Shown piece after piece: positions 1 through 32,000 of a stretch of DNA of 32,000 bases (position 1 is its first letter; every line of letters starts with the position of its first letter). The stretch lies in assembly GCA_942493095.1 (NCBI GenBank), contig OW818675.1, positions 2,040,001 to 2,072,000 of the forward strand, in the 5' to 3' direction. Below the pieces are notes generated by a model. It searched no databases, was not told the DNA's origin, and worked only from the letters and a program-made list of their open reading frames with translations. A program made the translations under genes and the position numbers. The stretch comes from Candidatus Electronema halotolerans (GTDB lineage Bacteria > Desulfobacterota > Desulfobulbia > Desulfobulbales > Desulfobulbaceae).

Positions 1-819
1 GACAAAGGTGGAAAAGGGCATGAGATGCTCCTGAATGGCGGTGTTGAATAATCCATTGAACAAGCCATTCAGCAATGTCACCACGCCGCCGCTCAACCAG
101 AAAACTGCGATAAAGACTCCCACTGTGCAGAAAAAGAGCAGGAGGAAGCGCAGATAATACGCTGCTGGGTAGTCAGTGATTCGCTTGTTCACTTCCGGTT
201 CCGGGATCAGCAGCGTGGTGATCACCCCTGCCAGCATGACAGCGGCCATGCACAGATAACTGCCCCGCCAGGCCGCATAATGATACGCCTCGCTGCTGGT
301 GCCGAACCATGAGGCCAAATAGAGAGCGCCCGCTCCGGCGACCAGCATTCCCACCCGGTAGCCGGCAATGTAGGCTGAAGAGAGCAGGGCTTGCAGCTCC
401 TGGGCCGCGCATTCAATCCGATAGGCATCAATAACAATATCCTGGGTGGCTGCGGAGAAGCCGAGCAGCACGGCGGCCAAGGCCATGCAGGTCAGGCTTT
501 GCTCTCCAGCCGTCGGGTCAGTCAGAGCCATCAGGCAGATGGCGGCAATCACCGCGCTCTGGGCGACAAGGAGCCAGCTCCGCCGCCTGCCCAGCTTGGC
601 AGTCAGAAACGGCAGGGGCAGGGTGTCAATCACCGGTGCCCAGACAAATTTGAAGGAATAGCCCAAGGCGGCCCAGCTAAAAAATGTGACCGTGGAGCGG
701 GCCACGCCTGCCTCGCGCAGCCAGAGTGAGAGCGTGGAAAAAATCAGCAGCAGGGGCAGCCCAGCGGAGAAGCCGAAAAAAAGCATGGTCAGCACTCTGG
801 GGTGCAGCCATGCCTGCAT
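1..819 (-). CDS. ampG: AmpG-family MFS muropeptide permease (N-terminal part; 3' end lies beyond the left edge)
   Basis: The minus-strand frame is open from the window edge to 921 (no tta/cta/tca in phase). It is absent from the ORF track because it has no in-window stop. From ATG at 819 it reads MQAWLHPRVLTMLFFGFSAGLPLLLIFSTLSLWLREAGV...FKFVWAPVIDTLPLPFL, typical of the AmpG N-terminus. GGAG lies 8 nt upstream. Confidence 0.7.
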   Translation of the reverse strand, partial: MQAWLHPRVLTMLFFGFSAGLPLLLIFSTLSLWLREAGVARSTVTFFSWAALGYSFKFVWAPVIDTLPLPFLTAKLGRRRSWLLVAQSAVIAAICLMALTDPTAGEQSLTCMALAAVLLGFSAATQDIVIDAYRIECAAQELQALLSSAYIAGYRVGMLVAGAGALYLASWFGTSSEAYHYAAWRGSYLCMAAVMLAGVITTLLIPEPEVNKRITDYPAAYYLRFLLLFFCTVGVFIAVFWLSGGVVTLLNGLFNGLFNTAIQEHLMPFSTFV

Positions 820-941
820 AGTTTCGCTCCAGTTTTTTTCTCTTGCCTGCTGCGCTTTCGTATGGTTGTTCATTGTTGATGACTGTGTTATATGTGGGGG
901 ACAACTGTTCGTATGATTTTTTTATCTTCTTTGGCCCCTGA

Positions 942-2417
942 ATGATGAAGAATATCCGTATCTATAACACGCTGACCAAAAAAAAGGAACTGCTGAAACC
1001 GCTGGAGGAGAATCATGTCCGCCTTTATGTCTGCGGCATCACCTCCTACGACTGGTGCCATATTGGCCATGCCCGCTCGGCCTTGGTCTTTGATATGGCG
1101 GTGCGCTATCTGCGCTGGCGCGGCTATGAAGTGACTTTTGCCCGCAACTTCACTGACATTGACGACAAGATCATCGTCCGGGCCAAAGAGCAGGGCCTTG
1201 AGCCGCAGGCTTTGGCCGAACGCTTTATTGACGAATTTTACACCGACATGGACGCGCTCGGCGTGCTGCGGGCCGACATTGAACCCAAGGCCACTGAGCA
1301 TATTCCAGAAATGATCGAGCTGGTGCAGCAGCTTGTTGACCAAGGCTTGGCGTATCCAGCAGGCGGCGATGTCTATTACCGGGTCCGGGCCTTTGCTGAC
1401 TATGGCTGTCTTTCCGGGCGCAAGTTCGAGGACATGCAGGCTGGAGCGCGGGTTGATGTCAACGAGCAGAAAGAAGACCCGATGGACTTTGTCCTCTGGA
1501 AGGGTGCCAAGCCGGGTGAGCCGAAATGGCCCAGTCCTTGGGGCGAAGGCAGGCCGGGCTGGCATATTGAATGCTCGGCCATGAGCCGCAAATATCTGGG
1601 CGCGACCTTTGACATTCACGGCGGCGGGCAGGATTTGATCTTCCCGCATCACGAGAATGAAATTGCCCAGTCCGTGGGCGCAAACGGCCAGCCCTTTGCT
1701 GCGCTCTGGATGCACCACGGTTTTGTCACGGTCAAGGAAGAGAAGATGTCCAAATCGCTGGGCAACTTCCTCACCATCCGCGAGGTGCTCAAGCACTGGC
1801 CTGCTGAGGTGCTGCGCCTTTTCCTCTTCTCCACCCAGTACCGCAATCCACTCGATTACAACGACACTGCCCTGCATGATGCGGCAACCGGACTGGAGCG
1901 GATGTATGCCTGCTTGGCGAAAATTGCCGAATTGCCTGAGTCCTCCAGCGGCACGGCTCCACCTTTGCTGAATCCAAAAGACAAGAAGGCGATCAGCACC
2001 TTGCGTGAGCGGTTTGCGGCAGCAATGGATAATGATTTCAACACTGCTCAGGCTATTGGCCATCTCTTTGATGCCGTCAAAGTGCTGAACAAGGCGGCAA
2101 GGCTGCTGCTCGATCAGCCGGGCAGTGCTGAGGACATGGCCCTTGTCCGCCAAGGCGCGGCTGACCTGCGCGAACTGGCAGGCATTCTCGGCCTACTGGG
2201 GCAGGAGCCAGCAGAATATCTGCGCCAAAAAAAGGAGCAGATGCTGGCTCTGACCGACCTGAACGAGGAGCGGATCAATGCCCTGATTGCCCGGCGCAAC
2301 GAGGCCAGAAGCGGCAAGAACTGGGCGGCCAGCGATGCGGTGCGGGACGAGCTGCTGGCTCATAAGATTGAACTACAGGACGGCCCGGACGGCACAACGT
2401 GGAGCGTGAAAGCATGA
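942..2417 (+). CDS. cysS: cysteine--tRNA ligase
   Basis: 491-aa ORF with class I aaRS motifs HIGH (CHIGHARS) and KMSKS. Overall CysRS-like sequence. Confidence 0.95.
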   Translation: MMKNIRIYNTLTKKKELLKPLEENHVRLYVCGITSYDWCHIGHARSALVFDMAVRYLRWRGYEVTFARNFTDIDDKIIVRAKEQGLEPQALAERFIDEFYTDMDALGVLRADIEPKATEHIPEMIELVQQLVDQGLAYPAGGDVYYRVRAFADYGCLSGRKFEDMQAGARVDVNEQKEDPMDFVLWKGAKPGEPKWPSPWGEGRPGWHIECSAMSRKYLGATFDIHGGGQDLIFPHHENEIAQSVGANGQPFAALWMHHGFVTVKEEKMSKSLGNFLTIREVLKHWPAEVLRLFLFSTQYRNPLDYNDTALHDAATGLERMYACLAKIAELPESSSGTAPPLLNPKDKKAISTLRERFAAAMDNDFNTAQAIGHLFDAVKVLNKAARLLLDQPGSAEDMALVRQGAADLRELAGILGLLGQEPAEYLRQKKEQMLALTDLNEERINALIARRNEARSGKNWAASDAVRDELLAHKIELQDGPDGTTWSVKA

Positions 2418-3226
2418 GCAGACTGCCAGCGGTTGCGGGCCGCTTTTATGAAGCTGATCCGATCCAGCTCCGCAAAACCGTGCTGGAGCTGCTGCCCGCA
2501 GGACGAAAGAAAGCCAAGGCCAAGACAGCGGCCAAGCTCCTGATTGTTCCTCATGCAGGCTATGTCTATTCAGGCTGGGTGGCCGGAAAAGTCTTTGCCA
2601 GCGCGAAAATCCCGGAAACAGTTGTTTTGCTCGGCCCCAATCATCACGGCCTTGGCGCGCCGCTGGCAGTCAGCACAGAGGATTGGGAAACCCCGCTCGG
2701 ACAGGTGCCGCTGGCGACGGAACTTGCCGCCGCTCTTGCCAGCAATTCCATCCTCTTCACTGCGGATGACCTTGCTCATCAGCATGAGCATTCGCTTGAG
2801 GTGCAGCTCCCATTTTTGCAAACACTCCAGCCCAAGCTGCGCATTGTCCCAATCTGCGTCTCCCGGCTGCCCCTGCCGCAGTGTCGGCTGGCAGGAGCAG
2901 AGCTGGCGAGGGCACTGAAAAATTTTGCTCAACCAGTGCTGCTGGTCGCCAGCACCGACATGAGCCACTATGAACCCCGGCATCAGGCCTCGGAAAAGGA
3001 TCAGCTCGCTTTGGGCGACATCCTCAGTCTTGATCCTGCCTCTCTGCACCGCACCGTGCTGATCAAGCGGATCAGCATGTGCGGAGTCATTCCCGTGATC
3101 ATTGCCCTGTATGCGGCCTTGGAGCTGGGCGCGGAACAGGCTGATCTGCTCTGCTGCACAGACTCTGGCTATGTCAGCGGTGATGCCGAACGGGTGGTGA
3201 GTTATGCCGGACTGACAGTGCGTTGA
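2414..3226 (+). CDS. AmmeMemoRadiSam system protein B (Memo-like)
   Basis: ORF 2399..3226. MSRLPAVAGRFYEADP and HEHSLEVQLPFL are typical of the Memo/AmmeMemoRadiSam-B family. The preferred ATG at 2414 overlaps the cysS stop as ATGA. Confidence 0.8.
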   Translation: MSRLPAVAGRFYEADPIQLRKTVLELLPAGRKKAKAKTAAKLLIVPHAGYVYSGWVAGKVFASAKIPETVVLLGPNHHGLGAPLAVSTEDWETPLGQVPLATELAAALASNSILFTADDLAHQHEHSLEVQLPFLQTLQPKLRIVPICVSRLPLPQCRLAGAELARALKNFAQPVLLVASTDMSHYEPRHQASEKDQLALGDILSLDPASLHRTVLIKRISMCGVIPVIIALYAALELGAEQADLLCCTDSGYVSGDAERVVSYAGLTVR

Positions 3227-3379
3227 GCCGCGCCGCAGATTTTTTGCCTGCTTGTAGAATCTCCTTGCTTTGGCCGGGCTGCATCCCTTACAATTTTTTT
3301 ACGAAGTGCATTCCGCACCGGGCGGAAGCCTCTTGACAACGACTTTGAGTAGTCCCCAAGTAAAAAAGGAGCCAAGCCG

Positions 3380-3916
3380 ATGCAGAAAGTGAAAATATTG
3401 TCAGCTACAGCAGCAATGCTTTTCGTACTTACCGCAGGCAGTATTGCTTTTGCCTCAGCACCTTCTGCTTTGAGCAAAGAAATGCCTGAAGCCGCGAAAA
3501 AAGAGTTAGCTGCTGCTACAGAGGCAAAAGCAGCAGCGGCAGAAAAGCCTGCCGAGAAGTCCCTGTATGAGAAGCTCGGCGACAAGGCTATTGCTGATGC
3601 TGTAGAGAAGTTTTATGAGAAAGTGCTGGCTGATGACCGGGTCAACGGCTTTTTCAAAGGCGTTGACATGGACCGCCAGCGCAGAATGCAGACAGCCTTT
3701 CTCACCTATGCTTTTGGCGGCCCCAATGCATACCAAGGCCGGGACCTGCGGGCCGTTCACGCCCATCTTGTTGCCAGAGGGCTGAACGACACCCATTTTG
3801 ACATCATTGTCGAGCATCTGGGCAACACTCTGAAAGAGATAGGCGTTGGGGATGAAGACATCGCTCAGGCTGCCAAGGTTGCCAACAGTGTCCGCAATGA
3901 TGTGCTGAACAAGTAA
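3380..3916 (+). CDS. group I truncated haemoglobin (trHbN-like) with N-terminal signal peptide and Ala/Lys/Glu-rich linker
   Basis: The C-terminal ~120 aa (LYEKLGDKAIADAVEKFYEKVLADDRVNGFF...AVHAHL...HFDIIVEHL) match the 2-on-2 globin fold, with B10 Tyr and a proximal His candidate. The N-terminus MQKVKILSATAAMLFVLTAGSIAFA-SA looks like a Sec signal with an AxA site. AAAGGAG RBS is present. Confidence 0.85.
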   Translation: MQKVKILSATAAMLFVLTAGSIAFASAPSALSKEMPEAAKKELAAATEAKAAAAEKPAEKSLYEKLGDKAIADAVEKFYEKVLADDRVNGFFKGVDMDRQRRMQTAFLTYAFGGPNAYQGRDLRAVHAHLVARGLNDTHFDIIVEHLGNTLKEIGVGDEDIAQAAKVANSVRNDVLNK

Positions 3917-3919
3917 GCG

Positions 3920-5353
3920 TCAGGTTTTCCGCGCTGTGTCAGGCAGGCTTTCCGCAGGGAGGGCCTGCCTTTTTTTCTGCCAGATTTTGGCCGCCCGCAG
4001 CAGCCCTGCCGCCCATTCCGGCGCGCCTGGGGCAAGAATATGCGTGTAAAGGGCAAGGACATTGTTCTTTTGCAAACCATCACGTCTGCCCTGAAAACCG
4101 GTCCCGCGCTCCATGCGCAGAGCCAAGTCTTCCGCTCCGCCGTCCCAGCTTTCAACCACAGAATAGCGGAATTCATGCCCTTTCACCTGCGTTCCAAGCG
4201 GATAAAAGGGATTTTCCCGCTCAACCGTGAACATGGTGTAGCCATGCCCCTGCGGCTTGTGCGACATGGAAAATTTGATCGGAAAAATTCCGGTCAGCGG
4301 ATATTTTACGCCATCAACAACTATGGACTGGCCGAGAAAAATCAGGCCGCCGCATTCAGCGTAAATTGGCAGGCCCTGCTCTGCGGCTTGCCGGACAGAC
4401 TCGCGGAAAGAGGCATTTGCCGCCAAGTGCTGCGCCTGCGTTTCAGGAAAGCCGCCGCCAATGTAGAGCGCATCCAAACCCTCTGGCAGCCGTTCTGCCG
4501 TCAGGGCGTTGATCAGCACCAGTTCCGCCCCGCCCTCGCGCATGGCATCAAGGTTTTCCTGATAATAGAACTGAAAGGCGGCATCGCGGAGCACGGCAAT
4601 GCGCACCTCTGCCGGACTGCTGGGTGATGACGCTGGCAGCGCAAAAGAGCGCGGCTCTGCCAGCCGGGTGATCAGTTCCAGATCAAAATGTTCCTCAGCC
4701 AGCCCGGCTAAATGACTCACTGCTGCGCCGGCATTTGCGTCGCCATATTCCTGATGCGGGATCACGCCAAGATGGCGCATGGGGAAAATATCCTCTGTCA
4801 AACGGGGAATAATTCCAGCCACAGGAATGCCGGTGTCCTGCTCCACCGCCTGCCGGACGATTTGCTCGTGGCGGGGCGAGGCAATCTGATTGAGCAGCAC
4901 CCCGACGATGCGGAGTCGCTTGTCCAGCTCACGGCAGCCGAGCACCATTGCCGCCACAGTCCGGGTGGTCTTGCTGCAATTGACCACTAAGAGCACAGGC
5001 AAATCAAGGAGCAGGGCCAGCTCGGCAGTTGAGAATTCGCCCGCTGCCGTGACCCCGTCATACAGGCCCCGGTTGCCCTCAATCAGGGCAAAGTCCGTTC
5101 CTGCGGCGTGCTGCTGAAACGAGGTGCGGACAGCTGCCGCGCTCATCAAAAAGGGGTCAAGATTCCAGCAGGGCTGCCCGGCAGCGGCAGTCAGCCAGCC
5201 TGCGTCAATGTAATCCGGCCCTTTCTTGAATGGCACAATCCTCTGGCCGCGCTGCCGCAGAGCCGCTGCCAGCGCGACTGAAGCCACTGATTTGCCGGAG
5301 CCGCCGCTCAATCCGGCCATGACAAGGCAGCGGGCAGCAGAACTGTCAGGCAT
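3920..5353 (-). CDS. cbiA: cobyrinate a,c-diamide synthase (CbiA/CobB family amidotransferase)
   Basis: 477-aa ORF. It has an N-terminal P-loop (AGLSGGSGKS), PFKKGPDYID, and a C-terminal glutamine amidotransferase part (YAECGGLIFL). Confidence 0.85.
   Translation of the reverse strand: MPDSSAARCLVMAGLSGGSGKSVASVALAAALRQRGQRIVPFKKGPDYIDAGWLTAAAGQPCWNLDPFLMSAAAVRTSFQQHAAGTDFALIEGNRGLYDGVTAAGEFSTAELALLLDLPVLLVVNCSKTTRTVAAMVLGCRELDKRLRIVGVLLNQIASPRHEQIVRQAVEQDTGIPVAGIIPRLTEDIFPMRHLGVIPHQEYGDANAGAAVSHLAGLAEEHFDLELITRLAEPRSFALPASSPSSPAEVRIAVLRDAAFQFYYQENLDAMREGGAELVLINALTAERLPEGLDALYIGGGFPETQAQHLAANASFRESVRQAAEQGLPIYAECGGLIFLGQSIVVDGVKYPLTGIFPIKFSMSHKPQGHGYTMFTVERENPFYPLGTQVKGHEFRYSVVESWDGGAEDLALRMERGTGFQGRRDGLQKNNVLALYTHILAPGAPEWAAGLLRAAKIWQKKRQALPAESLPDTARKT
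3941..3976 (+). terminator. rho-independent terminator after the globin gene
   Basis: AGGCAGGC (3941-3948) pairs with GCCTGCCT (3963-3970), followed by a T7 run. It lies inside the 3' tail of the convergent cbiA ORF. Confidence 0.55.
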
Positions 5354-5522
5354 CGCCGCCCCCTGCCTGCTGACTGAGGCATGAACTGAACATATTGTTT
5401 TCCTTCAGATATTCAATCACTTCTGACGACCGCATCATCCAGCAGGAGTTGAAGATAAAACAGTCATTTTCGCAAGTTCTGCACACTGGAGCTGGAAAAG
5501 CAGAAAAGGTACTGTTTTCGGG

Positions 5523-5551
5523 TTGACAATAACAGCCAGCCGATGAATAGT
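5523..5551 (+). promoter_or_regulatory. candidate sigma70-type promoter for ilvD
   Basis: TTGACA (5523-5528), 17-nt spacer, AATAGT (5546-5551), about 80 nt upstream of the ilvD ATG. Confidence 0.35.
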
Positions 5552-5632
5552 GGTCACGGCTGCCGCCGCCCAAGTATGAAATTAGCAGAGACAAACTGCA
5601 AGTCTTTTTTCACTCCTTCACGAGGAACAATC

Positions 5633-7441
5633 ATGGCAATTCCCCTTCGCAGCAGCGAGACCACTCAAGGCAGAAGAATGGCCGGAGCACGCGCCCTGTG
5701 GCGGGCCAACGGCATGACCGAAGAACAGATCGGCAAACCCGTTATCGCGGTGGTCAACTCCTTCACCCAGTTTGTGCCCGGCCATGTGCATCTGCACGAG
5801 ATCGGCCAGCAGGTGAAAAAGCAGATTGAGGCCCGAGGCTGCTTTGCCGCCGAGTTCAACACCATCGCCATTGACGACGGCATCGCTATGGGCCACGACG
5901 GTATGCTCTACTCCCTGCCTTCCCGCGAACTGATCGCCGATTCGGTGGAATATATGTGCAATGCCCACAAGGTCGATGCCATGATCTGCATCAGCAACTG
6001 CGATAAAATAACGCCGGGTATGCTGATGGCCGCCATGCGCCTGAACATCCCGGCCATCTTTGTTTCCGGCGGACCGATGGAAGCGGGCCGAATCAAGGGA
6101 CAGGAGCGCGGTTACGATTTGGTGGACGCAATGGTCATGGCGGGCGACCAAGCTGTCTCGGACGAGGAAATCGCCGCTATCGAACAGGCAGCCTGCCCCA
6201 CATGCGGTTCCTGTTCCGGCATGTTCACGGCCAACTCCATGAACTGCCTCAACGAGGCCCTGGGGATGGCCCTGCCCGGCAACGGCACGGTCGTGGCTAC
6301 ACATAAAAATCGTTTAAGTCTGTTTGAACAGGCAGCCGCCCGCATCGTGACTATATGCGAGGCATGGTACGACAAGGAGGACGCTTCCGTTCTGCCCCGC
6401 TCCATTGCCACCAAGGCCGCCTTTAATAATGCAATGGCCCTGGATATCGCTATGGGCGGGTCCACCAACACAGTGCTCCATATCCTGGCGGTGGCTCATG
6501 AGGCCGGGGTGGACTTCACCATGCAGGACATCGACGCTCTCTCCCGCAAGGTGCCGAATCTCTGCAAGGTGGCTCCTTCTGCCTCTTATCATGTGGAGGA
6601 TGTCAACCGGGCAGGAGGTATCCTGAGTATTCTCGGAGAATTGGATCGGGCCGGACTCCTGGACACGGCAGTGAGCAGGGCCGACGGGCTGACCCTGGCC
6701 CAGGCTCTGGAGCAGTTTGATATTGCAAGAGACAGTGCAAACGAAGCAGCCCGCAAGCTCTACGCCAGTGCTCCGGGCAATAAGGGACGCAATCTGGTCA
6801 TGGGTTCCCAGGACACCATGTACGAGACCCTGGATACAGACCGGGAAAAGGGCTGCATCCGCAATGCTGACCATGCCTATTCCAAGGACGGCGGGCTGGC
6901 CGTGCTGTACGGCAATATCGCGGAAAACGGCTGTATTGTGAAAACCGCAGGAGTTGACCCGTCCATCCTCCATTTCCAAGGCAAGGCCAAAGTCTATCAT
7001 TCGCAGGAAGCCTCCTGCGAAGGCATTCTGGCCGGTGAAATCACAGCAGGCGATGTGGTTTTTATCCTCTACGAAGGCCCCAAGGGCGGGCCGGGTATGC
7101 AGGAAATGCTCTATCCCACCTCCTACCTGAAATCCATCCACTTAGGCGCGGAATGCGCCCTGGTCTTTGCCGCATCGAGCATGGATGGTGCTGCGCAATG
7201 TCTTGGGACTGCGCGGCTTTTTATCTTTCCGCTTGATCAAGTCATCAACAACCAGCTTGAGCAGCTCTTCAGTGGATATTTTTTTCTGCGCCGGAGCTGC
7301 CGCACTGACGACTGGTGTCTTGAAACACGGCATCTCTTCTATCGCTGCGGATCGTGTCACAAAAATTTTCCGGCGGCGCAAATGCTGAATGAGCGGATCA
7401 AAGCCTGTATCTTTGGAGATAATGTGAAAAGCTCCTTTTGA
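5633..7441 (+). pseudogene. ilvD: dihydroxy-acid dehydratase, 3'-truncated. Homology ends near 7165; the ORF then reads antisense through the neighbouring gene to 7441.
   Basis: From ATG at 5633 (GAGGAA RBS) it reads [31 protein letters not shown]...[20 protein letters not shown], a clear IlvD match. After ...LGAECALV the conserved TDGRFSGG(T/S) motif and the last ~50-100 residues (depending on whether the long or short IlvD type is the reference) are replaced by unrelated sequence. Confidence 0.8.
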
Positions 7442-7687
7442 ATCAGCCGCTGCCAGCGCGCCGAGGTAATAGGCAATATGGAAATCAAGGGCATTGCTGC
7501 CCGGAGTTTCAAGAATGATGTATTCCCCTCGGCTGCCCAGCCGCTGCATGGCTACGGCCAATTCAACCGGCAGCTTGGTATTATGCGGGCCAAGGAAAAT
7601 CCGCACGTGAAACTGCTCACCATGAAGCAGAGCCAGTGACTGCACCTGCACGTTCTCGTAATCTATGAGAATATAATTGTTTTTCAC
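7142..7687 (-). CDS. NYN/PIN-like (LabA-like) domain protein, probably C-terminally truncated
   Basis: 181-aa ORF with a GTG start. N-terminus [13 protein letters not shown]...[16 protein letters not shown] resembles NYN/PIN-like RNase domains. The last 7 codons and the stop are the antisense of residual ilvD sequence. Confidence 0.55.
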
Positions 7688-7838
7688 CGGTTGCTGGCTT
7701 GCTCGTCATGTTTTCCGAAACAGCGGCCACGCTCTTTCTCTTTTGCCCGTTCCCTTCTCGCCCGTTTTCGAGTACACTAATGCAAAAAGCATATTGGCCG
7801 CGCTGCTGCGGCCCGCAATTCATACAAGGAGAAAATCA

Positions 7839-8186
7839 ATGCTTGAAATCACTGATCTGGCTGTCAAGAACGTCAAAGACTATCTGAGCCAGAACAACAT
7901 CGCTGATTCCGCCATCCGCATATCTTTGATGTCCGGCGGCTGCTCCGGCCCCAGCCTGAGCCTGTCCTTGGACGAGGCCAAAGACAATGACATGACCGTG
8001 GAGAAGGACGGAGTCAGCTTCATCATGGAAAAGAGCCTGTCCGAGGTCTGCGGGGCAGTGAAGGTGGATTTCATGGAGTCAAGCGGCGGCTGCGGCTGCT
8101 CCGGCGGCGGCTTCACCATTACCAGCGAAAAGCCCCTGCCTGGCGCACGCAGCGGCGGCTGCGGCTCCTGCAGTTCCTGCGGCTGA
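7839..8186 (+). CDS. HesB/IscA-family Fe-S cluster insertion protein with an extra Cys/Gly-rich tail
   Basis: ATG at 7839 after AGGAGAAAATCA. It carries the A-type carrier cysteines (GGCSG...GGCGCSGGGF) plus a tail GARSGGCGSCSSCG. Confidence 0.75.
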   Translation: MLEITDLAVKNVKDYLSQNNIADSAIRISLMSGGCSGPSLSLSLDEAKDNDMTVEKDGVSFIMEKSLSEVCGAVKVDFMESSGGCGCSGGGFTITSEKPLPGARSGGCGSCSSCG

Positions 8187-8218
8187 TTTCAGAAGCCCGC
8201 TTCCCCAACAGCAGAACC

Positions 8219-8254
8219 GCCCGGCTTCCTGCATCACAGCAGGCCGGGCTTTTT
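8219..8254 (+). terminator. rho-independent terminator between convergent hesB-like gene and ligA
   Basis: GCCCGGCTTCCTGC / GCAGGCCGGGC stem followed by TTTTT. Confidence 0.6.
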
Positions 8255-8257
8255 GGT

Positions 8258-10452
<2,195 letters not shown>

Positions 10453-10479
10453 GTTTTTTTCCTTTGCAAATCAAGATGA

Positions 10480-11316
10480 TTACGAGTTTTGTGCAGCCAG
10501 CTCCGCATCGCTCAAGCCAAGCACGGCAATGCCTGCCTTGTCCGCAGCGGCAATCATGGCTTCACGATCAAAAAGAAGCGACTGCCCTGCCTCGACCGCC
10601 AGCACTGAGCCTTTGACCGAAGCCAAGGTTGCAATGGTTTGTACGCCCGTGGCAGGCAGATCAAAGCGAAAATCTTGGCCCGGCTTTTTCAGCTTGACGA
10701 CCACTGCGCCAGAGCCTGCCAGCTCGCCGCCGCGCCGGATGGCCGCGTCCGTGCCTTCAATGGCCTCAACCGCCAGCACTGCCCCGCCGCGCACCACCAC
10801 GCACTGACCAATGTCCAACCGGCCTATTTCCCGCGCTATGTGCCAGCCAAAACGGATGTCGGCCCACTGCTCCGCGTTCGGCTTTTTCTTGCCAAGAATG
10901 CCTTTGGGAAAGAGGAGATGCTCAAGATAGCAGGTCGAGGCCAGCACCTTGATGCCTTCCTGCTCCAGGGCATTAGCCACAGCCCGGAGAATGCCGTCAT
11001 CTAATTTGCTGTCGATTTTGTTCCACAGGCTCAGGCCCTTGATATCGGGCAGGATGTCGCGGAAAATACGGGTCTTGGTGATGGTGCCGCAGAAAACGGT
11101 CTCAGTCACGCCGTGCGCATGGAAAAACTTGATGATCCGGCCAAGCTGACCAAGTTTCACCCAGCAGGAGGCAGAGACTTGCTCGGCCAGTTCCGGGGCA
11201 GTCTCGTTCAGATGGCAGACAGCCACAACCGGACGGTTCCGCTGCTGGGCCGCCTCAGCAAAAAGCAGCGGAAACTGGCCCCCGCCTGCAATCAGGCCGA
11301 TGGGAGGAAAAGTCAT
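10480..11316 (-). CDS. lpxI: UDP-2,3-diacylglucosamine diphosphatase LpxI (DUF1009)
   Basis: The N-terminus PIGLIAGGGQFPLL and its position directly downstream of lpxA are typical of LpxI. Confidence 0.8.
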   Translation of the reverse strand: MTFPPIGLIAGGGQFPLLFAEAAQQRNRPVVAVCHLNETAPELAEQVSASCWVKLGQLGRIIKFFHAHGVTETVFCGTITKTRIFRDILPDIKGLSLWNKIDSKLDDGILRAVANALEQEGIKVLASTCYLEHLLFPKGILGKKKPNAEQWADIRFGWHIAREIGRLDIGQCVVVRGGAVLAVEAIEGTDAAIRRGGELAGSGAVVVKLKKPGQDFRFDLPATGVQTIATLASVKGSVLAVEAGQSLLFDREAMIAAADKAGIAVLGLSDAELAAQNS

Positions 11317-11349
11317 GCAGAATATTTTTTTTCAGGACACCTTCACCCT

Positions 11350-12150
11350 TCACCCTTCCTCTATCCTCTTCACCACGCCCCGCTTGCTGGTTCTAAAAAA
11401 CTCAATTAAAGAAATAACTTCCGGCGAATCAGCGAATTCTCGTTCCGCTAAAGCCAGTGAATCTTGCAAAACCATGTCCGGGGCGGCCCGGAAGATGATT
11501 TTAAAGGCTCGCTCAATGGCATCAACCGCTTCCCGACTCACACCATTGCGGCGCAGGCCGATCTTGTTCACACCAGTGATTCGCATTTGATTGCGGGTGC
11601 CGGTAAGGATGACATAAGGCGGCACATCCATCGAAATGCCGGACATGCCGCCAATATAGGTGTAGGCTCCGATACGGCAGAACTGATGCACCGCCACCAG
11701 CCCGCCCAAATTGGCATAGCTGCCCACCTCGACATGTCCGGCCAAGGTGGCAACATTGGACATGATCACATGGTCGTGGAGAATGCAGTCATGGGCAACG
11801 TGGCAATAAGACATGAGCAGGCAGCTGTTGCCGATCACGGTTCGGCTTCGACCTGAGACCGTGCCGCGATGAATGGAGACGTATTCGCGGATTAGGTTGT
11901 CATCGCCGATCAGCAGCTCGGTCGGCTCGCCTTTGTAGTGCATGTCCTGCGGCGGGCTGCCGACCGAGGAAAACGAGCCGATGCGGTTGCGCTGGCCAAT
12001 CACGGTCGGGCCGGATATCACCGCATGGGCATCAATCACAGTATCCGCGCCGATGACTACATCCGGGCCAATGACCGCATACGCTCCAATGGAGGCTGTT
12101 TCATGAATTTCCGCTTTGGGGTCAATGACGGCGGCAGGGTGTATGAGCAT
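11350..12150 (-). CDS. lpxA: acyl-ACP--UDP-N-acetylglucosamine O-acyltransferase
   Basis: 266 aa with left-handed beta-helix hexapeptide repeats (IHPAAVIDPKAEI..., IGAYAVIGPDVVIG). Sits in fabZ-lpxA synteny. Confidence 0.9.
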   Translation of the reverse strand: MLIHPAAVIDPKAEIHETASIGAYAVIGPDVVIGADTVIDAHAVISGPTVIGQRNRIGSFSSVGSPPQDMHYKGEPTELLIGDDNLIREYVSIHRGTVSGRSRTVIGNSCLLMSYCHVAHDCILHDHVIMSNVATLAGHVEVGSYANLGGLVAVHQFCRIGAYTYIGGMSGISMDVPPYVILTGTRNQMRITGVNKIGLRRNGVSREAVDAIERAFKIIFRAAPDMVLQDSLALAEREFADSPEVISLIEFFRTSKRGVVKRIEEG

Positions 12151-12170
12151 TATTCCATCCTTGCGGGCAG

Positions 12171-12629
12171 TCAGAAAAAGGTCGCCATCAGCGTGGCCTC
12201 GGCAGCAAGCGTGTCCTCAACAAAAACTTTGCCGGACATGGTGGTCAGCTTGCTCCGCTGCTTGAGGAACTCCAGCTTGTAGATGAGCTGATCACCGGGC
12301 CGCACCACCCGGCGGAAGCGCACTTTTTCCAGCCCGGCAAAATAGACCAGCTTGCCGTGCATTGAGTCATCAGAAAGATAGGCCAAAACTGTGCCTGCCT
12401 GGGCCATGCCTTCCAGCATCAACACGCCGGGCATGACTGGCTCGCCGGGAAAATGACCCTGAAAAAACGGCTCGTTCATCGAGACATTTTTCAGGCCGGT
12501 GATGCTTTTGCCGCGCTCAAACTCCAGCACCCGGTCCAGCATGATGAAGGGATAACGCTGCGGCACCATCTTGAGCACCTCTCTGATATCCAAAGGCATC
12601 TGCACAGCCTGTTCTGTTGCTTCTGTCAT
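12171..12629 (-). CDS. fabZ: 3-hydroxyacyl-ACP dehydratase
   Basis: 152 aa with LPQRYPFIMLDRV and FFQGHFPGEPVMPGVL motifs. Confidence 0.92.
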   Translation of the reverse strand: MTEATEQAVQMPLDIREVLKMVPQRYPFIMLDRVLEFERGKSITGLKNVSMNEPFFQGHFPGEPVMPGVLMLEGMAQAGTVLAYLSDDSMHGKLVYFAGLEKVRFRRVVRPGDQLIYKLEFLKQRSKLTTMSGKVFVEDTLAAEATLMATFF

Positions 12630-12750
12630 GATCGCACTATATTGAAATAAAAAAGAAATACCTTGCCAGTTCTCACAAGTTGCAGGTACACCGCCGCGCT
12701 GCGGCAGCTGACAGCATACAGTATAGGCAAAGAAGACGGTTTTGTCATGG

Positions 12751-12791
12751 AAAACTGCGCCGCAGGAGCAGTTCCGGGCGGGACGGCGCAG
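12751..12791 (-). terminator. possible terminator downstream of cbiD
   Basis: In minus sense, CTGCGCCG ... CGGCGCAG (8-bp stem) is followed by TTTTCC. The T tract is short. Confidence 0.4.
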
Positions 12792-12825
12792 GAGAATCAG
12801 CAGGATTTACAGGATAATATCCCGT

Positions 12826-13899
12826 TCAGACGGATTCAATAACGCCATCCTCTGAGGTGACAAGATATATCCGTACCGGCAGGCTGGAACGCTGTTCAGC
12901 GTACTGCTTGGCCCGCAGGCAGACCGCCCGCACCAGATCAGTCCGGCCTTGGGCCAGCAAGTGCTGCAAGATTTCTCTGGCCGTGTTGGCCAGAGCCAGC
13001 TTGGCTGCCTCGTCCTCAGCCAAGCCGAGCGCGGCGAGCAGTTCTGCCGCCTGCCGCATGTCCAGCGCACCGTGGCGGACATGGGTCTGAGGAATCTCCA
13101 AAGCGCATTTCAGCACCTTGCCCCACATGCCGGAGAGATGAATGCGCTGAAAGCCGTGCTCTTTGGCCGCCTTGAGGGCGTGGTCAAGATAATCGCCCAT
13201 CATCACCTGCACCTCTTCCGGCAGAGCAAGCAGCTTCTGGGCCGCCGCCTCTGAGGTGCGGCCTGTGGAGAGCAGCACCTCGTCCAGTCCGGCAGCGCGG
13301 GCCACCCGCATGGATGCGTCAATGGTGGCTGTCCAGGCGGCAGCGGAAACCGGGCGGACAATGCCGGTGGTGCCAAGAATGGACAGCCCGCCGACGATGC
13401 CCAGCCGTTGGTTCAGGGTCTTTTCAGCCAGCCGGGCACCGTCAGGAATGCTGATCGTGACGCGCAGGCGCAGATTTTCCTGACCCGCGTCCTGCAAGGC
13501 TTCCTGCACCGCAGCCCGGATCATACGTCGGGGCACGGGATTGACAGCTGGTTCGCCGACCGGGATTGCCAGCCCCGGTTTAGTCACCGTGCCGACTCCT
13601 TGCCCGGCTTGGATTGCGACAGCCTCGCCCGCGCCGCCTGGCTCCTGCAAGCTGACTGTAGCGATGATCTCCGCACCGTTGGTCACGTCCGGGTCATCGC
13701 CCGCATCCTTGATCACCGAGGCTGAGGCAATGCCGTCCTGCACGGCGCAGTGATGGAGCGCGAAGCTGTGGCGGCTTGTGTCGGGAAAGGGAATCTCCGC
13801 CTGAGCTGGCGGCTGGCCGCGCAGCAAAGCCAGTGCCGCGCCTTTGGCAGCAGCGGCGGCGCAGGCCCCGGTGGTGAAACCGGAACGAAGTCTGCTCAT
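12826..13899 (-). CDS. cbiD: cobalt-precorrin-5B (C1)-methyltransferase
   Basis: MSRLRSGFTTGACAAAAAKGAALALL is the characteristic CbiD N-terminus, so ATG at 13899 is preferred. The longer ORF to 14052 runs through a heptamer repeat array. Confidence 0.85.
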   Translation of the reverse strand: MSRLRSGFTTGACAAAAAKGAALALLRGQPPAQAEIPFPDTSRHSFALHHCAVQDGIASASVIKDAGDDPDVTNGAEIIATVSLQEPGGAGEAVAIQAGQGVGTVTKPGLAIPVGEPAVNPVPRRMIRAAVQEALQDAGQENLRLRVTISIPDGARLAEKTLNQRLGIVGGLSILGTTGIVRPVSAAAWTATIDASMRVARAAGLDEVLLSTGRTSEAAAQKLLALPEEVQVMMGDYLDHALKAAKEHGFQRIHLSGMWGKVLKCALEIPQTHVRHGALDMRQAAELLAALGLAEDEAAKLALANTAREILQHLLAQGRTDLVRAVCLRAKQYAEQRSSLPVRIYLVTSEDGVIESV

Positions 13900-13971
13900 G
13901 TCTGCGCAGCAAAACATTGCGCAAGCAAGGTCTTGATTTTCTGAGTCAGCGGGGCGTAAATCATATAAAAG

Positions 13972-14048
13972 TGGAGAGTTAAGAGTTAAGAGTTGAGAGT
14001 TCAACCTCTCCATTCTCCACTCTGAACTGTCCATTCTCCCCTCTCCAC
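13972..14048. repeat. array of 11 phased heptanucleotide units forming an imperfect palindrome
   Basis: Plus-strand units in constant 7-nt phase are TGGAGAG TTAAGAG TTAAGAG TTGAGAG TTCAACC TCTCCAT TCTCCAC TCTGAAC TGTCCAT TCTCCCC TCTCCAC. The left units are reverse complements of the right-hand CTCTCCA-type units. Confidence 0.8.
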
Positions 14049-14052
14049 TCAT

Positions 14053-14082
14053 TTAATTCCCGCCGCGCACACCAACTGAACC
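14053..14082 (-). pseudogene. degenerate relic of the conserved 3' end of a DUF1566 gene (IMH-like block)
   Basis: ttaattcccgccgcgcacaccaactgaacc versus tcactgtccgccgcgcaccaaccgaacc at 16651 gives 23/28 identities with a 2-nt indel. Upstream similarity is only faint. Confidence 0.4.
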
Positions 14083-14230
14083 TTGCGGCAGTCTTTTGCA
14101 GATTCGTGGAGGTCGGTTTGGGGCACGAACTATCAAACTCATTTCGGCAGCAGCGGAACCAAGCAGCGCAAGGCTTGGTTCACTGATTCTGAGTCCGGGA
14201 AATAGGGGCGAAGATCAGGTTATAAAATAA

Positions 14231-15278
14231 TATAGCGGTTTCGTATTGAACAGATATCAAACCCAGCAATGACGGAAAAACGATTTGATTGATTTTGACT
14301 TAACCGTTTTCAGAGATATATCATAAGCTTCCATCAGCTCACGCTCTGTTCTCGGCTTCAATTTTCTTATAGTGTTTTTCATTACTGACCAGCAGTATTC
14401 AATAGGGTTCAGTTCAGGACGATAAGGAGGGAGGAAAATGATCTTCGCTCCTGTACTTCTGATCAAAGCGAGAGCTTCTTTGTTTTTATGAGGACTGGCA
14501 TTGTCAAGAACGACTGTCTTGCTGCTGTCAAGATATTTCAAAAGATAATTTTTTATATAGAAATAAAAGACATCTCCTGTCATGGTGCCTTTAAATTTCA
14601 TGCACTTCAATATTTTTCCAAACTTTACAGCTCCTATCATGCTTATTCTTTTCCCTTTACCTGAAGGTCTTTTTGAAAAAGCTCTTGTTCCTTTTCTTGA
14701 TCTTGCAAATTTTCTCGACATGTTCAAACAGCATCCTGTCTCATCAATAAAGATGAAATTCTTTTTGTCAGCCTCGAGCAGGCCTGCAAGGTAATTAACT
14801 GTCTTTGCTATATTTTCCTCTTTATACGCCGCCGGATCGCGGAAAGTTTTTTTTCCGGCTGATTTTCAGTCTGGCGAGAGTTTCGCACAGCGTGGAAGGT
14901 GCTATTTTTAAATTGAATTTCTCGTATAAGCGATCACACATCTCTTCAAGCGTAAGATCGTTCTCGTCATCAATCATGCTGGTCAGAAAAGGCATATGAA
15001 CTTCCTTGATTTTCGGAGGATTTCCGCCTTTATGAGGCTTCGGCTCAAGCGTCCCCTCAGTCTTCCATCTTTTTACAAGACTTTGAACAAATTTATAGGA
15101 AACGTCAAGCAAATCTGCAGTTCTTCTCAATGATTTCTGTTTTTCATAAACAGACAAGACTTTCTTTCTGAAATCAATAGAATAAATCATGGCAGACCTC
15201 CGTGTGTAAAAAAATGGAAAAAACAGACAAGTCAAGTTTAATCTTTTTCTGATAACCATACAACCTGAAACCGCTATA
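14231..15278 (-). mobile_element. IS630-family insertion sequence (~1.05 kb) with TA target duplication
   Basis: Terminal inverted repeats are TATAGCGGTTTC (14231-14242) and its complement GAAACCGCTATA (15267-15278). TA at both ends is consistent with IS630/Tc1-type TA duplication. The element is low in GC and encodes a DDE transposase. Confidence 0.85.
14257..15190 (-). CDS. IS630-family transposase, in two frames joined at an A8 tract
   Basis: orfA (15190..14822) reads MIYSIDFRKKVLSVYEKQKSLRRTADLL... (HTH). orfB is open from 14859 and reads ...KKTFRDPAAYKEE...NFIFIDETGCCLNMSRKFARSRKG...VVLDNASPHK...LPPYRPELNPIEYCW (DDE). The A8 run is at 14847-14854. Joining the frames needs a +1 (or -2) shift. 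Confidence 0.85.
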
Positions 15279-15436
15279 GTATCGTCTTTTCTCGGCATGA
15301 AGTCCTGAGTCTCGATTTCTCCGTTCTCTTTATGAACAGAAACGGAATATCCTTCCTGCATCATTTTGTGATGCTTGCCGCGCACTCCGCCTGTGAAATC
15401 GTATTCTGAGCGCATCTCTTTTCCTGTTTTTTTCAT
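15279..15436 (-). pseudogene. small antitoxin-like gene (EYDF-x-GGVRGK motif) interrupted near its 3' end by the IS630
   Basis: MKKTGKEMRSEYDFTGGVRGKHHKMMQEGYSVSVHKENGEIETQDFMPRKDDT then enters the IS. Removing the IS and one TA restores ...DDTIIL-stop (TAA at 14220-14222). Confidence 0.5.
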
Positions 15437-15506
15437 GTCAGCAGCCCTCATAGAATTGCCGTTCTGACCTGTTGCCTTGCGGCAGCTTATCGCCTGGGCC
15501 GCAGCC

Positions 15507-15575
15507 TCAGGCCTCTCTGATGTGTTTCGGAATAGTCATCTGCCCTTTTGCGGTAACTCTGAACTTGTGTATCAT
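15507..15575 (-). pseudogene. decayed AbrB/SpoVT-type (MazE-like) antitoxin N-terminus
   Basis: MIHKFRVTAKGQMTIPKHIREA is followed by an in-frame TGA. Past the TGA the same frame still reads ...PGDKL..., then reaches a second stop (TGA at 15438-15440) after ...ERQFYEGC, overlapping the start of the out-of-frame 15451 ORF. Confidence 0.35.
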
Positions 15576-15630
15576 ATCACCAATGGGCTGTTTGTCATTA
15601 CTCGACGCAACGGAACGACAGAATGTGCAA

Positions 15631-16059
15631 TCAATCTGTCGGAGGATGCAACCCAATGATAAACAACGCTTTACGAATATTAACGAGTCCTGGCCGATTC
15701 AACTTTAATGCCTGAACCGTTGCACGTCCAACCGCCGTCAGCCCGACAATGCGGCTATAATCGTGATTCCAGCGAAAGTGATCCTGCCATTGTTGTGTTC
15801 TGGGATTATACAGCGGAACGACTTTTCCGTCCGCCGGGTCGGGAGAGCGTATTTTGTTATACTTGTGCGCGTTGCATCCCGGACAGGCTAATGCCAGATT
15901 TTCCAATGCTGTTTCGCCATTCAGGCTGACCGGCATGATATGCTCCACGGAAAAGGACTGGGTTGCAAAATCAGCCCTGCTCTGGCAATACTCGCAACGC
16001 CCTTGGGCACGCTCGGCAACAGCCTGTTTTTCCGGGACGGTCACATAGCGTCTAACCAT
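15631..16059 (-). CDS. HNH endonuclease
   Basis: 142 aa with CEYCQ...EHIMPVSLNGETALENLALACPGCNAHK (HNH with Zn-ribbon cysteines). Confidence 0.85.
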   Translation of the reverse strand: MVRRYVTVPEKQAVAERAQGRCEYCQSRADFATQSFSVEHIMPVSLNGETALENLALACPGCNAHKYNKIRSPDPADGKVVPLYNPRTQQWQDHFRWNHDYSRIVGLTAVGRATVQALKLNRPGLVNIRKALFIIGLHPPTD

Positions 16060-16453
16060 AAGCGGGCGGATGAATATTTAAGGTGCTCATCAATGCTGTC
16101 ACGGATACATTACGCAATTGAGCCAGCCTGATTAATGCCTGCGCACGTTCTGCGTCTGCCAGTTCAATGTGTTCAATCAGCACCAGCAGTTCCTGCTGTT
16201 CCTCATGGGTCAGGGTTTCAGCATGACGCTTTTCTGTCAGTTCGTTATAACGCCGTTGCGTGTCCGGCGGCAAACTCTGATTGATTTTCTCCAGCATTTC
16301 AGCTTCCTGCTTGGAAAGACTCGGCGCGATACGTCTGGCACGCAAGGTCAGCACCCAAGAAACGAACTGTTCCAGATCGTTCGTTTCCAGTTGCGCGACA
16401 CCTTTGAGCAAGTTGTTGAGAGTGACTTGAGAACGCATTTCAGTTGTCGGCAT
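16052..16453 (-). CDS. hypothetical helical protein translationally coupled to the HNH gene
   Basis: 133-aa ORF with an AGGAG RBS. Its stop overlaps the HNH start by 8 nt. It is charged and helical (…EQQELLVLIEHIELADAERAQALIRLAQLRN…). I recognise no family. Confidence 0.6.
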   Translation of the reverse strand: MPTTEMRSQVTLNNLLKGVAQLETNDLEQFVSWVLTLRARRIAPSLSKQEAEMLEKINQSLPPDTQRRYNELTEKRHAETLTHEEQQELLVLIEHIELADAERAQALIRLAQLRNVSVTALMSTLNIHPPAYG

Positions 16454-16650
16454 TTTTTACTCCTTGGTAAAGCAAAACTCAGGATGTTACCGTCCTGAAG
16501 AGGCGGAAGAGAAACAGCCCGGAGGAATACTCCGGGCCGTTCTGATGCTGAGTATATCATATCACCGGTTAGGCCGTTTGTCGGCATAATCTCTTTATGG
16601 CCCCGGCCTGCATGGCAAAGATGCACGGCTGTAGCGCAAAAAAAACAAAA

Positions 16651-16776
16651 TCACTGTCCGCCGCGCACCAACCGAACCGCGTGGACGTAGTTGCGGGAGT
16701 GGGCGTTGGAACCGCCGGAGTGGAAATCGACGTACCACGCGTAGACCGAGTAGCCAGCATACGGCGACCCGGACCA
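16651..16776 (-). repeat. candidate DGR variable region (VR-A) with IMH-like 3' block
   Basis: 126 nt collinear with 17238..17363, with 101/126 identical. Differences are confined to 19 codons, mostly NNC. See finding 1. Confidence 0.65.
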
Positions 16777-17172
16777 GACAACAGATGATGGCGTATTGGG
16801 AAAACGGTTCAGGTTGATCGCAGGATTAGAGCATTGTTCCTCAACAAGAGAAATAAGCTCATTGATATTTGGTAATCTCCAATCTGTATGGCCTGCAAAG
16901 CCGCCGCTGTTATTGACAACACTTGACTGTTGAAGGGCCTCCTGCCATGTAAAAGTATCTGGTGTGCCGCTCCCGCAATCATCGCCGGAAAAACCTTCCA
17001 CGCATTTTTTCCATGTCAGGCTGGTCTTGCTGTCCGTGACTGTGCCGTCGCCGTTATCAACAAGCTGGCTGTCCGGTGTGGAAGCGGGAATAGAATCCGG
17101 TCTACAGTTTTGGGCTGCTTGGACGGTCATTGCGGAAAACATGCAGCAGAGCATCAAAAAAAACGTTCGCAT
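16651..17172 (-). CDS. secreted DUF1566 (Lcl C-terminal / C-type-lectin-like) domain protein
   Basis: MRTFFLMLCCMFSAMTVQA-AQ is a signal peptide. DWRLPNINELISLV and FPNT..WSGSPYA...AVRLVRGGQ are DUF1566 hallmarks. Confidence 0.85.
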   Translation of the reverse strand: MRTFFLMLCCMFSAMTVQAAQNCRPDSIPASTPDSQLVDNGDGTVTDSKTSLTWKKCVEGFSGDDCGSGTPDTFTWQEALQQSSVVNNSGGFAGHTDWRLPNINELISLVEEQCSNPAINLNRFPNTPSSVVWSGSPYAGYSVYAWYVDFHSGGSNAHSRNYVHAVRLVRGGQ

Positions 17173-17237
17173 AATCTGAATCCTGTTCGAGAGGGAACAC
17201 AAACCGGTGGTGCGTCACACAAGACAAAAAAACAAAA

Positions 17238-17363
17238 TCACTGTCCGCCGCGCACCAACCGGACCGCGTAGTCGTAGTGGCGGAGGTAGGCGCCGGAATC
17301 GCCGTTGTAGAAATAGACGCTCCACGCGTCGTCCGAGCCGTTCGCATAGGGCGAACCGGACCA
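17238..17363 (-). repeat. candidate DGR variable region (VR-B) with IMH-like 3' block
   Basis: Same cassette as 16651..16776. Identity continues 14 nt (TTTTGTTTTTTT(T)G) past the stop codon. Confidence 0.65.
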
Positions 17364-20300
17364 AAACTCAGAACTAACTGTATTAGGAAAATAGTTGATG
17401 TCTATTGCCGGGTTATAGGAACCATGATGAACAATACTGTTCAGCTCCTTGCGCGTCGGCATCCGCCAATCCGAAGCCCCGCACCAGCCAGCAGCATTCA
17501 CCCGGTTCACATACGCCTGCGTGTTGCAGAACTTGGAAGGATTGCTGCTGTCATACTCATAACAGGTATTGCCTCCATAATCGGCAGAACCATCGGCTCC
17601 ACCATTGGTCGTTGGATCAGTATTGTACCACGTATAGGTATCATCTTTATCATGCAGCCCGCCGTCATCAGTCTTCACCTCCCAAATCAGGCCAGTGACA
17701 TTGTCTTTCACGCAGGCCCAAGGCGTGGTTGCATAATCCGCGCTTTGATCATCTAACGGCACGCCGTTGCTGTCTAACTTAGTGTAGCTAAATCCGGCAT
17801 GGCCGTCACTGTCGTCATTATTGGTTGCATCACGGCCATGCGAGCAGTCCTGTTCTGCAACCACGTTGTCGTCGTCCGGCGTACTTGAAGCAATGCAGGC
17901 CGTGTTGTTCCCGGACTTATAATTGCCGCTCCACGTTATGCCAGTGTCGTTTAATGGTGTCGTCGCAGAAGCAGGCGGCGGAGTTCCTGCAATATGCGCA
18001 GAAACCTCATTGGAGAACGGCCCAAGCCGACTGTTGTTATTGCTGTAAGCCTGCATTTTGAATACATAATCAGAACCCGGAGTCAGGCCGGAGATAACAG
18101 CGTGACGATCATAGATGCTGCGTGTTTCCAGCAATTGCTCGCTTGCATCCGCTGCTGAAGTATCTAAAGCGAAAATCTGAAAACCCATCCAAGGTTCTGA
18201 AGTTTCCGGCATGAACGTCCAATCCAAACTTGCCTGTCCAGGTGTGGAACCGTCAACAGAATCCAGCAGCGTTGGTGTGTCTGTTGGTTCAAGATCATTG
18301 ACATCAATATCAACCGTTTTATAGGTGTTGCCAAGCTCTTCATCAGGCAAGTTCTGTCCAACGGATGCCTCATTATAGAAAAAAGGCTTGCGCAAATATC
18401 TGCCAACTGGCAGATCAGCAGTTGCAACAGACAGTTGAACAAGTTCGTCTTCACCCGGAGCCAACACACCGGAAGAAGGCGTGATGCTGATTGCCGCTGA
18501 TCCGTTGGTCGTGTTCCAGTGCAGGTCTTCATCGCCAGTGTTGGAAATCGTGAGATTGCTTGCCAATCCGCTTGCATCACCAACATCAATGGTGGAGAAT
18601 ATGCCGTCGCCTTCAACAAGAAGGAATGAACCTTTTGTGTATTCAGGACAGCTATTCTCAAAGGTCCATTTTTTTATGGGCCATTCAGCTGTATAAACAG
18701 CAAAATTTAACTTTTTCAGTTTATCCAGATGGAGTAATTTTCCGATTTTCGTACCAGCACCTATATCTATATTTTCTATATCCCAGTTAAATTCAGCCTC
18801 AATACCTGCCAAAATTTGCGCCATCCTTTCAACACAACCTTCGGCAGAAAAAGATTCGCTTCCTTCAATTTTCACATAGGCTTTCAAAGGGATTTCAGGC
18901 CCAGTAAGGTTGTAAATTTTCATCCCTGATTCAATCAGCAGGCCACCTCTGATAGAGGCATTAAGCTCTGTTGTTATTGTAGAAAGAAGTGGGGAGACAG
19001 ATTGGGAGAAACTTTTATGTCGAGAGAAACCTGTATTTTTATTGTAGAGCATCCCCCTTTGCATCTTCTCTTGCACCGAAATTCCAAACGTGCTTTTGAT
19101 TTCTATGCTCCCATCATCAATAAAAAAATAAATATCTACACTTGGAGTTATCCATACTGGGACAAAACCGATCATGAAATCGATAGATTTAAGAGGAATT
19201 GTACCTATTTTTATCTTTTTCTTGTTGAAAAATGTCAACTTTTGACTTGCAGTTAATTCTACCTTCTGTTCTGAGTCTGCTTTAACAATGAACTTAAACC
19301 CTTGCAAACCATCAAACAGTTTGTAATCAACTCCAACGTCAATAGAAATGTCAAGAGTTATTTCCCCTGTCGCAGATAGGGTTCCTCCATGACCATCATC
19401 ATATAACGTAACCTTTAATGATTGCGATATAGCCCTGCCATCTGCTGATGTACTGGAAACAGCAGGTTCTTCACCGAGCTTAATGACAAAATGAGTATTA
19501 TCTGGTTGATCAGAAACTTGTAAACTGGTGCCCTCCAGTCCGCTGAAAGCTGTTGGTGAAATGGTTGCGGGCAGCCCAGCAGCAGCCGGTTCTGTATATC
19601 CTTCCAAATCACCATTGGTCATCTGTTTAAAGATATGTCCTGTACCCTGCGCAATAACTTCATCAAGAGCTGCATCAGCAGTGTCAAACTGATACGAGGT
19701 TGAGGAAATCTTTTTTATTCCAGTAATCTTGCGCAGGAAACCGCCGCCGTCATCACCAACAATAAAATCACCGACATTGGCTGCTGCCAGCTCGTCAATC
19801 AGGTCATTCATATCATCTGACAGCCGCACGGAAACCGTATTTGTTCCAACGGTATTGCTGGTCGAACTGAGATTATGGACAACGCCGTTCAGAATAGTCT
19901 CTGTCCTGCCGAAATTGGCAACCACAGACTGACTTCTGTTCAGTGCCACCGTGCATTGCGTCAAGTCAGCGGAAACATTTTCACAACCTGACCAGCCTAA
20001 AATTTGCGCATCAGCACCTGCTGTCGCTGTAAACGTGATCGTGCCGCTTTCATCCTCAGATACGAAGATATGATCTTCATACACTGGATCTGCAAGAGTG
20101 GAATCAACTGAAAGGCTGTGCGGTGCTCCTGATGCAGCCTTACCCGGACCAAATACAGAAAGAGTTACTTGAACAGTATGATAACGGGAATCAGGAACAG
20201 GGAAACGGGTCATGAGCCAAGAAAATGTCTCATCCAATTGAGCAAGCATGGCATCTGTCTCACCTGCTCGCAGGGAAGCAAGAATAGTTTGCCCGACATC

Positions 20301-20972
20301 ATTGGCAGTAGAAAGCCAGTCATAATCAAAGGCGAGCTTATCTCTGTCTGCTGCTTTTTCAGGATCAAAGGCCAGAATATCATTCCAGTCAATTGTGCCG
20401 TTGCCATCGATATCGCTTTTGATGAGATAGCGGGCAAGATCAGCAAGACGTATTTCTACTTCCTCGGCAGACACAGCAGAAATCAAATTCTCAACATATC
20501 GCCAGCCAATTTCTGTCAACGGCGTAATTTTCAAATGCTTGGTGCGCCAATCTGAAGCTCGTGCCAAGGCATGAAGCGTTCCCAGATTCTGAGTCGATGA
20601 AGCATCAGCAATTCCGTTGCTGTCGGCATCAATATCTTTGCCGCCGCTTGCTTCGGCCACAATCCATTCATTATCCGCCAGTCCCGCCAGAGCAAGATCA
20701 AAAGTTCCTGCGGCCAAGAGGCTCCTGTTGCTCTGCACAGCTTCCTTTGGCCCCTCAACAGGACTTGCCAACTCCTCAATTGTAAACGCTTTAATCGAAG
20801 TCCCTGACAGCGGGCCAACAAGAAGAGCTTGATGAGAAAGCGGCTCAGGTGAACTGCTGTGTTTCCCCAGCAGCGGTGCAATCATCAGCAAAAGATTACC
20901 GGAATAAGCGGTGCTGGCGGCAACGCAGGCAGAACTGACCAGAATAATGACAAAAAGACGGAAATGTTTCAT
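17238..20972 (-). CDS. large secreted multidomain protein ending in a DUF1566/C-type-lectin-like domain
   Basis: 1244 aa, starting with signal peptide MKHFRLFVIILVSSACVAAS. Domains by eye are Ca-binding-like loops (DIDADSNGIAD, DIDGNGTIDWND), an InlB-B-repeat-like segment (ILGWSGCENVSADLTQCTVALNRSQSVVANF), a central unknown beta-rich module, a choice-of-anchor/ASPM-like segment (LTISNTGDEDLHW...), an FN3-like segment and a C-terminal DUF1566 (DWRMPTRKELNSIV...AVRLVRGGQ). Confidence 0.85.
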   Translation of the reverse strand: MKHFRLFVIILVSSACVAASTAYSGNLLLMIAPLLGKHSSSPEPLSHQALLVGPLSGTSIKAFTIEELASPVEGPKEAVQSNRSLLAAGTFDLALAGLADNEWIVAEASGGKDIDADSNGIADASSTQNLGTLHALARASDWRTKHLKITPLTEIGWRYVENLISAVSAEEVEIRLADLARYLIKSDIDGNGTIDWNDILAFDPEKAADRDKLAFDYDWLSTANDVGQTILASLRAGETDAMLAQLDETFSWLMTRFPVPDSRYHTVQVTLSVFGPGKAASGAPHSLSVDSTLADPVYEDHIFVSEDESGTITFTATAGADAQILGWSGCENVSADLTQCTVALNRSQSVVANFGRTETILNGVVHNLSSTSNTVGTNTVSVRLSDDMNDLIDELAAANVGDFIVGDDGGGFLRKITGIKKISSTSYQFDTADAALDEVIAQGTGHIFKQMTNGDLEGYTEPAAAGLPATISPTAFSGLEGTSLQVSDQPDNTHFVIKLGEEPAVSSTSADGRAISQSLKVTLYDDGHGGTLSATGEITLDISIDVGVDYKLFDGLQGFKFIVKADSEQKVELTASQKLTFFNKKKIKIGTIPLKSIDFMIGFVPVWITPSVDIYFFIDDGSIEIKSTFGISVQEKMQRGMLYNKNTGFSRHKSFSQSVSPLLSTITTELNASIRGGLLIESGMKIYNLTGPEIPLKAYVKIEGSESFSAEGCVERMAQILAGIEAEFNWDIENIDIGAGTKIGKLLHLDKLKKLNFAVYTAEWPIKKWTFENSCPEYTKGSFLLVEGDGIFSTIDVGDASGLASNLTISNTGDEDLHWNTTNGSAAISITPSSGVLAPGEDELVQLSVATADLPVGRYLRKPFFYNEASVGQNLPDEELGNTYKTVDIDVNDLEPTDTPTLLDSVDGSTPGQASLDWTFMPETSEPWMGFQIFALDTSAADASEQLLETRSIYDRHAVISGLTPGSDYVFKMQAYSNNNSRLGPFSNEVSAHIAGTPPPASATTPLNDTGITWSGNYKSGNNTACIASSTPDDDNVVAEQDCSHGRDATNNDDSDGHAGFSYTKLDSNGVPLDDQSADYATTPWACVKDNVTGLIWEVKTDDGGLHDKDDTYTWYNTDPTTNGGADGSADYGGNTCYEYDSSNPSKFCNTQAYVNRVNAAGWCGASDWRMPTRKELNSIVHHGSYNPAIDINYFPNTVSSEFWSGSPYANGSDDAWSVYFYNGDSGAYLRHYDYAVRLVRGGQ

Positions 20973-21016
20973 TGATGCCTCTGCTTGCGGAAGGAACGGA
21001 CCAGATTGATCTGGCC

Positions 21017-21045
21017 AACATATTGCGGCGCAAGCAGAATGTCAA
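21017..21045 (-). promoter_or_regulatory. candidate sigma70-type promoter for the DUF1566 gene pair
   Basis: Minus sense reads TTGACA (21045-21040), 17-nt spacer, TATGTT (21022-21017), about 45 nt upstream of the ATG at 20972. An AGAGG RBS follows. Confidence 0.45.
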
Positions 21046-21101
21046 CAAAAATCAAGAAGGGATACCAGCCATTTTTTTTGCTGAACCGGGCTGGACAGCA
21101 C

Positions 21102-21968
21102 TCACAGGCTGTTAAGCAGTGCCAGTACCAGTCTGACCAAGGCTTCCAAATTTTCTTTCAGCCACGTCCAGACCGCAGCCAGCCAGGATATCTCTCCATC
21201 ATCGTCATCCACTGCCTTGCCGTCCAAACGGTCGCGCAGCCGTTCAGCCCGCTTGGCCGGAGCTGGATGGCTGGAAAGAAAGTGATGATTCTTGCCCAGC
21301 GTGGCCAGCTTCTGGAGAGCGGTCACTGCCGCCTCACTGTCCAGTCCTCGGCTCTGCATGAAAGCCAGACCATAGTCATCAGCCTCGCGCTCCTCCTGCT
21401 GGGAGAACTGAGCCTTGAGCAGCTTCTCGAAAAAACCGCCCAAGGCGGAGCGGGCCAGCTCTCCGGCTCCGCCTTCCTGCTGGGCGGCCACTCCCTTGCG
21501 CACTGCGCTGGCAGCATAGGCCAGAACCAGTTTTTTGCGGATATGCCGACGGGCAACATGGCCCATTTCATGACCAATGACAAAGAGCAGCTCCTGATCG
21601 TTCATCATCCGCATCAGACCGCTGTAAATGCGGATGGTGCCGTCAGCCATGGCAAAGGCGTTGACATCGTCAGTCAGATACACTTTGACATCAAAGTCGT
21701 GTCCGTCCACCCGCAGCGGGCTGTTCAGCAGGGCGGCCAGCCGCCGGGCCTGCGGATTGTCCGGCAGAGCAATCTGATTCTCGCTGTCAGCCTGCGCTGC
21801 GGCCTGTTCCGCATAAAGCCTGACCTGCTCGTCACTGAGCGTGACAGCGCGGAAGGCATCAACGCCCGCTTCCACAGCCAGCCGGGTGTCAACATTGCTG
21901 TCACAGCCAGTTGCGGCAAGAAGAAGAAGCAGGAAAAAAAGCTGGGCACGGCACAGACGGCTGATCAT
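21102..21968 (-). CDS. M48-family zinc metallopeptidase, lipoprotein
   Basis: Has the HEMGH (HExxH) motif in FVIGHEMGHVARRH. The lipobox LLAATGC follows MISRLCRAQLFFLLLL, so ATG at 21968 is preferred over 22064. Confidence 0.85.
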   Translation of the reverse strand: MISRLCRAQLFFLLLLLAATGCDSNVDTRLAVEAGVDAFRAVTLSDEQVRLYAEQAAAQADSENQIALPDNPQARRLAALLNSPLRVDGHDFDVKVYLTDDVNAFAMADGTIRIYSGLMRMMNDQELLFVIGHEMGHVARRHIRKKLVLAYAASAVRKGVAAQQEGGAGELARSALGGFFEKLLKAQFSQQEEREADDYGLAFMQSRGLDSEAAVTALQKLATLGKNHHFLSSHPAPAKRAERLRDRLDGKAVDDDDGEISWLAAVWTWLKENLEALVRLVLALLNSL

Positions 21969-22119
21969 GGCGGGAGACAAAATAAAAAAAAGACAGCCGG
22001 GCACTCCTGCAACACATAAGACGTTTCGCTGCCGCTGCTTCCTTCCGGACCTGACGGGGTTCACGATGCCTTATTGCGCAGGACCCGGCTGTCAAACTTG
22101 GGTCTTGTCATTGTCATAC

Positions 22120-22205
22120 TGGCGGAGAGGGTGAGATTCGAACTCACGGCACTTGCGTGCACACGCGTTCCAGGCGTGCACCTTAAGCCACTCGGTCACC
22201 TCTCC
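22120..22205 (-). tRNA. tRNA-Ser (anticodon GGA)
   Basis: GGAGAGGTGACCGAGTGGCTTAAGGTGCACGCCTGGAACGCGTGTGCACGCAAGTGCCGTGAGTTCGAATCTCACCCTCTCCGCCA forms a cloverleaf with a long variable arm, anticodon loop CUGGAAC and encoded CCA. Confidence 0.95.
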
Positions 22206-22271
22206 TGAGCTGCTCTCACCTTCCGCAGCCGCTTTGCGGCGTTTGCTGCGATGCGCCCATTTAAACCGAGT

Positions 22272-22772
22272 TCAGTTTTTCTGACAACAGAAAAATGGAG
22301 CCTGCCGCTCTTTTTTTTCTCTGCGCTGCCGGAAGAACTCTTTCAGAATGCTGGCGCACTCTTTTGCCCGCACCCCGCTGGTGATGGTGAAACGATGATT
22401 CAGGCAGCCATCGCTGCCAATGCGATAGACTGACTGCAGCGCGCCGGTCTTGGGATCAGCCGCGCCAAAAACAACCCGCTCCACTCTGGCCATGACCAAG
22501 GCTGCCGCGCACATCGGGCAGGGTTCAAGGGTGACATAGAGGGTGGTGCCGGGCAGCCGGTAATTGCCGATTTTTTCGGCAGCAGCGCGCAGGGCGCGGA
22601 TTTCCGCATGACCAACAGGATCATTGGCCGTAATGCAGCAGTTGCCTGCCCCGGCCAGCAGCCTGCCTTCCGCGCTGACTATCACCGCGCCCACCGGCAC
22701 TTCATTCAAGGCCGCTGCCTGGGCTGCGTAGGCAAGGGCCGTGCCCATGAAAAAACTATCCTGCTGACTCAT
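22272..22772 (-). CDS. tadA: tRNA adenosine(34) deaminase
   Basis: MSQQDSFFMGTALAYAAQAAALNEVPVGAVIV...HAEIRALR...LEPCPMCAAAL is the CDA zinc motif (HAE...PCxxC). The internal ATG at 22772 fits the family length. Confidence 0.9.
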   Translation of the reverse strand: MSQQDSFFMGTALAYAAQAAALNEVPVGAVIVSAEGRLLAGAGNCCITANDPVGHAEIRALRAAAEKIGNYRLPGTTLYVTLEPCPMCAAALVMARVERVVFGAADPKTGALQSVYRIGSDGCLNHRFTITSGVRAKECASILKEFFRQRREKKERQAPFFCCQKN

Positions 22773-22818
22773 GCTGCACAACTGTGAGGATTGAGCACCG
22801 CTCTTTGACGCTTCACCA

Positions 22819-24159
22819 TCACCCGGCCACTGTCCTGTCCACCAGCTCTTCCGCCCTGCCGATGTACTGTTCTGGCTGATCAAGCGGAGCCAGTTCCTCG
22901 GCATTGAACAACGGGCCAAGCTCCGCGTCGGCCAGCACGGCATCTTTCAGGCTGATCCGCTGTTCAGCAGCCTCGGCAGCCAGTTTGTGCAGCTTGTCCA
23001 TAGCCTTGTTCTTGCCCATGCTCCTGCCGAGCCGGAAGAGCAGCCATTCAGTGGCGATCAGGTCTTTCTGCCGGTGCAGGTTGGCCAGCATCTGCTCAGG
23101 CCGGACAATCAGGCCGGAGAGCACCTGTAGCAGCATCTGCAAGGAGCTGCCAGTGTAGATGCAAAGCTGCGGCAGGGCCAGCCATTCCGCCCAGAGGCAG
23201 CGGGGATCCCGTTCATGCTCATGAGCCATGCTTTCAATGACTGTGCCGCTCAAGGCGCGGATATGCTTGGCCAAGGCGGCGATGCGCTGGCAGAGCACCG
23301 GGTTCTGCTTATGCGGCATGGTGCTGCTTGCCAATGCGCCGGACAGGGACGGCTCGCGCAGCTCATCAATTTCAGTCTTCTGTAGCTGAAAGATTTCATT
23401 GGCGATCTTGGCCAAGCTCATGGCCAGCAGGGCAAAGTCTGAGGCCAGCTCGGCAGTGCGGTCACGGGCCGTGTGCCAAGAGAGTGGATCGTGGGCCAGA
23501 CCGAGCAGCGTCATGGTCTCCTTGGCCACCTCAAGGCCCTGCTCGCCAAGCGCTGCATAGGTGCCAACCGCACCGCTCAGTTGGCCGCAGCAGACAGTGC
23601 CTTGCAGATGCCGCACCCGCTCAATGTGCCGTCTGATTTCCGCTGTCCAGATTGCCGCCTTCAAGCCAAAGGTGGTGGGCAAGGCCTGCTGACCATGTGT
23701 GCGGGCTGCCATTGCCGTGCTGCGGTGCTTGAGAGCAAGGTCAAGGCAGACCTTTTCCACGTGCAGGAGGTCGCGGAGGACAATGGCCAGCGTCTCCTTG
23801 AGGGCCAGAATCATGCCGGTGTCCAAGATGTCCTGGGTGGTGGCCCCGTAATGAACATACTCGCCATGTCCGTCGGCGCAGGCCCGGCGCAGGCCAGCCA
23901 GCAGCGGCACCACTGAGTTGCGGCTCTTGCTGTACCCCTTGCGGACGCTTGCCAGATCAATCTGTTCGAGCTTGGCTTTGGCCTTGATCTCTGCTGCCGC
24001 TGCTGCCGGAATCAGGCCGCACCGTGCCTGCGCTTCGGCCAAGGCCGCTTCCACATCAAGCCAGCGTTGCAGCATGGCCTGCTCATCAAAGAGCTGTTCC
24101 AATTCTGGGGTGCTGAAGACATGCGGGTTGATCTGGTGATCAAAGGGATGAACAGGCAT
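22819..24159 (-). CDS. adenylosuccinate lyase / 3-carboxymuconate cycloisomerase family (fumarate-lyase superfamily) protein
   Basis: Carries the signature SSTMPHKQNP. The start is uncertain, either ATG at 24159 or TTG at 24222. Confidence 0.8.
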   Translation of the reverse strand: MPVHPFDHQINPHVFSTPELEQLFDEQAMLQRWLDVEAALAEAQARCGLIPAAAAAEIKAKAKLEQIDLASVRKGYSKSRNSVVPLLAGLRRACADGHGEYVHYGATTQDILDTGMILALKETLAIVLRDLLHVEKVCLDLALKHRSTAMAARTHGQQALPTTFGLKAAIWTAEIRRHIERVRHLQGTVCCGQLSGAVGTYAALGEQGLEVAKETMTLLGLAHDPLSWHTARDRTAELASDFALLAMSLAKIANEIFQLQKTEIDELREPSLSGALASSTMPHKQNPVLCQRIAALAKHIRALSGTVIESMAHEHERDPRCLWAEWLALPQLCIYTGSSLQMLLQVLSGLIVRPEQMLANLHRQKDLIATEWLLFRLGRSMGKNKAMDKLHKLAAEAAEQRISLKDAVLADAELGPLFNAEELAPLDQPEQYIGRAEELVDRTVAG

Positions 24160-24405
24160 GAGGCGATGATTCGGTTGAATGGTGCCGTTATGGGCAATGG
24201 CTGCAAAGGCAATCTGTGCCAAGAATTGGTTTTCTTGCTTCCTTTTTCATGTTGCATCAGGATGAGTGAGGGATTATACCGCCTTCCTGCCGCCTGAGCA
24301 AGGCTGGCAAGATTCAGGCCCAGCAGGATGCGCATCCTGTTTTCAGCCGGAAAAATTATCCGGCCTGCTCTTTTCTTCTTGACAGCTGCCCCTGTTTATT
24401 GGTAA

Positions 24406-24434
24406 TTGACATTCTGCTTTTTATGCCGTAATAT
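24406..24434 (+). promoter_or_regulatory. candidate promoter for tRNA-Val
   Basis: TTGACA (24406-24411), 17-nt spacer, TAATAT (24429-24434). A second weaker TTGACA-18-TAATTG lies at 24379. Confidence 0.5.
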
Positions 24435-24496
24435 GCTGCCCGAAACAGTGAAGCCCGCAGTCAGCGGCCAGCACTCTTCTGAAACGGAAATATTGC

Positions 24497-24571
24497 AGGC
24501 GCGTAGCTCAGGGGGAGAGCGCTACCTTGACACGGTAGAGGTCGGCGGTTCGAAACCGCCCGCGCCTACCA
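24497..24571 (+). tRNA. tRNA-Val (anticodon GAC)
   Basis: AGGCGCGTAGCTCAGGGGGAGAGCGCTACCTTGACACGGTAGAGGTCGGCGGTTCGAAACCGCCCGCGCCTACCA forms a canonical cloverleaf with encoded CCA. Confidence 0.95.
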
Positions 24572-24592
24572 ATTTTGCAGTGCAAAGGGCAT

Positions 24593-24645
24593 AAAGGCTA
24601 AGGGTCGGAGGAAGCGCGTCTGACCTGTTAGCCTTTCCTTTTTTT
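24593..24645 (+). terminator. hairpin plus T7 run after tRNA-Val, upstream of thrS
   Basis: AAAGGCTAA (24593-24601) pairs with TTAGCCTTT (24628-24636), with T7 at 24639-24645. Confidence 0.55.
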
Positions 24646-24684
24646 GATTCAATTTTTCACGCGAATTTGTCAGCGGCAGAACTC

Positions 24685-26619
24685 ATGACTTCCATAGCAG
24701 TCTCCATCTCCGGCGGGGAAGCAAAGCAGCTTCCGAGCGGCACCTCTGTCCTTGACGCGCTCAAGGAGCTGGTCTCCGGCAAGCAGCGCAAGCAGACTGT
24801 GGCGGCCCGCTGCAACGGCAGCATGGTTGATCTGTCTGCGCCGCTCAACCATGATGCGGTCTTGGAGCTGATTTCTGCCAGCTCAGAGGAAGGGCTGCAT
24901 ATCCTCCGGCACTCGGCTGCCCATATCATGGCCCAAGCGGTCAAGGAGCTGCACGGCCAGGAGGTGCAAGTCACTATCGGCCCGGCCATTGAGGACGGCT
25001 ATTATTACGATTTCGACCGCAAGCCCGCCTTCACGCCTGACGATTTCGAGGCGATTGAAGAGAAGATGGCGACCATTGTCAAGGCGGCTCTGCCGTTTTC
25101 CCGCCGCGAAGTGCCGATTGCCGAGGCCATAGATTTTTTCACCCAGCACGACGAGACCTACAAAGTTGAGCTGATCAAGGACTTGGCCGCGCAGGGCGAG
25201 ACTGTTGTTTCCCTCTATCAGCAGGGTGATTTCATTGATCTCTGCCGGGGGCCGCATCTCCCGGACACCTCGTTCCTGAAATGCTTCAAGCTGCTGCGGG
25301 TGGCAGGCTCCTACTGGCGGGGCGATGAAAAGAACCAGATGCTGACCCGGATTTACGGCACTGCCTTTTTTGATAAAAAAGAGCTGAAGCAGTATCTGGA
25401 CCGGCTGGAGGAAGCCAAGCGGCGTGACCATCGCAAATTAGGCAAGGAACTGAAGCTCTTCACGATTCAGGATGAGATCGGGCCGGGTCTGCCCCTTTGG
25501 CAGCCGCGTGGTGCCTTGCTGCGGCGGCTGATTGAGGACTACTGGAAGGATGCCCATTACAAGAACGGGTATCAGCTTGTCTGCACCCCCCATATTGCCC
25601 GCCAAGATTTGTGGCACACCTCCGGCCACTTGGACTTTTATGCCGAGAACATGTATTCGGCCATGAGCATTGACGAGGTGGCTTATCAGCTCAAGCCGAT
25701 GAACTGCCCTTTCCATATCGGCATCTACAAATCCGAGCCGCACAGCTACCGCGAATTTCCCATCCGCTGGTGCGAGCTGGGCACCGTCTATCGCTACGAG
25801 CGGGCTGGCGCCCTGCACGGCCTGATGCGGGTGCGCGGCTTCACCCAGGACGATGCCCATATTTTCTGCCGCCCTGATCAGCTTGAAGAGGAAATCTTCA
25901 ACATCATTGACCTGAACCTGCATGTCCTTCAGACCTTTGGTTTCAGCGAGTATGATGTCTATCTTTCCACCCGCCCGGAAAAATACGTGGGCAGCGACGA
26001 GCACTGGGACCTGTCCACCAAAGCCTTGCAGCAGGCAATGGACAAGAAAGGGCTGGCATACTCGGTTGATCCGGGGGAAGGCGTATTTTACGGTCCAAAG
26101 ATTGACATAAAAATTAAGGATCAGATTGGCCGCTCGTGGCAGTGCTCCACGATTCAGGTTGATTTCAACCTGCCGGAACGCTTCGGCATGACCTATGCTG
26201 GCCAAGACGGAGCCGATCATCAGCCGATCATGATTCACCGCGCTTTGATGGGTTCGCTGGAGCGTTTCATTGGGGTGCTGATCGAGCATTATGCCGGTGC
26301 CTTTCCGCTCTGGCTGGCCCCGGAGCAGGCCCGGATCATGAACATCACGGACAGTCAGGCCGACTACTGCGGCCACGTGCTGGCTGAACTGCGGCAGGCC
26401 GGTCTCCGGGTTGAGGCGGACTTGCGCAACGAGAAATTAAATTATAAGATACGGGAGGCCCAGCTGATGAAGACTCCCTACATGCTCATTGCGGGCGACC
26501 GGGAAATGGAGGAAGGCACTGTCACTGTGCGCAAGCGCAGCGGTGAAAACCTGCCTCCCATGCTGCCGCAGGATTTTCTGGCCTTGGTGCGCCAGGAATG
26601 CCAAGAACAAGCAGTCTGA
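24685..26619 (+). CDS. thrS: threonine--tRNA ligase
   Basis: ORF 24667..26619 has a TGS domain N-terminus, the second additional domain and class II core motifs. ATG at 24685 is preferred over TTG at 24667. Confidence 0.93.
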   Translation: MTSIAVSISGGEAKQLPSGTSVLDALKELVSGKQRKQTVAARCNGSMVDLSAPLNHDAVLELISASSEEGLHILRHSAAHIMAQAVKELHGQEVQVTIGPAIEDGYYYDFDRKPAFTPDDFEAIEEKMATIVKAALPFSRREVPIAEAIDFFTQHDETYKVELIKDLAAQGETVVSLYQQGDFIDLCRGPHLPDTSFLKCFKLLRVAGSYWRGDEKNQMLTRIYGTAFFDKKELKQYLDRLEEAKRRDHRKLGKELKLFTIQDEIGPGLPLWQPRGALLRRLIEDYWKDAHYKNGYQLVCTPHIARQDLWHTSGHLDFYAENMYSAMSIDEVAYQLKPMNCPFHIGIYKSEPHSYREFPIRWCELGTVYRYERAGALHGLMRVRGFTQDDAHIFCRPDQLEEEIFNIIDLNLHVLQTFGFSEYDVYLSTRPEKYVGSDEHWDLSTKALQQAMDKKGLAYSVDPGEGVFYGPKIDIKIKDQIGRSWQCSTIQVDFNLPERFGMTYAGQDGADHQPIMIHRALMGSLERFIGVLIEHYAGAFPLWLAPEQARIMNITDSQADYCGHVLAELRQAGLRVEADLRNEKLNYKIREAQLMKTPYMLIAGDREMEEGTVTVRKRSGENLPPMLPQDFLALVRQECQEQAV

Positions 26620-26631
26620 CAAACGGAGAGA

Positions 26632-27177
26632 ATGGACAAACGAAGAGGCAGGAAAAGTTCGCAGCAGGAAGTCAGAGTCAAAATCAACGAAGATATCCGC
26701 TATCCTGAAGTCCGCCTGCTTGGTGAAAACGGAGAGCAGCTCGGCCTTGTTTCCGCTGCCAAGGCACGGCAGCTCGCTGCCGAGCAAGGGTTGGACTTGG
26801 TGGAAATCTCGGACAAGGCCACGCCGCCGGTCTGCAAGATGATGAATTATGACAAGTACCGGTATGAACTGAAAAAAAAGCAGCAGGAAGCAAAAAAGAA
26901 GCAGACGGTCGTTGATGTCAAGGAGATTAAGTTCCGCCCCAAGACCGAGGAGCATGATCTTGATTTCAAGATTAAAAACATCCTCAAATTTGTTGAAAAG
27001 AAAAGCAAGGTCAAAATAACCATGCAGTTCCGGGGCCGGGAGATCGTTCATGCCCAGACCGTGGGCCGGGAGGCTATGAGAAAGATCGCGGATGCCCTGC
27101 GCGAGGACTGCGTCATTCTTCAAGAACCGACAATGGAAGGCCGGTTCATGATCATGTTTGTCGGCCCCAAGCCCTGA
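26632..27177 (+). CDS. infC: translation initiation factor IF-3
   Basis: [23 protein letters not shown] and a typical IF-3 C-terminal domain. Sits in thrS-infC-rpmI-rplT synteny. Confidence 0.9.
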
Positions 27178-27254
27178 ATATCTCATCGCAGCAATACGAA
27201 ATCAGCGCGGACAGGGTGTTTGTCGCTCTGTTGCAGCGCAGCAAGGAGCATATC

Positions 27255-27452
27255 ATGCCTAAAATGAAAACCAACCGGGCCGCAGCCAAGCGTTTCAAGC
27301 TCACCGCCAGCGGCAAAGTCCGTTACGGCAAGTCCTTTGGCTCGCATATTCTGACCAGCAAAAACGCCAAACGGAAACGGCGGCTGCGTCAGTCTGCCAT
27401 CCTGTCCGCAGTTGATACCAAAGCAGTGCGGCGGATGCTGCCTTATCAGTAA
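27255..27452 (+). CDS. rpmI: 50S ribosomal protein L35
   Basis: [22 protein letters not shown]..., with AAGGAG RBS upstream of ATG at 27255. Confidence 0.93.
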
Positions 27453-27491
27453 TTCTGAACGAATTTTCAGCAAGAACGGAGTGCAATCACC

Positions 27492-27857
27492 ATGCCACGC
27501 GTCACACGCGGGTTTAAAGCCCGCCGGAGAAGAAATAAGGTCCTGCAATTGGCCAAAGGCTATCGGGGCGGCAGAAGCCGTCTCTTCCGCACTGCTGCGG
27601 AAGCGGTTGACCGCGCCCTTTGCTATGCCTATCGCGACCGCCGTACCAATAAGCGTAATTTCCGTGCGTTGTGGATCACCCGCATCAGCGCGGCTGCCAA
27701 GCTGAACGGCACCAGTTACAACAAGCTGATGCACGGTTTCAAGCAGGCCGGGATTGAGCTGGACCGCAAGGTGCTGTCCAATCTGGCCATTGTTGATCCT
27801 GCCGCCTTCAGCGCGCTGGTGAAAAAATCTCTCGGACAGCAGGAAGCGACTGCCTGA
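27492..27857 (+). CDS. rplT: 50S ribosomal protein L20
   Basis: [35 protein letters not shown]... Confidence 0.95.
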
Positions 27858-28864
27858 TGGAAGAAACGCTGCGCAAGCTGCGGACGGAAGCGGAAGCGGC
27901 TCTGGGCGCGGTCAGCAAGCTGGCCGGGCTGGAGGAAGTCCGGGTCAAATATCTGGGCCGCAAGGGGCTGCTGGCCGAGGCCATGAAGCAGCTCGGCAAA
28001 GCTGCCCCGGCAGACCGGCCCCGCTTGGGCCAAGTTGCCAATGCGGTCAAGCAGGACGTGGAGAGCCTTTTTCAGGCTAAAAAAGAGGCTCTGGAGGCTG
28101 GCAGCCAGCCGGTCAAGCAGATGCTTGATCTCAGCCTGCCTGGCCGCTTTGTTCCTGTTGGCAAGCTCCATCCTGTCACCCAGGTGATGGAGGAAATCTG
28201 CGCTGTTTTTGAAGGCATGGGTTTTGCTGTGGCTGAAGGCCCGGATGTGGAGACCGATTATTACAATTTCGAGGCTCTCAACATCCCGGCCCATCATCCG
28301 GCCAGAGACATGCACGACACCTTTTATGTGTCTGATTCTCTCCTCCTGCGCACCCACACCTCGACCATGCAGGCGCGGATCATGGAAAAGCAGGAGCCGC
28401 CTCTGCGCTATATCGCGCCGGGCAAGGTCTATCGCTGCGATTCTGACATCACCCACACCCCGATGTTTCATCAGGTCGAGGGCTTTCTCGTTGACCGCCA
28501 AGTTTCTTTTGCTGATCTGAAAGGAGTCTTGGGACTCTTCTCCCGCCGTATTTTTCAGGGTGATCTGCCCCTGCGCTTCCGACCCAGCTTTTTTCCCTTC
28601 ACTGAACCCAGCGCAGAGGTTGACATTGCCTGCGTGATCTGCAAAGGCGCAGGCTGCCGGGTCTGCAAGCAGACTGGCTGGATTGAAATTCTTGGCGCGG
28701 GCATGATTGACCCGGAAGTCATGAACATGGTCGGTTATGACCCGGAGCAGTTCTCCGGCTTTGCCTTTGGTCTTGGCGTGGAACGCATCGCCATGCTCAA
28801 GTACGGCATTGATGACATCCGCATGTATTACGAGAACGATCTGCGGTTTCTCAGGCAGTTCTGA
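27857..28864 (+). CDS. pheS: phenylalanine--tRNA ligase alpha subunit
   Basis: 335 aa with class II motifs (…[11 protein letters not shown]…, …[16 protein letters not shown]…, …[14 protein letters not shown]…). The start overlaps the rplT stop (TGATG). Confidence 0.95.
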
Positions 28865-28867
28865 CAA

Positions 28868-29101
28868 ATGGCTGTTTTGATTGAGCTGCCGGAACACCAA
28901 GCAGCTTTGCTCAAACAATACTGCCATGAGGCGCAAATCAGCGAGGCAGAGGCAGTCGGACAAGCCTTGACCCAGTTTTTGGCGCGGATAGTGCAGAAAC
29001 CCCGCCGTATTTTGCGTGAACACCCGGCTTTTGGGCTTTGGCGGGACAAGCAGCAGGACGGACTGGCTTACCAACGGCATCTGCGTGATGAACGGCCTTG
29101 A
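28868..29101 (+). CDS. ribbon-helix-helix VapB-type antitoxin
   Basis: 77 aa, starting 4 nt after the pheS stop. The C-terminal ...HPAFGLWRDKQQDGLAYQRHLRDE is the motif I associate with RHH antitoxins paired with PIN toxins. Confidence 0.7.
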   Translation: MAVLIELPEHQAALLKQYCHEAQISEAEAVGQALTQFLARIVQKPRRILREHPAFGLWRDKQQDGLAYQRHLRDERP

Positions 29102-29134
29102 ACAGGCGGACGAGGAGTATCAGCGTATAAGCAG

Positions 29135-29364
29135 GTTTATATCAGCCTGATCACTTGGATGGAAGTGATGGTCGGCGCAAAGGAAGGCGACAGGCTGACA
29201 GAGGATTTTCTGCGGATGTATTTTGTTGTGCTGCCCCCATCACTCAAGACATTGCCGAACAGGCCGTGATTCAAGCCACCGCGTAAAAGCACAACGCCCT
29301 TCTGGTGACGCGCAACACTCGCGATTTTCCTCCCAGCTCCGACTGTGTGCGGATTCCATACTAA
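29135..29364 (+). pseudogene. decayed PIN-domain toxin (vapC remnant)
   Basis: Frame 1 reads VYISLITWMEVMVGAKEGDRLTEDFLRMYFVVLP. After a frameshift it reads IAEQAVIQATA-stop-KHNALLVTRNTRDFPP...IPY-stop. The N-terminal DTN region is missing, with an internal stop and a frameshift. Confidence 0.55.
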
Positions 29365-29388
29365 CATGATCAGTGCAGTAGAAATATT

Positions 29389-29482
29389 ATGAAATTAACC
29401 CTGACTTGGCTTGGCCAATATATTTTTCTTGATGGCCTGTCCGCAGCGCAGCGCGCTGACCATGCTCGGCTTGGAGGTGGAG
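29389..29482 (+). pseudogene. diverged duplicate of the pheT 5' end (frameshifted by an 8-nt gap)
   Basis: ATGAAATTAACCCTGACTTGGCTTGGCCAATATATTTTTCTTGATGGCCTGTCCGCAGC... aligns to 30062-30163 at about 84/93 identities plus an 8-nt gap. It reads MKLTLTWLGQYIFLDGLSAAQ, then goes out of frame and stops at 29512. Confidence 0.8.
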
Positions 29483-29530
29483 ACAGTTCGGACTGCAAAA
29501 ATTCAGTTGATTAAATAATTACGGCATGTC

Positions 29531-29818
29531 ATGCGGCTGAAGTTTGAATGGGATGAAAATAAAAATGCGGTCAATATTCGCAAGCACAAGATTGACTTCG
29601 AGGACATTCCAGAACTTTTTCAAAAGCCGATGCTTATTGATTATGATGGCAGGCAGAATTACGGTGAAGAACGTTGGCTTGGAATAGGGTTGCTGCATAA
29701 CGTGGCAGTAGCTGTGGTATTTACAGAACGCGGTGAAAGCACAATTCGAATAATTTCAGCACGAAAAGCAACAAAAGAAGAGCGGCGGCAATATGACGAA
29801 AGAATCTTCCAAAACTGA
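29531..29818 (+). CDS. brnT: BrnT-family (DUF497) ribonuclease toxin
   Basis: FEWDENKNAVNIRKHKIDFED...EERW...IRIISARKATKEERRQY. Confidence 0.85.
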   Translation: MRLKFEWDENKNAVNIRKHKIDFEDIPELFQKPMLIDYDGRQNYGEERWLGIGLLHNVAVAVVFTERGESTIRIISARKATKEERRQYDERIFQN

Positions 29819-30065
29819 CTGGGCAGCTCTGGAAAACATGACAGATGCGGAAATAGATTTTTCTGATATTTCACGTCTGCCAAAGGCATTTTTTGAACGA
29901 GCTGAACTATGGCAGCCGAAAAATAAAGTGAATGTCACAGTGGCAATAGACGAGGACCTGCTGCAATGGTTTAAAGCAGCAAGCGATGACTGGGAAGGAA
30001 GAATGCAGGCCGCATTACGTCTGTATGTTGAAACACATAAGGCATTCAGTTCCACACGCCCATGA
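29793..30065 (+). CDS. brnA: BrnA-family (DUF4415-like) antitoxin
   Basis: TDWAALENMTDAEIDFSDI...KVNVTVAIDEDLLQWFKA...MQAALRLYV. It overlaps brnT by 26 nt, and its TGA overlaps the pheT ATG (ATGA at 30062-30065). Confidence 0.8.
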   Translation: MTKESSKTDWAALENMTDAEIDFSDISRLPKAFFERAELWQPKNKVNVTVAIDEDLLQWFKAASDDWEGRMQAALRLYVETHKAFSSTRP

Positions 30066-32000
30066 AATTCACCCTGATTTGGCTTGGCCAATATATTTCT
30101 CTTAACGGCCTGTCCGCAGCACAGCTTGCCGACCGCCTGACCATGCTCGGCTTGGAGGTGGAAGCGGTGCAGAAGCTGTACGCCGGGCTGGAGGCGGTCA
30201 AGACCGCAAAAGTTCTGTCCGTGCAGAAGCATCCTAATGCTGACCGGCTGACCTTGTGCGACGTGGAGGTCGGCGGGCAAATCCTGCCTGTTGTCTGCGG
30301 CGCGCCCAATGTCCGAGCTGGATTAGTGACCGCCATTGCCCTGCCCGGCGCAAAGCTGCCTGACGGCCTGACGATCAAAAAAGCCAAGGTGCGCGGCCAA
30401 GTTTCCGAGGGAATGCTTTGCTCGTGGAAAGAACTGGGCATCAGCGAGGCCAGCTCCGGCATTGTTGAGCTGGATGCCGCCTTGGCATCCGGCCAACCCC
30501 TGCGCGAGGCTCTCGGCCTGCACGACACGATGGTCGAAGTTGATCTCACGCCGAATCGGGCCGACTGCGCCAGTGTGCTGGGCATTGCCCGCGAAGTGAG
30601 CGGAGTTACAGGCCAGCAGGTCTGCCGTCCTGTAACAACCTTGCCCGATTTGTCTCAACCTGCTGAATTCACGGTTGCTATTGACGAGCCGCAGCTCTGT
30701 CCTCGCTATGCGGCCCGCAGACTGACTGACGCGACGATCAAGCCGTCGCCGTGGTGGCTCCAGCGGCTGCTCTTGGCAGTTGGAATGCGTCCGATCAACA
30801 ACATTGTTGACATCACCAACTTTGTCATGCTGGAGTATGGCCAGCCGCTTCATGCCTTTGATTATGCGAAGATTGCAGGCAAAGGCATTGTGGTTCGGCA
30901 GCCCAAGGCGGATGAGAGCAAGTTCACCACCTTGGACGGCAGCGAGCGCAGTCTTGAGCCGGACATGCTCCTGATTTGTGATCAGGAAAAGCCGGTGGCA
31001 ATGGCCGGGGTCATGGGCGGTCTCAATTCCGAGGTGACAGATGGAACCACGGATATTCTCCTCGAATCGGCCTGCTTTGATCCGGTTTCCATCCGCCGCA
31101 CCGCCCGCCGGCTCAATCTCGCCTCAGAGGCATCCTACCGCTTTGAGCGCGGTGTCAACCCGGACGGCGTGACCGAGGCTCTGGAACGTGCTGCGCAGCT
31201 TATCTGTGAGCTGGCTGGAGCGCAGGCTGCGGACGGCGTTGATTTGTATCCCGGCAAAAAAAAGCTGCTTCAGCTTGAACTGCGGGTGCAGCGGGTCAAC
31301 AACTTGCTCGGCACTGATCTCAGCAGTGGGCAGGTTGCCGCCTGTCTGCGCGGGATTGAATTTGCTGTGGAAGAAGACGGCGAATTGCTGCGCGTGACTG
31401 TGCCAGCCTTCCGCATTGACATTGAACGCGAAGCTGATTTGATCGAGGAAGTGGCCCGCTTGGTCGGCTACAACGAGATTCCGGTCACGCTGCCCAAGAT
31501 GGCAATGGACTGCCCGCAGCCTGCACCGCTCCGCCAACTCCGCAAAAAGATTGCGGCGGCAATGACCGGCCTCGGCTTTTACGAGGCAGTCAATTACTCC
31601 TTTGTCAGCAAAAAGCATAACGACTGGCTCAACTTGGCTGCTGCTGATTCCCGCAGGCAGCAGGTGGAGCTGCTCAATCCTCTCAGTGAAGATCAGGCCG
31701 TGCTGCGCACCATGCTCCTGTCCGGCCTCTTGGACAATGTCCGCCGCAACATCAGCTTTCAGCAGACCGATGTCCGCCTTTTTGAGGTGGGCAAAGTCTT
31801 CGCCTTCACCGCTCCGGGCCAGCAGCCTGTTGAGCGGCACCAGCTCTGCGCCGTGATCAGCGGCAGCCGTTATCCAGAGGCCAGCCCGCTCTATTTTTCC
31901 AGCCAAGAGAGTGATATCTTCGACCTGAAAGGTGCAATGCAGGCTTTGCTTCGGGAACTGCGGCTGGAAGCAGCAGTCAGTTTCGCAGCTTCAGAAGGTC
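30062..32000 (+). CDS. pheT: phenylalanine--tRNA ligase beta subunit (5' part; runs off the right edge)
   Basis: I translated the frame by eye from 30062 to ~31500 with no stop and assume it stays open to the window end. It is not in the ORF track (no in-window stop). It reads MKFTLIWLGQYISLNGLSAAQLADRLTMLGLEVEAV...KHPNADRLTLCDVEVGG...VRGQVSEGMLCS...FRIDIEREADLIEEVARLVGYNEIP. Confidence 0.9.
   Translation, partial: MKFTLIWLGQYISLNGLSAAQLADRLTMLGLEVEAVQKLYAGLEAVKTAKVLSVQKHPNADRLTLCDVEVGGQILPVVCGAPNVRAGLVTAIALPGAKLPDGLTIKKAKVRGQVSEGMLCSWKELGISEASSGIVELDAALASGQPLREALGLHDTMVEVDLTPNRADCASVLGIAREVSGVTGQQVCRPVTTLPDLSQPAEFTVAIDEPQLCPRYAARRLTDATIKPSPWWLQRLLLAVGMRPINNIVDITNFVMLEYGQPLHAFDYAKIAGKGIVVRQPKADESKFTTLDGSERSLEPDMLLICDQEKPVAMAGVMGGLNSEVTDGTTDILLESACFDPVSIRRTARRLNLASEASYRFERGVNPDGVTEALERAAQLICELAGAQAADGVDLYPGKKKLLQLELRVQRVNNLLGTDLSSGQVAACLRGIEFAVEEDGELLRVTVPAFRIDIEREADLIEEVARLVGYNEIPVTLPKMAMDCPQPAPLRQLRKKIAAAMTGLGFYEAVNYSFVSKKHNDWLNLAAADSRRQQVELLNPLSEDQAVLRTMLLSGLLDNVRRNISFQQTDVRLFEVGKVFAFTAPGQQPVERHQLCAVISGSRYPEASPLYFSSQESDIFDLKGAMQALLRELRLEAAVSFAASEG

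Follow-up and report, generated by a model that had tools for sequence, protein, structure and literature searches.

Two tandem genes in the chromosome of Candidatus Electronema halotolerans, a cable bacterium of the Desulfobulbaceae, end in two versions of one cassette. The locus raises the question of what wrote these versions, and of whether the machinery that did so is still at hand. The window analysed here is a stretch of 32,000 nt (contig OW818675.1, positions 2,040,001 to 2,072,000 of the forward strand). An earlier note, made from its letters alone, had read the cassettes as variable regions (VRs) of a diversity-generating retroelement (DGR), a targeted-hypermutation system in which the copying of a template repeat (TR) by a reverse transcriptase (RT), with the protein Avd, would introduce changes at adenines.

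Two tandem target genes and their common 3' end

The two gene ends (VR-A in the small and VR-B in the large target gene, Table 1) have the sites, sequence and counts first described: they are of equal length and free of indels when aligned, with 25 nt differences spread over 19 codons. By first, second and third codon position these differences number 12, 9 and 4. Third positions are identical in 38 of the 42 codons of the cassette and in 17 of the 43 codons of the 129 nt directly upstream, where overall identity is about 55%; the sharp 5' boundary that had been placed at TGGTCC is real. The cassette is the sole long direct repeat of its kind that a repeat finder detects in the window, and its 21-nt core occurs there exactly twice, with 0 occurrences expected by chance. 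The identical run at the 3' end exists, but it covers the last 21 coding nucleotides and not 24 as counted earlier, because GTT and GTC differ at the 22nd. Identity does continue beyond the stop codon, although for the 12 nt of TTTTGTTTTTTT instead of the 14 nt first given; beyond these, copy A contains one additional T. It was also correctly seen that neither copy is the template.

Table 1. Coordinates of the target genes, cassettes, flanks and intergenic scar in the window, and of the template repeat in a relative
Feature	Position	Strand	Description	Basis
Small target gene	16651..17172	(-)	173 aa, single Lcl_C domain	Pfam Lcl_C, E=7e-36
Large target gene	17238..20972	(-)	1244 aa, C-terminal Lcl_C	Pfam, E=5e-31
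VR-A	16651..16776	(-)	126 nt including stop codon, 3' end of small target gene; scaffold type 1 (CCG..GCT)	
VR-B	17238..17363	(-)	126 nt including stop codon, 3' end of large target gene; scaffold type 2 (CCC..GCG)	
IMH-like T-rich 3' flank of VR-A	16638..16650	(-)	TTTTGTTTTTTTT	
IMH-like T-rich 3' flank of VR-B	17226..17237	(-)	TTTTGTTTTTTT	
Intergenic scar	17173..17237	(-)	65 nt, where relatives carry a ~2.1-kb avd-TR-RT core	
TR of contig L017	2352-2474 (contig L017)			Metagenome scan with a TR-specific pattern

Both products contain an Lcl_C domain (PF07603, formerly DUF1566), to which the Pfam match is strong and spans the VR. The small target begins with a hydrophobic stretch that resembles a signal peptide (judged by eye, no predictor run) and matches, at 100% identity, a Candidatus Electronema halotolerans protein with the name "Adhesin". 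Its closest homologue is only 88% identical outside the VR, and with the small target that follows the RT in a relative (metagenome contig L017, described below) it shares 66% identity. Evidence on its fold is weak because the AlphaFold model has low confidence (pLDDT 56): the best PDB match, the C-terminal domain of Legionella Lcl (8q4e), is weak (E=0.01, TM 0.31-0.38), and the C-type-lectin-like entries that come next are weak as well. A sequence search of the PDB with the small target gave no match.

The large target also has weak Pfam matches to Ig-like and fn3 domains. Only its last ~240 aa (nt 17238-17957) are common to the large targets of L017 and of four further loci (L020, L001, L024 and L026), at 61-80% identity. 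The N-terminal regions of the large targets in L001, L017, L020, L023, L024 and L026 are unrelated to one another, and total lengths range from 436 to 1267 aa. A common end joined to unrelated N-termini suggests that the 3' module with its VR behaves like a modular cassette, transferable and exchangeable between proteins. The target proteins themselves would be secreted binding proteins.

The remainder of the window is chromosomal housekeeping sequence, with cysS, an ilvD/edd-type dehydratase gene, ligA, lpxI, lpxA, a fabA-like gene, cbiD, an M48 peptidase gene, a tadA-like deaminase gene, purB and thrS. An HNH gene and an IS630 copy lie downstream of the small target gene. The start of the 142-aa HNH endonuclease gene is overlapped by a 133-aa ORF without a family match (16052-16453), and both form a two-gene module (15631-16453, minus strand) between the DGR targets and IS630. 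This ORF was considered as a candidate Avd and rejected, as it has no Pfam or NCBIfam (bAvd) match and the Avd of L017 gave no tblastn match in the window. The small target gene is followed after 1.2 kb by the IS630-type transposase (14257-15451, minus strand), which is split into an HTH ORF (14822-15451) and a DDE_3 ORF (14257-14727).

Two further observations concern the opposite end of the window. At 29389-30173 (plus strand), genes for a BrnT toxin (29531-29818) and a BrnA antitoxin (29793-30065) stand directly upstream of pheT (start 30062), and upstream of the pair ~105 nt repeat the 5' end of pheT (29389-29492, 86-88% identical); it looks as if a toxin-antitoxin module was inserted there, duplicating the pheT start. 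A 454-aa ORF without a family match (27716-29080, minus strand) runs antisense to the likely rplT (27492-27857) and pheS (27857-28864, plus strand), two ORFs named from operon context only, and is probably not a gene.

The template and the complete element of relatives

Metagenomes were scanned for a TR-specific pattern that combines AAC at the codons of highest variability with the 3' scaffold, and three contigs matched. On L017, a 4.7-kb contig of a relative, the order is a 509-aa Lcl_C target, bAvd (1825-2208), TR, RT (2491-3936) and a 173-aa Lcl_C target. The RT carries the motifs LPIGNLTSQ and YVDD, and the Avd matches the Pfam bAvd family and also, below its cut-off, the NCBIfam DGR Avd model. 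In the two VRs of this element, 19 and 17 adenines of the TR are changed, and 0 of 87 non-A sites. The template probe that the earlier note had deduced from the cassettes has found its counterpart here, in a real TR that is close to it and stands beside a bAvd gene and an RT.

The full gene order recurs on L021, a 48-kb chromosomal contig, the VR1 of which has 21 adenine mismatches and 0 non-adenine mismatches. On L020 (Ca. Electrothrix sp. AW5), a target, bAvd and RT follow in the same order before the contig ends. On L020, where bAvd and RT look intact, the neighbouring TR (~7400-7480) lacks roughly 60 internal nt that are present in the TR of L017, and this core may be defective too. The RT of L018, accompanied by a related TR, is only 49% identical to that of L017. 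Between the TRs of L017, L021 (9710-9832) and L018 (about 528-646), whose hosts are distant, 17-20 non-adenines differ but only 1 adenine does; in these three the adenines are the conserved part of the template.

When the window VRs are set against the L017 TR (123 positions compared, 35 of them adenines), the mismatches of VR-A fall at adenines in 19-20 cases and at non-adenines in 2 (20/22; p=1e-11), and those of VR-B in 17-18 and 6 (18/24; p=1e-7). The 6 non-adenine states of VR-B all recur in other VRs or TRs. Between the two cassettes, 20 of the 25 differences lie on adenines of this TR (Fisher p=1.6e-9); the 5 others comprise GGC/AAC at codon 8 and four third-position changes that are synonymous. 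The adenine mutagenesis by a DGR that the earlier note suspected is borne out against the template of a relative whose own VRs differ at adenines only. Because of this adenine-specific pattern, the two cassettes are almost certainly VRs written by a DGR of the DUF1566/Lcl_C (CLec2) target class.

The accompanying idea of a single template with A at every variable site fails for GGG/GGT, CCG/CCC, GCT/GCG and GTT/GTC, which are not adenine-derived. An adenine origin of these four third-position differences was rejected because A is found at the sites in 0 of 15 related VRs and because their states are linked: CCG..GCT and CCC..GCG form perfectly linked scaffold types among the 15 VRs. TRs with CCC AAT GCC AAC are present in L021 and L018. 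Given the linkage of these non-adenine differences, A (type 1) and B (type 2) would have been last written from slightly different TRs. Private drift was also rejected as a source of the scaffold differences, since neither VR has a scaffold change unique to itself; for the same reason, little evolutionary time has probably passed since they were last written.

The small target has more than 1,400 homologues, mostly from cable bacteria (Electrothrix, Electronema). A scan for the 23-nt 3' scaffold of VRs and TRs, in one genome per species, gave 16 loci, most of them in cable bacteria, a few in Betaproteobacteria and two apparently by chance; no RT was found within 8 kb of these 16 loci. In 15 cable-bacterial cassettes, freely varying NNC/NNT codons are set in a near-invariant nucleotide scaffold with a T-rich 3' UTR. 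Variable codons of this form, among which no stop codon is possible, amid an invariant scaffold are the arrangement of a VR. The majority base has a frequency of 0.56 at the columns where the TR has A and of 0.94 at the non-A columns, and third-position conservation is 0.91 in the cassette and 0.65 upstream.

At the protein level, 115 homologues of about 173 aa have 18 hypervariable positions between residues 138 and 164, with a mean entropy of 3.15 bits, against 0.94 bits in the rest of the mature protein. These positions are set between invariant residues (e.g. W146, R167) and the nearly invariant G153 and R160. Amino acids that no NNY codon specifies (K, E, Q, M, W) account for 3.1% of residues at the hypervariable sites and for 13.7% at other variable sites (p=1e-35). 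Among the Betaproteobacteria, this 23-nt 3' scaffold recurs at the loci L002, L007, L011 and L015 (Rhodoferax, Ca. Aalborgicola) in 2-4 tandem cassettes, which have no stop codon after GGACAG; L002 also includes an avd-like stretch.

The T-rich flank that follows the stop codon is kept in most of the 15 cable-bacterial VRs, across genera, and is absent from the TRs, which have GTGGCAGGAGGG at that point. CGGTTGGTGCGCGGCGGA is common to VR and TR, after which the VRs continue with CAGTGATTTTGTTTTTTT and the TR with AAGTGGCAGGAGGG, so that their divergence begins just before the flank. The window VRs likewise have a GC-rich 3' end followed by a VR-specific flank unlike the TR, as far as sequence can tell. 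An IMH-like 3' block had been recognised from the two copies alone, and its conservation across cable-bacterial VRs agrees with that reading; the T-rich flank would act as the IMH.

The empty site and the fate of the variable regions

The large and small targets are separated by 65 nt in the window, as against a ~2.1-kb avd-TR-RT core in L017 and likewise a core in L020 and L021. Of this scar, 15 nt (17223-17237) match L017 up to the avd start codon and 23 nt (17173-17195) match the last codons of the L017 RT ORF, which are the 5' UTR of the small gene; the 27 nt between them (17196-17222) are unrelated filler. Neither tblastn nor blastn detects RT or Avd remnants in the window. No TR or RT came to light there, whether by repeat finding and mismatch search, by blastn (two probes) and tblastn (the RT and Avd of L017), or by Pfam analysis of 29 ORFs: only the two VRs emerged, and RVT_1 has no match among the 20 main ORFs. 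The earlier statement that the window contains no RT, Avd or TR stands after Pfam, tblastn, blastn and repeat searches. Its description of the genes as remote or orphan targets is right in that no core is present in the window, and can be made more specific: they are the flanking pair of a DGR minus its avd-TR-RT core.

Core-less tandem pairs are also found in L001 (Electronema TJ), L013, L023 (Electronema VV), and L024 and L026 (Electronema V4), the last two with more divergent scaffolds. In L013, a related tandem locus, 76 nt of the RT 3' end are left (E=1.5e-9), and in L023 only ATGCAAG remains of avd, followed by IS110. On account of such remnants, loss of the core from between the gene pair is favoured, and its insertion between an ancestral pair, with no deletion at this locus, is the less favoured course of events.

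Among the best 120 matches to the L017 RT listed, all of at least 432 bits, neither the source contig (3,199,950 bp) nor any of five further large contigs of cable bacteria (3.2-5.1 Mb) is represented; the RT of Electrothrix AW5, 89% identical to that of L017, is one of the 120. The same contigs are missing from all 116 matches to the L017 Avd, in which the cable-bacterial entries (AW5, LOE2, AR3, AX5) are all on short MAG contigs, with 70-93% Avd identity in the MAGs that have a core. A scan of viral contigs gave 0 matches, and thus no sign of a phage-borne copy. An intact cognate core in the source genome is unlikely, this absence being drawn from protein homology lists only, which are blind to a lone TR and to an RT that is pseudogenised, fragmented or below ~50% identity.

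In characterised DGRs (PMC5758913), the RT, together with Avd, copies TR RNA into cDNA and misincorporates opposite template adenines. The cDNA would then replace the VR, with the GC-rich end and the T-rich 3' flank peculiar to the VR as guides, as the sequence pattern suggests. Both window VRs were almost certainly written in this way, apparently from two slightly different versions of the TR, and the avd-TR-RT core between the two genes would then have been lost, leaving the 65-nt scar and freezing the VRs. The window VRs are probably orphans frozen in this way, left by a DGR that has since gone, the orphaned state being made the likelier one by the lack of an RT or Avd match from the source contig. 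The pristine scaffolds and the IMH-like flanks fit ongoing activity as well as recent loss.

These last features are what might be expected if the VRs were remote targets of an active DGR, one or two cores elsewhere in the chromosome still diversifying both in trans: the two scaffolds are without private mutations and the conserved IMH-like flank is kept. Non-phage DGRs are on record with remote targets over 100 kb away from the RT, and avd-TR-brt acts in trans (PMC5758913); moreover, the absence of a core from the source genome comes from protein lists and not from a genome scan. However, no protein of the source contig stands among the listed RT matches of at least 432 bits or in any of the 116 Avd matches, although cable-bacterial MAGs that do have a core turn up with 70-93% Avd and 89% RT identity. 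The site at which relatives keep the core is empty here, and A and B would require two different TRs. Remote targeting is for these reasons unlikely, and orphaning after core loss is favoured over it.

There is a slim chance that the VRs are still being rewritten without a chromosomal core, the avd-TR-RT part being a strain-variable or mobile unit that acts in trans on "landing pads" made of the VR scaffold and the T-rich IMH. Such a unit would explain the pristine scaffolds of large, near-complete cable-bacterial assemblies for which the protein database gave neither an RT nor an Avd homologue, and also the shortness of every contig that bears the core. About as slim is the chance that this lineage obtained its VR-bearing 3' modules through recombination with a relative that carries a DGR, and that they underwent no diversification in it. 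The large targets do share only their last ~240 aa, joined to unrelated N-terminal parts, and A and B have different scaffold types, each shared with other species; but the junction retains both edges of the core, as fits a resident element minus its core, and core-less tandem pairs recur at other loci of sister Electronema genomes.

That ordinary paralogues had their 3' ends homogenised by gene conversion and then came under diversifying selection, with no retroelement involved, agrees with a tandem pair of higher 3' identity and identical downstream bases, but is highly improbable in view of the adenine pattern, the NNY codons and the recurrent scaffold, since conversion would homogenise the variable codons too and leaves unexplained the 20 of 25 differences on the adenines of a relative's TR, the C or T at position 3 of variable codons, and the recurrence of the same scaffold and 3' UTR across genera beside bAvd and RT genes.

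Orphaning by loss of the core, which is the preferred reading, would make this locus a clean natural example of DGR decay, with the core lost, both flanking targets intact and two receptor-like variants frozen.

Comparison with known systems

The DGR of Bordetella phage BPP-1 (Mtd, Avd, TR, Brt) is the paradigm of adenine-specific mutagenic retrohoming. At the 3' end of its VR a GC-rich stretch is followed by an IMH that differs from the TR, and bAvd serves as an accessory protein. All of these parts are present in the L017 relative. By contrast with BPP-1, which is phage-borne and has a single target, the cable-bacterial element is chromosomal and stands among housekeeping genes.

TvpA, of the Treponema denticola DGR, belongs to the FGE-sulfatase/CLec1 class. 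The T. denticola system resembles the present one in that several VR-bearing genes occur per genome, away from the RT, and its targets are recognised by their identity to the TR except at adenines (PMC5758913). The difference is that in T. denticola an active core is kept in the same genome, whereas none was detected here.

The Legionella pneumophila DGR target LdtA is a member of category "d", in which CLec2 VRs overlap DUF1566/DUF823/Fib_succ_major (Wu et al. 2018, PMC5758913). About half of this category are short DUF1566-only proteins and half have adhesin-type extensions (PMC5758913), and the 173-aa and 1244-aa pair of the window matches these two halves. As in LdtA, a DUF1566/Lcl_C domain has the VR at its C-terminus, the protein looks secreted, and diversification proceeds via AAC/AAT codons of the TR. 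Unlike the Legionella system, the targets described here stand without RT, Avd and TR, in a cable bacterium of the Desulfobulbaceae, and the element of cable-bacterial relatives has two targets, one on either side of avd-TR-RT.

As a set of DUF1566/CLec2 DGR targets, this kind of system is already known; its host group is without a prior report in the literature searched, where no mention of DGRs in cable bacteria or Desulfobulbaceae was found. One may speculate that the target family matters for adhesion or for the recognition of other cells or phages. Set beside the Legionella, Treponema and Bordetella phage systems, the locus and its relatives extend DGR-driven diversification of surface proteins to the multicellular, electron-conducting filaments of cable bacteria.

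Follow-up and report, generated by a model that had tools for sequence, protein, structure and literature searches.

How did toxin–antitoxin genes come to lie between the genes for the two PheRS subunits in Candidatus Electronema halotolerans, and what does this imply for expression of the downstream subunit gene? In the window, i.e., the whole 32,000-nt stretch of DNA analyzed here, pheS (α subunit, 27857–28864; PF01409, 2e-102, and PF02912, 2.5e-21) and the functional pheT (β subunit, 30062–32000, cut by the window end; PF03483, PF17759, PF03484, and PF01588) are the conserved left and right anchors of a 1,197-nt gap (28865–30061), with all features on the + strand. Across this gap, an intact RHH (VapB-type) gene, a PIN (VapC) pseudogene, the pheT leader with a pheT relic, and brnT-brnA follow one another. 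Of the two toxin–antitoxin modules, then, one is live and one half-dead, and a piece of the pheT start has been displaced. This layout, including the overlap of brnA with pheT, had been described in the initial annotation and proved correct throughout, as did all of its coordinates. Both toxin–antitoxin families are already known; it is their arrangement that is unusual, and the gap looks like the scar of a recombination between two alternative versions of the junction.

The first gene in the gap is an RHH/CopG-type (vapB-like) antitoxin gene (28868–29101), intact and now orphan, which starts 3 nt past the pheS stop and occupies the slot held by pheT in insert-free genomes. The window protein alone yielded no Pfam match and its homolog at locus L091 matched Pfam RHH_3 below threshold, but a profile built from 11 RHH homologs matched PDB 7by2_A (CopG family) at 6.8e-8, and chain B of this entry is a VapC. 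The vapC (PIN) pseudogene (29079–29364) was recognized by tblastn with the intact L091 PIN (5e-33, three frames); the match spans 29079–29361, with the original stop codon at 29362–29364. The first 14 codons are gone, and what remains is disrupted by two frameshifts, an in-frame stop, and the internal deletion of another 14 codons; L174 has this stop and this internal deletion in common with the window. At L091, the RHH homolog overlaps the intact PIN gene, antitoxin gene first, and the PIN protein matches PF01850 (2.7e-15) as well as the VapC chain 7by2_B (5.4e-26), such that RHH profile and PIN correspond to chains A and B of one VapBC entry. The window shares with VapBC modules the RHH gene directly upstream of PIN, but its toxin is a pseudogene and the antitoxin alone survives. 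Although PIN has died or been replaced in each of them, the window, L001, L173, and L176 retain an intact RHH gene, whose dN/dS ranged from 0.07 to 0.29 in every pair, including pairs in which both members lack a working PIN; on these ratios, the orphan gene is under purifying selection.

The 24 nt that follow (29365–29388) align with the leader found directly before intact pheT in L001, L091, and L173, and represent the native PIN-to-pheT leader. Next comes the displaced pheT 5' relic (29389–29507), whose segment 29389–29482 corresponds to pheT nt 1–102 and is identical to the resident copy (30062–30163) at 85 of 94 positions, with one frame-shifting 8-nt gap. The relic may extend through 29491–29507, corresponding to pheT nt 141–157 (14/17 identical; 15 of 1000 shuffles scored as high), and it still opens a 41-codon ORF (29389–29514) that ends 16 nt upstream of brnT. 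As the native leader lies upstream of the relic, it is this upstream pheT copy that sits in the original chromosomal context. Among the loci examined, the relic is confined to the window genome and the sister strain L172, with a single mismatch between the two. It differs at 8–11 positions from the resident pheT copy and the sister strain versus 12–15 from other lineages, and lineage-specific bases are common to relic and resident copy. A separate origin of the two repeats, as envisaged in the initial annotation, is therefore not borne out, and any donor would have to be a very close relative; part of the 10% divergence between the repeats is pseudogene decay. Whereas the right side runs unbroken from brnA into pheT, the relic ends abruptly at 29482–29507. 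It is followed by the putative illegitimate-joint zone with a short brnT leader (29508–29530), delimited by blastn coordinates and by alignment of the regions upstream of brnT: BLAST-level homology to other brnTA loci begins at 29526–29527, about 4 nt before the brnT ATG, and looser similarity reaches back to approximately 29505. The joint can be placed only to 29482–29526; a GT/GTTG overlap near 29505–29509 is at most a possible microhomology.

The second module is intact. BrnT/BrnA is a type II system with its prototype in Brucella abortus (PDB 3u97), common on plasmids. The window brnT (29531–29818), encoding a RelE-fold ribonuclease toxin of 95 aa, matches the full PF04365 profile (2.5e-27; 95.4 bits versus a Pfam cut-off of 34.5; profile positions 1–77 of 77), with PDB matches to 7vd7_A (1.2e-17) and Brucella BrnT 3u97 (2.4e-6). 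The antitoxin gene brnA (29793–30065; 90 aa) matches PF14384 (1.5e-9; 38.5 bits versus a cut-off of 26.1). The two ORFs overlap by 26 nt with the toxin gene first and are of sizes similar to those of the known system. With dN/dS values of 0.13–0.16 for brnT and about 0.08 for brnA, the pair is, by this measure, under purifying selection, and we consider it a live type II module in which BrnT ribonuclease activity would be neutralized by BrnA. Homologs of brnTA in the same gene order are present in 861 plasmid records, the identity of any plasmid copy being below 60%. Two features distinguish the window pair from the known system: it resides inside an essential operon with its stop fused to the pheT start, and it appears to lack a conserved upstream region able to hold an autoregulated promoter of its own, as conservation upstream of brnT spans only about 4–20 nt among carriers and the relic contains only weak promoter-like matches (9/12).

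How, then, is pheT expressed? The rplT stop and the pheS start share 1 nt, no convincing terminator was found between pheS and pheT, and the brnA TGA overlaps the pheT ATG in an ATGA at 30062–30065 that is not preceded by a Shine-Dalgarno sequence. Judging from this gene spacing, the whole block may be transcribed by read-through from the rplT-pheS message, and translation of pheT would be coupled to the module, probably by termination–reinitiation at the ATGA. Such coupling would put the module in a slot where deletions are likely to harm an essential gene. The earlier proposal that this makes the module hard to lose holds in part: lineages separated by dS values of about 0.5–1.1 have kept the overlap of brnA with pheT (the 4-nt overlap was called in L081–L089), but the pheT starts of L089, with brnTA, and L001, without it, are 92.6% identical over 339 nt.

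A search for related junctions uncovered a variety of alternatives: vapBC alone, its PIN intact; an orphan vapB accompanied by different cargo; brnTA alone, with brnA overlapping pheT as in the window; remnants of vapB and PIN abutting brnTA; a protein in which BrnA is fused to VapB; and a HEPN-nucleotidyltransferase pair. These alternative versions identify the pheS-pheT junction as a recombination hot spot for toxin–antitoxin modules in cable bacteria. The vapBC-only intermediate that the initial annotation had suggested looking for was found at L091 (RHH, intact PIN, 24-nt leader, pheT), and loci L084–L088 show the converse, with pheS, a 75-nt spacer, brnT, and brnA::pheT and no vapBC. None of the brnTA::pheT loci L084–L089 has a left-hand repeat, and their left junctions vary; at L089, a PIN relic is joined about 20 nt upstream of brnT. 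The fusion protein P0021 is a chimera of BrnA(5–42) and RHH(45–75), and L174 carries, after foreign AT-rich genes and before RHH-PIN, a decayed pheS 3' fragment that is the mirror image of the pheT relic. L001, L090, and L091 have no brnTA. The vapB/PIN relics beside brnT in L089 and the weakly PIN-like spacer of L084 are also compatible with an older composite array that later decayed.

With moderate confidence, we propose, together with the present-day working outlined above, that the window locus arose when an allele of the vapBC type recombined with one of the brnTA type, through a single homologous exchange in pheT and a single illegitimate joint. It would be a mosaic of two junction versions circulating in Candidatus Electronema, one with vapB-vapC directly upstream of pheT and the other with brnT-brnA, the brnA stop being fused to the pheT start. 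When brnTA-type DNA recombined with a vapBC-type chromosome, the illegitimate joint would have linked resident pheT nt ~105–157 with a site some 20 nt ahead of brnT, leaving the 5' end of the resident pheT stranded upstream as a nonfunctional relic and bringing in brnTA with a new pheT start. This would have taken place within the E. halotolerans lineage before the window genome and its sister strain split, with a dead vapC and a vapB kept as orphan antitoxin as the outcome. The comparative data thus favor the first of two routes considered in the initial annotation, homology-facilitated illegitimate recombination with DNA from a related lineage: there is one continuous homologous flank and one abrupt non-homologous joint, both parental junctions exist independently in relatives (L091; L084–L088), the native leader lies upstream of the relic, and further illegitimate joints (L089, P0021) as well as the mirror-image pheS relic (L174) have been left elsewhere. 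The lower divergence of the toxin–antitoxin array relative to its surroundings in comparisons with L082 and L083, detailed below, also speaks for this reading.

An alternative that we regard as unlikely is that the order vapB-vapC-pheT'-brnTA-pheT had a single origin, in the common ancestor of every Electronema that carries brnTA; brnTA-only (L084) and relic-poor (L089) loci would then be deletion derivatives, and L001, L090, and L091 would have lost brnTA through recombination between the pheT repeats. Such direct-repeat recombination would restore the L091 or L001 structure exactly. The abutting RHH and PIN relics of L089 are in line with this scenario, as is the L084 spacer, whose best local match in the insert is the PIN relic, albeit a weak one (11 of 500 shuffles reach the score). 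Moreover, brnTA and the genes flanking it show similar divergence, with dS values between window and L084 of 0.76–1.10 for brnTA versus about 0.65 for pheS and pheT. The relic itself, however, speaks for a younger age. It is limited to the E. halotolerans clade among the loci examined, shares clade-specific bases with the resident copy, and is only about 0.10 diverged from it, whereas a neutral relic as old as the L084 split should have accumulated some 0.33 substitutions per site (0.66/2, from the pheT dS); L091, in addition, retains an intact PIN. Since the window pheT has dS values of 0.44 to L083 and 0.66 to L084, both with brnA fused to pheT, the low divergence of the relic argues that brnTA::pheT predates it. 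Of course, with only ~94 informative nucleotides, this dating is subject to a large error, and the relic could look falsely young through gene conversion with the resident pheT.

Less probable still is a purely local history in which a vapBC-brnTA tandem was the ancestor and duplication or strand slippage copied the leader and the pheT 5' end without any foreign DNA. It would fit well that, among the available sequences, the relic is closest to the pheT copies residing in its own genome and in the sister strain, but the native leader in the relic places PIN beside pheT, not brnT, before the event, and the brnA::pheT fusion exists without any vapBC in L084–L088. From a tandem array, the observed order would also be reached only by two or more precise steps, and a relic-free vapBC-brnTA-pheT intermediate is absent although both single-module alleles occur in close relatives.

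The second route raised in the initial annotation, a mobile brnTA cassette with an attachment site in the pheT 5' end that brings a replacement gene start, as do tRNA-targeting islands, is now very improbable and largely refuted. It would account for the direct repeats of a target-gene end that flank the insert while the gene stays intact, a trait shared with islands that target gene ends, and for a segment of near-identity with otherwise diverged strains. In comparisons with L083 and L082, the flanks have diverged more than the toxin–antitoxin array (L083: 89/805 mismatches in pheT versus 1/315 in brnA and the 3' end of brnT, p = 1.5e-12; L082: 25/800 in the flank versus 0/540 in the array, p = 3e-6), and identity breaks at pheT nt 17–36 in both cases, where the short metagenome contigs concerned might be chimeras, the pheT 5' sequence being both repeated and conserved. 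In contrast to an island with an integrase, however, the insert holds only ~570 nt of cargo, leaves no room for an attC-like site, and has neither within nor beside it a recombinase: all ORFs in 28865–30061 are accounted for, upholding the original statement to this effect, and the nearest transposase, of the IS630 family (14257–15451), is 13 kb away. Joint positions differ in every mosaic and insert boundaries are irreproducible between lineages, the other brnTA-bearing loci lack a left-hand repeat, and BrnA homologs of ≤72% identity do not adjoin pheT. A misassembly of two strains can practically be dismissed, as already argued in the initial annotation, for although the genome was assembled from a metagenome and similar samples contain related strains side by side, this genome is circular and derived from Nanopore reads with Illumina polishing (PMC10030654), the independent Logan short-read contig L081 is 100% identical across 28462–32000 and spans both repeats, the sister-strain contig L172 (98.6% identical) has the same RHH gene and the same PIN and pheT relics, the latter with its 8-nt gap, and the two copies differ by 10% plus an 8-nt indel.

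The recombination that we favor resembles a process described for naturally transformable bacteria and for conjugation in E. coli (PMC3240628), with one homologous anchor (here pheT), one non-homologous joint, and foreign DNA inserted beside the anchor; the window event differs in that it is deduced from comparative anatomy alone. The same process has been proposed for arrays of orphan immunity genes in Vibrio cholerae T6SS clusters (PMC5361080). With these and with the Rhs/CDI C-terminal displacement arrays that the same paper cites, the locus has in common a conserved anchor gene beside a variable toxin/antidote slot, displacement of a resident gene end by the incoming module with persistence of end relics, and retention of an orphan antidote after toxin loss. 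Unlike in those arrays, the anchors are the housekeeping genes pheS and pheT rather than polymorphic toxin genes, the modules are intracellular type II pairs, only two in number, and the displaced piece is a 5' and not a 3' end.

It is tempting, if only tentatively, to view the cable-bacterial pheS-pheT junction as a standing capture site that would combine entry by displacement, retention of antitoxins for anti-addiction, and a tie between PheRS β and antitoxin synthesis. If so, it would be a housekeeping-gene counterpart of the Rhs/CDI/T6SS arrays, and PheRS stoichiometry, hence tRNA-Phe charging, would respond to the state of the toxin–antitoxin module. While the locus reveals no new molecular machine, it suggests that a long-lived, recombining hot spot for selfish toxin–antitoxin modules can lie between the two subunit genes of an essential enzyme, and its readable scar (displaced gene start, orphan antitoxin, chimeric genes in relatives) points to module swapping free of recombinases. 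It also offers a concrete site for studying between-strain recombination in uncultured cable bacteria, and a natural test of whether embedding in an essential operon protects toxin–antitoxin genes from loss and whether orphan antitoxins are kept for a reason. The window BrnA is 100% identical to an NCBI protein of Candidatus Electronema halotolerans, and pheT on contig L081 comprises 810 codons and is followed, with a 4-nt overlap, by a gene for a DNA-binding protein of the HU/IHF family.

The pheS-pheT junction of the window lies in the gene order thrS, infC, rpmI, rplT, pheS, insert, pheT and a gene for an HU/IHF-family DNA-binding protein, with narrow spacing or overlaps between neighbours in the thrS-pheT cluster. 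The 650-aa ORF at 24667-26619 is called thrS from its position alone; just upstream of it is a tRNA gene (24497-24568, + strand), and a small SRP RNA gene (21992-22090, - strand) adjoins another tRNA gene (22123-22205, - strand). The elements described for the insert in the initial annotation were all confirmed. Behind the end of pheS at 28864, a 77-codon RHH ORF starts at 28868, followed by a PIN relic (29079-29361), a relic of the pheT 5' end (29389-29482, corresponding to pheT nt 1-102), brnT (29531-29818; PF04365) and brnA (29793-30065; PF14384), the two Pfam matches being above the curated cut-offs; the stop codon of brnA (TGA) and the start codon of pheT (ATG) overlap at 30062-30065. The 77-aa RHH product alone gave no Pfam match. 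A profile of its homologs matched the CopG-family protein 7by2_A (6.8e-8), which, together with the overlap between the homolog in the related locus L091 and an intact PIN gene, identifies the ORF as a VapB-type antitoxin gene. The L091 PIN protein matches PF01850 (2.7e-15) and 7by2_B, the VapC of the same PDB entry (5.4e-26). The window sequence matches this intact PIN in three frames (5e-33), bearing out the claimed decay; its N-terminus is gone, and it carries a 14-codon deletion and an in-frame stop. The claimed pheT direct repeat is real as well, with 85 of 94 positions matching and one 8-nt gap. An extra 17-nt match (29491-29507 versus pheT nt 141-157), whose score was reached by 15 of 1000 shuffles, may mean that the relic extends to about pheT nt 157 with a second deletion.

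The window belongs to a cable bacterium: its BrnA is 100% identical to an NCBI protein of Candidatus Electronema halotolerans encoded on a 3.2-Mb contig, whereas an exact-sequence look-up with PheS gave no match. The E. halotolerans genome is a circular MAG assembled from Nanopore reads polished with Illumina data (PMC10030654). An assembly artefact is unlikely, since a short-read contig (L081) agrees with the window at 100% identity over both repeats, and the RHH gene, the PIN relic and the pheT relic recur in a sister strain (L172, 98.6% identical).

In a set of 80 species-representative genomes, pheS and pheT usually lie close together, 4–6 nt apart in most Desulfobacterales-like genomes and 20–344 nt apart in most Desulfobulbales; members of the cable-bacterium clade have an insert in this gap, and its contents differ from lineage to lineage. 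L091 carries DUF4058 and PD-(D/E)XK genes, RHH, the intact PIN and a 24-nt leader between pheS and pheT, while L001, L173, L176 and L090 have kept RHH, their PIN being decayed or swapped for small membrane, secreted or DUF2442 genes. Loci L084-L088 consist of a 75-nt spacer, brnT and brnA; as in the window, brnA overlaps pheT by 4 nt, but RHH and relic are absent. In L089, RHH and PIN relics run up to a joint some 20 nt ahead of brnT, which brnA::pheT follows. Comparison with related genomes, as advocated in the initial annotation, thus yielded short-gap junctions, a vapBC junction with intact PIN (L091) and brnTA-only junctions (L084-L088). BrnA homologs at no more than 72% identity are found in contexts unrelated to pheT, so the brnTA-pheT association is specific to Electronema. 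In another Desulfobulbaceae lineage, the pheS-pheT slot holds a pair made up of a HEPN-type gene (PF08780) and a nucleotidyltransferase gene (PF18765), and the pair ends 3 nt before pheT (L002:7132-7886, L092:2743-3497). Insertions between pheS and pheT also occur in distant metagenome lineages, namely one with three ORFs of 242, 308 and 313 aa (L165:388-3041), the 313-aa product resembling a DNA methyltransferase by eye, and two with a single ORF of about 610 aa each (L145:1057-2886, L164:1648-3492).

The position of the pheT relic is informative about its origin. In L001, L091 and L173, intact pheT is directly preceded by a PIN-to-pheT leader, and this leader can be aligned with the end of the PIN relic and the 24 nt 5' of the pheT relic; hence the upstream copy is the original resident pheT start, still in place, and brnTA with a new pheT start would have been placed downstream of it. 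The homology shared with brnTA-type loci sets in just about 4 nt ahead of the brnT ATG; a looser similarity covers about 20 nt. Among the loci examined, the relic is present only in the window genome and the sister strain L172. It differs at 8–11 sites from the functional copy and from the related contig L082, at 12–15 sites from all other lineages, and carries bases exclusive to its own clade. Its distance from the functional copy is about 0.10; pheT dS from the window amounts to 0.11 for the sister strain, 0.44 for L083 and 0.66 for L084. As L083 and L084 already carry the brnA::pheT fusion, the fusion is older than the relic. This favours recombination between two pre-existing alleles rather than a duplication at the first arrival of brnTA, on an estimate from 94 nt that gene conversion could also bias. 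Recombination with a close relative, one of the routes originally considered, is thus supported by the native leader upstream of the relic, the greater age of the fusion and the clade-only bases. A separate origin of the two repeats was not borne out: they hold too few sites for a tree, and by distance the relic is nearest to the functional copy and not to any sampled foreign lineage. The integration of a site-specific cassette found no support, as there is no recombinase within the insert or adjoining it.

The transposase gene closest to the insert belongs to the IS630 family (14257-15451, - strand) and is split into an HTH ORF (14822-15451) and a DDE_3 ORF (14257-14727); an adjoining HNH endonuclease gene (15631-16059, - strand) overlaps a 133-aa ORF (16052-16453).

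Relatives give evidence of further illegitimate joints at this junction. That of L089 differs from the window in leading from mid-PIN to the brnT leader. A 74-aa protein of Desulfobulbus sp. F5 (P0021, MCW5206205.1) is a chimera of BrnA residues 5–42, from the N-terminal half, and RHH residues 45–75, the C-terminal third; a chimera of this type is also encoded in a JGI contig (P0022), and the two imply an illegitimate joint of both module types in the order opposite to that of the window. In a contig of JGI 3300036147 (L174:3790-4653), AT-rich foreign genes (radical SAM; aminotransferase/methyltransferase) immediately precede a decayed 3' fragment of pheS, which covers the part from the GFLVDRQ motif on and has internal deletions; RHH comes next, then a PIN gene sharing the 14-codon deletion and the stop with the window. 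On the pheS side, this fragment resembles a mirror image of the pheT relic. When the spacers of 14 related loci were searched for remnants of the pheS 3' end or the pheT 5' end, nothing exceeded chance-level 12–17-mers. The 75-nt spacer of L084 was rejected as a pheT relic, its end-free alignment being reached by 69 of 500 shuffles; its best local match is to the PIN relic, which is only suggestive (11 of 500 shuffles). We also discarded the idea that the BrnA tail reads through into an old pheT leader, since the tail is about as long in homologs elsewhere. At the start of contig L082 (1-110, corresponding to window 29518-29561), a 44-nt unit comprising the brnT leader and 10 initial codons is repeated in tandem about 2.4 times, which may be a contig-end assembly loop or a true tandem duplication beside the joint; the brnT of this contig has a 9-nt in-frame deletion.

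Exchange between strains was assessed with short metagenome contigs, possibly chimeric at the repeated pheT 5' sequence. Compared with L083, the window has 1 mismatch in 315 nt of the brnT 3' end and brnA but 89 in 805 nt of pheT, with a break at pheT nt 17 (p = 1.5e-12); compared with L082, brnTA has 0 mismatches in 540 nt and pheT 25 in 800 nt, the first at nt 36 (p = 3e-6). On the left side, the sister strain L172 differs at 7 sites in 28514-29493 and at 9 in 28330-28513. These differences make the array look younger than its flanks, which would be expected if it spreads through homologous recombination with anchors in pheS and pheT. At pheT nt 55–85 (window 30116-30146), two distinct allele types form a mosaic over L084-L091 and L173, with and without brnTA; L085 carries brnTA, yet shares its type with L090 and L091. 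Such a mosaic points to frequent recombination within the 5' region of pheT.

The families themselves, brnTA and vapBC, are ordinary and well known, and BrnT homologs occur in 861 plasmid records, all below 60% identity. Full-text literature searches returned no report of toxin-antitoxin modules at pheS-pheT or of toxin-antitoxin systems in cable-bacterium genomes. The closest architectural analogues are displacement arrays, namely the orphan immunity-gene arrays of the Vibrio T6SS, for which the same recombination mechanism has been proposed (PMC5361080), and the Rhs/CDI arrays to which that paper refers. Unlike in these, the anchors in the window are housekeeping genes, the displaced part is a 5' end and the cargo consists of type II toxin-antitoxin modules.

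Purifying selection is evident for brnT (dN/dS 0.13–0.16), brnA (about 0.08) and RHH (0.07–0.29 in every pair). RHH is intact directly after pheS in the window, L001, L173, L176 and L090, though PIN is decayed or replaced there, and since its dN/dS range includes pairs in which both lineages lack a working PIN, the gene is maintained as an orphan antitoxin gene. These substitution patterns suggest that RHH has a function as an orphan. Between pheS and pheT, we found no convincing terminator, only weak promoter-like matches and no Rfam family of structured RNA. A Shine-Dalgarno sequence before pheT is absent in the window and in relatives, and in genomes without an insert pheT starts 4–6 nt after the pheS stop, so that termination-reinitiation coupling was likely the ancestral mode of pheT translation. 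The RHH gene would now occupy the coupled position after pheS, with brnA providing an overlapping stop for pheT. A 41-codon ORF is still open from the relic; it stops 16 nt short of brnT and might bring ribosomes to that gene.
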